DNA of 64,000 bases from an uncultured delta proteobacterium (GCA_963804165.1 CAWDPO010000043.1:371750-435749); one strand, 5' to 3'. Positions 1 to 64,000 are shown, numbered from the stretch's first letter. The notes: a model not told the origin generated them from the sequence alone. Program-made: numbers and translations.

Positions 1-636
1 GGATCAATGACTTTCGCGACCTCAAAGGAAAGCTTTTGGCCGCCGACGCGGTCACCACGGGCTATGCGGTTGTCGCCATGGCCATCTTGAAAAAGCATGG
101 CCTCGAGTGGAAGCGAGACTATGAGGTGAAGTCTTTCGGCAACACCGCCGCGCGCGCCGATGCCATGAGCCGAGGCGACGCCTCCGGCGCGATGATGAGC
201 ATGCCGGACGAAGAGATCCAAAAACGCGGATTCAAAGTGCTCGCCCAAGCGGAAGATTACGTCAAACACTACGCCCGCGGGCTCGGCGCCACGCGCAGGG
301 TGTGGGCCAATGCTAACGAAGATCTGGTCGTGCGCTTTACTCGCGCGATGATCCGCGCCACGGATTGGCTGCAGGATGCCAAAAACAAGGATGAAGTCGA
401 TCCAGCTGTTGCTCGGCGAAACCAAGAACAATAAGGCCCGCGCCGAAGCTATGTACGCGGCGACGCTAAGTCCGGCCATGGGCCTGACACCGCGCAGCCG
501 CATCGATATGGAAGGCATCCGCACGGTGCTCGAATTGCGCGAAGTCGCCGGGCTGATGAAGCCACCCGTGCCAAAGCCGGAAAAATACGTCGACGACAGA
601 TTCTACAAAAAGGCGTTGGCGACTTTGGACAAGTAA
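1..636 (+). CDS. NMT1/SsuA-like ABC substrate-binding protein, 5'-partial, one indel near 410
   Basis: ORFs 36..434 and 376..636 join into one SBP (DLKGK.LA..., VVRFTRAMIRATDW, ...KYVDDRFYKKA); the frame is open at the window start. Confidence 0.75.
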
Positions 637-686
637 GTTAGTTCCGTGGCTGGAAACCTCCGCGGAGATACCGCTCCGGGCCAGGG

Positions 687-1337
687 ATGGAGAAAATGAA
701 ACGCGCTTTTCTTCCTTTTCAAATGACGATCCTGCTCGCGCTGACCGCGGGCATCGGGCAACTCCCACCGGTGCAAGCGCAAGCGCCCCAGGGCAAACCC
801 GTGACGATACGTGGCAAGATTGCCGCGGTTGAGAAAGGCGCGCTTAAGGTGACCACTGCGGCGGGCGACGTCATGGTCAAGTTCGCCGACAATGTCCGCA
901 TCGGCGGGGTGGAAGCCGCCAAGTTTTCCGACATCGGCGCGGGAAACTACGTCGGCACCACCGCGGTCAAACAGGCGGACGGCACACTCAAAGCCCTCGA
1001 GATCCACATTTTTCCGGAAAGCTCGCGGGGCACCGGCGAAGGCCATCGGCCGTGGGATCTCCAACCCGGCTCGACGATGACCAACGCCAACGTCGAAAAG
1101 GTGGAGCAAGTCGCCGTGGAGAAAGTTCAAGGACAATTGCTGACTTTGAAATATAAAGACGGCGAGCAAAAAATCTTTGTACCGCCCGGAACACCGATCG
1201 TAAAGAATGTGGCGGGCGATCAGTCCCTGCTGAAACCGGGCGCCGGCGTCTATATTCCGGCGGTGCGCGGCGAAGACGGCACCCTTACCGCGACGCGCAT
1301 CACCGCCGGAGTCGGCGCAACGATGCCGCCCATGTAA
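687..1337 (+). CDS. Exported DUF5666-like beta-barrel protein
   Basis: Signal peptide; motif GTLKALEIHIFPE..RGTGEGHRPWDL.PGSTMTNANV. Confidence 0.65.
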   Translation: MEKMKRAFLPFQMTILLALTAGIGQLPPVQAQAPQGKPVTIRGKIAAVEKGALKVTTAAGDVMVKFADNVRIGGVEAAKFSDIGAGNYVGTTAVKQADGTLKALEIHIFPESSRGTGEGHRPWDLQPGSTMTNANVEKVEQVAVEKVQGQLLTLKYKDGEQKIFVPPGTPIVKNVAGDQSLLKPGAGVYIPAVRGEDGTLTATRITAGVGATMPPM

Positions 1338-1370
1338 CCCCATGCGCATCGCAAGAATCCGCAGCCAAAA

Positions 1371-2426
1371 GTGAAAGTCTTCTCGCGATTATTCTGGCGG
1401 AGCTTTGGAGCGCTCGCGCTGCTGCTGGCGTTAGATCCGGTCAAGCTTGAGGCAAATCCGTACCTCGCCAAGCCGGGTGAGCCCGTCGTACCGATTCGTG
1501 TTGCCGCCTGCGCCATCAGCGGCGGTTTCATGCATCTCTACACGGCGCTGGATCATCATCTGTTCGACAAATACGGACTCAAAGTCGAGTTCCTGCTCGT
1601 CCGCGGCGCCGGAGTATCCGTGGCGGCGCTTACCGCCAACGAGTTGCAATTTCTCTATTGCACCGCTGATGCGATCATTCCGAGCCTGGCCGCCGGCGCC
1701 GAAGCCAAGATGATCGCGTCGCCGCTCGTCGGCTTGCCGTGGGTGATCATCGCGCGCAAGGAACTCAAACGAGTCGAGGACCTGAAGGGCAAGACTTTCA
1801 TCGCGACCCGGCCTGGCGGAACGCCGGACACGCTCATTCGGGTCTTGATGAAGAAACTCAACTTCGGCGCCGATGATGTAAAAATCCGCCACATCGGCGG
1901 CGCCGGTCAAACCGAAGTCTATACCGCTTTGCAGCAAGATCTCGGACACGCAACCATGGTGACTCCGCCCCTCGACGCGCGCGCGAAACGGGATGGTCTC
2001 AATACCATTTATCATCTTGATGATCTGAACTTGCCCGCCATTTACAGCAGTTTTTTTACCAACGAGCGGATGCTCAAAGAACGTCCCTGGATCGTCCAAA
2101 AATTTGTCGCCGCTTTGGCGGAAACCGTTTATTTCGTCGAGAAAAATCCCGACAAAGCAAAACAGTCCGTCAGTAGAGCTTTGGCCCTCAAAGACGCGGA
2201 CTCCGCGCAATCCGCCTACGATGTCTACGCCAAGCGGCTGGTCAACCGGCGGGTCAACGTTCCAGCGTCGCGCGTCGCCGAGGCGATCGAAAACTTGCGT
2301 CAGTCCGGCGCCAACGTGCGGCGCAAACCCGCCGAGACTTACGATAACAGCTTCGCGCAAAATCTGCGGCAGAGCGGCTATCTGATGGAGCTATGGGGCG
2401 GAGAAGCGCCGGGAAAAAAGTGGTGA
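1371..2426 (+). CDS. NMT1/SsuA-like ABC substrate-binding protein
   Basis: Signal peptide, LFDKYGLKVE and VEDLKGK motifs, 351 aa. Confidence 0.85.
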   Translation: MKVFSRLFWRSFGALALLLALDPVKLEANPYLAKPGEPVVPIRVAACAISGGFMHLYTALDHHLFDKYGLKVEFLLVRGAGVSVAALTANELQFLYCTADAIIPSLAAGAEAKMIASPLVGLPWVIIARKELKRVEDLKGKTFIATRPGGTPDTLIRVLMKKLNFGADDVKIRHIGGAGQTEVYTALQQDLGHATMVTPPLDARAKRDGLNTIYHLDDLNLPAIYSSFFTNERMLKERPWIVQKFVAALAETVYFVEKNPDKAKQSVSRALALKDADSAQSAYDVYAKRLVNRRVNVPASRVAEAIENLRQSGANVRRKPAETYDNSFAQNLRQSGYLMELWGGEAPGKKW

Positions 2427-2486
2427 GTCGGTGCAGCCGATGGGATGTAAGATCTTGCTAAGCTTGATTTAAGTAGGGAAAGGACG

Positions 2487-2885
2487 ATGCCCATGGCGCA
2501 AATCAAACACATCGCGATCCGCACCCATGACGTGGAAAAAACCGCGGCCTTTTACAAGGAAGCCTTCGGCCTCGAACAAGTCGGCGTCGGCCAGAGCGGC
2601 ATTTATTTGACCGACGGCTATTTGAATATCGCGATCTTGAACTTTCGCGCGGTCGTCGAGGGTGAAACCATGAAGCTCGGCGTCGATCACATCGGCTTTC
2701 AAGTCGACGACGTCGACGCGGCGGTGGCGCGCATTAAAGGCCTTGGCGGCAAATCGTTAAACGACCGGCACGAGTCCGCGCCGAAAGAACCCGCCCAGCC
2801 GCAATCATACTTCGAAGTGAAGTGCATCGGTCCGGAAGATCAGGTCATCGACGTCTCCAACGCGGGCTGGGTCGGCGCCAAGTGA
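2487..2885 (+). CDS. VOC/glyoxalase family protein
   Basis: IKHIAIRT...FYKEAFGL and GVDHIGFQVDD motifs. Confidence 0.85.
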   Translation: MPMAQIKHIAIRTHDVEKTAAFYKEAFGLEQVGVGQSGIYLTDGYLNIAILNFRAVVEGETMKLGVDHIGFQVDDVDAAVARIKGLGGKSLNDRHESAPKEPAQPQSYFEVKCIGPEDQVIDVSNAGWVGAK

Positions 2886-2890
2886 CGCCG

Positions 2891-3044
2891 CAGGCTGCTG
2901 AAAACGACTCATATGCAAACGCCGATTGCCCTGAGCTTCGCCGAAGGGTACGCTCAATCGTCTCGCGTCAACGTACTGCCGATGTACGCCTCCGCTCGCC
3001 GATTTCTCGCGCACCTCGCCTCTGAGATCTTTTTGAGCAGCCTG
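2891..3044. mobile_element. MITE family A, copy 1
   Basis: Terminal inverted repeats CAGGCTGCTGAAAA / TTTTGAGCAGCCTG; same ends at 22719-22863; an extra right-end-like sequence lies at 3054-3066. Confidence 0.65.
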
Positions 3045-3066
3045 CAATCCAGGTTTCAGCAACCTG

Positions 3067-3230
3067 CTAGTGAGGTGGTCCAGAAGTTCGCTGAATAAAA
3101 TCTCCCCTTCCCCTCTTTTTCAAAGAGGGGTCTAAAGGATTTTGATAACAATCCCCCTTTGAAAAGGGGGATAGAGGGGATTTGAGTTCAGCTGCACCCG
3201 CAACCGCTCGCCCTGAGCATTGTCGAAGGG
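3067..3230. mobile_element. MITE family B, truncated copy with CCCCTCTTT..AAAGAGGGG hairpins
   Basis: Left end CTAGTGAGGTGGTCCAGAAGTTCG; interior similar to 26121-26326; followed by a CCCTGAGC..GTCGAAGGG REP-like half. Confidence 0.55.
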
Positions 3231-3272
3231 CTCCGATCGCATCCGCAATTCTAACCAAGCCTCCCCACATCC

Positions 3273-4565
3273 GTGAGCACGAACACCCTGCGCAACCGCC
3301 TTTCCGGCCTCTACTACGGCTGGCGCATGATCGGTCTTGTTTCCGCGTTGCGCGTGCTCGGCGGCGGCTTGCATCAATACGGTTTTACGGTTTTCTTTCT
3401 GCCCGTCACCCAAGACCTCGGTCTCACCCGCGCCTCCACTTCTTTGGCGTTTTCCTTGGCGCGCGCCGAAGGCTCGCTCGCTGCGCCCATCGTCGGCTAC
3501 CTGATCGACCGCTACGGCCCTAGACCGATGATGTTCACGGCCGCGCTGCTCGCCGGCATCGGCTACATCCTGTTTTCTTTCGTGAACAGCTACGCGACCT
3601 TTCTCATCGTTTATCTCGGCGTCATCTCGCTCGCCTTCACCGCCGGTTTCGTTCACGCGCCCACGGTTATCGCCAACAGTTGGTTCATTCGTCTGCGCGC
3701 CCGCGCGATGACCGTCGTCAGCGCCGCAGTGCCGGTCGGCGGCGCGCTGATCACACCGCTTCTAGGGATCGCAGTCCATACATTCGGGTGGCGCTGGGCG
3801 GCGTTTTTCGCCGGTGTGCTGTTTCTGGTAGCCGGCCTGCCGCTGTGCATCGGAATAAAGCGATCTCCGGAAAGCATCGGCATGGCGGCCGACGGCGTGC
3901 CGCTCCGAAATGAGAGGATCGAAGGTGCAGAGGAAAAAACTTCGACCAATCAAGAGCCCGAAATCACGGCGCGCGAAGCATTTCGCTCGCCGATCTTCTG
4001 GAATCTGATCTGCTCAATGACCTGCCGCTCGGTCGCGTTCACGACGGTCACGACTCATTTCATTCCGATGATGGTTTGGAAAGGCGTAAGCCAGACCGAA
4101 GCGTCGGTGCTGCTCGCCGGATTTGCGCTCATCAATTTGCCGATTCACTTTCTACTCGGCTGGATCGCTGATTTCGTTAACAAGCCCAAGCTGGTCACCA
4201 TCTGCCTGTTCTTAGGTGTCGTCGCCGTCTTACCGATGTTATGGAGCAACTCCCTTTGGGCGTTGTGGTTCTTTACCGGACTCTACAGCGTGCTCGATGC
4301 ATCGATCCCGGTTTTTTGGGCTTCGGTAGGAGACTTCTTCGGCCGCAAATCCTTCGGCGCGATCCGCGGCAACATGAATTTATTCTACACCTGGGGAGCC
4401 ATCTTGGGTCCGTTTGTCGCCGGCGCGATTTACGATCAGACCCAAAGCTACGCACTAGTGTTCAGCGGCATTACCGTATCGCTCCTCATCTCCACCGCCA
4501 TGACGGCGCTCTTGATCAAGCCGTGGGCGAAGCTTGGAACGATCGCTCAGACGCCAATCCACTAA
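3273..4565 (+). CDS. MFS transporter
   Basis: 430 aa, about 12 hydrophobic segments, motif A GYLIDRYGPR. Confidence 0.9.
   Translation: MSTNTLRNRLSGLYYGWRMIGLVSALRVLGGGLHQYGFTVFFLPVTQDLGLTRASTSLAFSLARAEGSLAAPIVGYLIDRYGPRPMMFTAALLAGIGYILFSFVNSYATFLIVYLGVISLAFTAGFVHAPTVIANSWFIRLRARAMTVVSAAVPVGGALITPLLGIAVHTFGWRWAAFFAGVLFLVAGLPLCIGIKRSPESIGMAADGVPLRNERIEGAEEKTSTNQEPEITAREAFRSPIFWNLICSMTCRSVAFTTVTTHFIPMMVWKGVSQTEASVLLAGFALINLPIHFLLGWIADFVNKPKLVTICLFLGVVAVLPMLWSNSLWALWFFTGLYSVLDASIPVFWASVGDFFGRKSFGAIRGNMNLFYTWGAILGPFVAGAIYDQTQSYALVFSGITVSLLISTAMTALLIKPWAKLGTIAQTPIH
4302..4414 (+). repeat. 113-bp MFS segment duplicated at 6388-6500
   Basis: Manual alignment gives about 8 mismatches in 113 nt, nearly all synonymous. 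Confidence 0.9.
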
Positions 4566-4635
4566 AGCCATTCGCTAGATTGATAAGGTTCTTATATTAG
4601 ACCCTGACAGCGATTAAGGGTTACGGTCAAGTCTT

Positions 4636-4735
4636 TATACGCTATCGCGTGTAGAATACGTTTATACGCTATACAGGATAACTAATATAATACGCTATAA
4701 AGTATATTGACAAAATATACGCCATAAAGTATATC
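4636..4735 (+). promoter_or_regulatory. hipBA promoter with four HipB-type operators
   Basis: TATAC-N8-GTATA-like sites at 4636, 4663, 4689 and 4716 (26-27 bp period); TTGACA at 4707-4712; analogous to E. coli TATCC-N8-GGATA operators. Confidence 0.8.
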
Positions 4736-4755
4736 TAAATCAGGAGTCAATCTTT

Positions 4756-5004
4756 ATGGAGCAGATCGCTAGAACCTCAAAGCAGATCGGAGCCGCTATT
4801 CGCCGGTGTCGCCGTGCCGCTGGTCTGTCTCAAGCCCAGCTTGGAGCCAAAACCAATTTGCGCCAAGCAACAATATCAGCCCTTGAGCACGGCGAGCCGG
4901 GCACCGAGCTGCGAACCCTCACGGATGCGATGACTGCGCTCGGCCTTGAAATGGTCGTCCGCGAGCGTTCGAAAGCACCAGCTGCCATCGAGGATCTGTT
5001 CTGA
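4756..5004 (+). CDS. hipB: HipB-family Xre HTH antitoxin
   Basis: 82-aa HTH (LSQAQLG...RQATISALE); stop overlaps the hipA start. Confidence 0.9.
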   Translation: MEQIARTSKQIGAAIRRCRRAAGLSQAQLGAKTNLRQATISALEHGEPGTELRTLTDAMTALGLEMVVRERSKAPAAIEDLF

Positions 5005-6329
5005 TGGCCCGTCGGCGAACCCGCATTCCTCTGAACGTCTATTTGAACTCGCGCCTCGTGGGGCAGCTGCGACGCCAGGCAAGCGGTGCGATTGAATTCC
5101 AGTACGACCCAAGCTGGCTGTCGTGGGAGAACGCCTTTCCGATTTCGCTCTCCCTGCCGATGCGAGAGGATCGATACACAGGCGATCCGGTGATCGCCGT
5201 CTTTGAGAATCTTCTTCCTGACAGCGACGCCATACGGCGCCGTCTGGCTGAGCGGGTCCACGCAGACAGCTCCGATGCTTATGGACTTCTTGCCAAGATC
5301 GGCCGCGACTGCGTCGGCGCGCTCCAGCTCCTACCCGATAGCGTTGAGCCCGGACCTGCAGGAACGGTAGCAGGTCGGCTTGTCGACGAGGAATATGTCG
5401 CCCGCAAGATCGGCGATCTCACCGCCACGCCTCTCGGCGTCGACGAAGATGAGGAATTCAGAATTTCTCTAGCGGGTGCGCAGGAGAAAACCGCCTTCCT
5501 GTTCTGGAAAAACAAGTGGCATGTGCCGCACGGCACAACACCAACTACGCATATCTTAAAGCCCCAGATCGGCATGTTACCGAACGGCATCGATCTCACA
5601 CACAGCGTCGCGAATGAATATCTCTGCCTGAAGCTCACAGAGGCATTCGGTCTGCACAGCGCAAAGATTGCGATTGCGGATTTCAAAGACAACCATGTTC
5701 TTGTCGTTGAGCGCTTCGACCGGCGCTGGACAGCGGACAACCGCCTGCTGCGATTGCCGCAGGAAGATTGTTGCCAATCTCTTTCGGTGCCGCCGACCCG
5801 TAAATATGAGCCAGACGGCGGTCCCGGAATGGGCGCAATTTTGGAATTGCTCAAGGGAAGTGACGACCCGGAAGCGGACCAGCGATTTTTTCTAAAAGCG
5901 CAAATCGTGTTCTGGCTCCTGGGCGCGACTGACGGCCACGCGAAAAACTTCAGCGTCTTCCTTCAACCTGGCGGTCGCTTTCGTCTTACGCCGCTCTACG
6001 ATGTAATGTCACTCCAGCCCGCCGTTGATGCGGGCCAGCTCCGGAGAAACCAGATGAAGTTTGCCCTCGCGGTCGGCGACAACCGACATTATGTGATCCA
6101 GGAAATCATGCCGCGGCACTTCGTCCAGACGGCGGCAAAGAATGGCATTCCCGCATCCGTCGTTCAGACGATCTTCGACGAACTTCTCCAAGCTGAGGAG
6201 GCCGCCATAAGCAAAGTCATGAGCGATCTGCCGGCCGGATTTCCAGAGGACCTTGTTCGGAGCATCGAGAGAGGCATTCGCACGCGCTTGCGGTTAGCGG
6301 AAGGCACCCATGCAATCGCCTCACGGTAG
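5004..6329 (+). CDS. hipA: HipA-family Ser/Thr kinase toxin
   Basis: RISLAGAQEK, THILKP, VERFDR, ATDGHAKNFS and LTPLYDV motifs all intact. Confidence 0.95.
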   Translation: MARRRTRIPLNVYLNSRLVGQLRRQASGAIEFQYDPSWLSWENAFPISLSLPMREDRYTGDPVIAVFENLLPDSDAIRRRLAERVHADSSDAYGLLAKIGRDCVGALQLLPDSVEPGPAGTVAGRLVDEEYVARKIGDLTATPLGVDEDEEFRISLAGAQEKTAFLFWKNKWHVPHGTTPTTHILKPQIGMLPNGIDLTHSVANEYLCLKLTEAFGLHSAKIAIADFKDNHVLVVERFDRRWTADNRLLRLPQEDCCQSLSVPPTRKYEPDGGPGMGAILELLKGSDDPEADQRFFLKAQIVFWLLGATDGHAKNFSVFLQPGGRFRLTPLYDVMSLQPAVDAGQLRRNQMKFALAVGDNRHYVIQEIMPRHFVQTAAKNGIPASVVQTIFDELLQAEEAAISKVMSDLPAGFPEDLVRSIERGIRTRLRLAEGTHAIASR

Positions 6330-6387
6330 CGCCTACCCTCCACTTGCAAGTATCACCGGATGCTCAGGCGAATCTGGTTATTGGTTG

Positions 6388-6500
6388 TCGATCCCGGTTT
6401 TTTGGGCTTCGGTTGGAGACTTCTTCGGCCGCAAATCCTTCGGCACGATCCGCGGCAACATGAATCTCTTCTACACCTGGGGCGCGATCCTTGGTCCGTT
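6388..6500 (+). pseudogene. Duplicated internal fragment of the upstream MFS gene
   Basis: Encodes SIPVFWASVGDFFGRKSFGTIRGNMNLFYTWGAILGPF, matching 4302-4414. Confidence 0.85.
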
Positions 6501-6548
6501 CGCTTTGAATCTCGAACTGACTCTTTGATTTTCTTCCTAGATCTCGCG

Positions 6549-6983
6549 TCAATAGCTAAAAGCGGACTTGACCCCCCTTTCTGCTGCCCTTGGGAACCGC
6601 TCCGGGATGACAGTTTGGCGCGTTACGCGGCTGAGTGGCGCGACCAAACCGTCGAGCACTGCGAGAATTACGATGTGCCAGAATGCTACGAGCTTGGTTG
6701 CGACAAGACATCCATACGACAAGGCCAGCACTCCCTGGAAAAGGTATACGCCGATCAGGACTCTCTTACGATCGACGCGATCAGCAACAGCGCCAAATAT
6801 CGGCGCCAATAGAACCCGTGAAGGCCCCTTGCAAAACGCCACCAATCCCAAGAGAAACGGCGAGCCGGTCATGACAAACACAAGCCAATCCTCCGCCACC
6901 TCTTGCATGTCTTCGCCAAGGCGGGTGACCATAGATCCGGTGAAGAACACACGGTAGTCGCGATGTGTTAGCGCGTTGCTCAT
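6549..6983 (-). pseudogene. Truncated MFS transporter (N-terminal third; same family as 18549 and 21176)
   Basis: ALTHRDYRVFF and GAVADRVDRK motifs; homology stops near 6585, right at a GGGGGGTCAAG motif. Confidence 0.8.
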
Positions 6984-7247
6984 CGGTGATGAGGAGTCAA
7001 GTTTGTCAGGCCCGGTCGAAGCTGAGGCGTGAACCTGCCCCGAAAGGTCGAGTTGACGCCGCGAAACGGTTTGTACGTTATCGTCGCCTTGCTAAAGGAT
7101 CAAGCCGATCGCGGCATGACCGTGACAGGTCAGAAGCGGGAGGAAGTGAGCTCAGGGAAGCGGCAGCGAAGGGCAGTGCACCCCCAAATCTGCACGCGGT
7201 TCTGCGCACGGCAGGAAAAATCGTGAAGGACCGACGAGTAAATTTTA

Positions 7248-7268
7248 AGAATCAAAAGTCCTGACCCG
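7248..7268 (+). repeat. Junction motif AGAATCAAAAGTCCTGACCCG
   Basis: 17/21 identical to 9258-9278; further TGACCC(C) cores at 6569, 7274, 7379 and 7392. Confidence 0.6.
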
Positions 7269-7454
7269 CACCGTGACCCCAAAGGTCACTTCCATAAACA
7301 AATAAACAAAGCTGACACCTGCGCAGTGCTCACCTGCGCTGTGCTATCAAGACAGTCTACAGTGAAAACCCCCATTGATGACCCTCGTTGATGACCCCGC
7401 CGCGCGAGTTTGCGCATTTTCGAAAATAAACGTTTAATCGAAACGTCTAACTAA

Positions 7455-9200
7455 TTGCCCGAGTTTATGAAGAAGTGGAAAGCTTACGGCGCTTGGATCG
7501 CGTGGACGGTGATGATTATTTGTTATCCTCTCGGAAGCATTCACATTGGTTTAGCCAGTATAGATTTGAAGGGCGCGGATTGGGATCCCGCGGTGACAAG
7601 GTTCTTGAGATCAACGTTTGGTCGTCAACAGGAGAATTTCTTTTGGGGAGTCGCCTTAATTGCTCTCGCTATTCTTGCACAGATCATCGAGCGGTTTTTA
7701 AAACCCCTACCCGAAGACAACCTGGCCTTCGACCCGCGCGGAGGAGGAGTTCAAAAAGGAACACTAGAAGACTTTCTTCAAGAAGTAACCCACTCTGCAA
7801 ACGAAATAGTTAGAGAAGCAACGGACCATTTTGAAGTTGCTTTAAACGAGCTATCTACGGGTGATTTCAAGAATGCAGCAAGGGATTTCTCTCGTTCAGT
7901 GACAATTGTTCCTACTATGTCCGCTTATTTGAATCTCGGTGCCTCTCTATATTTCTGCTCGGAGTGGCTCGAAGCCAAAACTTCCTTTGGCTCGGGATTG
8001 GAGATCGCTCGTAGGCTGAAAGACGAACTCTTTGAGGCAAGATTCATTAACAACTTGGGCTTACTCGAATTACATATGCGCAATCTGGCCGAGGCAGGTC
8101 GACACTTTGAACGAGCCGGTCAGTTGTTTAGGCAGTATGGAAACATGGAAGGGGTCGCCGCCACCTTGGGAAATTTGGGAGACATCGCATATTTGATTGG
8201 CCACTACGGAGAAGCTCACGACTTACAGATGAAAGCGAGAAACAGTTTTAGAAAGATAAACCACCGAACGGGAGAGGCATACGCACAAATAGGTTTAGGC
8301 ACCGTGTTGGCAGCCCAAGGCAAATTGGTCGAGGCACAGTCCTGTTATGATGCGGCTTACAGAATTTTTAAGGCTAGCAATAACCTTATCGGTGTGGCTC
8401 ACGCCTTGGGCAATCAAGCAAGTAATTGGGCAAAAACTGGCGACTTTAGCAAGGCACTAGCGTTACATTATGAGGCATTGAAGTTAGATCGTGATAACGG
8501 GGATCGCGTGGGAGAGGCATTTAATCTACAAAACATTGGATCTGTTAAGTTTCAAACTGGTCAGATAGAAGAAGCTGTAGAACATTACACTACCGCTTTA
8601 AAGATCAACAAGGAGGTAAAAAATCGCTCCGGGGAAGCCGAATGCTTGGGTAATCTGAGCAATATTTACATGGGGCCAGGCAAGTTCAGAGATTTAATAA
8701 AGGCCGAAGAACTACTCCAGAAAACACATGAAATTTATCTCGGAATGGATTATACGGACGCGGCAGCTACAGTCAAGATTAACCTGGGAAACTTGTACTA
8801 TATGAAAGGCGACCTCGAGGAAGCGCGACAAGTCTTAAGAGAAGCACTGGCGCATCAGAAAAAGGTCGGGAACCTAGACGGTCAAGCTTCTGCTCTTGTC
8901 AATTTGGGTCTCGTAGACGCCGCCGAAGGGAGATACGACTCAGCACTAACTCACTACAACGATGCCCTAAAAATTCAAGACACCATTAAAAACAATCTCG
9001 GAAAGGCTATCGTCCTTGGAAATATTGGCAATGTGTTTGCTCGTAAAGGTAATCGAGATGCTGCTTTAAGTTATTTGCGAGCCTCCCTTTCGTTGTATAG
9101 TCAAATGGGAGTGAATGACGAAGGTGTAAAAACAGTCAATCAACTCCTTGCACAGTTGACCAACGAGGCGGATCAAAAACTTCCCAAAAGAGAGTCCTAA
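7455..9200 (+). CDS. Membrane-anchored tetratricopeptide-repeat protein
   Basis: Two N-terminal hydrophobic segments followed by many A..L.NLG..Y TPR units; visibly AT-richer than the flanks; start may be ATG 7467. Confidence 0.85.
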   Translation: MPEFMKKWKAYGAWIAWTVMIICYPLGSIHIGLASIDLKGADWDPAVTRFLRSTFGRQQENFFWGVALIALAILAQIIERFLKPLPEDNLAFDPRGGGVQKGTLEDFLQEVTHSANEIVREATDHFEVALNELSTGDFKNAARDFSRSVTIVPTMSAYLNLGASLYFCSEWLEAKTSFGSGLEIARRLKDELFEARFINNLGLLELHMRNLAEAGRHFERAGQLFRQYGNMEGVAATLGNLGDIAYLIGHYGEAHDLQMKARNSFRKINHRTGEAYAQIGLGTVLAAQGKLVEAQSCYDAAYRIFKASNNLIGVAHALGNQASNWAKTGDFSKALALHYEALKLDRDNGDRVGEAFNLQNIGSVKFQTGQIEEAVEHYTTALKINKEVKNRSGEAECLGNLSNIYMGPGKFRDLIKAEELLQKTHEIYLGMDYTDAAATVKINLGNLYYMKGDLEEARQVLREALAHQKKVGNLDGQASALVNLGLVDAAEGRYDSALTHYNDALKIQDTIKNNLGKAIVLGNIGNVFARKGNRDAALSYLRASLSLYSQMGVNDEGVKTVNQLLAQLTNEADQKLPKRES

Positions 9201-9257
9201 GCACGCTCAAGAAATCGTACAGCCCTTTCTCCAGCGAGAGTGGACCTACAATAGACA

Positions 9258-9278
9258 AGAACCAAGAGTCCTAACCCC
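9258..9278 (+). repeat. Junction motif AGAACCAAGAGTCCTAACCCC
   Basis: Direct repeat of 7248-7268, bracketing the TPR gene. Confidence 0.6.
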
Positions 9279-9287
9279 GTCCTCTGT

Positions 9288-9410
9288 GCTGCACCTCAAG
9301 TACGGTGCTGGCTACGTTGATCAAGAAGAATGAAGAACGTTACCGTGACCGGCTCTTGCGAAACCTAAAGCGGCGTGCGGCCGAACTCGGCTTCCAGGTC
9401 AAGGCCGCTC
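9288..9410 (+). mobile_element. IS110-family transposase C-terminal remnant
   Basis: Translates to LKYGAGYVDQ...EERYRDRLLRNLKRRAAELGFQV, the typical tail of IS110 transposases; disrupted. Confidence 0.6.
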
Positions 9411-9435
9411 GGGGTCAGGCCTGAATCTGGATTCT
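9411..9435 (-). repeat. Junction motif AGAATCCAGATTCAGGCCTGACCCC
   Basis: Related copies at 10950-10974 and 13884-13908 on the same strand. Confidence 0.75.
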
Positions 9436-9448
9436 AAATTTGGACATC

Positions 9449-9611
9449 TTAGGAAAGCACTTTCCCGAGCACCCTCATCATGTTGCCGCCCAGGATTTTG
9501 CCGATGCTTTCGTCCGAATAGTTTCGTCCGCTGAGCTCGACATGCAAGTTTTCCCTGTCGAGGAGTTTGGCGCCGATACCGTCGCGCCGGTAGATTCGAT
9601 CCTCGCTCCAG
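9449..9611 (-). pseudogene. Dipeptidase 3'-end copy 3
   Basis: WSEDRIYRRDGIGAKLLDRENL..ELSGRNYSDESIGKILGGNMMRVL matches the tail of the gene at 14792-15770. Confidence 0.9.
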
Positions 9612-9914
9612 TTAAACATCGGACGCTGCGTGCAAGCGGAGGCCGAGCACGCGCACAACCTTGAGTACCGTGGAGAACTCCGGGTTGCCGTCCGGTGATA
9701 GCGCTTTGTAAAGGCTCTCTCGGCCCAGACCCGTTTCGCGGGCAATCTGGCTCATACCCTTGGCACGCGCGATGTCGCCCAGTGCCGCGGCGATGAGTGC
9801 AGGGTCACCGTCTTCGAGAGCGGCTTCCAAGTACGCCGCCATGTCGCCTTCCGTGGTCAAATGCTCGGCTGGGTCCCACGGTCGAGTTTTTATCTTTGCA
9901 GTCTTCCTTTTCAT
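9612..9914 (-). CDS. Addiction-module antidote protein (HI1420-like HTH antitoxin), copy 1
   Basis: WDPAEHL...AAYLEAALE...ALGDIARAKGMSQIARETGLGRESLYKALSPDGNPEFSTVLKV. Confidence 0.92.
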   Translation of the reverse strand: MKRKTAKIKTRPWDPAEHLTTEGDMAAYLEAALEDGDPALIAAALGDIARAKGMSQIARETGLGRESLYKALSPDGNPEFSTVLKVVRVLGLRLHAASDV

Positions 9915-9922
9915 AACAACCT

Positions 9923-10161
9923 CTACTGTTCTCGTGCTAATTCCAAAGCTTTCTTTATGTCCCGATCCTGCGTTCGCTTGTCACCGCCGGCAAGCAAGAT
10001 GATCAGCATCGGACCGCGTTGCACAAAATAATTGGTCTTACATCCCCCGGATTACCAAGCGACAATCGATGGATACGCACATCGATTCGCGCCCGCGCTT
10101 TCCGATCACGCAAACTGTCGAACCAGTCGGCGTAAGTTTCGGTTTGGCGGATTTCGATCAC
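9923..10161 (-). pseudogene. Addiction-module killer protein (HI1419-like RelE/ParE toxin) with an internal deletion
   Basis: Manual translation gives MIEIRQTETYADWFDSLRDRKARARIDVRIHRLSLGNPGDVRPI / YFVQRGPMLIILLAGGDKRTQDRDIKKALELAREQ*; the usual central G..VSELRIDYGPGYRV segment is missing and the frame shifts. Confidence 0.85.
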
Positions 10162-10169
10162 TGAGGCAG

Positions 10170-10198
10170 AGTGTATTTTATAAGATACAATCAGTCAA
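10170..10198 (-). promoter_or_regulatory. Sigma70-type promoter and operator of the TA locus
   Basis: TTGACT-17 nt-TACACT, overlapped by the palindrome TGTAT-N8-ATACA (10172-10189); GTG start 8 nt downstream, so near-leaderless. Confidence 0.65.
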
Positions 10199-10258
10199 GC
10201 GCCGGCTAAATAGCCAACGGGGAGAAAACTTTTCCACAGTTAATTGAGGAAACTCGAT

Positions 10259-10493
10259 CTAGCGAAGCACTCTCCCGAGCACACGCATCATGTTGCCGCC
10301 GAGTATTTTACCCATGCTCTCTTCCGAGTAATTCCGTCCACTGAGCTCAGCCGCCAGATTTTCCCGGGCGAGTAGCTTGGCGCCGATGCCGTCGCGTCGG
10401 TAGATGCGATCCTCGCTCCAGTCGCGCTTCTCGAATTCGGCGGCGAACGACGGCAAGTACGGAGCGATGCGCTTGGTGTCTTTGTACGAGCGG
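10259..10493 (-). pseudogene. Dipeptidase 3'-end copy 2 (longest)
   Basis: RSYKDTKRIAPYLPSFAAEFEKRDWSEDRIYRR...GGNMMRVLGRVLR*; shares the downstream GATCGAGTTT flank with the main gene. Confidence 0.9.
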
Positions 10494-10500
10494 CGTCAGA

Positions 10501-10590
10501 TCAATGATGCGCAGGATCGAGAAACGGTGCTGTCCGATCGCTCACGTAGAAGATCACGACGCACAAGGGTTCGCTGCTGACGCCCACGCG
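10501..10590 (-). pseudogene. Possible cupin-protein C-terminal remnant
   Basis: Translates to SSEPLCVVIFYVSDRTAPFLDPAHH*, resembling cupin C-termini. Confidence 0.35.
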
Positions 10591-10616
10591 CACCGCCATG
10601 CCCACCAGTGCCCATG

Positions 10617-10961
10617 TTATGTCCTCTTGCGCCCGAGCTGATTTCGGCCGTTACGATCTGCATCGTCAACACGCCTCAGCGAGCAGACACCCTTATTGAT
10701 ACCCATCTCGATGATCGTTTTAACTTCGGCCGGCGAGTTTTTCGCGCAGTAATACCCGCTTAAAATTCTTCCGTCTTTGGCAATCATTCGTATTGGCATG
10801 CCGTCGTATCTCTCGGCGTAGACCCTGCACCTGGTAGCGTTGGGCAAGCCTTGCCGAGTTAAAATTTTGAGATTCTCACAGACTGCACCGGATTTACTGA
10901 AACAACAGGCGCCGCATCGATTACACTCGCCGGTTAACAGAGCAACGACGGGGTTAGGCAT
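10617..10961 (-). CDS. Small CxxCxxCC cysteine-cluster protein (YkgJ-like, putative Zn/Fe-S binding)
   Basis: ECNRCGACC...CENL...CRVYAERY...C motifs. Confidence 0.6.
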   Translation of the reverse strand: MPNPVVALLTGECNRCGACCFSKSGAVCENLKILTRQGLPNATRCRVYAERYDGMPIRMIAKDGRILSGYYCAKNSPAEVKTIIEMGINKGVCSLRRVDDADRNGRNQLGRKRT

Positions 10962-11003
10962 GAGTCTGGATTCTAAGATTGGTCACCTTCGGAAAGCACT
11001 TCC
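10950..11003 (-). repeat. Junction motif AGAATCCAGACTCATGCCTAACCCC with a degenerate dipeptidase stop region
   Basis: GGCATGAGTCTGGATTCTA is identical to 13891-13909; GGAAAGCACTT matches 9452-9462. Confidence 0.7.
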
Positions 11004-11077
11004 TAACGGGATGCCGTGGAATCGCGGCCTGCTCTTTCAGGACCTCTGCGGAGACGAGTCTGGTGAAACGGAAATTC

Positions 11078-12511
11078 TTACGGCGTGCCGACTTTTCGCC
11101 TGAGATATTGCCCCGGCGAGGCATCCGTGACCTTGGCGCGAGGAGCGCCCTCGGGCCATTCCATGACGATCTGGCCGCGGACGACGGTCATGACCGGCCA
11201 ACCCGTGACATCCCAGCCCTCGTAAACTGACCAAGGGGTTACAGTGTGTAGAAGCTCTTTGGTGATCGTTGCGCGCCGTTTTAGATCGACGACGATCAAA
11301 TCGGCGTCGGCGCCGGGAAGAATCGCGCCCTTTTTTGGATAAAGGCCGAAGATGCGCGCGGGGTTTTCACTTGCGACTTGGGCCAACCGTTGGATCGAGA
11401 TTCGTCCTTTGTTCACACCCTCGCTCAACATCATCGGCAGCATGCCTTCGACGCGCGATGGAAAACCGCTGATTGTGGTAAAGACGTTCCCCGTTTCCAT
11501 GGACTCGCGGGTTCTTGTATGCGCGACGTGATCGCTGCCGATGCAATCGATGGCGCCCGACGAAAGCGCATTCCATAGCGCTTCATGCGTGGAGCGGTCG
11601 CGCAGCGGCACGTTGATCTTCCAAGCATCTTTGTGCAGGACGAGATAGTGAGTGCCGATTTCGCTGTAGACCGTCAAGCCTTCGGCTTTGGCTTTCTCGA
11701 TTTCCGTAACGGTATCCGTCGTCGTGCAGTGCACTATGTAAATCGGACAGCGGGCGATGCGGGCGTAGTAAAGGTATGTTCGGGCGTGGCCGACCTCGGT
11801 GAAAGCCGGCGAGCGATCGTCCCACGCGCCCATATCGGTGCGGCCCGCCTCCATGAGCTGTTTCTGCAGCACTTGGGCGATTTCCCAGTTCTCGCAGTGA
11901 AGCAGCGCGATGGCGGGCGCGCCTAGCTTGGCGACTGCCTGGAAGACCGAGTAAATACTGCCGTCGTCGAAAAAGTAAGCCGGCCATGAAGACTTCCACG
12001 GACCTTGCATCTGCAAATGGAGCTTAAAGGAGCTGATGCCGTGCTCTCTCGCCAGATAAGGAATTTCCGTGACTTGCTCGTCAGTGCTGACGATCGGCGT
12101 GAGGAAAAAATCGATGGCCGCGGTTTTCGACGCCTTGTAGAAAATCGGCATCGCCGTGGTGAAATTTGGAATATCCGCCGGTCCCTTCACTTTCTCAGCG
12201 CCGCCGGTGATCGCGAGGCTGACAAGCTGCAAGCCCCATGTCGTCACACCGGCAGCCGCAGCCGCGCGCGTCTCACTTTGAAAATCGGCCGCCAGGTCCC
12301 GGTGGCCGCCCAGGTGGCATTCGGGATCGATGGCGCCGGGCAGAAGATGTTTGCCGGCTAAATCGATGACCCGCTCCGCTTCCGGCAAAAAGGCATCGCT
12401 GCCGACAGCGCCGATCTTGCCGTCGACGACGGCGAGCCCGCCTTCGATGACGCCGGACGGCGTTACGATCAAACCATTCTTGAAAACTATATCCGCGGTA
12501 TTTTTAGCCAT
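11078..12511 (-). CDS. Cyclic amidohydrolase (dihydroorotase/allantoinase/dihydropyrimidinase family)
   Basis: LLPGAID, SFKLH, LHCEN, IYIVH, GSDH, NPARIFGLYPKKGAI.PGADADL. Confidence 0.88.
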   Translation of the reverse strand: MAKNTADIVFKNGLIVTPSGVIEGGLAVVDGKIGAVGSDAFLPEAERVIDLAGKHLLPGAIDPECHLGGHRDLAADFQSETRAAAAAGVTTWGLQLVSLAITGGAEKVKGPADIPNFTTAMPIFYKASKTAAIDFFLTPIVSTDEQVTEIPYLAREHGISSFKLHLQMQGPWKSSWPAYFFDDGSIYSVFQAVAKLGAPAIALLHCENWEIAQVLQKQLMEAGRTDMGAWDDRSPAFTEVGHARTYLYYARIARCPIYIVHCTTTDTVTEIEKAKAEGLTVYSEIGTHYLVLHKDAWKINVPLRDRSTHEALWNALSSGAIDCIGSDHVAHTRTRESMETGNVFTTISGFPSRVEGMLPMMLSEGVNKGRISIQRLAQVASENPARIFGLYPKKGAILPGADADLIVVDLKRRATITKELLHTVTPWSVYEGWDVTGWPVMTVVRGQIVMEWPEGAPRAKVTDASPGQYLRRKVGTP

Positions 12512-12687
12512 GGTTCACTTCGAGAAGAATTCCTTTTCCGAATCAATGACCGATTTTGCCCAGCGCGAGACCAAGTCCTCGGCGAAGGAGCGTTCGTGAA
12601 TCCATTTCTGACTTGGACCCATGATCGCGATTGACGGTGTCGCCTAAGTTGTACGATAGCTCATCGTTCTTCACTTCTAAGTGTTCC

Positions 12688-13683
12688 TTACTTTCTTGCT
12701 TCCTGCAGATAGCTCATATCGATTACTGCGTCGACAGGTGGCGGCAGTTTTTGCAGACCGAACTCCTTCCAGCTCTCAGCGACGATCCGCGCGCCTTTGA
12801 TATCGACCGCGCCATCGCGCGGAATCGATTTTTTGGTTTTAATAAAGAGGTTATAGGTTTTCTCAGCATCGTCATGATCCGCCTTGGCCTTCTCGATCAA
12901 CGCCCGAATCACAGCGTCTTTATTTTTCGGCTCATAAAAGAACTCGCACGCGCGCGCAAAAGCGCGGAGAAATCGCACCGTCAAAGGCCTGTTTGCTTGC
13001 GCCCAGTCGCGGCGCATACCCGTAACGGTATACTGAAAATTGTCGACGTAATCCGAAGAGTAGCCGAGCAAACGCAGCCCCGAGGCGATGGCTTTGAAAT
13101 CCGATGGCTGATTGACCAAGGCCCCGGCGACTCCACCTTTTTCCACAGCCGCCAGGCGAGTTGGAGTTCCGCCGAGTCCGAGCATCTCATAGTCGGCAGG
13201 CGTCAGCCCGTTGGCTGCCAACATCCGCGCCATTATATAGTTGAGCGGATCGGTCGGGCCTGCAACAGCCAGTCGCTTCCCCTTCAAATCGGCATAGCTC
13301 CTGATCGAAGGATGTACGACCAACGCATAAATAGGCACCAGGGTATCGCCGGCCACCGCCACGAGATCGGCTCCTGCCAAGTTTGCGGAGAGTAACTGCA
13401 CCAAATTCATCTGCGCAAAATCCGTGGAGCCAGCGACCAGCGCCTGCGAGGTGGCGGTCGTGGTTCCGCCGAGGACGCGCTTCATCTCGATGCCTTCTTT
13501 TTGCAGCATACCTTCCTGCTCCGCGATCAAATAGGGCCAGTGTAGCGCGGATATCGTAATGGTACCGTAGTTGACTTGTGTGAGTTTTTGTTGGGCGGCA
13601 GCGGGGCTCACCGGCGTCATCAAAACAACCAGGACAAGCCAGGCGCTATGTATAAGAGCCATGCGCATAGGTTTCTTCCTCAT
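12688..13683 (-). CDS. NMT1/SsuA-like ABC substrate-binding protein
   Basis: Signal peptide, YADLKGKRLAV motif. Confidence 0.85.
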   Translation of the reverse strand: MRKKPMRMALIHSAWLVLVVLMTPVSPAAAQQKLTQVNYGTITISALHWPYLIAEQEGMLQKEGIEMKRVLGGTTTATSQALVAGSTDFAQMNLVQLLSANLAGADLVAVAGDTLVPIYALVVHPSIRSYADLKGKRLAVAGPTDPLNYIMARMLAANGLTPADYEMLGLGGTPTRLAAVEKGGVAGALVNQPSDFKAIASGLRLLGYSSDYVDNFQYTVTGMRRDWAQANRPLTVRFLRAFARACEFFYEPKNKDAVIRALIEKAKADHDDAEKTYNLFIKTKKSIPRDGAVDIKGARIVAESWKEFGLQKLPPPVDAVIDMSYLQEARK

Positions 13684-13883
13684 GTCGTGGCGAAATAGAT
13701 TTGACGGACAGACCTGCTAGAGTCGAGCCACTACGTACTATGAGCCCGAAAAAGTGTCAAATTAAAGTGAAGAAAATACGCGGTCGCGCATGGAAGGCTA
13801 AAGCATCTTTTTAGCGAAGATCGGAGAGAGGCTTGGATTTGGCTCAACGGTCCAAGGCCAGCGTCGAGTCTGCGAGGCCGGTC

Positions 13884-13908
13884 GGCGTCAGGCATGAGTC
13901 TGGATTCT
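13884..13908 (-). repeat. Junction motif AGAATCCAGACTCATGCCTGACGCC
   Basis: Follows dipeptidase tail copy 1, in the same position as at 9411. Confidence 0.75.
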
Positions 13909-13921
13909 AGGTTTGAACATC

Positions 13922-14090
13922 TTAGTAAACCACTTTCCTGAGCACCCGCATCATATTGCCGCCGAGTATTTTGCCGATGCTTTCTTCGCGAATAATTTCG
14001 TCCGGTGAGCTCGGCCGCGAGGTTTTTCCGGTCGAGTAACTTGGCGCCGATGCCGTCGCGCCGGTAGATGCGATCCGTTCCAGTCGCGCT
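13922..14090 (-). pseudogene. Dipeptidase 3'-end copy 1
   Basis: DRIYRRDGIGAKLLDRKNLAAELTGRNYS / EESIGKILGGNMMRVLRKVVY*, with small indels. Confidence 0.9.
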
Positions 14091-14111
14091 TCCCATGGAA
14101 CGAACCCGTGA

Positions 14112-14414
14112 TTAAGCATCGGCCACTGCGTGCAAGCGGAGGCCGAGCGCGCGCACGACTTTGAGCACCGTGGAGAACTCCGGGTTGCCGTCCGGTGATA
14201 GCGCTTTGTAAAGGCTCTGTCGGCCTAGACCCGTTTCGCGGGCAATCTGGCTCATACCCTTGGCACGCGCGATATCGCCCAATGCCGCGACGATGAGTGC
14301 CGGGTCGCCGTCTTCGAGCGCGGCTTCCAAGTACGCCGCCATGTCGCCTTCCGTGGTCAAATGCTCGGCTGGGTCCCACGGTCGAGTTTTTATCTTTGCG
14401 GTCTTCTTTCGCAT
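14112..14414 (-). CDS. Addiction-module antidote protein (HI1420-like), copy 2
   Basis: 100 aa, near-identical to 9612..9914. Confidence 0.92.
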   Translation of the reverse strand: MRKKTAKIKTRPWDPAEHLTTEGDMAAYLEAALEDGDPALIVAALGDIARAKGMSQIARETGLGRQSLYKALSPDGNPEFSTVLKVVRALGLRLHAVADA

Positions 14415-14423
14415 TACATATTT

Positions 14424-14651
14424 TCATGGAACCAAGAAGTCCAGCCAAGACCAGCGATGAGGTCGCCAGAGGCCGAAAAGAAAGCCGATGGCTGCTCCCA
14501 ACAAGCCACCGGGACGAACATTCTCTAATCCGAAATCTGAACCGACCACAAGCATAATGACATAGAAAGCGAGCATCCCCCCCAATCCGCCGACAATCAA
14601 ACCCACAAGCGCGGTCAGCAAACGATGAACAAAGGAGGGGAATGCGTTCAC
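14424..14651 (-). CDS. Small two-TM membrane protein in the toxin position
   Basis: 75-aa Gly-rich hydrophobic ORF with an AGGA RBS; ends 9 nt before the antitoxin. Confidence 0.6.
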   Translation of the reverse strand: MNAFPSFVHRLLTALVGLIVGGLGGMLAFYVIMLVVGSDFGLENVRPGGLLGAAIGFLFGLWRPHRWSWLDFLVP

Positions 14652-14791
14652 AACTATCCTTATTGGTGAACCGCCGTGATTGCCGGCAGCTAAATTTGAA
14701 ACTCATCAACCGCTACGAGCAAAATCAGGCGCACTATCAGTCCAGTCGCTGGTTATTGTCAATCGTCTCCTGAGCTGCTGGAAAACTCGAT

Positions 14792-15770
14792 CTAGTGAAC
14801 CACTTTCCTAAGCACCCGCATCATGTTGCCACCAAGGATTTTGCCGATGTTTTCAGCCGAATAGTTTCGTGCAGTGAGCTCGGCCTGCCAGGTTTTCACG
14901 AATCGAGTAGCTTGGCGCCGATGCCGTCGCGCCGGTAGATTCGATCCTCACTCCAGTCACGTTTTGAAACTCGGCGGCGAACGACGGCAAGTATGGCGCG
15001 ATGCGCTTGGTGTCCTTGTACGACCGGTGCCAATCGTCCTGGGCCGAGACGCCGACGTGATCGATGCCGGCGAGTTTGACGCAGTAGTCGATCCAATCGG
15101 CATACTCCGCGACGCTCGTGTTGGCGCGCACGTCCTGGCAAATCACTCCGCCTTTTTTTGCCGCCGCGACGATCAACGGATCGGGCGCGTTGCGCGGCCG
15201 GTTGAACAATGCCCGGCTGGTGGAATGACTGAAGATCACCGGCTGCTCGGAAAATTCGAGCGCTTCCATCGCCGTGCGGTCGCCGGAGTGCGACAAGTCG
15301 ATGACGATGCCAAGCTGGTTCATGCGCTTGATGGCTTTCTTGCCGAGGGAAGTCAGGCCGGTGTCGACTTCGGAGGCATAGCCGCAGCCGTAATAGCTGT
15401 TCTCGTTGAAAGCGAGGGCGAGACAGCGCAGGCCGAGATCGAAGAACGCATCCAACAAGCGCAGGCTATCGTCCAACGGTTTGGGATTTTGCAGCCCGAG
15501 CAGCACGCCGACTTTGCCTCGATTCTCTTCACGATCCAGATCGGCGGCGCTCCGCACAATGTAAGCATGCGGATGATCGCGCACGATCGATTTGACGGCC
15601 TCGAAGTTTTCGATGCTTTCGAGAGTATCGTCCCAGGTGAGATTGGCGGTGCAGCCGACGATGGCGACGCCTTGCTCGCGCAGTTGATCGAGAAACGACG
15701 GCGAGAGATCTTCCGGCCAGGGCGCGCCCAGGCAGTTGACGATGGTTTGCTGTGACGTAACTGTATTCAT
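14792..15770 (-). CDS. Membrane dipeptidase (peptidase M19) family protein; three indels in the 3' part (14885-14965)
   Basis: GLTSLGKKAIKRMNQLGIVIDLSH, IFSHS...RNAPD, GIDHVG, KILGGNMMRV; true stop inferred at 14792 from the duplicated tails. Confidence 0.85.
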
Positions 15771-15916
15771 ATCCCCTCCAGATTTCGAGCGAGCGTCCTT
15801 CCGACGCCTAAAGGAATTTCACACCGCTTGCAAGTTAGTAAAATCCTCCCTCGAAAATGGGTGAGCGTGAGACTCATAGAATAAAGAACCCGGAATACGT
15901 TAGTAACTGCAGCTTC

Positions 15917-15993
15917 CGTCATACCGCGAAAGCGGGTATCCAGGCTGATTGGGCGGAAAACCAACATGGATTCCGGCCTTCGCCGGTATGACA
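15917..15993. repeat. REP-like palindrome pair (GTCATACCG...CCGGTATGAC)
   Basis: CGTCATACCGCGAAAGCGGGTATCCA ... TGGATTCCGGCCTTCGCCGGTATGAC. Confidence 0.65.
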
Positions 15994-16095
15994 AAAGTCA
16001 CTTCCCCCAACGCGAGGGATTTCAACCGAAAGCCGCTAAGGCGACGCCTACTGAAAATAATAATTTCTTGCAAGCGTCAGATGCTGATTGATAGC

Positions 16096-16256
16096 AGATC
16101 CTTCACTTGGTGGGCTGTGCCAGAATGTCATTCTGAGTCGAAGCCGAAGAATCTGCTTTTTTCGGTAAGCGGTCGGAAAATCAGATGCTTCGCTTTGGCT
16201 CAGCATGACATCCAGGTGATTTGTCCTTACGACACCAATCTGTCGTTCAGGATGAC
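16096..16256. repeat. Nested REP-like cluster
   Basis: Inner pair TGTCATTCTGAG...CTCAGCATGACA (16126-16210) lies inside a split AGATCCTTCACT...CGTTCAGGATGAC unit. Confidence 0.55.
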
Positions 16257-16373
16257 GACTCGAATGAAGTGCTACTTTTTAGGACCCGGCGCGGATCCGC
16301 TAAATGAATCACGACCAGGGGTTCGAAGTCTCAGAGCAAATCTTTGACTTGGTTTGATCGCGTGTGATAACCC

Positions 16374-17455
16374 GTGGCCATGGCAAAATCATCTCTAAAA
16401 TTCACCGGCGAGGTCGGCATCCACTACCCGCTGCACGTTCTTAACCGCTATTCCCTTCCGGAGCTCATCGACCTGGCTGAGCGCGCGTTGAAGATTTTGG
16501 GGCCGTTCAATTTTACCCGGGTCTGGACCAACGACAATCTCGAGTATCGCAGCGTTTTGGCAAGCTCCGCGGCGATCTTGGCTCGTTTACCGGTGAAACT
16601 CGGCACGGCGGTCGCCGTCCCCTACTTTCGCAATCCGGTTGACGTCGCCATGGCCTTTGCCACCATGTCCGAGCTCGCGGGCGGGCGAGACATTTCTCTC
16701 GGCTTGGGTCCCGGTTCCAGATCGATTCTCACGCGGCACGTGGTGCGGACGAAACCCATGGCCATCATGGCCGAATTGGCCGTCGCGCTGCGCACGCTCT
16801 TCGCCGGCGAGACTCTGAATACCAGCGATATTCCGGTTTTGGCGGAATATTTTCACTTGAATGCGGAACATTATGCGTTGCGCTTCAAAACCCGGCGCCG
16901 ATCCATCTCTACTACGGCCCAAGCCTGCTCAAGCCCGCCGTGCTCGATTTGATCGCGCGCCACTTCGACGGCGTGGTGCTGCAAACTTTATACGGCATCG
17001 ACGATATGGAAGCTTCGCTCGCGCGTCTCGACTCAGCGCGCTTGCAGTCCGGCGTGGGGCAACCGCTGCGCAAAACGATGCTCGTCAACGCTTCCGTATC
17101 GCACGACAGCCATGCGGCAAAACAACACGCGAAACGGTTCGTGTCGCACATCGCTTCGGGTTGGCCGGACGACGTGCTCGCCGCGAAAGGTATCGATCCG
17201 AAAGCGATTCAAGCGGTCCGTCAAGCCTACGCCGAGAACCGGGGCGTGGATTACGCTTCCGCGCTGACACCCGACGAGGCGGTGGACCGGCTGATTATCT
17301 CAGGCACTCCGGAAGAATGTATCGGCCGGCTTCGGAACCTTTTTCAACTTGCTGCGCGCCATGGCTTCGGCGAGATCACTATCGGAGTTCCCCTCGGGCC
17401 CGACGTCCCCGAGGCCATAGATCTTTGGGGAAAAGAAATATTGCCGGCAATTTAG
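16374..17455 (+). CDS. LLM-class flavin/F420-dependent oxidoreductase (Mer-like); one indel near 16895
   Basis: KLGTAVAVPYFRNP, ELAGGRDISLGLGPG and ISGTPEECIGRL motifs across ORFs 16374..16952 and 16940..17455. Confidence 0.8.
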
Positions 17456-17477
17456 TTACCCGCGTCCCGCAAAGCCC

Positions 17478-18473
17478 CTACTCGATTCGATACACTCGCG
17501 CCGCCGTGTCATGAAATAGCGACGCGCGCTCGCCCGCAGAATATTTTTCCGTGATCCGTTTGAAACTGTTCCAAAGATTCACGTAGGAGGTGGAAAGCTT
17601 CTCCACTGGAAAGTTGCTTTCGAACATGCAACGACCGGTCCCCAGCTTTTCAATGCACCATTCGAAGTACGGCCCCAAAGCCGCGGCGAGCTCAGCCGAT
17701 GAAGGTTTGACCGCGCGCGCGTGCCAATCATAACCCGAGCGAAGCGAACCGACGCCGCCGAGTTTTACGGAAACGTTTGGACAACTTGCCAAAGCCGCGA
17801 TTCCTCGACTCCAGATTTGGAATACTTCGTCCCGCTGACCCGTGTAAGGTCCAACGCCCAGCGGCGCAGCGATATGGTTGAGAATGATCGTCACCTCCGG
17901 GAAAGCCTGCGCCAGAGCGGCAAGCTCCGGCAGTTGCGGATGATAGAGCCAAGCATCGAAGCTGAGATTGAGCTTACCCAACAGGGCAAAGCCCCGGCGA
18001 AAATTACTATCCGCGAGCAGACCCGGCGGCGCATCGCTTCGCAGCGCGCTGCTGGCATCCCAAATCGTCGAGTGGCGAATGCCGCGAAAATGGTGTGGGC
18101 TTGCCGCCCTATGCGCTTCAAGCACAGCTGCTGCTTTATCTCCCAGCGTTAGGTTGGCATGCCCGACGATGGCAGCCGCGACGCGCGTTTCTATCGCGGC
18201 ATCGGCGGCAACTCGATTGGCCACGCTGTCAAGAAACTCCGTCTCACCGACCGGCTGCAACTCTTCCGGGCCGCCTTTGCGGTAGGAGTAGCGACATTCG
18301 ACCGCGACTGTCGAAACCACGTTGTGACCGCTACGTAAGTCCTGAAGCAACTCGTCAAGCAGATAGTCCCCCGGGGGCCGCTCCCACAAGTGATGATGCG
18401 GATCGCAAATCGGCAGCTCGGGCTCCAAAGCGGCTTCGACGGCTGCTTCACGATCATGAATTTCCATTGCCAT
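17478..18473 (-). CDS. Amidohydrolase_2 family protein
   Basis: ICDPHHHLW, FRGIR, IILNH and CMFESNFPV motifs. Confidence 0.88.
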   Translation of the reverse strand: MAMEIHDREAAVEAALEPELPICDPHHHLWERPPGDYLLDELLQDLRSGHNVVSTVAVECRYSYRKGGPEELQPVGETEFLDSVANRVAADAAIETRVAAAIVGHANLTLGDKAAAVLEAHRAASPHHFRGIRHSTIWDASSALRSDAPPGLLADSNFRRGFALLGKLNLSFDAWLYHPQLPELAALAQAFPEVTIILNHIAAPLGVGPYTGQRDEVFQIWSRGIAALASCPNVSVKLGGVGSLRSGYDWHARAVKPSSAELAAALGPYFEWCIEKLGTGRCMFESNFPVEKLSTSYVNLWNSFKRITEKYSAGERASLFHDTAARVYRIE

Positions 18474-18490
18474 TCGCAGCATCTCCAAAT

Positions 18491-18519
18491 GTAGGGGCGG
18501 GTTTAAAATCTGCCCTACA
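18491..18519. repeat. GTAG-type REP-like palindrome
   Basis: GTAGGGGCGGGTTTAAAATCTGCCCTAC; a related unit lies at about 19995-20021. Confidence 0.55.
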
Positions 18520-18548
18520 GCCACCCATCGGCAGCAATTCCCGCCGTT

Positions 18549-19778
18549 TTAACGAATCCGCCACGCGCGCGGTAAAGCCAGATGCATGCCGAGCATGGTG
18601 AGAACACCGGCGGCGCCCATCAGGGCGACGGCCCATTGTGTGCCGACGATCGCCGCCAGAGATCCGATCGCTATGCTACCGACGGTCATCACGACCTGGC
18701 TCATATGAAAAAGAGCGAGTGCGCGGCCGCGAAATTCCGGCGGCGAATAGGTTTGAATGACGGTCTGCACCAGCGCGTGCGAGCACACGTTGGCGAATCC
18801 GACGATGATCATGAGCGCCATCGACAAATGAAACCACGGCGACCCCGCGAAGGCGACGACACCGGCACCGTACAAAGCAACACCGCCGAGCATGAACAAG
18901 CCCCGTGGCATGCGGTCGCCGAAGGTTGCGATCATCACCGCGCTGCCGAGCGCACCGATGCCCATGGCCGTTAGGAGAAATCCCTGACCGGACGCGCCGA
19001 CGTTGAGAATATCGCGGGCAAATACCGGCAAGAGCGTAGTAAACGGCACGATGAACAGCGAAGCAAACATCACCACAAGCAGCGCGGTGCGCACGGCTTC
19101 GTTCCGCCAACTAAACTTCCAACCTTCGACGATACTCTTGCCGAAGGAAACCGCGTGCCCGTGGTCGCCGCGTCCGCCGGTCGAGGCGCCCTCCGCAGTG
19201 CGCAATTTTAGCGTCCAATAGGTTCCCAGGATATAAAACACGGCCTGAGTACCGAAGGCGCCTCCGGTGCCAAACACGACGATGAGCACACCGGCCAACG
19301 CCGGCCCGGTGCTTCGGGCCACGTTGAAAATAATCGAGTTGAGGCCTACGGCGTTAGTGAGACCTTCCCTTGGCACGACGTCACCGATGATCGCGGCCTT
19401 GGCCGGCTGCTGAAAAGTCTGGACACAGGCCATGGCGAAAGCCGTCACATACACATGCCAGGGTTGGATCTGCCCCGTGAAAATAAGGATCGCAAGTAGC
19501 GCGAACATCGCGCCATCGATGATCTGAGCGACCAAGATCTGCGCCTTGCGCGAATAGCGGTCGGCGGCACTGCCGGCGATCGGCGACAGCAAGAGAATTG
19601 GAATCGCCTGCACGCCGCGCACCAGACCGAGCTGGACTGTGGAATCGGTCAGTTCATAGATCAGCCATCCGCGCGACACCTGGTCCATCCAAAATGCCAT
19701 CGACGTGAAGACATGACCGAACCAAAGCAGACGGTAGTCGCGGTATCGTAAGGCGGCCAAGCCGCGCAGCTGCAACAA
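18549..19778 (-). CDS. MFS transporter
   Basis: ALRYRDYRLLW and GSAADRYSRK motifs, about 12 TM. Confidence 0.9.
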   Translation of the reverse strand: MLQLRGLAALRYRDYRLLWFGHVFTSMAFWMDQVSRGWLIYELTDSTVQLGLVRGVQAIPILLLSPIAGSAADRYSRKAQILVAQIIDGAMFALLAILIFTGQIQPWHVYVTAFAMACVQTFQQPAKAAIIGDVVPREGLTNAVGLNSIIFNVARSTGPALAGVLIVVFGTGGAFGTQAVFYILGTYWTLKLRTAEGASTGGRGDHGHAVSFGKSIVEGWKFSWRNEAVRTALLVVMFASLFIVPFTTLLPVFARDILNVGASGQGFLLTAMGIGALGSAVMIATFGDRMPRGLFMLGGVALYGAGVVAFAGSPWFHLSMALMIIVGFANVCSHALVQTVIQTYSPPEFRGRALALFHMSQVVMTVGSIAIGSLAAIVGTQWAVALMGAAGVLTMLGMHLALPRAWRIR

Positions 19779-20080
19779 CGCGTCGAGCGGCCATGCGCCG
19801 TTCGACGCGGATGGTTGCGTGCCGTCGATCGTTTCGTTTTCCGCGTTCTTTTCAGTGCGGGAAGATCTCAGAGCAAACTCCGAAGCAGAACAAGTGGGTT
19901 TGGATCGATCTTGTCGGCTATAACACGCGCCGACGCGCTGCGTCCAGCCGCAGCGCGTCGAGGGTCATTCGACTAAATGTAACGACGCGGGATTGTCGGG
20001 GCAGACCTCCGTGTCTGCCCTTTCGGATGGCTGATTAGAAGAATCACTCCGGCAGATTCACGCTGGCCGCCAATGACATG

Positions 20081-21088
20081 CTACTTGAACACGCCTTCCT
20101 TTTCGAGTTTGCGCACGATCCGTTCGTCGACGAGATCTTCTGCTTTAAGCTTGCCGAACTTAGGATCGATGCGGCTCAAAATGCGCACCGTGTTGCGCAC
20201 GCCGTCGACGGTCGGAAACATACGCCGGCTGTAAAGCGTGCGCATCGCTTCGTATCCGGCGACGGCGTCATCCATTTGCGGCAGACGCAGCCATTTCATC
20301 AAAATATTGACGACGTTTTGTTTGTTCGTTGCGTCCTGGAAATAGGCGACCGACTTGGCAATGGCCTTGAGCGTCCGTTCGGCGACATCGGGCGACTGGT
20401 CGAGAAAACTCTTGCGCGCGACGATGCCGACGCCTTGATAGGGAATATCGACCTTGGCGAGATCCTGCAAAACTCGGAAGCCGTGGCGCTGCGCGACCTT
20501 ACTGAAGGTATAGCCGAGATAGGCGGCGTCAACGGTGCCGTTGATCAATCCCTGTGTGAGCACCGCCTGATCGCCGACGATGCGAAACTGGATCTTGTCT
20601 CGTTCCGGCACCAGCCCCCAGTAATCGAGTGCCAGCATGGTGAACGTCCAAACGCCGCCGCCGATGCTCTGAATGCCGATAAATTTCCCTTTGAGATCCA
20701 CCGGTGCGCTAATCTTTGACGAGACGACGACGTCGCCGTCGAGCTTATTGACGATGCCCGCGATGAACGCGAGATCGAGACCCGCGGCCATGGCGCCGAG
20801 GCTCGCGCCGGTCGCGGACACGCTGTAGAACTGCGCCTCGTTGGCTGCCAGCGCCGAGACTGCAACTTGTCCGTTTCGCACCTGGACGATTTGCGCGTCG
20901 ATGCCCTGCTCCTCGAAGAAGCGCATGTCTTTGGCGACGAAAATGTAACCGGTGCGCTCGTTGAAGCCGGCGAACACAAAGGCGACTTTCTGCGGCGGCG
21001 CTGCCGCGCCAACGATGGCCGCATGGAATGCGCCGGCTGTGAAAATTATCGTGCCGAGCAATCGGCATATGAATCGCCGTCTAAACAT
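20081..21088 (-). CDS. NMT1/SsuA-like ABC substrate-binding protein
   Basis: FFEEQGIDAQ and VDLKGKFIG motifs, signal peptide. Confidence 0.85.
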   Translation of the reverse strand: MFRRRFICRLLGTIIFTAGAFHAAIVGAAAPPQKVAFVFAGFNERTGYIFVAKDMRFFEEQGIDAQIVQVRNGQVAVSALAANEAQFYSVSATGASLGAMAAGLDLAFIAGIVNKLDGDVVVSSKISAPVDLKGKFIGIQSIGGGVWTFTMLALDYWGLVPERDKIQFRIVGDQAVLTQGLINGTVDAAYLGYTFSKVAQRHGFRVLQDLAKVDIPYQGVGIVARKSFLDQSPDVAERTLKAIAKSVAYFQDATNKQNVVNILMKWLRLPQMDDAVAGYEAMRTLYSRRMFPTVDGVRNTVRILSRIDPKFGKLKAEDLVDERIVRKLEKEGVFK

Positions 21089-21175
21089 GACGAGTCTATT
21101 CCCCGGAGCGGCAACAGCGGGTCTACCCATTCCTCCAACACTCCATCACTCCAAATCTTCGAAGTACTTGTTTCC

Positions 21176-22516
21176 TCACCGTATCTCCCGCGCCCGGGGC
21201 GCCGCGACATAAATGACGACCATGAACAACGTCCCGACGATGCTCATCGACGCCGCCGCCCACGGCGCGCCGAAGAGCGCCGAAAGCGCGCCCACCAACA
21301 TGCCGCCGAGCAATAGCACGACATGGGTCATATGAAAGATCGCCATCGTTCGACCGCGGAACTCGCGTGGCGAATAGGTTTGAATAATGGTTTGCACGAG
21401 CGCATGGGAGCTGACATGACAAAGACCGATAAGCGCCATCAGCGCCATTGATAGCGGAAACCACGGCGACGCGGAAAACATCACCACGAGCACGCCGTAG
21501 AACGCGACCCCGCCGACCATGAGCAAACCACGCGGCATGCGGTCGCCGATCGACGCGATCAGAAAGGAACTGCAAAGCGCGCCGATACCCATGGACGTCA
21601 AAAGCAGCCCCTGTCCCTGTGCCCCGACCTGCAGCAGATCCCGCGCGAAAACCGGCAGCAGCGTTGAAAACGGAATCATGAATAGAGACGCGATGATGAC
21701 CACGAGGATCCCCGTGCGCACCACCTCGTTGTGCCAGCTGAACTTCCACCCCTCGATGATACTTTGCCCGAAAGACTCCTCGTGGGCGCCGGGGCCTTGC
21801 GAGTGAGACGAAACATGGTGGCTGGAGCTCATCTGCATCGTCCACACCGTCGCCAATAAGAAAAATACTGCTTGCACCGCATAGGAAAGTCCGGTGCCAA
21901 ACAGCGCTATCAACAATCCGGCCAAGGCCGGACCGGTGCTGCGGGCCATGTTGAAGACCACCGCATTCAGGCCGATCGCATTGGTCAGATTTTTTTGCGG
22001 CACCGTGTCCGAGATCATTGCGGCGCGCGATGGCTGTAAGAACACTTGCACGCAAGCCATCAAAAAAGCCGTCACGTAAACATGCCACGGCTTGATGAGC
22101 GCGGCGAAAATCAGCACCGCGGTCACAGCATACAAAAATCCGTTCGCGAATTGCGCGCCGACGACCTGAAACTTGCGGGAATAGCGGTCGGCGGTGCTGC
22201 CGGCGATCGGCGAGAGCAGGAGAAAAGGGATCGCTTGAATGCCGCGCACCAAACCAAGCTGCAGCGCCGAATCGGTGAGTTCATAGATCAACCAGCCACG
22301 GGTTACCTGATCCATCCAGGTGCCCATCGATGAGAAGACCTGACCATACCAGAGTAAGCGGTATTCCCGGTGGCGCAACGCGTCAAAGGCGCGCAGGCGC
22401 ACTAAGAGTTCAATAGGATACCAGAGCTTGTCATCTGCCGTTGCTTCGACACTGTCGTCGGCAGGGGTTTCTATTTTCTCCGGTTTGGCAGAGCTAGGGC
22501 GCAGAATAATCTCCAA
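21176..22516 (-). CDS. MFS transporter (paralog of 18549..19778)
   Basis: ALRHREYRLLW and GSTADRYSRK motifs. Confidence 0.9.
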   Translation of the reverse strand: MEIILRPSSAKPEKIETPADDSVEATADDKLWYPIELLVRLRAFDALRHREYRLLWYGQVFSSMGTWMDQVTRGWLIYELTDSALQLGLVRGIQAIPFLLLSPIAGSTADRYSRKFQVVGAQFANGFLYAVTAVLIFAALIKPWHVYVTAFLMACVQVFLQPSRAAMISDTVPQKNLTNAIGLNAVVFNMARSTGPALAGLLIALFGTGLSYAVQAVFFLLATVWTMQMSSSHHVSSHSQGPGAHEESFGQSIIEGWKFSWHNEVVRTGILVVIIASLFMIPFSTLLPVFARDLLQVGAQGQGLLLTSMGIGALCSSFLIASIGDRMPRGLLMVGGVAFYGVLVVMFSASPWFPLSMALMALIGLCHVSSHALVQTIIQTYSPREFRGRTMAIFHMTHVVLLLGGMLVGALSALFGAPWAAASMSIVGTLFMVVIYVAAPRAREIR

Positions 22517-22549
22517 TATTGACGCGAGTAGACGACCATTCTCGTTGAT

Positions 22550-22718
22550 CTAGTGTCCTGACCCAGAAGTTCGACGAATGAGTTGATCACGCCTAGCCGT
22601 CATACCGGCGAAATCCAGATGCTTTTGAAATTCCTGGATTCCGGGTCGCGCTAGCTACCGCCAGCTTGTCCGGAATGACGATCGAATTATATCGCGAATT
22701 TCTGAGTCACCACACCAG
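22550..22718. mobile_element. MITE family B, copy with GTCATACCGG..CCGGAATGAC REP cargo
   Basis: Ends CTAGTGTCCTGACCCAGAAGTTCG / CGAATTTCTGAGTCACCACACCAG. Confidence 0.65.
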
Positions 22719-22863
22719 CAGGCTGCTGAAAAAAGGTTTCGGAATGCTTCGCCACCTCATGCTTCGACACACTCAGCAGAACGGAAAATCATCAACGATT
22801 TCAAATCCACTCCGTTCGTCCTGAGCCACGTCGAAGGACTGCGAGAGGGTTTTCAGTAGCCTG
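22719..22863. mobile_element. MITE family A, copy 2
   Basis: CAGGCTGCTGAAAA / TTTTCAGTAGCCTG ends; CTTCGAC..CTCAG / CTGAG..GTCGAAG interior. Confidence 0.65.
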
Positions 22864-22958
22864 TTAAAGCCGCGGCATAAGATACTTCTTGGCTATAGCA
22901 CGCGCTCAGGCTGACCGTCCAGTGAAGCGGTGGATGGCAAGAGCCATCGCGTGCGTAA

Positions 22959-23603
22959 CTAATTGGATTCGTCCGTCGTGTCGGTGGGAGATTTTCCGAT
23001 TTGACGCGCCAAACGATAGGCCATCAATCCCAAAAGTAGAACGCCGAAAATCAAGCTTCCCCAAAGCGCCCATTTTTTGTAATCCGCCTGGGCGCGCAGA
23101 CGCGCGGCGCCTGCCAACGTAACCTGCTCGCCCAGCGAGGCAGCGTTGACCTTGAATTCCGCATCAGTTTTGTAACCGGGAATCAAGGAATCGATCGGAA
23201 AGACGGATGGCTTTGCAGTACTGCTGCCGTAAGCAAGTTGAAACGGACCCGTGCCACGCGCCGCAAACACCAATTTCTGTGGCAGCCAGCCAATTTGAAG
23301 AATCGGCACACCGTCGCCGACGCCGCCGCCTATTTGATCGACTCGCAGCAACCAATAGCGTTCACCCATGTTCGTCAGCATGATCTCCGGACTTCTCACT
23401 TCGGTCTCATTGCGGCGCAAGCGATAGGCCGTCGCGCGTGTCTGGAGCCGCCATGGCTCGTCGTTTTTGGCGCGCGAGAGAATTTGCAGCCGCACCAGAC
23501 TATTCAATTGCGGCAGGTCGACGCGCAAACGGTCGAAGGAGCCGATGATCGTGCCGCTTCCGCCGCCGATGAATCCGCCGATGATTAAACCGAGGAACCA
23601 CAC
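22959..23603 (-). pseudogene. DUF3999-like C-terminal half fused to a DUF2339-like N-terminal leader
   Basis: MWFLGLIIGGFIG start joined to FDRLRVDLPQ...LVFAARGTGPFQLAYGS...WALWGSL..GVLLLGLMAYRL. Confidence 0.55.
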
Positions 23604-23812
23604 CGATCACCTCCACATTCCGTCGCCACGAAAGCCAACTCGACGCATTGAACGCGCTCTGATGGCGCCCCGAGGACAGAATAGCAGAGATCGATCTTGA
23701 ACGGGTACTCAATTATCGAGCGGAAACCTCGGGCACTGAGGAATACAAAATGGCGGGATAGAAACTCTCGGGCCATCAGAAGAGCAAAGATGGATCCAAA
23801 GGAATCTGTGAG

Positions 23813-24451
23813 TCAATTCAAAGTCACGTATTTTTCCAAACGCGCAACTTCTTTTTTGTCGACGTACTTGCCGATCTCTTTGCGGAACTGTTCGATGTTG
23901 GTGTAGGGGCGATATTCTTTAAATTCGCGCAGCATGCGCTTGCCCGTACCGGGAATACTGAGGATGTCTTCATCGCTGGCGCTGTTCAGGTGGATCGGCA
24001 CGAAAACGTATTGCTCGAGGCGTGCGACTTCTTTTTGATCGACGTATTTGCCGATCTCTTTGCGGAACTGCGTGATCGTCTTATACGGGCGATATTCCTG
24101 AAACTCGCGTAACATCCGATTGCCCACGCCGGGTATCAATAAGATCTCATTCGGCGCCGCAGTGTTGAGATTGATCTGCACGAACATCTTGCCGTAAAGC
24201 TCGGCCACCTGCTCTTTGCTCAGCGTCTTGGACAACAGCGCGTTCAGTTCGGTCATGCTCAAGAACGGCCGCTGTTCCATGATGCCTTTAGCGAGTGCCG
24301 CGGTCATGTGCGGCAGCGCCAGCAATTCCTTTTCGCTCGTCAGATCGGGATTCACCAGTTGTGATTGGCCCGCTTGGCTGTGACCAGCATCCGGCACGGC
24401 GATGAGCGCCACTAGCGCGCAGGCGAATACGATACTATTGATCCGGTTCAT
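23813..24451 (-). CDS. Exported helix-hairpin-helix repeat protein (ComEA-like)
   Basis: Signal peptide; INLNTAA..EILLIPGVG unit repeated, with REF.EYRPY..I.QFRKEIGKYVD.KEVARLE.YV twice. Confidence 0.75.
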   Translation of the reverse strand: MNRINSIVFACALVALIAVPDAGHSQAGQSQLVNPDLTSEKELLALPHMTAALAKGIMEQRPFLSMTELNALLSKTLSKEQVAELYGKMFVQINLNTAAPNEILLIPGVGNRMLREFQEYRPYKTITQFRKEIGKYVDQKEVARLEQYVFVPIHLNSASDEDILSIPGTGKRMLREFKEYRPYTNIEQFRKEIGKYVDKKEVARLEKYVTLN

Positions 24452-24452
24452 C

Positions 24453-24914
24453 TCACTCTCCTTTTTTCTTGGCGCCGTTGAGCGCCGGATGCTTAAAAGT
24501 GTAAGTCCAGCCGATCAATCCCAACTGCATCATCGCGGCGGGAGCAAGCAACGGCGGCGCCTTCCCCTTGACCGCCGCCCAGAATAAGGGCCAACCGCGG
24601 AGCGAAGGGTTGGATTCCAATTTGAACTCGGCGCTGCCCTGATAGTGAAAATATACTCCCGCGAAGCCGCTGGCAATGAAGCCGATGAAGATCGCCCGTA
24701 AAACTCGGACGTTTCGCGCCGTTGAATGAAACGCATGCCACCCGGACGCCAGTAAACCGAGCGCGATCAAAATTAACGGAATCCATTGGCGCCAGTCTTC
24801 CATGTGGTCGAGCAGAATCAATTCCGTGCCGCTGCCGAGCATGCCGATCAGGAGAATCGAAAACAGAGCGAGGCGAATCAATGTGATGGGCGTTGTCGCT
24901 TCCGAAAGGTTCAT
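24453..24914 (-). CDS. Four-TM hypothetical membrane protein
   Basis: Hydrophobic ORF directly upstream of the HhH gene; ELILLDH, YFHYQG and PLLAP motifs. Confidence 0.7.
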   Translation of the reverse strand: MNLSEATTPITLIRLALFSILLIGMLGSGTELILLDHMEDWRQWIPLILIALGLLASGWHAFHSTARNVRVLRAIFIGFIASGFAGVYFHYQGSAEFKLESNPSLRGWPLFWAAVKGKAPPLLAPAAMMQLGLIGWTYTFKHPALNGAKKKGE

Positions 24915-25260
24915 TTCGACAGCTCGGACGGGGCTCTCGATCGCCGGTGCAGTGTAGGGACGTTCAAGAGGATTCTCTCCGCAGTCACGATCTTTTTAAC
25001 TCAGGAATGACTCTTTTCAAAGCGGCGCTAGAGAAAAATTACCGCCTCGACAGGTCAATCTTCAGGGAACCATTAGGCGTGAAAGGAGTGGAGAGAAGCG
25101 GCACGACTTCCGCTAGCGGTACTGGACCCCGTGCAACAAGGTAATACCGCTAACAAAATTTCGGCAGCGTGAGATTGCGACTGGTGTAACTATAATTTTG
25201 ACAGGGAACCGACTTCCGGCGGATAACGATCAACTCTCGAGGCCCGCGATGACGTGGAAC

Positions 25261-25818
25261 TTAATTCGAGCGCTCCGTCGATTCCGCGTCGGACTCCATC
25301 AAATCTGTTTCCGGCCTGCGGCTCTTGTACATATGGACGCTGTAATCATAAACGTTCGGCGACGGATGCACCTCGCGAATTTCAACGCCCGTTGAAGTCT
25401 GATAGTGAATGACGATGGACGGGATGGCGTTCGGTTCCGCGTTTCGATCCAGCTGCAAGAGCAGACCGCGCTTGGCATCGATCACTGCGCCTACGGCGCG
25501 CAGACACTGGGATAAACTAAAGAAGTCCGGCAGCTTGTTTCCCATGTCCCGCTTTGCCCGTCCCTGTTCATCCAATCGCTCAATCGCTTCCACATTGTAT
25601 GCAAGTTCCGCCGGGCCGGCCGAGTCTGTATTTCGGTGACCCGCTCTTTTTCCCACGGAGCCGCGCGAGAGGTTGTTATCCATCGAGCCGCGCAAAGCGC
25701 GCACGAGATAGCCCTCGTTGGATGATGTCAGATTGAATTGAGTGATCCCCTGGGCTTCGAGGTCTTGTCCAATCGCGCGAAGAGATCTGGCATGAAAGGT
25801 TGGCTCAAACATAACCAC
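25261..25818 (-). CDS. Hypothetical protein with an internal LRA(I/V)G..(L/I)(E/D)A repeat
   Basis: 185-aa ORF with SLRAIGQDLEA / CLRAVGAVIDA duplication; GAGGTG RBS before ATG 25812. Confidence 0.65.
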   Translation of the reverse strand: MVMFEPTFHARSLRAIGQDLEAQGITQFNLTSSNEGYLVRALRGSMDNNLSRGSVGKRAGHRNTDSAGPAELAYNVEAIERLDEQGRAKRDMGNKLPDFFSLSQCLRAVGAVIDAKRGLLLQLDRNAEPNAIPSIVIHYQTSTGVEIREVHPSPNVYDYSVHMYKSRRPETDLMESDAESTERSN

Positions 25819-26120
25819 CTCGTGAGTCTTAACGACTCGATTCGCGACCCGTAACCCTCAGGGTCAAAACACATTTTTAGGACTACCCCTTCCAATCGGC
25901 CATCCGCACGCAATCTTTAGCGCTTCAGGCTCAGGGCTTAGGTTTTGCCTGAAGAGCAAGCGCCCTTGAACGATCTGGCGCTAAAGTTTCCCTTTAAGAA
26001 CACCGGGAACTCATGCAGTTTCCGGTATAGTCGTAATCAAAAGCTTTGGGCCGATCCCCCCACGCGATCGTTATTATACTGCCCGGTTTTAGACCTGTAA
26101 ACGAATATCTAAAACAGCAC

Positions 26121-26326
26121 CTAGTGTCCTGTCTCAGAAGTTCGCGACATAATTCTCGCGTCATTCCGTAGGAAAATCTCCCCTTCCCCTCTTTGGCAAA
26201 GAGGGGTGACAATCGCACGGAGAGAATTCCCCCTTTGAAAAAGGGGAACAAAGGGGGATTTGAGTTCAACTTCAGTGGCTGCCATCGTTTGGACTTTTTA
26301 AACGAACTTCTGAGACGCCACACTAG
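26121..26326. mobile_element. MITE family B, complete copy
   Basis: 24-bp TIRs (21/24 match), both ending in CTAG; interior CCCCTCTTT..AAAGAGGGG and CCCCCTTT..AAAGGGG hairpins. Confidence 0.75.
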
Positions 26327-26484
26327 CGACTCGATTTTGTGAGGCAGACCGTGATCGACATCACCCACACCCATCCGTTTAGAATCCAACCCAAGCCAGG
26401 ATTCGTTGTCTCGGCAAAGAAAATTTTTTATGTTAGCCTCCATGCATCGGCAGCAATCCACGGTCGGTCCGTATCGGCTCCCAC

Positions 26485-27663
26485 ATGAGGATTGCGCGCC
26501 GCCATTGTCAGGGAGACTTCATGGCGACTTTGTATAGTGACGCACGTCCGTTCCGCTATCGTATCGATCGTTGGATTCGCCAACTCGCCATGCGAGTCAT
26601 TGGTTGGTGTGTGCACGAAAAGGACGAGGTTATCTCCGATCCCTATTGTTCGACGATAAAAAAAATCCTCATGGTCCGGGCTAATTTCCGCATGGGTAAT
26701 GCGCTGCTTGCGTTGCCCGCGGTGGCCGGGTTTCGCAATCGCTTTCCTGACGCTCAAATCGACTTCGTCGGATCGCCCGTGTCAAATGTGCTTTTTCAAT
26801 TTCAACCTTTGAACCACCATTTTGTCGCGCCCCGCAGATTTCCCTGGGTGCTTTGGCAATATCCGCGTCTGATTCGAGAGCTTCGAGCCAATCAGTATGA
26901 CCTGGCCGTCGACGTCAGCTGTTCGCACTCTGGTCTCGGCTCTTTTATCGTGGGATGTTCCGGCGCACGGATCCGCGCCGGATTATTCGGCAAATGGGAC
27001 TATTTCTTCGACCTGAAAATTCCGAAATTGCGCGCGGAAAACAAGTATCGCAAACTGACCGAATTCTTTGCCGCCCTGCGCCTCGACGCGGGTCAATCCG
27101 TGGGAGCGATAAAGTTTTCCGCCGCTGAAAGGACCGACGGCTTGAGCAACCTCGAATCCTATTTGAGCGGGAAGAACGGCAAGAGAGTCGGCGTATTCGT
27201 CGGCGGCCGCAAGCTCCGCGGTAAACGCTGGCCAGTGGAGAATTTCGTCGATCTTATCCACGGACTCTATCGGCGGGGATTTAGCGTCCTCACCTTTCTC
27301 GGCCCGGAAGAAAATGACATCGTCGATCTGCTCAGAGTTTCCCTCGGTCCAAAAATCCCACTGATCCACGAGCCCTCGGTAAGAAAATTCGCTGCGATGA
27401 TTTCGCATCTTGATCTACTGATCTGTTGCGACTCCGGTCCGATGCATCTCTCTTGTTCCGTCGGCGTGCCCGTTCTGGCGATTTTCCAAGAGCGCGACGT
27501 GGCGCGATGGGCGCCGCCGCCGGCCGCCGCGCGGACGATTTACGACGCAGCTGAGGTCGGTGTAGCGGAAGTATTGGATGCCGCTCTCATGGAATTGTCG
27601 GAAAGCAGATTGACCGCAGAATTTCCAACCGCAGCGGAGACCAAGACAGCCATCGGCAGATAA
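26485..27663 (+). CDS. Glycosyltransferase family 9 (heptosyltransferase-like)
   Basis: KILMVR...MGNALLALP, KRWPVENF and CCDSGPMHL motifs; true start probably 26521 or later. Confidence 0.88.
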   Translation: MRIARRHCQGDFMATLYSDARPFRYRIDRWIRQLAMRVIGWCVHEKDEVISDPYCSTIKKILMVRANFRMGNALLALPAVAGFRNRFPDAQIDFVGSPVSNVLFQFQPLNHHFVAPRRFPWVLWQYPRLIRELRANQYDLAVDVSCSHSGLGSFIVGCSGARIRAGLFGKWDYFFDLKIPKLRAENKYRKLTEFFAALRLDAGQSVGAIKFSAAERTDGLSNLESYLSGKNGKRVGVFVGGRKLRGKRWPVENFVDLIHGLYRRGFSVLTFLGPEENDIVDLLRVSLGPKIPLIHEPSVRKFAAMISHLDLLICCDSGPMHLSCSVGVPVLAIFQERDVARWAPPPAAARTIYDAAEVGVAEVLDAALMELSESRLTAEFPTAAETKTAIGR

Positions 27664-27852
27664 ATCGGTCGCGGTTGCAGCGCCGAATTATTTTGCATTT
27701 TCCCATCCATCGGAAGTTTTCAAGGCGGATTTCTCTGAATTGAGAATCATCCTGAGAGGATGCTCCCAAGACTGCTCTGTTTTCGTGTGTATGCGATTGG
27801 CGCGCCGATTGCTCATTGGATGACTCAAGTAGATTTTGTTGGGAGGAACGGC

Positions 27853-28101
27853 ATGAACAAATATCTAATCCGGGGACTCATCGTCGGCGGAATTTTTGCG
27901 GCCACAATCACTTGGGTCGCAGCTTTCGATACGATCGCGGAAGGGGGTTTCGCCTTGTTAGCGTCCGTCGTCTTCGGCTTATCCGCGGGCCTTTGCATCG
28001 GTGGTCTGATCGCCGCCAACTTCGCGATGCTCGCCGTCGACGAGCGACCGCATCAGACCGCAGCTAATGAGCCTGCCGCAGAGCTGCGCCGAGCGGCGTA
28101 G
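27853..28101 (+). CDS. Small membrane protein
   Basis: GGAGG RBS, two hydrophobic segments. Confidence 0.6.
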   Translation: MNKYLIRGLIVGGIFAATITWVAAFDTIAEGGFALLASVVFGLSAGLCIGGLIAANFAMLAVDERPHQTAANEPAAELRRAA

Positions 28102-28447
28102 CCGACCGTGAGCGCCAAAACACCGTGAGGTAGCGGCAAATCAAAGATTCTAGGATTTTCGCTACCGTTCACAGTCGATTTACGACTTACACCTCAATGC
28201 CCGTGCGATCGGTAGACCTGTGAATATCGATTTCACGCTCTGTCAAAAAAGTATAAGACCCCCGATTGCTGTCTCGCCCATTACTCTTCGAGGATAGGAT
28301 TGAGCTTGTCAGCCGCTTTGTCAGGGGCAACCATAGCGGCCAAAGAGTGTCAGGAACCCTGCGACTCCATCGTGACGTCGGCGGTCGAAATGAGTTACAA
28401 TCATCGGCAGCATGAAAATGAATGAAAGGCGGGAGGGCGGACGTTAG

Positions 28448-29146
28448 ATGGAGACGACCGGGAATTTCAGACCTTCGATGCTTTGTTGGCTCCTTGTTTC
28501 GATTTTACTGCTGGTGATGCCGCTAACGTCCACCCATGGCGCCGACTCGCCGGCCGCCCTTAGCGTGCGCGAGTCCGGCGTGGGTTTGTATCCACGGCAG
28601 GACGGCGAATCCGATCGCATCGGAACTTTAGAAAAGGGTGAAGCGCTTTTCCCCATCGCCGAGTCGGTGGGCAGCCAGGTCTGGTACATGGTGCGCACCA
28701 AACAAGGTCTGGTCGGCTGGGTGCGCGCCGCAGATGTCCTCGTCAGCAATCAAGCAAAAGAGTCCTTCAAGGAAAAGGAATCCAGCTCGTCCAGTTGGTC
28801 GGCCAGAAGCTCGGACGGTCGAACTTTTAACGGCACGTGGAGCGTTGCGCCGGGCTCCACGGACAAAAGCGCCAGTGGCGGTTGGACGTTGAATGATGGC
28901 AGCGGTGCAACAGTGATGCGCGGCACCTGGACGGCCGATAAACATTCGACCGGATGGAACGGTGTCTGGCGCGCGTCCGTCGAAGGCCGCGAAAGAGAAT
29001 TTCGCGGCAGCTGGTCCGCCGAATTTCCTCACGTACACAACGCACCGTTTGCCACGCTGTTCGACGCCGCCATCAAGGAAGCCATCCGCGGCCTCTGGAC
29101 CGGCGGCAGCGAATCAGGCAGCTGGTCGATCCGAGCCGCAAAGTAA
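28448..29146 (+). CDS. Exported SH3b-domain protein with a Trp/Gly-rich C-terminal repeat
   Basis: IGTLEKGE...WYMVRTKQGLVGWVRA; repeated GxW motifs. Confidence 0.7.
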   Translation: METTGNFRPSMLCWLLVSILLLVMPLTSTHGADSPAALSVRESGVGLYPRQDGESDRIGTLEKGEALFPIAESVGSQVWYMVRTKQGLVGWVRAADVLVSNQAKESFKEKESSSSSWSARSSDGRTFNGTWSVAPGSTDKSASGGWTLNDGSGATVMRGTWTADKHSTGWNGVWRASVEGREREFRGSWSAEFPHVHNAPFATLFDAAIKEAIRGLWTGGSESGSWSIRAAK

Positions 29147-29369
29147 TCGCGCTCAAGATACGTGGACTGCGGGATGCTGGATTGCATGACGCGTGCAGAT
29201 TTTTATTAAACGCGTGAGTCGCTGTGCTATAATACTGCGGATCTCGGGCGCGAGCTCGCAAAGTCTTAATTCACGCCCGGACTCGCTCAAGACCAATCGA
29301 GTTTGTGTCACAGAAAGTACATGCCGGAATACTCACCGAATGTGACGTGACAGCGCAAAAGGAGCACCC

Positions 29370-30194
29370 ATGGATACAGCCGATTCACCCCGTTTTGAAG
29401 CGATGACCACGGGAGGGCTGCTCGACCGCGCCTTTCGCCTTTACACGAATAATTTTTCATTGATGCTCGGTATCGCCGCCGCCGCGTACGTGCCATTTTA
29501 TTTGGTCATGCTGGTGATCGAAGCCAGTCTGAGCGGACACCTTCAATCTCCGACAGGTGGTTTATCGATGCTGCTTTTTCAAGTCGTGTTTATGATTCTT
29601 TGGGCGAGTGTCGCCTTCCCGATCGCCAGCGGCGCGGCGACCTTTGCGATCAGCGAACGCTATCTCGGGAACGACGTCAGCATTGTCGATGCGCTACAGC
29701 GCGGCCTGAGCCATTTCTGGACCTTGTCCCTGGCCCAGATTACCGCCACCATTCGGGTTTTGTTCGGGTTTATTTTATTCATCATTCCCGGCATCCTCTG
29801 GATGCTCTCGTATTCTCTGGTTGTGCCGGCGATCCTGGTTGAGGGCCAGAAGGCCATGCCCGGGCTCAGACGAAGCCGCGAGTTGGTCAAAGGATATCGC
29901 GGCAAAGTGTTCTTGGTGATGATCGTCATCAACTTGCTCCAAGCGGTCTTGGCCGGCGGCGTCGGCGTCATTACCAGCTTTTTGTTGACCAGCGATGGCG
30001 CCGGCACGGCGGTCCTAAGCTCGGCATTGGGAAATCTGTTGTCGATTCTGCTGACGCCGCTCGCCATCATCGCGGCGATCCTGCTCTATTATGACATGCG
30101 CATCCGTAAGGAAGGTTTCGATCTCGAAATGCTCAGCCTCGCGGTCTCGAATCAATCGCCGGCCGCGGCGACCACGGCGATTTTGAGCCGCTGA
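29370..30194 (+). CDS. Integral membrane protein (first gene of the MoxR cluster)
   Basis: GGLLDRAFRLY, LRRSRELVKG and LLYYDMRIRKEGFDLE motifs. Confidence 0.8.
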   Translation: MDTADSPRFEAMTTGGLLDRAFRLYTNNFSLMLGIAAAAYVPFYLVMLVIEASLSGHLQSPTGGLSMLLFQVVFMILWASVAFPIASGAATFAISERYLGNDVSIVDALQRGLSHFWTLSLAQITATIRVLFGFILFIIPGILWMLSYSLVVPAILVEGQKAMPGLRRSRELVKGYRGKVFLVMIVINLLQAVLAGGVGVITSFLLTSDGAGTAVLSSALGNLLSILLTPLAIIAAILLYYDMRIRKEGFDLEMLSLAVSNQSPAAATTAILSR

Positions 30195-30205
30195 ACTTAA
30201 AATTA

Positions 30206-30865
30206 ATGTCCGCCGCGGCACAACTGAGCCAGATTCCAACGCCGGAACGGATTCGTGACGCAACGCAGGCGGTTCTTGCGCGGGCCGAATTCGCCGAGCC
30301 TTCCCGCTGGTATGAGATTGTCATTGAGGCCCTTAATGCCATCAAGCGCTGGCTCGACAGTCTGGGTCAATGGTCGGAGGCGAACCCCGCGCTGGCGCGA
30401 GTCTTTTTCATCATCGCGCTATTGGTTTTGCTCGCCTGCCTCGCCCACCTCTTCTACCTCGCGTTGGCCGACGTGCTGCCTTTTCAGCGCAAAAAAAACC
30501 GTGCAGACACGCGGCAGACGCGCTGGGATATCCTGGAAGGCGCCGCGACCAACTGGCGCGATGCTCTTAAAATCGCGCACGGGCTGCTGCGCGACGGTAA
30601 TTTGCGACGCGCGGTTTGGATTGCCCATCGGGTTTTATTGGGCCTGCTGGACCAACAGGGCGCCATCAAATTCGCCGGCTGGAAAACCAATTCGCACTAT
30701 CTTGCGGAGTGTGCCCGCAATCATCCTTGGTACCCGACTTTCGCGGAGCTGACCGAGCTCTACGAGGGCACGGTTTACGCCAATCGATCGACACCAGTAG
30801 ACACCGCCGAGTCTCTGGTCGTTCGAGTAGACCAGTTTTGCAATGAGACAAGTGGCGCGGCATGA
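30206..30865 (+). CDS. DUF4129-like membrane protein
   Basis: One TM followed by G..RRAV...L..LD..G.I...KTN..Y; position in the cluster. Confidence 0.7.
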   Translation: MSAAAQLSQIPTPERIRDATQAVLARAEFAEPSRWYEIVIEALNAIKRWLDSLGQWSEANPALARVFFIIALLVLLACLAHLFYLALADVLPFQRKKNRADTRQTRWDILEGAATNWRDALKIAHGLLRDGNLRRAVWIAHRVLLGLLDQQGAIKFAGWKTNSHYLAECARNHPWYPTFAELTELYEGTVYANRSTPVDTAESLVVRVDQFCNETSGAA

Positions 30866-32112
30866 CTCCGCAGACGCACAATCGTTTGACGGCAGCGGCG
30901 GCGACCGGAATCTTTCTCATCCTATCGCTCGTCCTGGCAAGTTTTTCGACCCGGCAGAATACCGATTTTATGCTGCAACGCCCGTCGACGTTCTTCACCG
31001 ATCCGAGCGGAGCGCAAGCGCTGCTGCTGGTGATGCAGCAGTTTTTACCTTCTGTGCAGAGATGGCGCCGCCCGTTGACTTTCCTGCCATTACCGCAACA
31101 GCCGGATGCGCCGAGCACGTTGATCGTTGCCGGGCCGGTGAAGTCGATTTCCGCCGGCGAAGCGGATCATCTCGCCCGCTGGCTCGCCGGTGGCGGTCAG
31201 CTTATCCTGCTAAGCTCGAATGGCTGGCCCGTAGGCCAGCGCCGGGGACCCGATGACGCGACTTCAACGGAAGACTCGCGCGCGACCAATGAGATCGACG
31301 AAAAAACGGTGGAAACGTTATTGTCCCGCTACGCGCCTGCCTTGCTTTGGACAAAAGCAGCGGGATATAGAACGGGACGAGCGAGCGGCTCTTCGCTACC
31401 GCACGGCGATATCACACTGCGCTGGCGCCAGAGTTTTACCCGGACAGATAACGCGGAGGTTATCGCCGGCACCGGCAATACCACTCTTGCCGTTTCGATC
31501 CCTGTAAACCAAGGCCGCATCGTCGCCGTCGCCGATCCCACGATGGTGAGCAACGGCGCATTGCGCAGGTCGGATAATGCCGTGTGGCTGGTGAGTCTTG
31601 CGGCGGCCTGGGGCGATGGCAAAATTCTCTTCGATGAATATCATCACGGTTTCGGCGAAAAACGCGGCACGGGTCAACTCATCCGGGCTTTTCTCATGAC
31701 ACCTTGGGGCTGGTCCGTATTGCAACTAAGCGCCGCCGCGGTGCTCTATCTGTTCGTCTACCGCCGGCGCTTCGGGCGCATCTCGGAGCCGCCTCTACCG
31801 AGCCGAGCAAGTCCGCTGGAATTGGTCAACGCTCGAGCCGGTTTTCTTCAGGCTGCGGCCGCCCAGGGCCTCGCGGCCAAGCTAATCGTGCAGGACCTTT
31901 GCCGGTATTTGACCCAGGGGCGGCGCAAGGTTTCGGATGGCGCTGACTTGCGCGACGAATTGGCGAAGTTGCCAATCAGCGGCGGCATGGCGCAGCTCGC
32001 CACGCTGCGCGCTCTACTCGCGAAGACTCAAACCGGCGAGCACCTCAGCGATCGAGAGTTGATCGAGTTCGGCGCGGCCGCCGGCGACCTCGTCAAAGGA
32101 TCACGACTATGA
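30862..32112 (+). CDS. DUF4350-like membrane protein
   Basis: STF.TDPSG, WLAGGG.LIL, GRIVAVADP, ILFDEYHHG and RRFG motifs. Confidence 0.75.
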   Translation: MTPQTHNRLTAAAATGIFLILSLVLASFSTRQNTDFMLQRPSTFFTDPSGAQALLLVMQQFLPSVQRWRRPLTFLPLPQQPDAPSTLIVAGPVKSISAGEADHLARWLAGGGQLILLSSNGWPVGQRRGPDDATSTEDSRATNEIDEKTVETLLSRYAPALLWTKAAGYRTGRASGSSLPHGDITLRWRQSFTRTDNAEVIAGTGNTTLAVSIPVNQGRIVAVADPTMVSNGALRRSDNAVWLVSLAAAWGDGKILFDEYHHGFGEKRGTGQLIRAFLMTPWGWSVLQLSAAAVLYLFVYRRRFGRISEPPLPSRASPLELVNARAGFLQAAAAQGLAAKLIVQDLCRYLTQGRRKVSDGADLRDELAKLPISGGMAQLATLRALLAKTQTGEHLSDRELIEFGAAAGDLVKGSRL

Positions 32113-33077
32113 GCGAAGAGCCAATCTCCATCGACGTGCTGAATATCGGCCGCGCCGTGCAAGCCGAGTTGCAGCGGGTGATCTACGGTCAAGCGGCCGC
32201 GATCCAAAGCCTGCTCGTCGCCATCACCGCTGGCGGCCACGTGCTGATCGAAGGCGTACCGGGCGTGGCAAAGACACTGCTCGCGCGCAGCCTTGCCGCG
32301 GCGCTGCGCTGTCGCTTTTCGCGCATCCAGTTTACGCCGGATCTTATGCCGTCGGATATCACCGGCGTGAATGTGTTCGACTTGGCGGCCCATGAGTTCC
32401 GCTTTCGTCCGGGTCCGCTGTTCGCCGATATCGTGCTGGCCGATGAAATCAATCGCGCCCCGGCAAAGACCCAAGCCGCGCTGCTCGAGGCGATGCAGGA
32501 GCACCAGGTGAGTATCGATGGGCAAACCCACGAGCTGTCGACCTGCTTCACCGTCCTGGCCACGCAGAACCCGATCGAATACGAGGGTACGTATCCGCTT
32601 CCCGAGGCGCAGTTGGATCGATTTCTCATGAAAGTCATCATCGATTATCCCGCCGAGGAAGATGAGCGGGCGATGTTGAAATCGGCCCAGACGCTGGGCG
32701 AAAAATCCGCACAACCCCACAGCATCATCCAAACGATCATCGGCCCTCAAGAAATCGCCCGGCTGCGCGCCGTGACCCACGCGGTCCGCGTGGACGAGAC
32801 GGTTTTGGAATATGCGCTGCGGCTGATTCGCCAGTCGCGCGGCTTCCCGAGTCTAACTCTCGGCGCCAGTCCGCGCGCGGCCATCATGCTGCTACAGGCC
32901 GCCAAGGCGCTGGCTCTGCTGCGCGGCCACGATTATGTCACGCCGGATGAGATTCAGCTCATGGCGCTCCCCGTTCTACGCCACCGCATCCGACTGACGC
33001 CGGAAGCGGAGATCGAAGGCTTGACGCCGGACGGCTGTATCCAATCTTTGCTCGCTCAAGTCGAGATTCCCCGGTAG
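32109..33077 (+). CDS. moxR: MoxR-family AAA+ ATPase
   Basis: GHVLIEGVPGVAKT, RIQFTPDLMPSD, LADEINRAPAKTQAALLEAM, YPLPEAQLDRF. Confidence 0.95.
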   Translation: MSEEPISIDVLNIGRAVQAELQRVIYGQAAAIQSLLVAITAGGHVLIEGVPGVAKTLLARSLAAALRCRFSRIQFTPDLMPSDITGVNVFDLAAHEFRFRPGPLFADIVLADEINRAPAKTQAALLEAMQEHQVSIDGQTHELSTCFTVLATQNPIEYEGTYPLPEAQLDRFLMKVIIDYPAEEDERAMLKSAQTLGEKSAQPHSIIQTIIGPQEIARLRAVTHAVRVDETVLEYALRLIRQSRGFPSLTLGASPRAAIMLLQAAKALALLRGHDYVTPDEIQLMALPVLRHRIRLTPEAEIEGLTPDGCIQSLLAQVEIPR

Positions 33078-33082
33078 CAAAA

Positions 33083-34411
33083 ATGATCGGCATTCTTTCG
33101 TTGATTCCCAGCTTGCGGTTGATTCGGCTGGTCGCGCTCGGCGCGCCGCTTTGGCCGCTCGCTCTGTTCGTTCCAGGAACATGGCTCGCCGGATTGTTTT
33201 ATCTTGTGTTGTTGGCGGTGCTCTGCTGGCGCGATACGCGCACGATCCCGCGACCGTCCGACCTCGCCGCACGGCGCGAGTTGCCGCCCCGCTTCGCGCT
33301 CGGCGTCGACCACTCGGTCAAGCTCATTTTAGCCAATCGGGCGGCGCGCCCGGTCGTCGCCGTCGTGCGCGACGAGCTTCCCGACAGCTTCGAGTCGCGC
33401 ACGGATTTGCCGTCCGTGCGAATTCCATCCCACGGCGAAGCGCAGCTGAATTATGTCGTCCGGCCGCTCAAACGCGGCGCTCACCCGTTCGGCGCTGTGG
33501 TCCTGCGTGTGCACGGCGAGCGCGGTTTAATGCAGCGACAGATAGCGCTCGCGGTCGGCGATACTGCAAAGGTCTATCCCAATTTCCGCGGCGCCGATCA
33601 ATACCAGCTCCTGGCGAAAATCGACCAACGCGAGGAAATCGCGCGCAAGCCCCGCCCGTTCAAAGCCGCGGGCACCGATTTTGAGAGTCTGCGCCTCTAC
33701 ATTTCCGGTGAGGATCCACGTAGCATTGATTGGAAAGCGACGGCGCGCCGCGGATCGCTGATAAGCCGGAACAAACAGGTGGAAAAAGGCCAACAGCTTG
33801 CCGTGCTTCTCGATGCCGGGCGCCTGATGGCGGAAACCATCGGTGAGCGTTCCCGGCTGGAACACACGCTGGACGCGACGGTCATGCTGAGTTACGTTGC
33901 GCAAAAGCGCGGTGACGCACTCGCCGTCGCCGCCTTTTCGAATAAGCTCGAATCGTTCATGCCACCGGTGCGCGGTCCCGCTCTGCTACCCCGAGTTCTT
34001 GAATCGCTTTATGCCGTGCACGCGCGTCCGGTGGAATCCGACTATTGGCAAGTGATTGCCCAGGTGATGGCAATGCTGCGGCGGCGCAGCCTGGTCATCC
34101 TCTTGACCGATGTGCTGGATGCCACGGCCAGCGCGGGATTGGTTCATAATCTGGCACGGGCGGCGGAAAGGCACTTGGTCCTGTGTGTCGTCCTAACGGA
34201 ACCTCAGATCGGCGCGATCGCCCGTTCGGTCCCTGCGACCGTCGAAGATACCTATCGTAAAGCGGCCGCATGCGACCAGCTGCGCCGGCGCGGACTGGCG
34301 CTGGAAAACATGCGCTCTCGGGGTATTTTAGTTCTTGAGACCGATCCGGCGCACTTGAGCATCCATTTGGTCAAACGCTATCTGGAAATTCGCCAGGCGG
34401 ATCTTCAGTAG
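33083..34411 (+). CDS. DUF58 (vWA-like) protein
   Basis: GTDFESLRLY..GEDPRSIDWKATAR, LLDAGRLM, RRSLVILLTD. Confidence 0.9.
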   Translation: MIGILSLIPSLRLIRLVALGAPLWPLALFVPGTWLAGLFYLVLLAVLCWRDTRTIPRPSDLAARRELPPRFALGVDHSVKLILANRAARPVVAVVRDELPDSFESRTDLPSVRIPSHGEAQLNYVVRPLKRGAHPFGAVVLRVHGERGLMQRQIALAVGDTAKVYPNFRGADQYQLLAKIDQREEIARKPRPFKAAGTDFESLRLYISGEDPRSIDWKATARRGSLISRNKQVEKGQQLAVLLDAGRLMAETIGERSRLEHTLDATVMLSYVAQKRGDALAVAAFSNKLESFMPPVRGPALLPRVLESLYAVHARPVESDYWQVIAQVMAMLRRRSLVILLTDVLDATASAGLVHNLARAAERHLVLCVVLTEPQIGAIARSVPATVEDTYRKAAACDQLRRRGLALENMRSRGILVLETDPAHLSIHLVKRYLEIRQADLQ

Positions 34412-34617
34412 CCGCGACGCCACCGGCGGCGATGGCACAGCCGAAGTGAAAGAAAAGATCCATCACGAGGTCGTGAAGTGCAATGAAATCTACAATCACA
34501 CATCTATTCAAAACCTTCGTGAGCTGATGGTGAAAGAATGGTTCGTCGAATCCTGCAACCTCGACGAACCATCGCAAGAAAATCTGCCCAAGCCGCGAAA
34601 CTCTAAACGACAGTAAT

Positions 34618-35484
34618 ATGAACGAGAGTGTTTTTATTTCCACACCTGATCACGTCACCCTCGAGTTCGAGCTGGCCGGCCCCGGTTCGCGCTTCTCCGC
34701 GTACGTGATCGATTTTATCTTTAGCGTCGTGTTGATCGTGGTCATCGTGCTGGCGCTCTATGCCGGTGGCGCGCTGGTCACCTTGCGATCGCTCGTGGGC
34801 GCGGCGCGAGGCAGTTCCTGGGGCGCATCTTGGATGTTGGCGCTGCTGGTGTTGATTATTTTTTTGATCAACTGGGGCTACTATGTTCTCTTTGAAGGAC
34901 TGAGCAAAGGTTCGACGCCGGGGAAAAAGCGCGTCGGCATCCGCGTGATCCGCCAGGACGGATTGCCCATTGGGCTGCGCGAAGCGGCGCTGCGCAACTT
35001 GGTGCGCGCCGCCGACATGCTGCCGCCGCCTTCCTACATTTTGGGCGGCTTGGTCATGCATTTCGATCCGCAGGGCCGGCGCCTGGGCGATATGTTAGCC
35101 GGGACCTACGTGGTCGTCGAAAAATTTGATCTGGCCGCGCAGGGTGCGACCGGGGCCGCTTGGGCCAGCCGTGTCGAACAGGGACGCTCCCGGCAAGCGC
35201 TCACGCTGCCGCGCGGTGCGATCTCGCCGCAGCAGATCGGTTTGATCGAGCGCTTTCTCGCGCGCCGCCACGAGCTCTCCGAAGACCGGCGCGCGCAATT
35301 GGTCTGGCAGATCGTCGAGCCGTTGCTGACCGTGCTCGGCGAAGATCACGATAGTTTAGCGCACCGGCAGGATCGCACGGAGCGCTGCGAACAGCTGCTC
35401 ATGCAGGTCATCGAGCTGGCGCAGGCCAAAGCGCCGAACGTCGTGGTCGCGGAGAAAACAGCGCCACCCGCGGCGCTTTTCTAA
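34618..35484 (+). CDS. RDD family protein
   Basis: LAGPGSRFSAYVID, TPGKKRVGIRV, RRLGDMLAGTYVV. Confidence 0.9.
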   Translation: MNESVFISTPDHVTLEFELAGPGSRFSAYVIDFIFSVVLIVVIVLALYAGGALVTLRSLVGAARGSSWGASWMLALLVLIIFLINWGYYVLFEGLSKGSTPGKKRVGIRVIRQDGLPIGLREAALRNLVRAADMLPPPSYILGGLVMHFDPQGRRLGDMLAGTYVVVEKFDLAAQGATGAAWASRVEQGRSRQALTLPRGAISPQQIGLIERFLARRHELSEDRRAQLVWQIVEPLLTVLGEDHDSLAHRQDRTERCEQLLMQVIELAQAKAPNVVVAEKTAPPAALF

Positions 35485-35497
35485 GGCAGACCCGATC

Positions 35498-36484
35498 GTG
35501 CAAAACGCCGACGAAAAACTCGAACAATGGACGCAGTTCTACCGGCGCGCCCAAGTGATTTTGCAAGCCGGGCCGCGCGGATTGCGTAAGCTAACCGGTG
35601 CCGAGCTCACTCGACTGATCGATGACTATCAAGCGCTGACCGCGGATCTGGCGCGCGCTCGCTCGCTCGGCGCCGCGCGCGAAACCATCGACCAACTCAA
35701 TCGCATCGCCGTCGCCGGCCACAACCTCATCTACGGGCAAATTCGGATGCGCGAAGACACCGCGACCTTGCGCGGTTTCGCTAGCTTTGCCACCGCGGTG
35801 CGCCGGCACGCGTGGGCCGTGGCGCTGGCCGCACTCATGTTCTTCGGGTCCGCGGTCATTTCTTTTGTCGCAGTCGAGCTCTATCCATCCTTGGCTTATG
35901 ATCTGCTCTCAGACGAGTTTCTCGATTTCGATCCGGCTACTCCGGATAATCTGCACCACATTCCAAGTCTGGCGCGTCCGGTGGTTTCGTCGCTGATTAT
36001 TTCCAACAACATTCAAGTCACGCTGCTGGCCTTCGGCTTCGGACTGACCGCGGGCATCGGCACAAGCTTGCTGCTGATCCTCAACGGCATCCACTTGGGC
36101 TCGGTCGCGGGCTGGATGAGCCTACACGGCAAAGACCGAGCTTTATGGGGCTGGATCATGCCGCATGGCGCGACTGAACTGCTGGCAATCTGCCTGGCCG
36201 GCGCGGCAGGTTATATACTGGCGAGCGCGATTATCGCTCCAGGGCAACTGCGCCGCGCGACGGCACTCAAACGAGTCGGCGGTCCAGCACTGACCATCGA
36301 GCTCGGCTGCATGGTGATGCTGGTGGTCGCGGGTTTGATTGAAGGCTTCGTTTCACCGAGCGCCATCGACTACGCCAGCCGCATCGCGGTGCTGCTTGCC
36401 AGCGTCGCGCTCTGGGCACTCTACTTTTTTGGCGCCGGCCGCAATCGCGGCGCGCCGCCGGCTGACGAGCCGCCGAGCAATTAG
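35498..36484 (+). CDS. SpoIIM/DUF95 family membrane protein
   Basis: NNIQV.LLAF, IMPHGATEL, AGLIEGFVS. Confidence 0.88.
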   Translation: MQNADEKLEQWTQFYRRAQVILQAGPRGLRKLTGAELTRLIDDYQALTADLARARSLGAARETIDQLNRIAVAGHNLIYGQIRMREDTATLRGFASFATAVRRHAWAVALAALMFFGSAVISFVAVELYPSLAYDLLSDEFLDFDPATPDNLHHIPSLARPVVSSLIISNNIQVTLLAFGFGLTAGIGTSLLLILNGIHLGSVAGWMSLHGKDRALWGWIMPHGATELLAICLAGAAGYILASAIIAPGQLRRATALKRVGGPALTIELGCMVMLVVAGLIEGFVSPSAIDYASRIAVLLASVALWALYFFGAGRNRGAPPADEPPSN

Positions 36485-36565
36485 TTGGTCCCTTCACGAC
36501 TTATCGATGTCCTTTAGACATGATCCTCTCGTCACCACTCCGCTAGTGAGCAAGAGAATTCGATA

Positions 36566-38197
36566 ATGACGCACTTGCACAAACGACTTCTCGCTTTGCT
36601 CGGCGTACTGATCCTGCTGCTCATCGTCACAACTCTCTTCTACATGTGGGGGATGACCTACGTCGAAGGCAAACCCCGGGGATTTTGGGACGCTCTGGAA
36701 TGGGCGGGTGAGACCTTGTCGACGACCGGTTACGGCCGGGACTCCAACTGGAGCCATCCGCTCATGGTTTCCTATGTCGTGCTGGTGCAATTTGTCGGCG
36801 TGTTCCTGGTTTTTCTCGTCTTCCCAATTTACCTGCTGCCGTTTTTGGAAGAGCGCTTTGAAACTCGCTTGCCGAAGGAGATTCCCAGGCTAAAAGACCA
36901 TGTCGTCATTTTCGATTACGGCCCAGCAGTGGCAACGCTGCTAACCGAATTGGAGCGCGCCGACATCGCCACCGTTGTCGTCGAGGAAGACGAGAACGAT
37001 GCGCGCCGTCTGCACGAACAAAGGCACCGGGTGATCCACGGCAATCTCGACGATGGAGTATTGCAAAAAACCTATCTGACACAAGCTCGCGCGCTCATCG
37101 TCAACAGCACCGATGACCGCAACGCCGCGACGATCCTTGCCGCGCGCCAGCTCGGCTTCAAAGGAGAAATCCTCGCGCTGGTCGAAGATCCTTATCATCG
37201 CGAGCCGATGATCCTGGCGGGCGCCAGCAGCGCGTACACGCCGCGACACGTGTTGGGCGCGGCGTTGGCGGCGCGGGCGAGTCAAAAAGTGAACCCGACG
37301 GTGGCCGGGATTCAACATCTCGGCCACAAACTCCAGGTCGGCGAGGCGCGCATTACCCGCGACAGCGTGCTCGCCGGCAAAACACTCGCCGAAGCCAATC
37401 TCGGCCAGCACGCCGGCGTGACCGTGATCGGTCAGTGGATCGGCGGTAAGCTCACCACGCCGCCGACGCCGGCAATGCGTCTCGAACCCGGCGGCATTCT
37501 AGTGCTCGTCGGCAACGCGGAGAGCCTTCAACGCTTCATGAACCTTTGCGCCGGCGCGCGTCAGCTGCGCCGGCACGGGCCTTTTTTGATCGCCGGCAGC
37601 GGCGAAGTCGGACGCAAGGTCGCCGAGTTGTTGATCGACGCCGGCGAAGAGACGTTCCTCATCGACACGCAGCCTGGCCCGGGCGTAAAGTTGGTCGGCA
37701 ACGTGCTCGATACAAAAATACTAAAACAAGCGGGCATCGAAAACGTCCAAGCCGTGATCCTGGCGCTGAACGCCGACTCGACGACGCTCTTCGCCACGGT
37801 CATTTTCAAAGACCTGGCGCCGGACGTTCCCGTCATCGCGCGTGTAAACCGCGCGGAAAACGTCGAGCGGATTTATGCCGCCGGCGCCGACTTCGCGCTT
37901 TCGATTAGTCAAGTTTCGGGCCAACTCCTCGCTTGGCGACTGCTCGGTAAAGAATCGGTGACGGTCGATCCCGAGCTCCGCGTCATCAAAGTCTCGACGC
38001 GCGGCATAGAAAGTTATCATCCAAGCGACGCCGTTATCCGAGTCAAGTCCGGTTGTTCCGTCGTCGCCGTCGAGCGCGGCGAAGAATTGCTGGTGGAATT
38101 TGCTCCGGACTTTCGTTTCGAGGCCGGCGACTTCGTCTATATCTGCGGTAGCGCGGAGGCCGCCCAGAAATACTACGACGTTTTTCCACAGGAATAG
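36566..38197 (+). CDS. Potassium channel protein with two TrkA-N/TrkA-C (RCK) modules
   Basis: Pore motif STTGYG; two NAD-binding RCK repeats. Confidence 0.88.
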   Translation: MTHLHKRLLALLGVLILLLIVTTLFYMWGMTYVEGKPRGFWDALEWAGETLSTTGYGRDSNWSHPLMVSYVVLVQFVGVFLVFLVFPIYLLPFLEERFETRLPKEIPRLKDHVVIFDYGPAVATLLTELERADIATVVVEEDENDARRLHEQRHRVIHGNLDDGVLQKTYLTQARALIVNSTDDRNAATILAARQLGFKGEILALVEDPYHREPMILAGASSAYTPRHVLGAALAARASQKVNPTVAGIQHLGHKLQVGEARITRDSVLAGKTLAEANLGQHAGVTVIGQWIGGKLTTPPTPAMRLEPGGILVLVGNAESLQRFMNLCAGARQLRRHGPFLIAGSGEVGRKVAELLIDAGEETFLIDTQPGPGVKLVGNVLDTKILKQAGIENVQAVILALNADSTTLFATVIFKDLAPDVPVIARVNRAENVERIYAAGADFALSISQVSGQLLAWRLLGKESVTVDPELRVIKVSTRGIESYHPSDAVIRVKSGCSVVAVERGEELLVEFAPDFRFEAGDFVYICGSAEAAQKYYDVFPQE

Positions 38198-38292
38198 GCA
38201 AACCGTTGATCTGCCAAACGCGACTCGCGCATAGGGCGTTCAGTGATCCGTTCCAAGCGATCCTCTCGCGATCGCACCGGCACGAGTGAATC

Positions 38293-38931
38293 ATGGCACA
38301 GCCGAATTCGACTAGACGCCGCGTCCATTTTTCGATGCTTCGCAGCTACCAGTTGGCGGATCTGCTCACGCTCGCCAACGGCGCAGCCGGAACCGCCTCC
38401 GTTTTCGCCACCATGAGCTATCTGACGACGCCGGAGTATTGGCGCATCTATCTGGCGCTCTTGTTATTGCCGTTGGCACTGATCCTCGACATCGCCGACG
38501 GCAAAGTCGCTCGCCGGCACCGGCAACAATCTCCTTTCGGCCAAGAATTGGATTCCCTTGCGGACATCGTGAGCTTCGGCGTCGCGCCGGCCGCTCTCGC
38601 TTACGGCCTCGGCATGCGCGGCGCCATGGACGTGATTGTCCTTATCTATTTCGTCGCCTGCGGCATCAGCCGCTTAGCCCGCTATAATGTCACCGCCGGG
38701 GAACTCGCCGATGCCACCGGCAAAGTGAAATACTTCGAGGGCACGCCAATCCCGTCGAGCTTAATCCTGGTTGCCGTGCTGGCCCTGTGCGCTTACTTCG
38801 ACCGCACGGGTGACGATTTGCCGCTCGGCGTAATCCAGCTGGGCGATGTCCGCTGGCATCCGCTCTCACTGTTATTTTTTATCAACGGCAGCACGATGAT
38901 CAGCAAAACACTGCGTATCCCAAAGCTTTGA
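38293..38931 (+). CDS. pssA: CDP-alcohol phosphatidyltransferase (phosphatidylserine synthase-like)
   Basis: DIADGKVAR...GQELDSLADIVSFGVAPA and RLARYN motifs. Confidence 0.85.
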   Translation: MAQPNSTRRRVHFSMLRSYQLADLLTLANGAAGTASVFATMSYLTTPEYWRIYLALLLLPLALILDIADGKVARRHRQQSPFGQELDSLADIVSFGVAPAALAYGLGMRGAMDVIVLIYFVACGISRLARYNVTAGELADATGKVKYFEGTPIPSSLILVAVLALCAYFDRTGDDLPLGVIQLGDVRWHPLSLLFFINGSTMISKTLRIPKL

Positions 38932-39006
38932 TTCGGCAAGGTTCGGCGTGCCGGCGGGAACTGGGAATTTGCGTGGTGATCCGCATTCCTGTAAACAGCA
39001 GCGAAG

Positions 39007-39978
39007 ATGAACCGCCAATTTGTGATCGGGTCGTGTGCACTGGCGGCACTTCTGGGCGCCGCCGAAATTTCCCGCGCTCAGGACCGAGTTCACGTCGCCA
39101 TCTCGAATTTCTCCGCGTCCTACATTTCAATGCACATCGCGCAGAAGCGCGGCTTTTACGCCGAAGAAGGAATGAGGGTCGAAGTCATACTGATGGCCGG
39201 ACTCACGAGTACCCGGGCATTGATTGGCAATAGCGTCGAATTTGGCTCGGCGAGCAATCCGACGGCGGCCGTGCAAGGCGCGAAGCTGAAAATCCTTATG
39301 GTGTTCAATGACAAACCGCCGGGAGGATTTATGGCGCAGCCGGGATTCAAGAATGTCGGCGAATTGCGCGGCAAACGCGTCGGCGGTTCGACGGTGGGCA
39401 GTTTGGACTACGGCTGGTTAAAAGAAGTACTGCCGAAGTTCGGCTTGCAACTCGAGAAGGACGTCAACTTCGTTCCCGTCGGCTCGACCAGCTCCCGATA
39501 TACGGCGCTGCGGGCGGGCAGCATCGATGCCGCATCGCTGAGTCCGCCATCGAGCCTGTTGGCCCAATCCGCGGGATTTCCTACTCTGTTTCGCTTCGCC
39601 GATCACTTGGAAGATATTCAAGCATCGATCGTCGCCACCGACGAGCGGCTCGCGCGCCAGGGTGATTTGGTGCGCCGCTTCATGCGCGCCACCGTCAAAG
39701 GCCAGCGTGTCTATCTGACGAATCGTCAAGCGGGGATCGTCGCGCTCATGGAGTTCACGCGCCAAACCGACCGCGAGCTCATGGCGCGCGTCTACGACGA
39801 CCACATGAAAACCGTCGCGCGCGACGGCACGATTCCTGAACAGCTGCAGCGTATCGTCATCGATCGGAGCAAACGATTCACCGGCGTAACACGCGACGTC
39901 CGCCCCGAAGAGATTTTTGATTTTTCCTTTTTGAATCGCGCTCAAGCCGAAGTGGCACAGAGCGGCTGGACGCCGTAG
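39007..39978 (+). CDS. NMT1/SsuA-like ABC substrate-binding protein
   Basis: KRGFYAEEG and ELRGKRVG motifs, signal peptide. Confidence 0.85.
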   Translation: MNRQFVIGSCALAALLGAAEISRAQDRVHVAISNFSASYISMHIAQKRGFYAEEGMRVEVILMAGLTSTRALIGNSVEFGSASNPTAAVQGAKLKILMVFNDKPPGGFMAQPGFKNVGELRGKRVGGSTVGSLDYGWLKEVLPKFGLQLEKDVNFVPVGSTSSRYTALRAGSIDAASLSPPSSLLAQSAGFPTLFRFADHLEDIQASIVATDERLARQGDLVRRFMRATVKGQRVYLTNRQAGIVALMEFTRQTDRELMARVYDDHMKTVARDGTIPEQLQRIVIDRSKRFTGVTRDVRPEEIFDFSFLNRAQAEVAQSGWTP

Positions 39979-40077
39979 GTCCAGGGTTCTTTCCAGGCTC
40001 CGCGAGCGGGTATTGTTTTCGCCGCGCCCTTTGGAGAGGCCGCCGCGCAGCGGCGGGTGAGGGTAAACGGATCGGTT

Positions 40078-41010
40078 TTACTTCAACCAGCCGGTTTCTC
40101 GATACGCCTTGATCGCGCCCAGATGTAACGGCACGCCGCCGAATTCGAACGACGCGGCGCCCTCGGTGCGCAATGGTTCAAACAAATTTTTCAATCCCTT
40201 GAACAACGGATTCATCTCCGGCAGCTTGTCCAGGTTGCCAACGATCGCCTTGGCCATGTCATGGACAACGTTTTCGGAAATTCTTTCGTGCGTGACCAGG
40301 ACATTGATGACACCGACCTGTGTCACATTCTCCACCACGCCGCGGAAAGCATTGTTTTCGATTACCACCGGACGATAAAACGGCACCTGCGCGAGGACTT
40401 TGTCGAGCTGGCCCGAGCCGAAGGGAACCACTCGAATATCGGCGCGCTGACTCAGATCGGTCAACACTTTATTCGGGATCGGCGGATGGAATTGCACGTC
40501 GATCTCGCCGGCGGTCAACGCCTCCGCACCATCGACAAAACTCAAGTGCACCGGCGTGAAGCTGTCGAAGGGAATCCCCAACGCGCCGAAGATCGTGTGG
40601 ATGTGTTGCTCCATGCCGCTGCCTTTGGTGCCGATGGCGACGCGCTTGCCTTTGAAGTCAGCCACGGATTGAATCGGCGAGCTCGCCAGTTTGATAAAAC
40701 ACATCGGTCCCGCATTGGCCGGCGCGACCATGCGCACGGCGATCGGCTTGGTAAACGGCGCCACGGCATTTTTCGCGCGGCCGATCCAATTGGACGCCAT
40801 GAAGCCGAATTCAAGCTCGCCGCGATCGAGCTGCTCGGCGTTATGGATGCTTGCATCGGTGGTTTCCACCGTGCACCGTTCATCTCCCGTATGATCGCGA
40901 TTGAATAGCTCAGCCAATGCCAAGCCCTGGGTGTAAAACGTTCCGCCGTATTCCGATGTGCCCATTCTCGCCGTCATAATCGTAGTCCCCGCTTTCTCTT
41001 TTTCGCTCAC
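40078..41010 (-). CDS. TAXI-family TRAP solute-binding protein
   Basis: GTSEYGGTFY, T.AS..N, FKGKRVAIG..GSG and VPLH.GA..AYRE motifs. Confidence 0.85.
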   Translation of the reverse strand: MSEKEKAGTTIMTARMGTSEYGGTFYTQGLALAELFNRDHTGDERCTVETTDASIHNAEQLDRGELEFGFMASNWIGRAKNAVAPFTKPIAVRMVAPANAGPMCFIKLASSPIQSVADFKGKRVAIGTKGSGMEQHIHTIFGALGIPFDSFTPVHLSFVDGAEALTAGEIDVQFHPPIPNKVLTDLSQRADIRVVPFGSGQLDKVLAQVPFYRPVVIENNAFRGVVENVTQVGVINVLVTHERISENVVHDMAKAIVGNLDKLPEMNPLFKGLKNLFEPLRTEGAASFEFGGVPLHLGAIKAYRETGWLK

Positions 41011-41167
41011 TCCGTATCCAATTGTTCCCTCTTATACTACCTGGTCGGAACGCTGCAAACCGCGATGAATTTGCGTGTTTGGATTCTACTTAAGAATCAA
41101 CGCTGCCAGCCGATTTTCAGAAAGATAGGCCGCCAACCTTTCCCCAAGACGAAGGAAATCACGCAGC

Positions 41168-41818
41168 ATGTTCGTTGAAAAATGGATGACACCAAACCCG
41201 AAAACAATTCCACCCGATGCATCGATCTCTTACGTGGCGATGGAAATGAACCGGCTCAAGTTCCGCCACTTTCCGGTGGCCGAACCGACGCAATCAGGTC
41301 AACGCCTGGTCGGCATCGTGTCAAAGTATGACATCGCCAGAGGTTTTCCCTCAAACCTCAACCCGTTCTCGCTAGAAGTGGTGGAAGATTCGGTAACCCG
41401 GCCGGTTTCATCGGTCATGACCAAAAAGGTTTTAACGACGACTCTCGATGGTCCTATCGAAGATGCGGCACGGACGCTGCGGAGCAATCGCATCGGCGCG
41501 CTGCCGGTGCTGCGGGAGAACAAGCTGATCGGCATCATTACCGAGTCCGATGTCTTCGAAGCCTTCATCAACATGACCGCCGCAAAAAGTGGCGGCGTCC
41601 GTATTCTTGTCGAATCCGAATCGCCTGACAGTCCCGTGCCGACCGTGCTGCAACTCGGCCGCGATTATCGCGTCGATATCTTGAGCATGGTCGCTTTTCA
41701 TGAGAATCGTCTGCGCGGTCAGGATCTGACGATCTTTCGTTTCGGCAAACGGCTTCCGGCTGGATTTCTCCAGGAAATCTCTAAAGCCGGTTATCGCATC
41801 GTCAGCCTCGAGGGGTGA
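41168..41818 (+). CDS. CBS-pair protein (AcuB-like), paralog 1
   Basis: MFVEKWMTPNP and IGALPV...LIGIITESD motifs. Confidence 0.88.
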   Translation: MFVEKWMTPNPKTIPPDASISYVAMEMNRLKFRHFPVAEPTQSGQRLVGIVSKYDIARGFPSNLNPFSLEVVEDSVTRPVSSVMTKKVLTTTLDGPIEDAARTLRSNRIGALPVLRENKLIGIITESDVFEAFINMTAAKSGGVRILVESESPDSPVPTVLQLGRDYRVDILSMVAFHENRLRGQDLTIFRFGKRLPAGFLQEISKAGYRIVSLEG

Positions 41819-42058
41819 AAACCGCGCTTGAACGGCGTGCCGCTCAATATCCGAGCGTACTGCTTCAGATCAGAAAATCCTGAGTCGGTCGATCGATCTG
41901 CGTAGCTAGGTGTGTGGCTCTGCCGGCCCAGCGCCTTCGCCAAAGTGCCGCTCCTTCCAGCGCCCCGGGTATTCATGCGCCGCTATAGTTCGTTCCTAAA
42001 ATGCCGATTTTAGGTATTGACGCATTATAAATCTTGGGGCGAAGGAGTCCCGGCAACT

Positions 42059-42707
42059 ATGTTCGTTGAAAAATGGATGACGCCGAATCCGTTCACCCTG
42101 CCGCCTGACACGACGATTTCGGCGGCGGCGGCGGAGATGCGCCAGCACCATTTTCGTCATCTGCTGGTGACCGAATCCAATCCGACCGGTAAAAGACTTC
42201 TCGGGCTTTTGGCAAAAGACAATATCGCGCGGGCATTTCCCAGCGACTACAACCCATTTTCTCCGCAACCTATCGAAAAACTCGTTTCCCAACCGATCTC
42301 CACGATCATGATCCACAACGTGGCGACTGTGGAGCCGTATTGCGCTATTGAGGAAGCCGTGCACGTCCTGCGCACCCGCCGTATCAACGCGCTACCCGTC
42401 GTGCGCAACGGTAACCTCGTCGGGATCATCACTGAAACCGACATTTACGACGCATTGTTGGACATGACCGGCACCAACGCCGCCGGAGTCAAGCTGATCG
42501 TGGAATCCGATGATGTCAAAAACGCGTTGCTGTCGATGGGGCAACTTTGTGATCGCTATCAATTGCACTTGCTCAATGCGCTGTCGTTTCGCGACAAACT
42601 ATCACCGAACAAAGTTGTCTCCGCGTTCCACTTTGCCGGCAAGACCAATTCCCACTTTGCCGACGATCTCCACAAACACGGCTTTCGCGTGCTGAAAAAT
42701 CGACTGA
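42059..42707 (+). CDS. CBS-pair protein, paralog 2 (one extra A near 42698 masks the stop)
   Basis: Same start and motifs; removing one A gives ...GFRVLKID*, similar in length to the other paralogs. Confidence 0.8.
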
Positions 42708-42839
42708 GCGTGCGTCCCACCGAGCGCATACTCAGTCGCTATCTGACCCGCACAGAGACCCTCATTGTTATAGAAGTATTGCAGTTACCGATCTTAATCA
42801 TCCGCAGCATTCGACCCGCGCGCTCCAGGAGTCAAAGGC

Positions 42840-43493
42840 ATGTTTGTCGAAAAATGGATGACGCCCAACCCGGTGACACTCGCGCCGAGCACGACGATTT
42901 CAGCGGCGGCTTTGGAGATGAGCCGCCATAAGTTTAGACACTTGCTCGTCACGCAGCCCTCGACCACAGGTAAAAAACTAGTAGGTCTGTTATCGAAGTA
43001 CGACATCGCCCGCGCTTTTCCCGGTAACTTCAATCCGTTTTCCCTCGAAGTCACCGCCAGCACGGTTCCTAACCCAGTGAGCACGATCATGATTCGCAAT
43101 GTCGTAACGGTGGAGCCTTACTGCGCCGTCGAAGAAGCGGCACGGATCATGCTCACCCGGCAAATAAACGCTCTTCCGGTCGTGCGCAGCGGCAACCTCG
43201 TCGGTATCATCACGGAATCGGACATCTTTGGCGCCCTTCTCGGCATGACCGGCGCAAACGCCCGCGGCGTCAAGATGATCATCGAGTCCAGGGATGTGAA
43301 AACGGCTTTGAGTTCGGTCACGCAGCTCAGCGAGAAACATCATTTGCAAATTCAAAGCGCCATATCGTTTCACGACCACGAGTCGCCGAACAAAGTCGTC
43401 TCAGCTTTCCATTTCTCCGCCCAACCAAACGCTCAATTTGTCCAAGAGCTAATCACGCTAGGTTTCCGCGTCGTGCGCGTCAGCAACTCGTAG
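42840..43493 (+). CDS. CBS-pair protein, paralog 3
   Basis: MFVEKWMTPNP and INALPVV...LVGIITESD motifs. Confidence 0.88.
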   Translation: MFVEKWMTPNPVTLAPSTTISAAALEMSRHKFRHLLVTQPSTTGKKLVGLLSKYDIARAFPGNFNPFSLEVTASTVPNPVSTIMIRNVVTVEPYCAVEEAARIMLTRQINALPVVRSGNLVGIITESDIFGALLGMTGANARGVKMIIESRDVKTALSSVTQLSEKHHLQIQSAISFHDHESPNKVVSAFHFSAQPNAQFVQELITLGFRVVRVSNS

Positions 43494-43743
43494 CGATTGG
43501 TTCAAGCGCGCGCGATCGCGCCGGATCGCCGTCAGTGACTATATTCCAACAAATTTGGGTTCGAAGGGCCGTACCGAGACGGGCCTCATAAAGCGTCCCT
43601 CACAGCTTTCCCTCCCGACGAGACAGACCTTTTTATTGACGCAAAGGCAGGATCTGTAATAGCGTTTCCCCAAAAGCGCGCGCGATCCTCAGCGAGGCCC
43701 GCTTCACGCGTCAAAGCGACAAGACGGAAAGGAAATAATCTTT

Positions 43744-44862
43744 ATGGCTATCATCGATTTGGATTCTCACCTACGTGATGGCTGGTTACTCGATGAGATC
43801 TACCAGCTGCCGGAACCTTTCGCTAAGTTCTCGCCGAAACGGATCGGCGACGGAAAATATTTTTATTCCAAGTTCGAGCATAATCTCTCGCCGATGGAAG
43901 ATCCGATCGCCAACGCAAATTTCAAAAAGCCGGTGACGCACCAGGTTTTTTACAATCCGGAAGCGAATCAGCGGGGCAACGAGGTCATGCGCTGGCAACA
44001 AGGCGGGTACGACATGGAATACCGCATGAAGGATAACGCCCGCGAAGACATCGATTTTCAGCTGATCTTTCCGACTCAAATCGACATACCGTCACAGAAT
44101 CCGGGTGCGTTGGGTGCAGCGGTCGCGCGCGCTTACAACGATTGGGCGCACAAACTCGTCGCCGGTTATCGCGACCGGCTCTCACCCGTAGCGATGATGC
44201 CCGCCGGCTGCCCGGAGGAAATGCCCAACGAGCTTAGACATTGCGTCGACGATCTCGGTTGCAAAGCCGCTCACTTGGTGAGCTACACCAAAGACAAACA
44301 GATGGACGATCCGGCTTTCTTTCCGCTTTACCAGGCCGCGCAAGAGTTGGACGTCCCGCTCTTCTGCCATCCCAGCACGCTCGGCGACGCCGGAACGTTA
44401 ATTAATCGCCAAACCCATTTTTTCCCCATGCATATCCTAGGGCGCCCGCTCAACTGCGTGGCGCCGCTGGTCGCCATGGTTCTCGGCGGGGTATTTGAAA
44501 AATTTCCGCGCTTGAAAGTCGTTTTCTTCGAAGTCACGGCGGAGTTTTTGGTCTTCTGGATGCACCGCATGGACGACGACTACGAAGTCATCAAGGACGC
44601 CGGCATGTGCCCGCAGCTGAGCATACTGCCGTCTGAGTACGTGAAACGAAACTGCTACGTCACCTGCGAGGCCGACGAAAAATGGCTGCCCTTTGCCCTG
44701 GCCGAGGTCGGCGAGACCCACGTTCTCATGGCGACGGACTATCCCCACTTCGACTCGACGTTTCCCAAGACCGTGAGCGGCATCCGCGAACGGCCAGATA
44801 TTTCACCTAAACAGAAAAAACTGATCCTCGAAGACAACGCGTTGAATCTGATTCGCATGTAG
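43744..44862 (+). CDS. Amidohydrolase_2 family (ACMSD/decarboxylase-like)
   Basis: IDLDSH, PLFCHP, GVFEKFPRLKV and ATDYPHFD motifs. Confidence 0.88.
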   Translation: MAIIDLDSHLRDGWLLDEIYQLPEPFAKFSPKRIGDGKYFYSKFEHNLSPMEDPIANANFKKPVTHQVFYNPEANQRGNEVMRWQQGGYDMEYRMKDNAREDIDFQLIFPTQIDIPSQNPGALGAAVARAYNDWAHKLVAGYRDRLSPVAMMPAGCPEEMPNELRHCVDDLGCKAAHLVSYTKDKQMDDPAFFPLYQAAQELDVPLFCHPSTLGDAGTLINRQTHFFPMHILGRPLNCVAPLVAMVLGGVFEKFPRLKVVFFEVTAEFLVFWMHRMDDDYEVIKDAGMCPQLSILPSEYVKRNCYVTCEADEKWLPFALAEVGETHVLMATDYPHFDSTFPKTVSGIRERPDISPKQKKLILEDNALNLIRM

Positions 44863-44885
44863 ACTTCTCGGCAGGAGCATCGCAA

Positions 44886-45891
44886 ATGATTCGTCTATCA
44901 CTCCTATCTGTCCTAGGGATTCTATCCCTCGTATCAATCGCCGGAGCGCAGGACGCCAAACTCATCGAAGCCGCGAAGAAAGAAAGCGGCGCGATCATCG
45001 CCTACGGCTCCTTGGAATCCAACACCGTGGAGCCGATCATCGAAGCATTCAAGAAAAAAACCGGCCTAACGGTGGAGTACTGGCGCGCCTCGGCGACCAA
45101 AGTGATGGACCGCGCGCTGGCGGAACAACGCGCCGGCAAATCCATTTTCGACGTGATGGTGAACAACAGCGGCGCCATTCACGTCATGAAAAAGGAGGGT
45201 TTGTTCGCCAAATACATTTCGCCTGCGGCAAAGGCGTTTCCCAAAGAGGTGATCGATCCCGATCTCGGTCCGGTCTATCGCAACACGCCCATCGGCATCG
45301 TCTATAACAAAGGCGGAGTGAGCGCAGCGGAGACGCCGCGTTCTTTGGAAGATCTGCCCAATCCCAAGTATCGGGGCAAGTTCGTCATGCCCGATCCGAC
45401 ACAGCACACGACGACGCTCCAGTGGTTGGCAAGCTTGTATAAAATTATGGGCAGGGAAAAGGCCGACAAGTTCATTCGCGAGTTGGGCGCAGCCAAGCCA
45501 CTGCTGGTCGAATCTTTCGCGCCGTCCGCCGAGCGCGTGTCGACCGGCGAGACCCCGATCGCGATCAGCTTGATCCGCTACACGGTGACCTACGGCGAAA
45601 AAGGCGCGCCGGTGGACTACGTGAGACTCGGCAAGATGCTCAGCACCGGCCAATATCTCGCGCTCAGCAACAAAGCGACTCGGCCGAATGGCGGTAAGGC
45701 CTTCATAGATTTTTTTCTCGGCGACGAGAGCATGAGAATCCTCGCCAAGATGGGCGAGTTCGTCAATCGCAAAGGGATCTATCCGCCGCTACCGGGCGCC
45801 GATAAAATTCAAGCGGTGGAAATGGACGACTTCGACGCCAATGAATTCAAAGAAAAAGCCCAGGAGTTTCAGAAGATATTTCTTGAAATAG
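44886..45891 (+). CDS. Extracellular solute-binding protein (Fe3+/thiamine-type); an indel at the 3' end masks the stop
   Basis: LIEAAKKE, FKKKTG, IVYN and PNGGKAFIDF motifs; probable end ...KIFLK*. Confidence 0.8.
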
Positions 45892-45902
45892 GGAGGCACC
45901 CT

Positions 45903-46299
45903 ATGGCGAGGAAGAGAATTTCTCAAAGCCGACGCGCGCCAGCGCGAGCGCGCCTACTCGCCCGCCGTCAAGATCAACGGCGGCACGACGATATACCTGG
46001 CCGGGCACACGGGTTACCAAGACGAACGAGGAGAGACGTATCCAGGCGACTTTGATGGCCAAGTGCGCGTGGCGTTCGAACGCATGCGCAAAACCCTCGA
46101 AAGCGCCGGCGGCAAACTCGATGACATCGCCACCATGACGGTCTTTGTCACCGACATGGCCAACGGCACTCGCTTCACCCAGCTCAGAAAGGAATTTTTC
46201 AAAGAAGGCAGCTACCCTGCCAGCGCGCTGATTGGCATAAAAGAACTGGCGCGGCCCGAAATGATGATCGAGATTCAGGCGATCGCGGCAATGGATTGA
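45903..46299 (+). CDS. RidA/YjgF family protein (indels in the 5' part)
   Basis: YSPAV...IYLAGHTG, YPASALIGIKELARPEMMIEIQAIA; GGAGG RBS. Confidence 0.8.
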
Positions 46300-46312
46300 G
46301 AGAAAATAAAAA

Positions 46313-46525
46313 CCCGAATATCGAAACCCGAAATTCGAAAAACATCCAACTGCTTTAAATGAACAAATTTCTAAACCAGGACGGTTTACATTCGAAAACT
46401 GTCATGCTGAGCGACGCGAAGCATCTGCTTTTTGAAACTCGCAAAGCTGATTCTTCGGCGCAATTGATCCTGAGACATCGAAGAGATCGAGTGTTTTAAT
46501 TTGTTTCGGATTTCGATATTGGATT
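46313..46525. repeat. Composite palindromic repeat
   Basis: AATATCGAAACCCGAAA ... TTTCGGATTTCGATATT outer inverted repeat enclosing GTCATGCTGAGCGACGCGAAGCATCT. Confidence 0.5.
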
Positions 46526-46551
46526 TTAGCTTTCGTCGATGGAGGTGAACT

Positions 46552-46920
46552 ATGGAATCGCCGTTCAAAGTCACGGGTATCGACCACGTGGTGCTTCACA
46601 TCAAAGATCTCGCACGCGCGAAGAAGTTCTATATCGATTTCTTAGGCATGGAGATCGACCACGAAAGTTCGTGGCAGTGTTTCCTCAAGTGCGGTAGCCA
46701 AGGCGTCGCGCTCTTCGAAGTCGAAGACGACGAAGACGTCCACGGCGGCAGCGAAGTCAATCACATGGCGCTGCGCTTGGCCGCCGGCGATTACGACCGC
46801 GTCAAAGCGACGCTCGAAAACGCCGGGATCAAAGTCCACGGCCGCAAAAACGACCCGCACTGCATCTACTTCAACGATCCCGACGGGCACCAGCTGCAAC
46901 TTTTGATGCCGAATGAATAA
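46552..46920 (+). CDS. VOC/glyoxalase family protein
   Basis: GIDHVVL, NHMAL and IYFNDPDGHQLQL motifs. Confidence 0.88.
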   Translation: MESPFKVTGIDHVVLHIKDLARAKKFYIDFLGMEIDHESSWQCFLKCGSQGVALFEVEDDEDVHGGSEVNHMALRLAAGDYDRVKATLENAGIKVHGRKNDPHCIYFNDPDGHQLQLLMPNE

Positions 46921-47098
46921 CCGGACCGCCCGGCCAAGTAGTCTACTTTGCGGTAGTGTATTTGAAATACGCTGGTCGGAGTATTGTGGTAGCGTGCTCG
47001 GCGTTTCATAAGTTGCAGGATAACCGAGTGATTAATTATGTCGTGTTTCTTCATTCCTCTAAAGTTAACCGGCACCTTTCTGCGAATCTGAAATCGTT

Positions 47099-47475
47099 AT
47101 GGACCTAAATCGGACGAACCAATCCCATCAGCGGCCAATCGAAAAACAGATCGAACGAATCCGTAATGTGCCGCGGCTTGTTCGCCTAAGCGGCTCATTG
47201 TTTACACGGCTCTCTGTACCGCTCTGATCGGAAGTCTCGCAAGTTCCACTGAGTTTATCGGTGACGCCGGTATCCCGGTTCTCTTGGTCTGCGTGATTGT
47301 TATTGCCGTCGCGAAGTGTCTCTTCATCTTTGCGGCATATTCGCGATGCCCGATGTGCGGGAGATTCTTCTTCGTTCAATGGCCTGCCGTACAAAATTCG
47401 GCACCGGTAGCTTCATTCATTTCGCGGCTTCTCGACGCCAACCCATCATGCCTTCACTGTGGTTTTCAGCCGTAG
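47099..47475 (+). pseudogene. Degraded small membrane protein with a C-terminal zinc ribbon
   Basis: CPMCG...CLHCG after a hydrophobic segment; 5' part out of frame. Confidence 0.4.
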
Positions 47476-47583
47476 ATCTGGAGCGAGGTGTAAAGTCGTT
47501 TGTCCTTGGTAGAACCTTATATGGCAAACGCCTAATCGATCGGACTTGATTTTATTTCCACAAAGCCGGACCCTGTCACGTAT

Positions 47584-49341
47584 ATGAGCCAACGGTCCGA
47601 TCCCATTACCGTCGCCCTCACTGGACAGCTTTCTTTCATTCTCATCGTCTCCACGCTTCTCGCGCTGGTTGCTTCGTATCTTCTCTTGCGCCTTTACCGC
47701 CGCGCGGTGATCAGATCGATGCTGCTCCGCAGCCGGAGTGAGATCCTTCAGACCAGGGGTTATTTGCCGTCAGAAACGGATCACAGGTCGAATGACGCTC
47801 CGCTCGGATTCAATTTCATTACGTGGACTGCGGCGCGAGGGAATCGCGCTGCGACTGCCCTTTATCGCAGAGCCAATCGCCGCAAATGGCTTACCGCCTT
47901 TATCCATATAATTGCCGGCTGCTGTTTTGCGGCGGCGATGACCGCTGCGTTTTTGACTGCGGGAAAAATGGACTTCCTCCCTTTCCGTTTCATGTATCTC
48001 ACGTGGGTCAATTCCTGGCCGGTCCTCATCGCGGTTGATCTCGCGGTGGGGCTTTCGCGGCGCGGCAAACTCATCGGCGCGGTGATTTATTTTCTGATCG
48101 GCGGCGTTTTAGGAGCTGTTCTTTTGGCCAAGAGTCCCGGACAGCCGGTCGGCCAATTGCTCTACCTATGGCTTGAATTCAACGCCGTGCCCACCGTCTT
48201 GCTCCTGGTCTTTCTCAATCGCCGCATCCGCGCTTTGGGTCCACTGGTTTTGGTTTTCATGATTTTGAGCGTCACCGGCGCGAGTTTCGTGGTCACCCTG
48301 ACCGGTAACAATCAGAAGTTGCTGAGGGCGGTCAGCGATTTCAGTTACTCCATCGGACTCGGCGCGCGCGCAACCATGGTCGCGCTGCATTTGATCGGCT
48401 TCGCGGCCTTCGCCGTCCTCGGCTGGCTTATTTTGGGATTGCTGCGCCGGCTCTATGAAAAAAAAATTATCAGCGAATCCTCGATCAACGTCGATGCCAT
48501 GTGGCTGCTCTTCGGCATCGTGAATTCCATCGGCCTGGTTTTCGAAGGCCGCGTCTGGATTTTTAGCGGTCTCGCCGCATTTGCCCTGTACAAACTCGTC
48601 GCCGCAGCTTTGTTTCGCGCGCTCGGAGTCGCACGGCGCGCGCGACCGCGCGGTCCCCGGCTGCTGTTTCTCCGCGTCTTTGCTCTCGGCAAGCGCAGCG
48701 AGAGCCTCTACGACACGCTCGGTAAATCCTGGCGCACCGTCGGCAGCATGCAGATGATCGCCGGGCCGGATCTGGCCACGTCGACCATCGAGCCCCATGA
48801 ATTCCTCGATTTCGTCAGTGGAAAATTAGACCGCCGCTTCATCGACTCGGGCGGCACCCTCGACCTGCGCATCGATCAGATGGACTTGGAACCCGACGGG
48901 GAAGGACAGTTTCGCGTCACCGAGTTTTTCTGCCACGACGATACCTGGAAAATGACTTTGGCCCGGCTCGCCGACGACAGCGACGCCGTGTTGATGGACC
49001 TGCGCGGCTTCAACGAAATCAACGGCGGCTGCATCTTCGAAATCAACGAGCTTTTCAATCTCGCCCAGCTCCAGCGCGTCGTGTTCGCCATCGACGAGAC
49101 CACGGATCAGGAGTTCATGCGCAAGACCATGCAGAACTCATGGCGGCGGATGAGAGACCATTCGCCCAATCGCCGGCTCGGCGGCGACGGTCAAGTATCG
49201 CTCGTCCAATTTTCTCGATCACGTGCCGGAGAATTGCGCGATTTACTCTACGCGGTCAGTGCTGCGGCGAGCGGGCTCAGTCTGAGTAAGGCGGCCAAGC
49301 CACAAATCGCGAATAGCGACTCGCAGGAATTTTCCTGGTGA
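47584..49341 (+). CDS. Multi-TM membrane protein with a C-terminal alpha/beta (possibly TIR-like) domain
   Basis: About 10 hydrophobic segments, then LLFLRVF...IAGPDL...W...L...SDAVLMDLRGF...GCIFEI. Confidence 0.75.
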   Translation: MSQRSDPITVALTGQLSFILIVSTLLALVASYLLLRLYRRAVIRSMLLRSRSEILQTRGYLPSETDHRSNDAPLGFNFITWTAARGNRAATALYRRANRRKWLTAFIHIIAGCCFAAAMTAAFLTAGKMDFLPFRFMYLTWVNSWPVLIAVDLAVGLSRRGKLIGAVIYFLIGGVLGAVLLAKSPGQPVGQLLYLWLEFNAVPTVLLLVFLNRRIRALGPLVLVFMILSVTGASFVVTLTGNNQKLLRAVSDFSYSIGLGARATMVALHLIGFAAFAVLGWLILGLLRRLYEKKIISESSINVDAMWLLFGIVNSIGLVFEGRVWIFSGLAAFALYKLVAAALFRALGVARRARPRGPRLLFLRVFALGKRSESLYDTLGKSWRTVGSMQMIAGPDLATSTIEPHEFLDFVSGKLDRRFIDSGGTLDLRIDQMDLEPDGEGQFRVTEFFCHDDTWKMTLARLADDSDAVLMDLRGFNEINGGCIFEINELFNLAQLQRVVFAIDETTDQEFMRKTMQNSWRRMRDHSPNRRLGGDGQVSLVQFSRSRAGELRDLLYAVSAAASGLSLSKAAKPQIANSDSQEFSW

Positions 49342-49464
49342 TTTCGTCTTTTTTGTAAACGAATCGTGCTCGTGCTTACCACAACAGGCATCACGCACAT
49401 GAATCAGCGTCAGATTTAAGGAAACTCCTCACCCTTGACCCTTCACGCCTGACGTTTTTTCACC

Positions 49465-50415
49465 CTAGTGCCGGTCATGTCCGAAGGTTTTTGCGTAATC
49501 GCGCTGCAGGTCCTTCGGAATGAAATCGTCTTCTAGCTGCATGATTTTATTTGCCGGAAGAAGCGGATCGTGCGTGCGCGGCACCATGCCCCATTGGCTC
49601 GCCTCGGCTTTCTTGTTCCACTCTTCGAGCACCGCCGGACCGCGCTCCTTGAATTCGTGTAATAGGTCCCAGGTCGCCTGCAAGCCGTTGGCGGTTGTCA
49701 GGCTCGGATATAACACCGCCGCAGCGCCGAGTTTTTGAAACTCTTCGAACGTCGGCGACGGCCGTGCGCCGTAATAAGGCGCGATCACCGGCGCAGGAAT
49801 ACGCCGGCAGGCCAAAGCGATTTCTTCGCGCGTACGCAGCGTATTCACCCAGATCACATCGACACCGGCTTCCTTGACATAAGCGATGCTGCGGTCGACC
49901 GCGTCTTCAAAACCGCCGCCCTCGGATCCGATGGAATCGCAACGCGCGCAAATAACAAAATCCGGATCGAGTTCTTTTTTCGCCGCCACGGCGGCTTTAT
50001 ATTTGCCGATCGCTTCTTCGCGCGAGATCAAGCGGCGACCGGCGTGAGTTCCTGATTTCTTCGGCGCTTCCTGATCTTCGATGTGCAGCCCCGCGGCGCC
50101 GGCGCGGATGTAGGCCTGCACCGTGTGATAAACGTTCACCGCGTTGCCGTAGCCGGTATCGGCATCGGCGAAGATCGGAATGTTGCAGGCGGCGGTCAAC
50201 CGGCGCACCGCTTCGACCATTTCGCTCAAGCCGACCAGCCCGACATCCGGGTAACCGTAGACGTAGGCGCACACCTGCGAGCCCGACATGAAAAAAGCCT
50301 CATAGCCGAGCACCTCCGACATACGCGCGTGCAACGGGCTAAAACCTCCGGACATGACGAGAAGCTCCTGCCGAGTCAGCAGGGCATGAAATTTTGCCGA
50401 TAATTTATTTTCCAT
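49465..50415 (-). CDS. Isocitrate lyase/PEP mutase superfamily protein
   Basis: GYPDVG, ADADTGYGN, GLHIEDQ..PKK and ICARCD motifs. Confidence 0.9.
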   Translation of the reverse strand: MENKLSAKFHALLTRQELLVMSGGFSPLHARMSEVLGYEAFFMSGSQVCAYVYGYPDVGLVGLSEMVEAVRRLTAACNIPIFADADTGYGNAVNVYHTVQAYIRAGAAGLHIEDQEAPKKSGTHAGRRLISREEAIGKYKAAVAAKKELDPDFVICARCDSIGSEGGGFEDAVDRSIAYVKEAGVDVIWVNTLRTREEIALACRRIPAPVIAPYYGARPSPTFEEFQKLGAAAVLYPSLTTANGLQATWDLLHEFKERGPAVLEEWNKKAEASQWGMVPRTHDPLLPANKIMQLEDDFIPKDLQRDYAKTFGHDRH

Positions 50416-50605
50416 AGGGCAACTTCCATATCACAACATTGAGCCGCTGAAAACGCTGCAGGCGCGGAACGGGAGTACGACGTTTCATCCGGCCCCTGGT
50501 AGTTCTGTGCCGCCATAGCTACTAAGTCGAAAGAATTCCTGGGCACGAGCCTTGCCCGAGAGCCGAACATTGCCCGCGACATCGGCAGGGTTGAGTGCGA
50601 AAAGC

Positions 50606-50638
50606 AAAAAAGGCGGCGAGAGAACGTTCTCTGCCGCC
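50606..50638 (-). terminator. Intrinsic terminator after the TctC-like gene
   Basis: GGCGGC...GCCGCC hairpin followed by a U-run on the minus strand. Confidence 0.7.
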
Positions 50639-50667
50639 GTGTTCTTCAGAATCGGAAATCGATGGAG

Positions 50668-51714
50668 TTATCCACCGAGTAACTTTTTCATCCTGGCGAT
50701 GGTTTCGGGAGTCTGATTCAAAGCGTCTTTGACGATTTTTTCGAGTTCGTCCCCAGGCACCGCGTCGAGATCAAACTTACGCTTGTCTAGGTCGGCGAGA
50801 AATTCAGTATCCTTTATCGTCGCATTGAAAGCATCGCGAAGAATTTTCACTCGGTCCGGTGGAGTGCCCGGCGTTCCCAGCATCGGACGACCGAGCGCAC
50901 CAGCGGCAAGAATCACCGAAGCGAGACGTCGACTAGTCTCGGCGGTTTTATAGCGATCCATCAACTCCCAAATCGTCGGAGTCTCGGGCAATTTGGCATC
51001 CCGCTTCCGGCCGGTCTGAATAATATTGCGCACGAAGCCATTTTTGCGCCAGGTGTGGTAAGGCTCGCGCGACAGAAAAGCTTCGATGGTGAAAGCTCGG
51101 CAATGGATTTCACCCCTTTCGACGGCGAGATCGATTTCCGGTCCGCCTGGATAACCTTGCACCAGTTGAAACTTCGTAGCCAGTGTCTCCTCAAAAAGCT
51201 TGGGCAAGTAATAAGCCGAATCCGACGTACCCTGCGCGCCGCAGCGCGGCGCTTCTTTGGCATTACGCACATCATCAATCGTCTTGTACGGCGTGTCCGC
51301 GCGCATGTACATCTGCGACTCGCCCTGCACGGGAGAACCGATCCAAACAAACTTACTCCAATCATACTGCACTTCCGGTCGACCGATCAGTTGGTCGAAA
51401 TAAAGCGACGGAACGATGGAACCGATCAAGCTCAAACCATCCGGCTTGGTCTTGTTGTAAACGTAATTCGCCGCGATCTTGTGCCCCGCGCCAGGCATAT
51501 TTTGCACGATCATGTCCGGTTTCCCGGGTATATGCTTGCCCATATGCGCCGCTAAAATGCGCGACCATTGGTCATACAGTGCGCCCGCAGTCGTGCCCGC
51601 GTAAACCGTGATGGTTTTCCCTTTATAGAAACCGGATTGAGCGAAAACGGATGTCGACCATCCGATCAGGCTGATCAACATGATTATCGCGAGTAACTTT
51701 TGATTGGACTTCAT
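50668..51714 (-). CDS. Tripartite tricarboxylate transporter receptor (TctC/Bug-like), orphan
   Basis: FYKGKTIT, IVQNMPGAG, GYPGGPEIDLAVERGE and PGTPPDRV motifs. Confidence 0.88.
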   Translation of the reverse strand: MKSNQKLLAIIMLISLIGWSTSVFAQSGFYKGKTITVYAGTTAGALYDQWSRILAAHMGKHIPGKPDMIVQNMPGAGHKIAANYVYNKTKPDGLSLIGSIVPSLYFDQLIGRPEVQYDWSKFVWIGSPVQGESQMYMRADTPYKTIDDVRNAKEAPRCGAQGTSDSAYYLPKLFEETLATKFQLVQGYPGGPEIDLAVERGEIHCRAFTIEAFLSREPYHTWRKNGFVRNIIQTGRKRDAKLPETPTIWELMDRYKTAETSRRLASVILAAGALGRPMLGTPGTPPDRVKILRDAFNATIKDTEFLADLDKRKFDLDAVPGDELEKIVKDALNQTPETIARMKKLLGG

Positions 51715-51814
51715 GAGAATCTCCTTAGCTGTCTGAAATCGAGTGTTAAGGTAACATGACAAAGCTGCCAGTCAAGTTAGTCGATGGCTCGTCAGAGTGA
51801 CAAACCGAAAGAAC

Positions 51815-53950
51815 TCATTCGGGTTTGATATTGAACTTAGTTACAGTACCGTTCGGCTCTTGCAGGTAAGTTCGCACGACGGTGTAGTTGTCCTTTGGAT
51901 CGTAATCGTAACGAAATCCATACGTATGACCTCCACCTAGAGAAGCTTGACCTATCCTACCCTTGATATATTGCAGCTTGAAAAGCGGTTGTTCATCTTC
52001 ATGCACTCCCAACAGGTAGGTACCATCGTAAAAATATCTCCGCGCTGACTCGGGCGTTCGCACTTGAACCAATCGGCCGGTGAGATCGTACGCATAGTGA
52101 ATCATCCGATCCTGACTGTCGTGCGCCTTGATGATCCGGTTTCTAGAATCATACTCAAACTTGATAAACTGGCCATTCGTCGTCGACACCCGCTCTAGAT
52201 TTCTTCCCTTGCCCCTTTGAACGATTAACGCCTCTCCTGTAGCGCTGATAAAGCCGACAAGTGCACCATCCACACCGCGTTTCGCATTATAAGACTCGGG
52301 AAAAAACATATGCGACCCGTCAGTTCGGGTTAAATCCCACCCCCTACCATTCCAGCCAAATCGCGCGCGTAGAAAGGAAGTCGCCGTACGTCGATGTTCA
52401 AATAGTGCATTCATGTAACTAGAGCCTTCGGAGATTCGGTCGAAGTGAATGCGGCGTCCGTCGCAAAGGTTCAAATCGACCTCAGTGTAGGGGTTGCGTT
52501 TTCCCGTCGGAAACATATCCCAGGAGAGCGCCGTGCTGTAGCCGAAAGCTCTAGAGTGTTCGTCCCACAGGCGATAACACCGCGTAGCGGCCAGAGGCGT
52601 GGCGCCACCAACGAAAAGATCGGTCTCGCGCGTCATTACGAGCCCAGTACGTAAATCGATCTCCAGTTCATCCACCTCGACGTCAATAAGGGAATGCGGC
52701 AGACATCTTGTAATGGAGGTAGTCCACATTCCTGCTCCGGCGTTCGTAACTCGAGTACGGCGAAACAATAAGCAAGGATAGCGGCCGTCCACAGCTTTCT
52801 CGTCGAAGTTCTGTGCCGCGGGCAGGACCTTCGGCGTCAGCGCTGGAAGCCAGTGAGCCGTCTTGAAATCGTCAACAACTGCCAACGATCCTAACCCGTC
52901 AAAGTTATCGGACATAAGATCGGCGCTGAATGACCCGTAAAGTTCTTTCGCCAACACACTGCTAGGATCTTCACTCCGTGGCATTTTAAGTACCAGCATT
53001 CCAATTACACGGCTTATCATCTTACGCACTCGCGCATTCAACAATGAATCCGTGTCCTCTTCCTGAGTAGATCCAAGACGCGCGGAGGACACAGCCCCAC
53101 CACGATCTCCATCCCAATACGTATACGTGAAGCGCCAGTTACGCTCACAAAAATACATATCTTCGTCGGTAATACCGATCATTACGGCTTTCGCATCCTG
53201 CACAAGATGAGGCAATCTACGTCGCATGAGAGAAACAATCTCTTCTGCGATCAACTGCCGCCGCTTTGTGTTGCGCACCCAATCTTCGAGAGCTATTGGA
53301 GCTGACACTACAACGTCCAACCCAAAGTTTTTTTTATAAAACTCTGGCAAGTCTTTCAGAGTGACATCGTCGACCTTTCCGATAGGAACCAGGTAGAGAC
53401 GTTTATCTATTACAACTTTATCTCGGGGTGGATCATCTGCAGATTCCAGCAAATTGATTGCTGCTCCGTTAGCCACTGCTAATTGGAGCTCGGAGAAAAC
53501 CCAAGTGCCGTCGACGCGGCCGAGTCGAGCGTTGAGAATACCGCTCTGCTTCGAGCCTTTGATTCGGATTTTGATTTGCGCCTCGCCCGACTCACCATCG
53601 TAATTTTGCAAAAAGCCGTCGACGAGCCAGCTGTGACGGATAGGATGCCCGACTATGGCGACGGCGTTCCTGTTATCCTCCAATCGGCTCATCGCCTCCC
53701 CCACTAGTGGAGCGAGCCAGGGCGGCCACATGAGGCGCAGATAGGGAGTTAAATAAGGACGATAGAAATACGCAACTGCGGGCACGAGCAGACCAATCAG
53801 CACATGAGTTAACATTCGTAACGGCGCGTACCTCGATGAAGGCGATGCGCCTCCTTCCGACCACTGCAGAGGCGCGCCGCATATCCGACATCGATCCTTG
53901 CCTGGCGGGAGTTCTGCGCCGCAGTTGCGACAATGTTCGAGGGTGCTCAG
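51815..53950 (-). CDS. Multidomain protein: double zinc ribbon, TM, Coa1-like domain, archaemetzincin-like domain, YD/RHS-like repeats
   Basis: ORF 51815..53815 extends in frame upstream through CRNCG...CRICG to a CTG at 53950 preceded by GAAAGG; IKGSKQSG.L, GIT.EDMY and YDSRNRI...YAYDLTGRL motifs. Confidence 0.65.
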   Translation of the reverse strand: MSTLEHCRNCGAELPPGKDRCRICGAPLQWSEGGASPSSRYAPLRMLTHVLIGLLVPAVAYFYRPYLTPYLRLMWPPWLAPLVGEAMSRLEDNRNAVAIVGHPIRHSWLVDGFLQNYDGESGEAQIKIRIKGSKQSGILNARLGRVDGTWVFSELQLAVANGAAINLLESADDPPRDKVVIDKRLYLVPIGKVDDVTLKDLPEFYKKNFGLDVVVSAPIALEDWVRNTKRRQLIAEEIVSLMRRRLPHLVQDAKAVMIGITDEDMYFCERNWRFTYTYWDGDRGGAVSSARLGSTQEEDTDSLLNARVRKMISRVIGMLVLKMPRSEDPSSVLAKELYGSFSADLMSDNFDGLGSLAVVDDFKTAHWLPALTPKVLPAAQNFDEKAVDGRYPCLLFRRTRVTNAGAGMWTTSITRCLPHSLIDVEVDELEIDLRTGLVMTRETDLFVGGATPLAATRCYRLWDEHSRAFGYSTALSWDMFPTGKRNPYTEVDLNLCDGRRIHFDRISEGSSYMNALFEHRRTATSFLRARFGWNGRGWDLTRTDGSHMFFPESYNAKRGVDGALVGFISATGEALIVQRGKGRNLERVSTTNGQFIKFEYDSRNRIIKAHDSQDRMIHYAYDLTGRLVQVRTPESARRYFYDGTYLLGVHEDEQPLFKLQYIKGRIGQASLGGGHTYGFRYDYDPKDNYTVVRTYLQEPNGTVTKFNIKPE

Positions 53951-54156
53951 CTCAGTACGCCTTTCATCGAGTGAACGGAGGCAATTTTAGCTTGCCGCGA
54001 GGTCCGTGAAAAGCGGAGAAATCAGTGCTCGCCAAGCAAACAAATCAACACGTTTGAAGTAGAGTTAGCACTGTACAAGAAAGACGAGCGCAAGCTTCCA
54101 TCCGTCGCTGACGACAGAGAATTTGGAACCGATCTGTGCGCCGATGATTGTGAGGA

Positions 54157-54591
54157 TTACTTCGCGATCAGCCCGTCGATCGATAATGCGCCTGCGCCTC
54201 CAACCAGAACGGCCAGCGTCATTAATAATAAGGCCAGGGTGTACTCGATGCCGCTGCCTCTACCGTGCCGTTGCGCGAGAAAAAAGCCGTTGCTCCAGTG
54301 TCCCATATAGAGCGCCATGAAGATAAAACCCGCCAGGCAAAACGCCGCGGGTCGCACCAAAAAACCCAACGTCATCGAGACCGCGCCGAAAACCTCAGAG
54401 AAAAGACCGAAGATTCCGAGCGCGATGGGTACGTGATATTTTTGCTTCCAGTTTTGCAGCTGATCCTTTACTCCCTTGCCACCGTGCCAACCCAATGCCT
54501 GCTGCGAGCTGTGCGCGAAAAACGTCAACGCCAATCCGAAGCGTAAGAAGACATATGAAAACGAGCCGTCCGTTTGAAATATCCAGTCCAC
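54157..54591 (-). CDS. DoxX family membrane protein
   Basis: LRFGLAL.FFAH, GIEYTL and GAGALSID motifs; GGAGG RBS before GTG 54591. Confidence 0.85.
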   Translation of the reverse strand: MDWIFQTDGSFSYVFLRFGLALTFFAHSSQQALGWHGGKGVKDQLQNWKQKYHVPIALGIFGLFSEVFGAVSMTLGFLVRPAAFCLAGFIFMALYMGHWSNGFFLAQRHGRGSGIEYTLALLLMTLAVLVGGAGALSIDGLIAK

Positions 54592-54840
54592 GTTGTCCTC
54601 CAAGTTCTCTGCTGCAAGATTCACGAGAGCAGCGAAACAAAACATCTAGATTAACTTTCGCGAGCGAACATAGCAGAACTCGCACAAGCAACGCAAAGCC
54701 TTGACCTCAGAACGTCTGGGGAATCCCTTGCGTGCTTCACTGCCATGTACTAATCGTCAGCAAAGGATGTTTTTCATGCCTTTGTTTGACGCCATATGTA
54801 AACGAAAGAAGTGCGCGACGAGAATATTCGGGAGACGTTT

Positions 54841-55908
54841 ATGCAAATTATCGATGCCGACGGACACATTAACGATCACGCCTGCGGCGAGGAAATCGCC
54901 GAGTACATGCCCAAGGGCAATCAAATGGCGAAACTGTTTCCCGAGTTCGACCACCTGCATTTTCGCTATTTGAAGCAAAACCGTCGTGCCACGGGAAATC
55001 CCTCGCCGGAAGATTGGAACCAATTTCTCGAGAAGACCGGTATTAGCTGGACCGTGCTTTATCCGACCGCGGGGCTGGCCGTAGGAAGAATCATGGCGTC
55101 CGATTGGGCGGTCATCGCGTGCAAAGCCTATAACACGTGGCTCTATGAAAAATTTCTTAGCAAGAATTCACGGCTCGAAGGTGTGGCGCTGATCCCATTT
55201 CAAGACATCGACGCGGCGATCAGCGAATTGCGCCGCGCGGTCAAGGAGCTGGGCATGCTCGGCGGCATGTTGCCGTCCAACGGCGAAGCGATCCAGGGCC
55301 ACTTGGGAAATAAAATCTACTGGCCGTTATACGAGGAAGCAGAGAAGCTCGGCTGCGCGCTGGCGGTCCACGTGGGCTGTCTCCATCACATGGGCCTCGA
55401 TTCGTTCGCGACGTATTATCCCGCGCACGCTCTCGGTCATCCGTTTAGCCTGATGATTCAGGCGTCGGCCCTGCTTGCCCACGGTGTATTCGATCGTTTT
55501 CCCAATCTGCGCGTGGCGTTTCTCGAAGGCGGCGCGACTTGGGTGCCGTTCATGATGGATCGCCTGGATCGTTCCTACCACGACGGCCACGTACAACTTG
55601 ATTTGACCGGAGATCTGATCGGCGGGCCGAAGCAAGGCGAGAAGGCCAGCGATTATTTCAAGAAACAGCTGCGTGACGGAAGAATTTTCGTCGGCTTCGA
55701 TTGCGATGACGACGGGCTCGGCACGGCGGTCGCCAAAGGCGGTCGGCAGTCGTTTTTATTCGGCAGCGACTTCCCGCACGAAGTGTTCGACGCGGCGAAA
55801 TGCCGGCATGAAATCGACGAGCTTCTGGCGCGTGACGATCTCACGCAAGAAGACAAGGAAGCAGTCTTGGGCGACAATGCAATGAAATTTTACCGACCGG
55901 CGTTGTAG
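54841..55908 (+). CDS. Amidohydrolase_2 family protein
   Basis: IIDADGH, GVFDRFPNLRVAFLEGG and FGSDFPH motifs. Confidence 0.88.
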   Translation: MQIIDADGHINDHACGEEIAEYMPKGNQMAKLFPEFDHLHFRYLKQNRRATGNPSPEDWNQFLEKTGISWTVLYPTAGLAVGRIMASDWAVIACKAYNTWLYEKFLSKNSRLEGVALIPFQDIDAAISELRRAVKELGMLGGMLPSNGEAIQGHLGNKIYWPLYEEAEKLGCALAVHVGCLHHMGLDSFATYYPAHALGHPFSLMIQASALLAHGVFDRFPNLRVAFLEGGATWVPFMMDRLDRSYHDGHVQLDLTGDLIGGPKQGEKASDYFKKQLRDGRIFVGFDCDDDGLGTAVAKGGRQSFLFGSDFPHEVFDAAKCRHEIDELLARDDLTQEDKEAVLGDNAMKFYRPAL

Positions 55909-56016
55909 TCAACATCAATTATCCGACGCCTTCTTCTTTTAAGCTAGGATCTCGGCGTCGGCAGGAAATTTTGATCGTCCACGCTGTCGCAGCTCCGGCG
56001 ACAAGTTCGCGCTGCC

Positions 56017-57525
56017 CTAGGTGGAACTTTCGGCAAACGCCTCTTCCCGCGTCTTGCTGAACGCGGGGATCAACACCGTACACATGGCGAGCACGGCGAG
56101 AGCGAGTAATGTCGCGCTGATCGGCCGCTGGATGAAAACCATAGGATTGCCGCGCGACAGCAGCATGGCACGGCGCAAATACTCTTCCATCAGCGGACCC
56201 AAGATAAAGGCCAGAAGCATCGGCGCCCCTTCGCAGCCGAGTTTCGAAAATAAATAGCCGAGCGCGCCGAATAATCCCATCAGATAGATGTCGAACGTGC
56301 TGTTGTTGAGACTGAAAACACCGATGCCACAAAAAACTAGAATCGCCGGATAGAGCATTTGGTAGGGAATCGTAATCATCTTCACCCACATGCCGACCAA
56401 TGGGAGATTGAGCACGATCAACATGAAATTGCCGATCCACATTGACGCGATAATGCCCCAAAATAATTGGGGCTGTTCCGTAATCACCGACGGACCCGGC
56501 TGAATTCCCTGAATGATCATCGCGCCGACCATCAGCGCCATCACAGGGTTTGAGGGAATGCCGAGCGTGAGCATCGGGATGAATGACGTCTGCGCGCCGG
56601 CGTTGTTGGCTGCCTCCGGAGCAGCGACGCCCTCGATGGCCCCTTTGCCGAACTGAGCGCGGTTTTTTGAAATCTTTTTCTCGATCGAGTAGGCCGCGAA
56701 GGCTCCCAATATTGATCCGCTGCCGGGCAGGATCCCCATGGCCGAGCCGATCACCGTGCCACGCAGGATCGGACAGATCATGCGTTTCCAGTCGTCCCGG
56801 GTAGGCATGAGGCTGGTGATCTTGGAGATCACCACCGAGCGCTCCGACTCCCCTTCCAAATTGCGGATAATTTCACTGAGACCGAACATGCCCATCGCCA
56901 CCGTAACAAAGCCGATCCCATCGGCGAGCTCAGGTATTCCAAAGGTAAACCGTTGCGTCCCCGATGTCACATCGGTGCCGATTAAGCCCAATAAGAGCCC
57001 GAGCACCACCATGCCGATCGCATGAAGGAGCGAGCCCTGGGCGAGCACGACAGACGCCACTAAACCCAGCACCATCAACGAGAAGTAATCCGCCGGGCCA
57101 AATTTCAAAGCCGCCTCGGCGAGTGGCGGGGCGAAAAGCGCGAGCAAAAACGTGGCTACGGTGCCGGCGAAAAACGAACCGACAGCCGAAGCCGTGAGCG
57201 CCGGCCCGGCGCGGCCCTGCTTGGCCATCTGATAACCGTCCAGGGTGGTGACCACCGAGGCGGCTTCGCCCGGGAGATTGACCAAGATGGAAGTTGTCGA
57301 GCCGCCATACTGGGAACCATAATAAATCCCCGCGAGCATGATCAGGGCCGAGACCGGTTGCAGAGCGAACGTCAGCGGTAACAGCATTGCGATGGTTGCC
57401 GTTGGTCCCAGTCCGGGCAATACTCCGATCGCGGTGCCAAGGAAAACACCGATTAGACAGTATAAAAGATTGACCGGCGTGAACGCCGTTGACATGCCCA
57501 GAGCTAGATTGGCGAGAAGGTCCAT
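56017..57525 (-). CDS. tctA: Tripartite tricarboxylate transporter large permease
   Basis: [22 protein letters not shown] and EAANNA...IPMLTLGIP motifs. Confidence 0.95.
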
Positions 57526-57555
57526 TTCCGAATCGTATTTATCGTGCGGTGACTT

Positions 57556-58008
57556 TCATCCGCCCAACCAGGGTCCAATGATCGGCAACGGGACACCCAA
57601 ACCTTTGATGAACACAAAGACGCAGAAAACGGTAAGCCCGGCTGCCATCATCAAAGTCGGAGCCCAGCGAAAACGTGCGCTGCCGAGCGCGCTGATGACA
57701 ACCAATAGCGGCAGAGAGATCGCGACGCCGGCGCCGCGCACGATCAGGCCGAAAATCACCACCGAAGCGATGACGAGTGAAAATCCTTTGAATGCAAAAC
57801 TGCCGATGGGTGTGCCGGCAACGATAAACGCGCGGATCACAGAGATCGTGCCGATCACGACGAGCAACCCACCGAGCACCGATGGGAAATAAGCCGCGCC
57901 CATTTTGAGAGCGATTCCCATGCCGTATTCCCGTCCGATGAGTATCGCGCCCAGGCCGAAGAAAACGTAAATGAGACCGCTCCAAAAATCTTTCGCGCTA
58001 CGAATCAT
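57556..58008 (-). CDS. tctB: Tripartite tricarboxylate transporter small permease
   Basis: KDFWSGL, MGAAYFP and GLGVPLP motifs; lies between tctC and tctA. Confidence 0.9.
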   Translation of the reverse strand: MIRSAKDFWSGLIYVFFGLGAILIGREYGMGIALKMGAAYFPSVLGGLLVVIGTISVIRAFIVAGTPIGSFAFKGFSLVIASVVIFGLIVRGAGVAISLPLLVVISALGSARFRWAPTLMMAAGLTVFCVFVFIKGLGVPLPIIGPWLGG

Positions 58009-58087
58009 ATCCGCAGGTCAACCATCCCCGTAACGAACCAATACCGATCAACGCGCCTTGTATAACAACTGTCTTTGAAACGAAAGC

Positions 58088-58119
58088 AAAAAAAAGGCCG
58101 GGTCGACGCCCGGCCTTTT
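58088..58119. terminator. Hairpin between tctC and tctB (terminator or mRNA stabiliser)
   Basis: AAAAAAAAGGCCGGG-TCGACG-CCCGGCCTTTT. Confidence 0.75.
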
Positions 58120-58146
58120 ATTACTGCGAGATCATGTGCATCATGC

Positions 58147-59121
58147 TCAATCCGCGTAAACGCCCGCCTTCTTGATGATCGGCGCCCATTTATCGATCTC
58201 CGCCTTGAGGTGCGCGCGCAGCGCGTCAGGCGTGGCGCGGTTTTCGGCGACCGGTTCGGTCCCCAGGTCGGCGAAGCGTTCTTTGACGACTTTGTCCTTC
58301 AATGCCACCTGGAGCGCCTTGGTCAACACATCAATGACCGGTTTCGGCGTTGCCTTGGGTGCATACAGGCCGTGCCACACGGCTACTTCGAAGCCCTTAA
58401 GGCCGGCTTCGTCCATCGTCGGTATCTTCGGCAGCGATGGCAGGCGCTTCAAAGTGGTCACACCGTAGACCTTTACTTTGTCGGCCTTAATCTGGCTGGT
58501 CGTATTGGTCGTTTGGTCGCAGCTAAAATCTACCTGGCTGCCCAACAGATCCTTCATCACATCCGCAGTACCCTTGTAAGGCACCGTGGTCAGATCCGCT
58601 TGGATCACGGTCATGAACAGCATGCCACACAGGTGAGAAGCTGCCCCGAGCCCCGCGTTGGCATAAGTGACTTTATCTTTGTTGGCTTTCACATAAGTAA
58701 TCAACTCTTTGAGATCCTTCGGCGGAAAATCCTTGCGCGCGATCAGCGTCATCGGCACTTCATTGATCAAGCCGATGGGCTCGAAGTCGTCGAGAGGTTT
58801 GTACGGCAATTTGCGATAGAGGGCCGGGGCGGTAGACATTCCGATGTGGTGTATAAGAATCGTGTAACCATCCGGCGTCGACTTGGCCACTCGGTTGGCG
58901 GCGATGGTCCCACCCGCGCCGCCGACGTTTTCAACGATTACTTGCCCATTCAGCGCTTTGCTCATGGGCTGGGCGATCAAGCGGGCCACAGTATCAGTGG
59001 GCCCACCGGCCGTAAACGGCACGATCAACGAAATGACTTTGTCCGGGTACTTTTGCGCGTTCGCGGCTGAAGCAGCAAGAACTGCAACGCATACAAAAAT
59101 TCCGTAAACCTTTTTAATCAT
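58147..59121 (-). CDS. tctC: Tripartite tricarboxylate transporter substrate-binding protein
   Basis: LIVPFTAGGPTD, VENVGGAGGTI, PDGYT and VPYKG motifs. Confidence 0.92.
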   Translation of the reverse strand: MIKKVYGIFVCVAVLAASAANAQKYPDKVISLIVPFTAGGPTDTVARLIAQPMSKALNGQVIVENVGGAGGTIAANRVAKSTPDGYTILIHHIGMSTAPALYRKLPYKPLDDFEPIGLINEVPMTLIARKDFPPKDLKELITYVKANKDKVTYANAGLGAASHLCGMLFMTVIQADLTTVPYKGTADVMKDLLGSQVDFSCDQTTNTTSQIKADKVKVYGVTTLKRLPSLPKIPTMDEAGLKGFEVAVWHGLYAPKATPKPVIDVLTKALQVALKDKVVKERFADLGTEPVAENRATPDALRAHLKAEIDKWAPIIKKAGVYAD

Positions 59122-59478
59122 GGAGCCCTCCTTTGTGGGTTTTGCCATACACGTAAGTTCGGGTCTTCATCAGTAAAATCGGCGACCTAATCTAAAGCCT
59201 TCTTCGCCTGCAATGCAATGGCAAAGTGCCAATATTGTCGGGTCCTTTGGCATGCGCCGCGCCGAAGCAAGATCAGCAACCGTAATGCCATTAGCATAAT
59301 CTTTGACGCCTTGGGGTTTGAGTTAATTCAAGCCTCTCAAGAATGGGAATTTTCCCACCTGAATTTGTCAGAATTTCGAAATTCACCCCTTGACGGTCCC
59401 CGGATGATTGAATAAGGTGCCGCGCTTGAGAAGTTCGCTTGACCGACCCACAGGTGAATAAAACCGAAAGGAGACTTT

Positions 59479-60354
59479 ATGCCTGAAGAACTTAAAGAGG
59501 TTTATCGCGAGTATCAGGACGGAAAAATCTCACGGCGGGAATTCATGCAGAAGGCGATCATTATGACCGGCAGCCTCGCTGCCGCCCACACCCTGGTCGC
59601 GGGCTTGGCGCCCGCCGCCGCGCAGGCGGCGGAATCTTCGCCCAGCGATCCCGAGATCCTCACCCATAACGTGGAATATCAGGGCAAGGCAGGAACCGTT
59701 TCCGCCTACCTGGCTCGGCCGGTCAAAGCGGGAAAGTATCCCGGCATCATCGTGATCCACGAAAATCAGGGATTGACCGATCACATTCGCGACATCTCCC
59801 GCCGGCTCGCCAAAGAAGGATTTGTGGCCCTAGCACCGGACTTTCTATCGCGCCAAGGGGGCACGATGAAAGCTAACCCCAAAGGTGGCGGCTTGCCGAA
59901 TATGCGGGAGCTCGTTCCCTGGCCAACAGTTGCGGAGGACGCGGAATCGGGATTTGCCTACCTCAAAGTGCTGCCGGATGTTCGCGCCGATAAACAAGCG
60001 CTGATCGGCTTTTGCTGGGGCGGCGAGATGACTTTTGCGGCGGCGACGAAGATCAAGACCTTGGACGCCGCGATTGTTTTCTACGGCCGCAGTCCCGGCC
60101 CGATCGACTCTGTGAAAGACATCCGCGCGCCGCTGATGGCCCACTACGGTGAGAAAGACGAGGGCGTCAACAAAGGCATCGATGAAACAGTGGCGGCCAT
60201 GAAGAAATACAAGAAGGTTTACGATTACAAAATCTATCCTGGCGCCCAACACGCGTTTAACAATGATGCAAATCCCAGCCGTTATCATGCCCAGGCGGCG
60301 AAAGAAGCATGGGATCGAACGCTGAGCTTTTTGAAAAAGAATCTCCAAGTCTAA
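59479..60354 (+). CDS. Dienelactone hydrolase family protein with a Tat-like leader
   Basis: SRREFM, VIHENQGL, GFCWGG nucleophile and HAFNND motifs. Confidence 0.9.
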   Translation: MPEELKEVYREYQDGKISRREFMQKAIIMTGSLAAAHTLVAGLAPAAAQAAESSPSDPEILTHNVEYQGKAGTVSAYLARPVKAGKYPGIIVIHENQGLTDHIRDISRRLAKEGFVALAPDFLSRQGGTMKANPKGGGLPNMRELVPWPTVAEDAESGFAYLKVLPDVRADKQALIGFCWGGEMTFAAATKIKTLDAAIVFYGRSPGPIDSVKDIRAPLMAHYGEKDEGVNKGIDETVAAMKKYKKVYDYKIYPGAQHAFNNDANPSRYHAQAAKEAWDRTLSFLKKNLQV

Positions 60355-60373
60355 CTGACGCTCGCGATTTCTG

Positions 60374-60408
60374 CGCGGCCAGCCGCTGCATGCCGGCGGC
60401 TGGCCGCG
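60374..60408 (+). terminator. GC-rich hairpin downstream of the hydrolase
   Basis: CGCGGCCAGCCGC...GCGGCTGGCCGCG; no clear U-tract. Confidence 0.4.
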
Positions 60409-60464
60409 TCCGTCGGTTGAGCGCGAGGGTTTATGTCCATCCGGGCAATGATCTTTTTCACGCC

Positions 60465-61427
60465 ATGAAAACTTTAGTCGCGTTCGTCATCTCGCTTTGG
60501 GTCTCCGGGGAGGTTCTCGCACACGCCGCCCCGCTCCGCCTATCTTACTCGATCATCGGCCCGCCGGTCGCCGGCGTCTGGATGACCCACGAGACCGGTG
60601 CCTTCAAGCGTTACGGCCTGGACGTCCAACTGGTTTACATTCCGTCGAGCGTCACCAACATCCAGGCGCTGCTCGGCGGCAGCCTGGACGTCGCCGTGCC
60701 CGGCATGAGCGGCGTCGTCCTGGCGGTGGCGCGTGGGGCGCAGGTGACCGCCATCGCCGCGACGATGAATCGCCCGCCGATGGTTCTCTACACCCAGCCG
60801 GAGATTGCCCGGACTGAACAACTGAAGGGCCAGACACTTGGCATCACGCGCTTCAATTCCACGGCGCATTCCGTGACGATGCTGATGATGCGCAAGCTCG
60901 GCTTGGCGCAGAGCGTAACCCTCCGACCGTTGGGCGGCGGTCCCGAAGTCCAGGCGGCGTTCGAGCAAAAGCAGATCGGCGGCATGGTGACCAGCGTGCG
61001 GCCGCGCACGCCGGCGAACTCCCTATTCAATGCGGCGGATTTGGAAATCCCGGTGGCCATGAACGTGTTCGCCGTGACCCCGGAATATCTGCAAAAAAAT
61101 TCACAATCAGCGGAGCGATTGCTCCGGGCGTACATCGAAGGCGTCGCGGCGATGAATCACGATCGGGACACCGCGTTGAAAGTCCTGGCCAAATATTTGA
61201 AGCGCAACGATCCGGCTTTTCTCGACGAAATGTACAAAGTGTCGGTCCAATTCACCGACCGAATCCCCCGAGTCGACCCGCGCACAGTAGCCACCGTGCT
61301 CGAATTCGAACCGGTCAAAGGCGTGGATGCGGAAACTTTGATTCCGAAAGTCATCGACAATAGCCTGGTCGATAGATTGGTCAAAGAGGGATTCATCGAA
61401 AAGGCTTTCGGCAGGCAAGTGCGCTGA
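60465..61427 (+). CDS. NMT1/SsuA-like ABC substrate-binding protein
   Basis: FKRYGLDVQLVYI and QLKGQTLGITRF motifs. Confidence 0.85.
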   Translation: MKTLVAFVISLWVSGEVLAHAAPLRLSYSIIGPPVAGVWMTHETGAFKRYGLDVQLVYIPSSVTNIQALLGGSLDVAVPGMSGVVLAVARGAQVTAIAATMNRPPMVLYTQPEIARTEQLKGQTLGITRFNSTAHSVTMLMMRKLGLAQSVTLRPLGGGPEVQAAFEQKQIGGMVTSVRPRTPANSLFNAADLEIPVAMNVFAVTPEYLQKNSQSAERLLRAYIEGVAAMNHDRDTALKVLAKYLKRNDPAFLDEMYKVSVQFTDRIPRVDPRTVATVLEFEPVKGVDAETLIPKVIDNSLVDRLVKEGFIEKAFGRQVR

Positions 61428-61601
61428 AGTGTCACGGGTTTCGCCCTAAGTAAGCGAATCTACGCCCCGCGGAATTTATACGAATTCGGACTGACCGACC
61501 CGCGTCGGAAATCCGCCGAGCAAACTGACGGCACGCGATCTCGTTGACGACAGTATCGTACGCGAGATACAAAAGGACGGGTTGTGCGCGAGCGCTGATC
61601 G

Positions 61602-62570
61602 ATGAGAGCAACCGTGAACACTGTGAAAACACTATTTTTCCTCGTCGCCCTATCCGTCGTATCTCCATCGATCAACGCCCAAGAGCTGAAAAAAGTCCGC
61701 ATCGGCTACCCGGCATTCAGTCTCACATTTCTCACCTTCTTCGTTGCCAAAGATGCCGGAATCTACAAGAAACACGGCCTGGACGTCGACATGGTCCAGA
61801 TGGCCGGCGCCGTTCAAACTTCCGCGCTGGTCGCGGGCGAAATCGATTATTTGACCGGGATCACCAGCCCGCTTGTCGCCGCCGCTCGTGGCCTGCCCTT
61901 CAAAGGCATCATGGTCACCCACGAGCGCACGCTCTTCTGGATCGTTGCCAATCCTGAAATTCGCCGCATCGAAGACCTGATCGGCAAGACAGTCGCGGTC
62001 GACCGACTGGCGACGCTCCAAGATATCGTCGCTCGCGATCTCGTCAAACGAAAAGGCGTCAACCCCGAACGCGTGACTTTCGTTCAAACCGGCTCAGTGT
62101 CGAACAGCGTACTATCGCTCAGTCAGGGGTCGGTGGCCGCGGCCGTGCTTTCTTTACCGCACAACGTCGTGATGACACAGAAAGGTTACCGAGAGCTCGC
62201 ATCGGCCATGGAATTTAACCAGCGTTCCGCTTCCGGCGGCATCGCCACGCGCGACGCTAAATTGAAGCAAGACCCTACCCAAGTGAAAGCCGTGTTGCGA
62301 GCGACTCTTGAAACCATGGAATTCAACCGCAAAGAAAAAAACTGGATGCTCAATTACATTCAAAGTAAATGGAAGCTTACGCCGAGGGTTGCCGAAGAAT
62401 CGTATCTAGCCTGGTTGAGCGGATTAACCTCGGACGGCAAGATCGCGCTGAAAGATCTTCAGGAGATCTATGATTCAGCGCTCGCTTCGCAGCTCATCCC
62501 TACGCCCGTGCCCGTGCCCAAGGTCATGGACTATTCTTATATCGATGAAGTCTTAAGAGAACGGAAATAG
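61602..62570 (+). CDS. NMT1/SsuA-like ABC substrate-binding protein
   Basis: AKDAGIYKKHGLDV and EDLIGKTVAV motifs. Confidence 0.85.
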   Translation: MRATVNTVKTLFFLVALSVVSPSINAQELKKVRIGYPAFSLTFLTFFVAKDAGIYKKHGLDVDMVQMAGAVQTSALVAGEIDYLTGITSPLVAAARGLPFKGIMVTHERTLFWIVANPEIRRIEDLIGKTVAVDRLATLQDIVARDLVKRKGVNPERVTFVQTGSVSNSVLSLSQGSVAAAVLSLPHNVVMTQKGYRELASAMEFNQRSASGGIATRDAKLKQDPTQVKAVLRATLETMEFNRKEKNWMLNYIQSKWKLTPRVAEESYLAWLSGLTSDGKIALKDLQEIYDSALASQLIPTPVPVPKVMDYSYIDEVLRERK

Positions 62571-62597
62571 TTCGAAGCCAAAACGAGGGAGTTGGAA

Positions 62598-63265
62598 ATG
62601 GCAAGCCAGGCATTTGTCGATTCTGTGGTGAAGGAAATCATACAACCCGGCGTCGACCGGTTGATGGAAGTGCCCTATTTCACTGAACTGCGCAGCGGCA
62701 AGCTATCGCCCAAACGCTTGCAAGGCTGGGCCCTACAACACTATTGCATAATGTCGCGCTACTCAAGGGCTTCGCGCTGTGCATGGTCAAGAACAGCCAT
62801 GATCCTGATTTGTTCAAATATTTTCTCTATCAGATGAACGAGGAGCAATATCATCCCGACCTTGCCAAGAAATTCGGCCTCGCCATTGGACTACAAGAAG
62901 AGGATTTTGCCAGGGCGATGCCGATTTTCGAGTGTCTGAGCCACACGGCAAAGACGATCCACGGCATGCTTTTGGGTTCGGCGTCGGAGAATCGCGCGGC
63001 CGCGCTGGTCAACGAAACGATGGTGTGTCGCTACTCGGAAGAGCATATCACCGCGCTGCGCAAGCATTACGGACTCAATGACAAAGCAATCCAATTTTTC
63101 ACCGTCCACGCAGTCGCGGATCAAGAGCATACCGCGATGGCCAGCGAAATCATCGCCAAGCACGCCGACAATGAACGTCAACAGGAACTGGTGCGCGATG
63201 CCGCGCGCCACATGGTGCGCTACAAGATCGCCAAGTTCGAAGGCATCTATAACGCGTATGCGTGA
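62598..63265 (+). CDS. Heme-oxygenase-like/TenA-PqqC-CADD superfamily iron-containing protein; one indel near 62745
   Basis: NEEQYH, E and FFTVHAVADQEH diiron-type ligands across two ORFs. Confidence 0.75.
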
Positions 63266-63372
63266 CGTGTTCGTGTTCGTGAAATGTGTTAGGCGAATGA
63301 GGAACACAATCACGTGTTACAAGCACGAGTCGTGACTAGAGATACTCCCGGAAATCAAGAAACCAAGGAAAC

Positions 63373-64000
63373 ATGGCGGCTTTAACCTTCGACCTCGGTT
63401 GCGGCGACTACGACATCGTGCGCCCGCTCAAAGACGGGCTCGTGCGCGCCGAGGGCATGGAGATCAATTTCATCACTATTAACCGACCGCCGGAAGTGCA
63501 CTGGCGTATGGGCGTGCATCATGAATTCGACGCAGCCGAAATGTCCTTCGGCAGCTTCGTGGCCGGCAAGGCGCGCGGTGATTTTCCCTTCGTCGGCATT
63601 CCGGCATTTGTCTATCGCAAGTTTCGCCATTCGTGTGCCTACGTCAACGTCAGCGCCGGAATCGAAAAACCCGATGACCTGAAAGGCAAACGCGTCGGCG
63701 TCCCTGAATGGCAAATGACCGCCACGGTCTGGCTCCGTGGTTTCATTCAAGACGATTACGGCGTCCGGCCGCGTGATATCAATTGGCTTACGGGTGGGCT
63801 CGAATCGTCGGAGCGCAAAGAAAAAGTATCGCTGACACTGCCGCCGGAGATCAAGATTGAGAATATCCCCGCGGGCAAGAATCTCTCGGACATGTTGGTT
63901 GCCGGCGAGATCGATGCATTGCTCAGCGCGCAGGTGCCGGCGCCATACGTCAAGCGCATGCCGCAGGTGCGCCGGTTGTTCGCCGATCCGCGCGCGGCCG
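63373..64000 (+). CDS. 4,5-dihydroxyphthalate decarboxylase-like / SBP-fold protein, 3'-partial
   Basis: Manual translation gives MAALTFDLGCGDYDIVRPLKDG...EFDAAEMS...IPAFVYRKFRHS...DLKGKRVGVPEWQMTATVWLRG; runs off the window. Confidence 0.8.
   Translation, partial: MAALTFDLGCGDYDIVRPLKDGLVRAEGMEINFITINRPPEVHWRMGVHHEFDAAEMSFGSFVAGKARGDFPFVGIPAFVYRKFRHSCAYVNVSAGIEKPDDLKGKRVGVPEWQMTATVWLRGFIQDDYGVRPRDINWLTGGLESSERKEKVSLTLPPEIKIENIPAGKNLSDMLVAGEIDALLSAQVPAPYVKRMPQVRRLFADPRAA

Follow-up and report, generated by a model that had tools for sequence, protein, structure and literature searches.

The window, a 64,000-nt stretch of DNA from an uncultured delta proteobacterium, contains a hypervariable islet at 4.56-14.8 kb, between the convergent 3′ ends of an MFS transporter gene and a Peptidase_M19 gene (Table 1). 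These two genes are neighbours in congeners, where the gap between them ranges from 47 nt to 28 kb. The resident M19 gene carries two frame changes in its last ~200 nt. The islet is a mosaic of imported DNA and local duplications, comprising two toxin-antitoxin modules, a foreign TPR gene, a two-gene operon for a solute-binding protein (SBP) and an amidohydrolase, and scraps. The hipB-hipA pair is followed by a 113-nt copy (6388-6500, 93%) of MFS positions 4302-4414, the antitoxin and toxin remnant together span 9612-10161 on the minus strand, and the TPR segment is low in GC (45-48%) and compositionally foreign. Contigs of runs X2 and X3 extend past both ends of the scrap at 9295-9396, which the initial annotation had attributed to IS110. 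It may be the C-terminus of an IS110-family transposase, a tentative assignment: tblastn against plasmids gave E-values of 0.03-0.8, with three of the 12 matches listed falling under IS110 annotations, and the IS110 proteins of this genome gave nothing better than E 1.6.

Table 1. Features of the MFS-M19 islet and its borders; solo TIR, probable gene-less inverted repeat (TIR) of a TIRtron (see text)
Feature	Position	Strand	Basis or remark
MFS transporter gene, conserved left border	3273-4565	+	Pfam MFS_1; synteny
hipB-hipA toxin-antitoxin pair	4756-6329	+	Pfam
Solo TIR, family B, ends ...AGCGGACTTGACCCC	6539-6575	+	matches TIRtron end C46:405786
MFS_3 scrap, N-terminal 144 codons and upstream region	6588-7113	-	Pfam; 93% identical to intact gene in G017
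Solo TIR, family G, reads K N Q K S stop	7247-7268	+	motif match
TPR-repeat gene between two family-G TIRs	7455-9200	+	Pfam
Solo TIR, family G, reads K N Q E S stop, core TAACCCC	9257-9278	+	motif match
Short scrap of longer conserved sequence, between two facing TIR termini	9295-9396	+	contigs
Solo TIR, family A, reads R I Q I Q A stop	9411-9435	-	motif match
Peptidase_M19 3′ tail, copy (a)	9455-9612	-	PF01244 profile positions 288-318 of 319; 83-85% identical to the other tails
HI1420-type antitoxin gene	9612-9914	-	PF21716, TIGR02684
Frameshifted RelE/ParE-type toxin remnant	10003-10161	-	TIGR02683 profile positions 2-43 of 95
Peptidase_M19 3′ tail, copy (b), without TIR, resident-allele type	10250-10493	-	Pfam and sequence comparison
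Solo TIR, family A, core TAACCCC	10950-10974	-	adjoins last ~26 nt of M19 tail
Dihydropyrimidinase-like amidohydrolase, two-gene operon 11078-13683	11078-12511	-	Pfam
NMT1-type solute-binding protein, two-gene operon 11078-13683	12688-13683	-	Pfam
Solo TIR, family A, core TGACGCC	13884-13908	-	13 nt beyond stop codon of M19 tail copy (c)
Peptidase_M19 3′ tail, copy (c)	13923-14092	-	sequence comparison
Second antitoxin copy, 94% identical	14112-14414	-	sequence comparison
Resident Peptidase_M19 gene, conserved right border	14792-15770	-	Pfam 9.8e-56; next to MFS in congeners

The initial annotation had described a repeated motif at junctions between unrelated modules, an observation that proved real and is partly confirmed, with corrections. 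All three long minus-strand copies were recovered with AGAATCCAGAYTCAKGCCTRACSCC, at 9411-9435, 10950-10974 and 13884-13908 (0.00 expected from 100 shuffles of the 64,000-nt window), and both plus-strand copies, placed near 7248 and 9258, with AAGAAYCAARAGTCCTRACCC, at 7247-7267 and 9257-9277 (0.01 expected in the window). The copy noted at 6564 belongs to a real repeat unit, 6539-6575: blastn of 6530-6583 aligned 54 nt at 89% with the end of the TIRtron at C46:405786, and no Y1 similarity was found within 1.3 kb on the inner side of this unit. A weak motif at 4603, CCTGACAGC, matched nothing and was treated as chance. Bare TGACCC cores at 7274, 7379 and 7392, listed as related motifs, follow the family-G unit at 7247-7268 (extra cores at 7274 and 7379-7400) and fit the tandem terminal duplications that are common at TIR ends. 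The extended motif had not been seen in the other 48 kb, and no further copies of the window's TIR families occur elsewhere on its contig. Similarity between copies generally ends at the CCCC core, as had been stated; no conserved tail was found beyond it, where 8/9 matches were reached by 7 of 299 pairs within families and by 14 of 976 pairs between families. The copies fall into three subfamilies (A, B and G). Their termini read GGGGTCAG at 9411 and 6575 and GGGGTTAG at 10950 and 9278, all in agreement with GGGGWSAS, while GGCGTCAG at 13884 and CGGGTCAG at 7268 each depart from it by one base.

A link to Y1 HUH transposases had been proposed, and the genome was searched for PF01797 genes ending in the motif. 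Among 18 PF01797 matches, we found about 12 TIRtron-like elements, in which a Y1 gene has GGGGTCAG-type ends on either side. Inverted ...CTGACCC(C/T) ends enclose most of the ~315-aa Y1 genes, the first end lying 38-63 nt upstream and the second at the stop codon. One element, at C6:99647-100597, has ends that belong to the window's TIR family: the window motif corresponds to the last seven codons of its gene plus CCCC, the encoded TIRYT protein ending ...RKIQAQA where the motif reads RIQIQA-stop. The TIRYT proteins combine PF01797 with PF08299, the latter detected in 5/5 full-length proteins (E 1.6e-9 to 2.1e-6, with 3/5 scores under Pfam's cut-off), and the HUH histidines (NHxHLL) and the tyrosine motif RYxHxNP were invariant in all five. 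The Y1 proteins span 274-323 aa; their matches to NF047646 were mostly below its cut-off, and those to NF033573 far below. For the plus-strand family, a Y1 homologue adjoins the motif at 9 of 19 loci in other genomes, and there the motif is the end of the Y1 gene or its inverted upstream end. Judged by sequence, the motif is the TIR of TIRtrons, the published TIRYT class, whose enzyme function is putative. Multi-copy elements are 95-98% identical in protein and empty sites occur in relatives, which together argue for mobility of TIRtron-type elements.

TIRtrons were described as Y1 genes between TIRs of consensus GGGGWSAS, which overlap the 3′ end of the gene and also occur as single, dimeric or grouped repeats (Di Nocera, De Gregorio, Rocco 2013, BMC Genomics 14:522, PMC3733652). 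They have been classified as TnpA-Y1 subclass 2.1, subgroup 2.1.2, with Bac_DnaA_C carried by subclass 2.1 (Quentin et al. 2018, PMC6006769). The elements found here share the Y1 HUH gene between GGGGWSAS inverted repeats, the downstream TIR overlapping the gene's 3′ end, the C-terminal Bac_DnaA_C-type HTH, the lack of REP hairpins, and moderately abundant gene-less TIRs, whether single, paired or grouped. There is no difference in kind. What stands out here is the number of subfamilies (~12 elements, ~40 ends), a dense mixed cluster of three of them inside a hypervariable islet, and frequent tandem duplications at the termini; the terms 'duplicat' and 'target site' are absent from the 2013 paper. 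REP/RAYT systems likewise have a related Y1 nuclease flanked by its own short repeat, which is also dispersed without the gene. However, a REP is a 20-40-nt imperfect-palindrome hairpin, whereas the window units fold no better than shuffled sequence (see below) and, read directly, lack a GTAG or CGTC tag. Repeats here also number in the tens, not hundreds, and an additional HTH domain is present in the enzyme.

The motif also occurs outside the window, where seven of the 10 matches from the whole-genome scan (≤4 mismatches) lie. The 7.5 Mb contained about 40 TIR-like ends, representing 12 seed types, and 24 of the 40 had no Y1 similarity within 1.3 kb on the inner side. Solo copies in unrelated contexts have one common inner boundary, here and in relatives. 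We conclude that the motifs in the window are very probably gene-less (solo) TIRs of TIRtrons, lying in a hypervariable MFS-M19 islet that involves no integron-like cassette system. The analysis establishes what the motif is and which elements it comes from, that copies are paralogous, and that the site varies. A TIRtron is an element of ~1 kb in which a Y1 HUH (RAYT-like) nuclease with a DnaA-domain-IV-like HTH lies between inverted repeats of ~26-34 nt that terminate in GGGGTCAG / CTGACCCC. TIRYT enzymes, for example that of C6:99647-100597, may generate or mobilise the solo TIRs in trans, with the HTH domain reading the repeated TGACCC boxes. Against this reading, the window has no Y1 gene, so that the enzyme link comes through the TIR family, and the assembly, which is 81% complete, contains no TIRtron of the plus-strand family.

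None of the three minus-strand copies is independent of the others: each runs inward into an M19 3′ tail (53 to ~240 nt alike, 82-88%). These tails exist in four local copies only, 82-86% identical. The inner edge of the TIR at 9411-9435 lies 13 nt beyond the stop codon of copy (a), and the ATG of a Cys-rich ORF lies inside the TIR at 10950-10974. The copies at 9402-9918 and 13875-14418 have 544 nt in common, including the antitoxin gene, and remain alike for ~8 nt past the core. From these alignments, the minus-strand junctions are paralogous copies of one M19-tail and TIR unit; they would descend from a single ancestral TIR, 13 nt past an M19 stop codon, that was copied with the gene tail. 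The recurrence of this 13-nt spacing at copies (a) and (c) might instead suggest that the motif serves in host regulation behind M19-type genes, for example as a terminator or operator. That alternative is effectively ruled out by the flanking of Y1 genes by the motif elsewhere, by M19 orthologues of congeners, which lack the motif, and by the absence of folding: predicted structures were no better than shuffled (z -1.1 to +1.4, 8 folds), and Rfam gave no match in 4000-16000.

Four tails with 82-86% identity could also mislead an assembler, and the assembly contains split genes (M19, UPF0261, MoCoBD), so that the junctions might be artefacts, produced where paralogous M19 loci were collapsed or joined into a chimera during assembly. 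No public run contained more than 15% of the sampled words, and outside contigs confirm only one of the six TIR junctions, a point that also counts against the preferred reading. However, that one junction, at 10950-10974, is bridged with 0 mismatches by a 343-nt contig of run X2, which is possibly the source sample. Both islet borders are syntenic with congeners and lie on a 436-kb contig, and the same TIR families are found at numerous further loci as well as in other genomes. Misassembly is accordingly very improbable.

The initial annotation had interpreted the junctions as an integron-like array, in which a Y1 HUH nuclease acting in trans cuts and joins at the motif in a polar manner to build cassettes of cargo plus one TIR, with neither integrase nor attC. 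Several features resemble such an array: TIRs follow each other in the same orientation (three plus, then three minus) with unrelated DNA between them, the foreign TPR gene is flanked by two TIRs of a single subfamily that point the same way, and a candidate enzyme whose element has ends of the window's family A is present in trans at C6. Integrons, too, have unrelated genes separated by short same-orientation repeats, and TA modules. Yet the minus-strand copies are paralogous, each with its M19 tail, and the cargo takes in pseudogene scraps, TA pairs and a two-gene operon, not single promoterless cassettes. No integrase occurs among the 17 larger, non-overlapping ORFs scanned with Pfam between positions 3.2 and 15.8 kb, there are no attC-type folded sites, and the repeats are transposon ends. 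The TPR segment, the sole test of a cargo and TIR unit, has no second copy in the genome (blastn E≤1e-6, query window 4000-16500), and the unit was found in none of 60 further genomes from the family. The MFS-M19 hotspot varies in congeners without TIRs, no convincing TIR cores being present in the 10 congener gaps examined. Four other TIR clusters gave no TA or defence genes among 49 ORFs, and public contigs, in which coverage was poor, showed neither circular nor empty-site joints at TIR termini. The proposed interpretation is thus partly supported: the Y1 HUH link is upheld, and the integron-like array, which we regard as quite improbable, is not.

If the motifs are solo TIRs, at least three to four independent acquisitions, from three subfamilies, lie within ~3 kb, a spacing much closer than the genome-wide mean of 40 ends in 7.5 Mb. 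A permissive hotspot does not fully account for this density, which counts against the preferred reading. An alternative compatible with solo TIRs, possible but doubtful, is that TIR termini are active breakpoints, at which putative TIRYT nicking at or near TGACCCC led to deletions, terminal duplications and foreign joins, and so shaped the islet without a cassette system. A perfect 13/13 tandem duplication (period 14-20 nt) starting from the terminal TGACCC was found at 8 of 40 TIR ends, compared with 16 of 2579 other TGACCC sites (0.6%), and such duplications were seen in other phyla too. Where the C6 breakpoint falls, a native GGGTCA is missing from the intact gene copy, which indicates that extra TGACCC units were added at the end. 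Seven of 12 termini examined in detail adjoin truncated genes with the other part missing: the MFS_3 scrap, cut ~14 nt outside the family-B terminus, the 9295-9396 scrap (two termini), SRAP, GST_C, a copy of gene X at C6 and gene Y at C33. This count is uncontrolled, and an insertion in a gene followed by an unrelated deletion would give an identical picture. Local partial duplicates were found at 11 of 40 TIR ends and 49 of 400 random positions, a difference no longer clear after non-independent ends were dropped. Together, the terminal duplications and truncated genes suggest that DNA has been broken and joined at TIR termini; the truncations hint that termini take part in rearrangements and are more than passengers, which counts against the preferred reading of solo TIRs.

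A more specific and unlikely scheme would have TIRYT nick the TGACCCC terminus of both full elements and solo TIRs. Limited strand-displacement synthesis and rejoining would then yield the tandem terminal duplications; the enzymes would also give rise to adjacent deletions and joins to unrelated DNA, with a flank and TIR unit occasionally copied; solo TIRs would be rearrangement hotspots that helped to assemble the islet. IS200/IS605 (IS608, ISDra2) and IS91/ISCR share the HUH chemistry and offer a precedent for end-specific single-strand cleavage, and IS91/ISCR also for one-ended capture of flanking DNA. IS200/IS605 elements differ in having subterminal hairpins, no inverted repeats and a TnpA of ~130-150 aa, compared with the inverted repeats and larger Y1 proteins found here; IS91/ISCR enzymes use two tyrosines, and the DnaA-like HTH is found in neither group. 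If correct, the scheme would represent one-ended, HUH-driven gene shuffling distinct from both integrons and IS91/ISCR.

Counts of the junction motif in the window exceeded expectation: the extended minus-strand form (family A) occurred three times against 0.00 expected, and the plus-strand variant (family G) twice against 0.01. The repeated motif reported by the initial annotation is therefore real and non-random. A third repeat type, family B, was represented by one further unit (see table). The three minus-strand junctions, which had been taken as independent, each extend inward to a Peptidase_M19 gene, entering it at the 3′ end. The family-A repeat begins 13 nt beyond the M19 stop codon in tail copies (a) and (c), and a stretch of 544 nt, which includes an HI1420-type antitoxin gene, is common to two places in the window. 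Nor was the motif confined to this region; seven more matches, with up to four mismatches, were found on other contigs of the genome.

In the genome (7.5 Mb in 46 contigs, 81% complete), PF01797, the Y1 transposase family, matched 18 times, mostly in open frames of ~315 aa. Most of these ~315-aa genes were bracketed by inverted repeats of ~26–34 nt ending CTGACCC(C/T), one lying 38–63 nt upstream of the start and the other at or over the stop codon. Elements of this kind, Y1 genes between terminal inverted repeats (TIRs), numbered about 12 and fell into several subfamilies. As the initial annotation had anticipated, a PF01797 gene ending in the motif was present: the element on contig C6 has the window's own TIR family at its ends. 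Its protein terminates in ...RKIQAQA, and the window motif translates as R-I-Q-I-Q-A-stop followed by CCCC, so the motif consists of the final seven codons of a gene of this kind together with the terminus. The family-B unit matched one end of an element on contig C46. The plus-strand pair translated as K-N-Q-K/E-S-stop, and no parent element of this subfamily was found in the 81%-complete assembly. Among species-representative genomes, the plus-strand pattern occurred in 19 stretches, from MAGs labelled Candidatus Binatia, Pyrinomonadaceae, Verrucomicrobiia and others. A Y1 homologue directly adjoined it in nine of these; beside such homologues it formed the gene's 3′ end in some cases and the inverted upstream end in others. 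Five full-length proteins combined PF01797 with the DnaA domain-IV HTH PF08299, and in each of them the HUH histidines were conserved, as was the tyrosine of RYxHxNP. They also matched NF047646, the model for REP-associated tyrosine transposases, mostly under its cut-off.

Elements of this type have been named TIRtrons, and their transposases TIRYTs. The available sections of Di Nocera et al. 2013 (PMC3733652) describe inverted repeats fitting GGGGWSAS that flank RAYT-like genes, some overlapping the 3′ end of the gene, as well as 'Moderately abundant families of TIRs' whose copies are single, dimeric or grouped. In the available part of Quentin et al. 2018 (PMC6006769), they belong to Y1 subclass 2.1, their tails being of the Bac_DnaA_C or HTH type and REP hairpins being absent. 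In a full-text literature search, the term 'TIRYT' was found only in these two papers. The sections available report no TIRYT biochemistry, and neither 'duplicat' nor 'target site' occurs in the 2013 paper. The elements of this genome resemble the class in the TIRs bracketing their Y1 genes, in the DnaA-like HTH, and in the lack of hairpins in the window units. Folding of those units was no better than that of shuffled sequence, which sets them apart from REPs, and an Rfam search of window 4000-16000 at E up to 1 gave no match. We conclude that the motif represents the termini of TIRtrons, a transposon class already described but biochemically untested, and that the window holds solo (gene-less) copies of three subfamilies. 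The link of such ends to RAYT-related Y1 HUH genes, given as background in the initial annotation, was therefore correct.

Solo copies were sought by comparing 12 seed ends with the 14,488 T[GA]AC[CAG]C sites of the genome. This produced 43 TIR-like ends, of which 40 matched at 15/20 or better: 13 in intact TIRtrons, three beside Y1 fragments and 24 without Y1 similarity within 1.3 kb. Solo TIRs of the window's family shared an inner start base in unrelated contexts, both here and in relatives. Their behaviour is that of discrete ~26-nt units rather than of random deletion remnants. Of 36 other genomes in this taxonomic family, 12 carried the window's TIR family; none of the 24 genomes from two sister families did, and a reversed-pattern control gave zero everywhere. 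At 11 relatives' loci, a Y1 homologue was nearby in three (one in G005) and absent from eight (one in G035), both named genomes being unpublished and included in these genome tallies. No significant conserved tail was detected past the CCCC (7/299 within-family pairs against 14/976 between families). No simple empty site was found for the solo TIR on contig C33, whose outer flank is a gene truncated relative to relatives G025 and G019, nor for the element on C1, since the sequence flanking it on the right is a repeat too. On C17, a 244-nt tandem duplication holds a family-B solo TIR, with a family-A solo TIR 400 nt further, and is another cluster of mixed subfamilies. Gene fragments enclosed by two facing termini (CCCC / fragment / GGGG) were seen in two places.

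The initial annotation had read window 4560-14420, in the variable stretch between the convergent MFS and M19 genes, as a candidate integron-like cassette array. None of 60 other genomes of the family contained the TPR segment and the pair of like-oriented TIRs around it, and the segment had no second copy in this genome (blastn, E ≤ 1e-6, query window 4000-16500); matches of that query outside the window were short, to the MFS gene, the family-B TIR and the Cys-rich ORF region. Among the 49 ORFs of four other TIR clusters in the genome, none was a toxin–antitoxin (TA) or defence gene. No public sequencing run contained above 15% of the sampled words. One public contig bridged the 10950-10974 junction with 0 mismatches; no joint at a TIR terminus was seen in the public contigs, whose coverage, with 7208-9212 almost bare, was too thin to weigh for or against circles or empty sites. 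The integron-like reading is not supported; the enzyme proposed with it was right. An apparent new cassette system is thus a known element class that has not so far had bench tests, and where sequence is variable, gene-less TIRtron ends can imitate the boundaries of cassettes.

In congeners, the MFS gene adjoins M19, 3′ end to 3′ end, across a gap of about 47 nt (G002), 250 nt (G021), 282 nt (G003), 389 nt (G004), 1 kb (G007), 1.8 kb (G019), 4.3 kb (G014), 17 kb (G027) or 28 kb (G018). The span is therefore hypervariable. Ten congener gaps contained no convincing TIR ends, yet they vary, so variability at this site occurs without TIRs. In this genome the hypervariable stretch, or islet, is a patchwork. 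Its TIR-linked M19 tails differ in allele type from the resident gene, suggesting that they arrived with imported DNA. We consider the islet to be a recombination-prone stretch holding solo TIRs. An MFS tail followed by hipBA is seen in the unpublished genome G005 too, and the 18-nt direct repeats upstream of hipB are probably HipB operator repeats. The reading-frame changes in the resident M19, and the split UPF0261 and MoCoBD genes in other examined stretches, reflect either real decay or assembly indel errors. A homologue (83%) of the Cys-rich ORF region lies on C2, split into two adjoining pieces that run in opposite directions; this implies a small inversion at one of the two loci.

Features of the window and of related loci (window coordinates unless a contig or examined stretch, L, is named)
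Feature	Position	Detail
MFS gene	3257-4540	
18-nt direct repeats	4630-4740	at least three ATACGCTATAAAGTATAT-like copies, spacing 26-27 nt, directly upstream of hipB
hipBA		islet; then 113-nt copy of internal MFS stretch
MFS_3 N-terminal scrap		islet; 93% identity to intact gene in G017
Family-B TIR	6539-6575	
Family-G TIRs	7247-7267, 9257-9277	plus strand
TPR gene		islet; low GC
Terminal tandem repeats	7262-7285, 7379-7400; C17:4223, C1:180987, C6:99649, C33:37884, C17:79866	contig positions are examples
Between facing termini	9278-9410; C17:2762-3259	9295-9396 scrap; SRAP C-terminal fragment
~100-nt scrap	9295-9396	islet; weak IS110 likeness
Family-A TIRs	9411-9435, 10950-10974, 13884-13908	minus strand
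Shared 544 nt	9402-9918, 13875-14418	
Antitoxin and frameshifted RelE/ParE-type toxin		islet
Second antitoxin copy		islet
SBP-amidohydrolase operon		islet
M19 tail fragments (a), (b), (c)	9455..9612, 10250..10493, 13923..14092	islet; apart from resident gene
Cys-rich ORF region	10674-10886; C2:265312-265524	
Resident M19	~14790-15755	
M19 frame changes	14792-15030	two, in last ~200 nt
UPF0261, MoCoBD genes	L002:1226-2451, L009:2592-4176	split
TIRtrons	C6:99647-100597, C46:405838-406809	
Mixed TIR cluster	C17:79395-79866	
IS110, 427-aa transposase	C12:~28485, C26:~32014, C18:~58016	
Dispersed repeats	L001:521-656 (C6:98120-98255); L004:811-889, L004:3129-3277 (C1)	~136 nt; about 80 and about 150 nt

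The lasting value of the finding lies in clues to TIRYT mechanism, namely terminal duplications and truncated neighbours. The terminal TGACCC with about 8–12 nt of flank was tandemly duplicated (13/13 matches, period 14–20 nt) at 8 of 40 TIR ends, compared with 16 of 2579 other TGACCC sites; such duplications were visible also in relatives and other phyla. Directly outside many termini, TGACCC(C) and about 8–12 nt were repeated two to three or more times, and the C33 array reached about 140 nt. Relatives provided empty sites for the C6 element. TGACCC as a native target was rejected at this one clean breakpoint, where GGGTCA is missing from the intact copy of the interrupted gene; the extra boxes were therefore added at the element end. 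Downstream of M19, TAACCCC was present in G003 and absent from G004, G019 and G021. A truncated gene, with its remaining part not present nearby, abutted 7 of the 12 termini studied closely, a count made without a control. Enrichment of partial gene duplicates beside TIRs (11/40 ends against 49/400 random positions) was not clear once element-to-element matches on C34 and four non-independent window ends were set aside. Together, the duplications and truncated genes point to where TIRYT may cut, and they suggest reading of the repeated TGACCC boxes by the DnaA-like domain. TIR termini may themselves be sites of breakage and joining. With about 12 elements and matching solo ends, this one genome offers natural enzyme–substrate pairs.

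Targeting of TIR termini by IS110-family elements was also considered and rejected. The similarity between the window flank and that in G031, which consists of sequence upstream of an SBP gene, spans only about 25 nt and includes a degenerate second core; none of the genome's IS110 copies abuts a TIR. One IS110 type, with a 427-aa transposase, has an internal GGGGTCAG in a stretch about 170 nt upstream of the gene that resembles a TIRtron TIR. A ~136-nt repeat, with 82–83% identity on at least seven other contigs and in many congeners, is unrelated to TIRs and possibly MITE-like. Two short dispersed repeats on C1 have many copies across the genus, and the longer of them flanks the C1 TIRtron on its right side.
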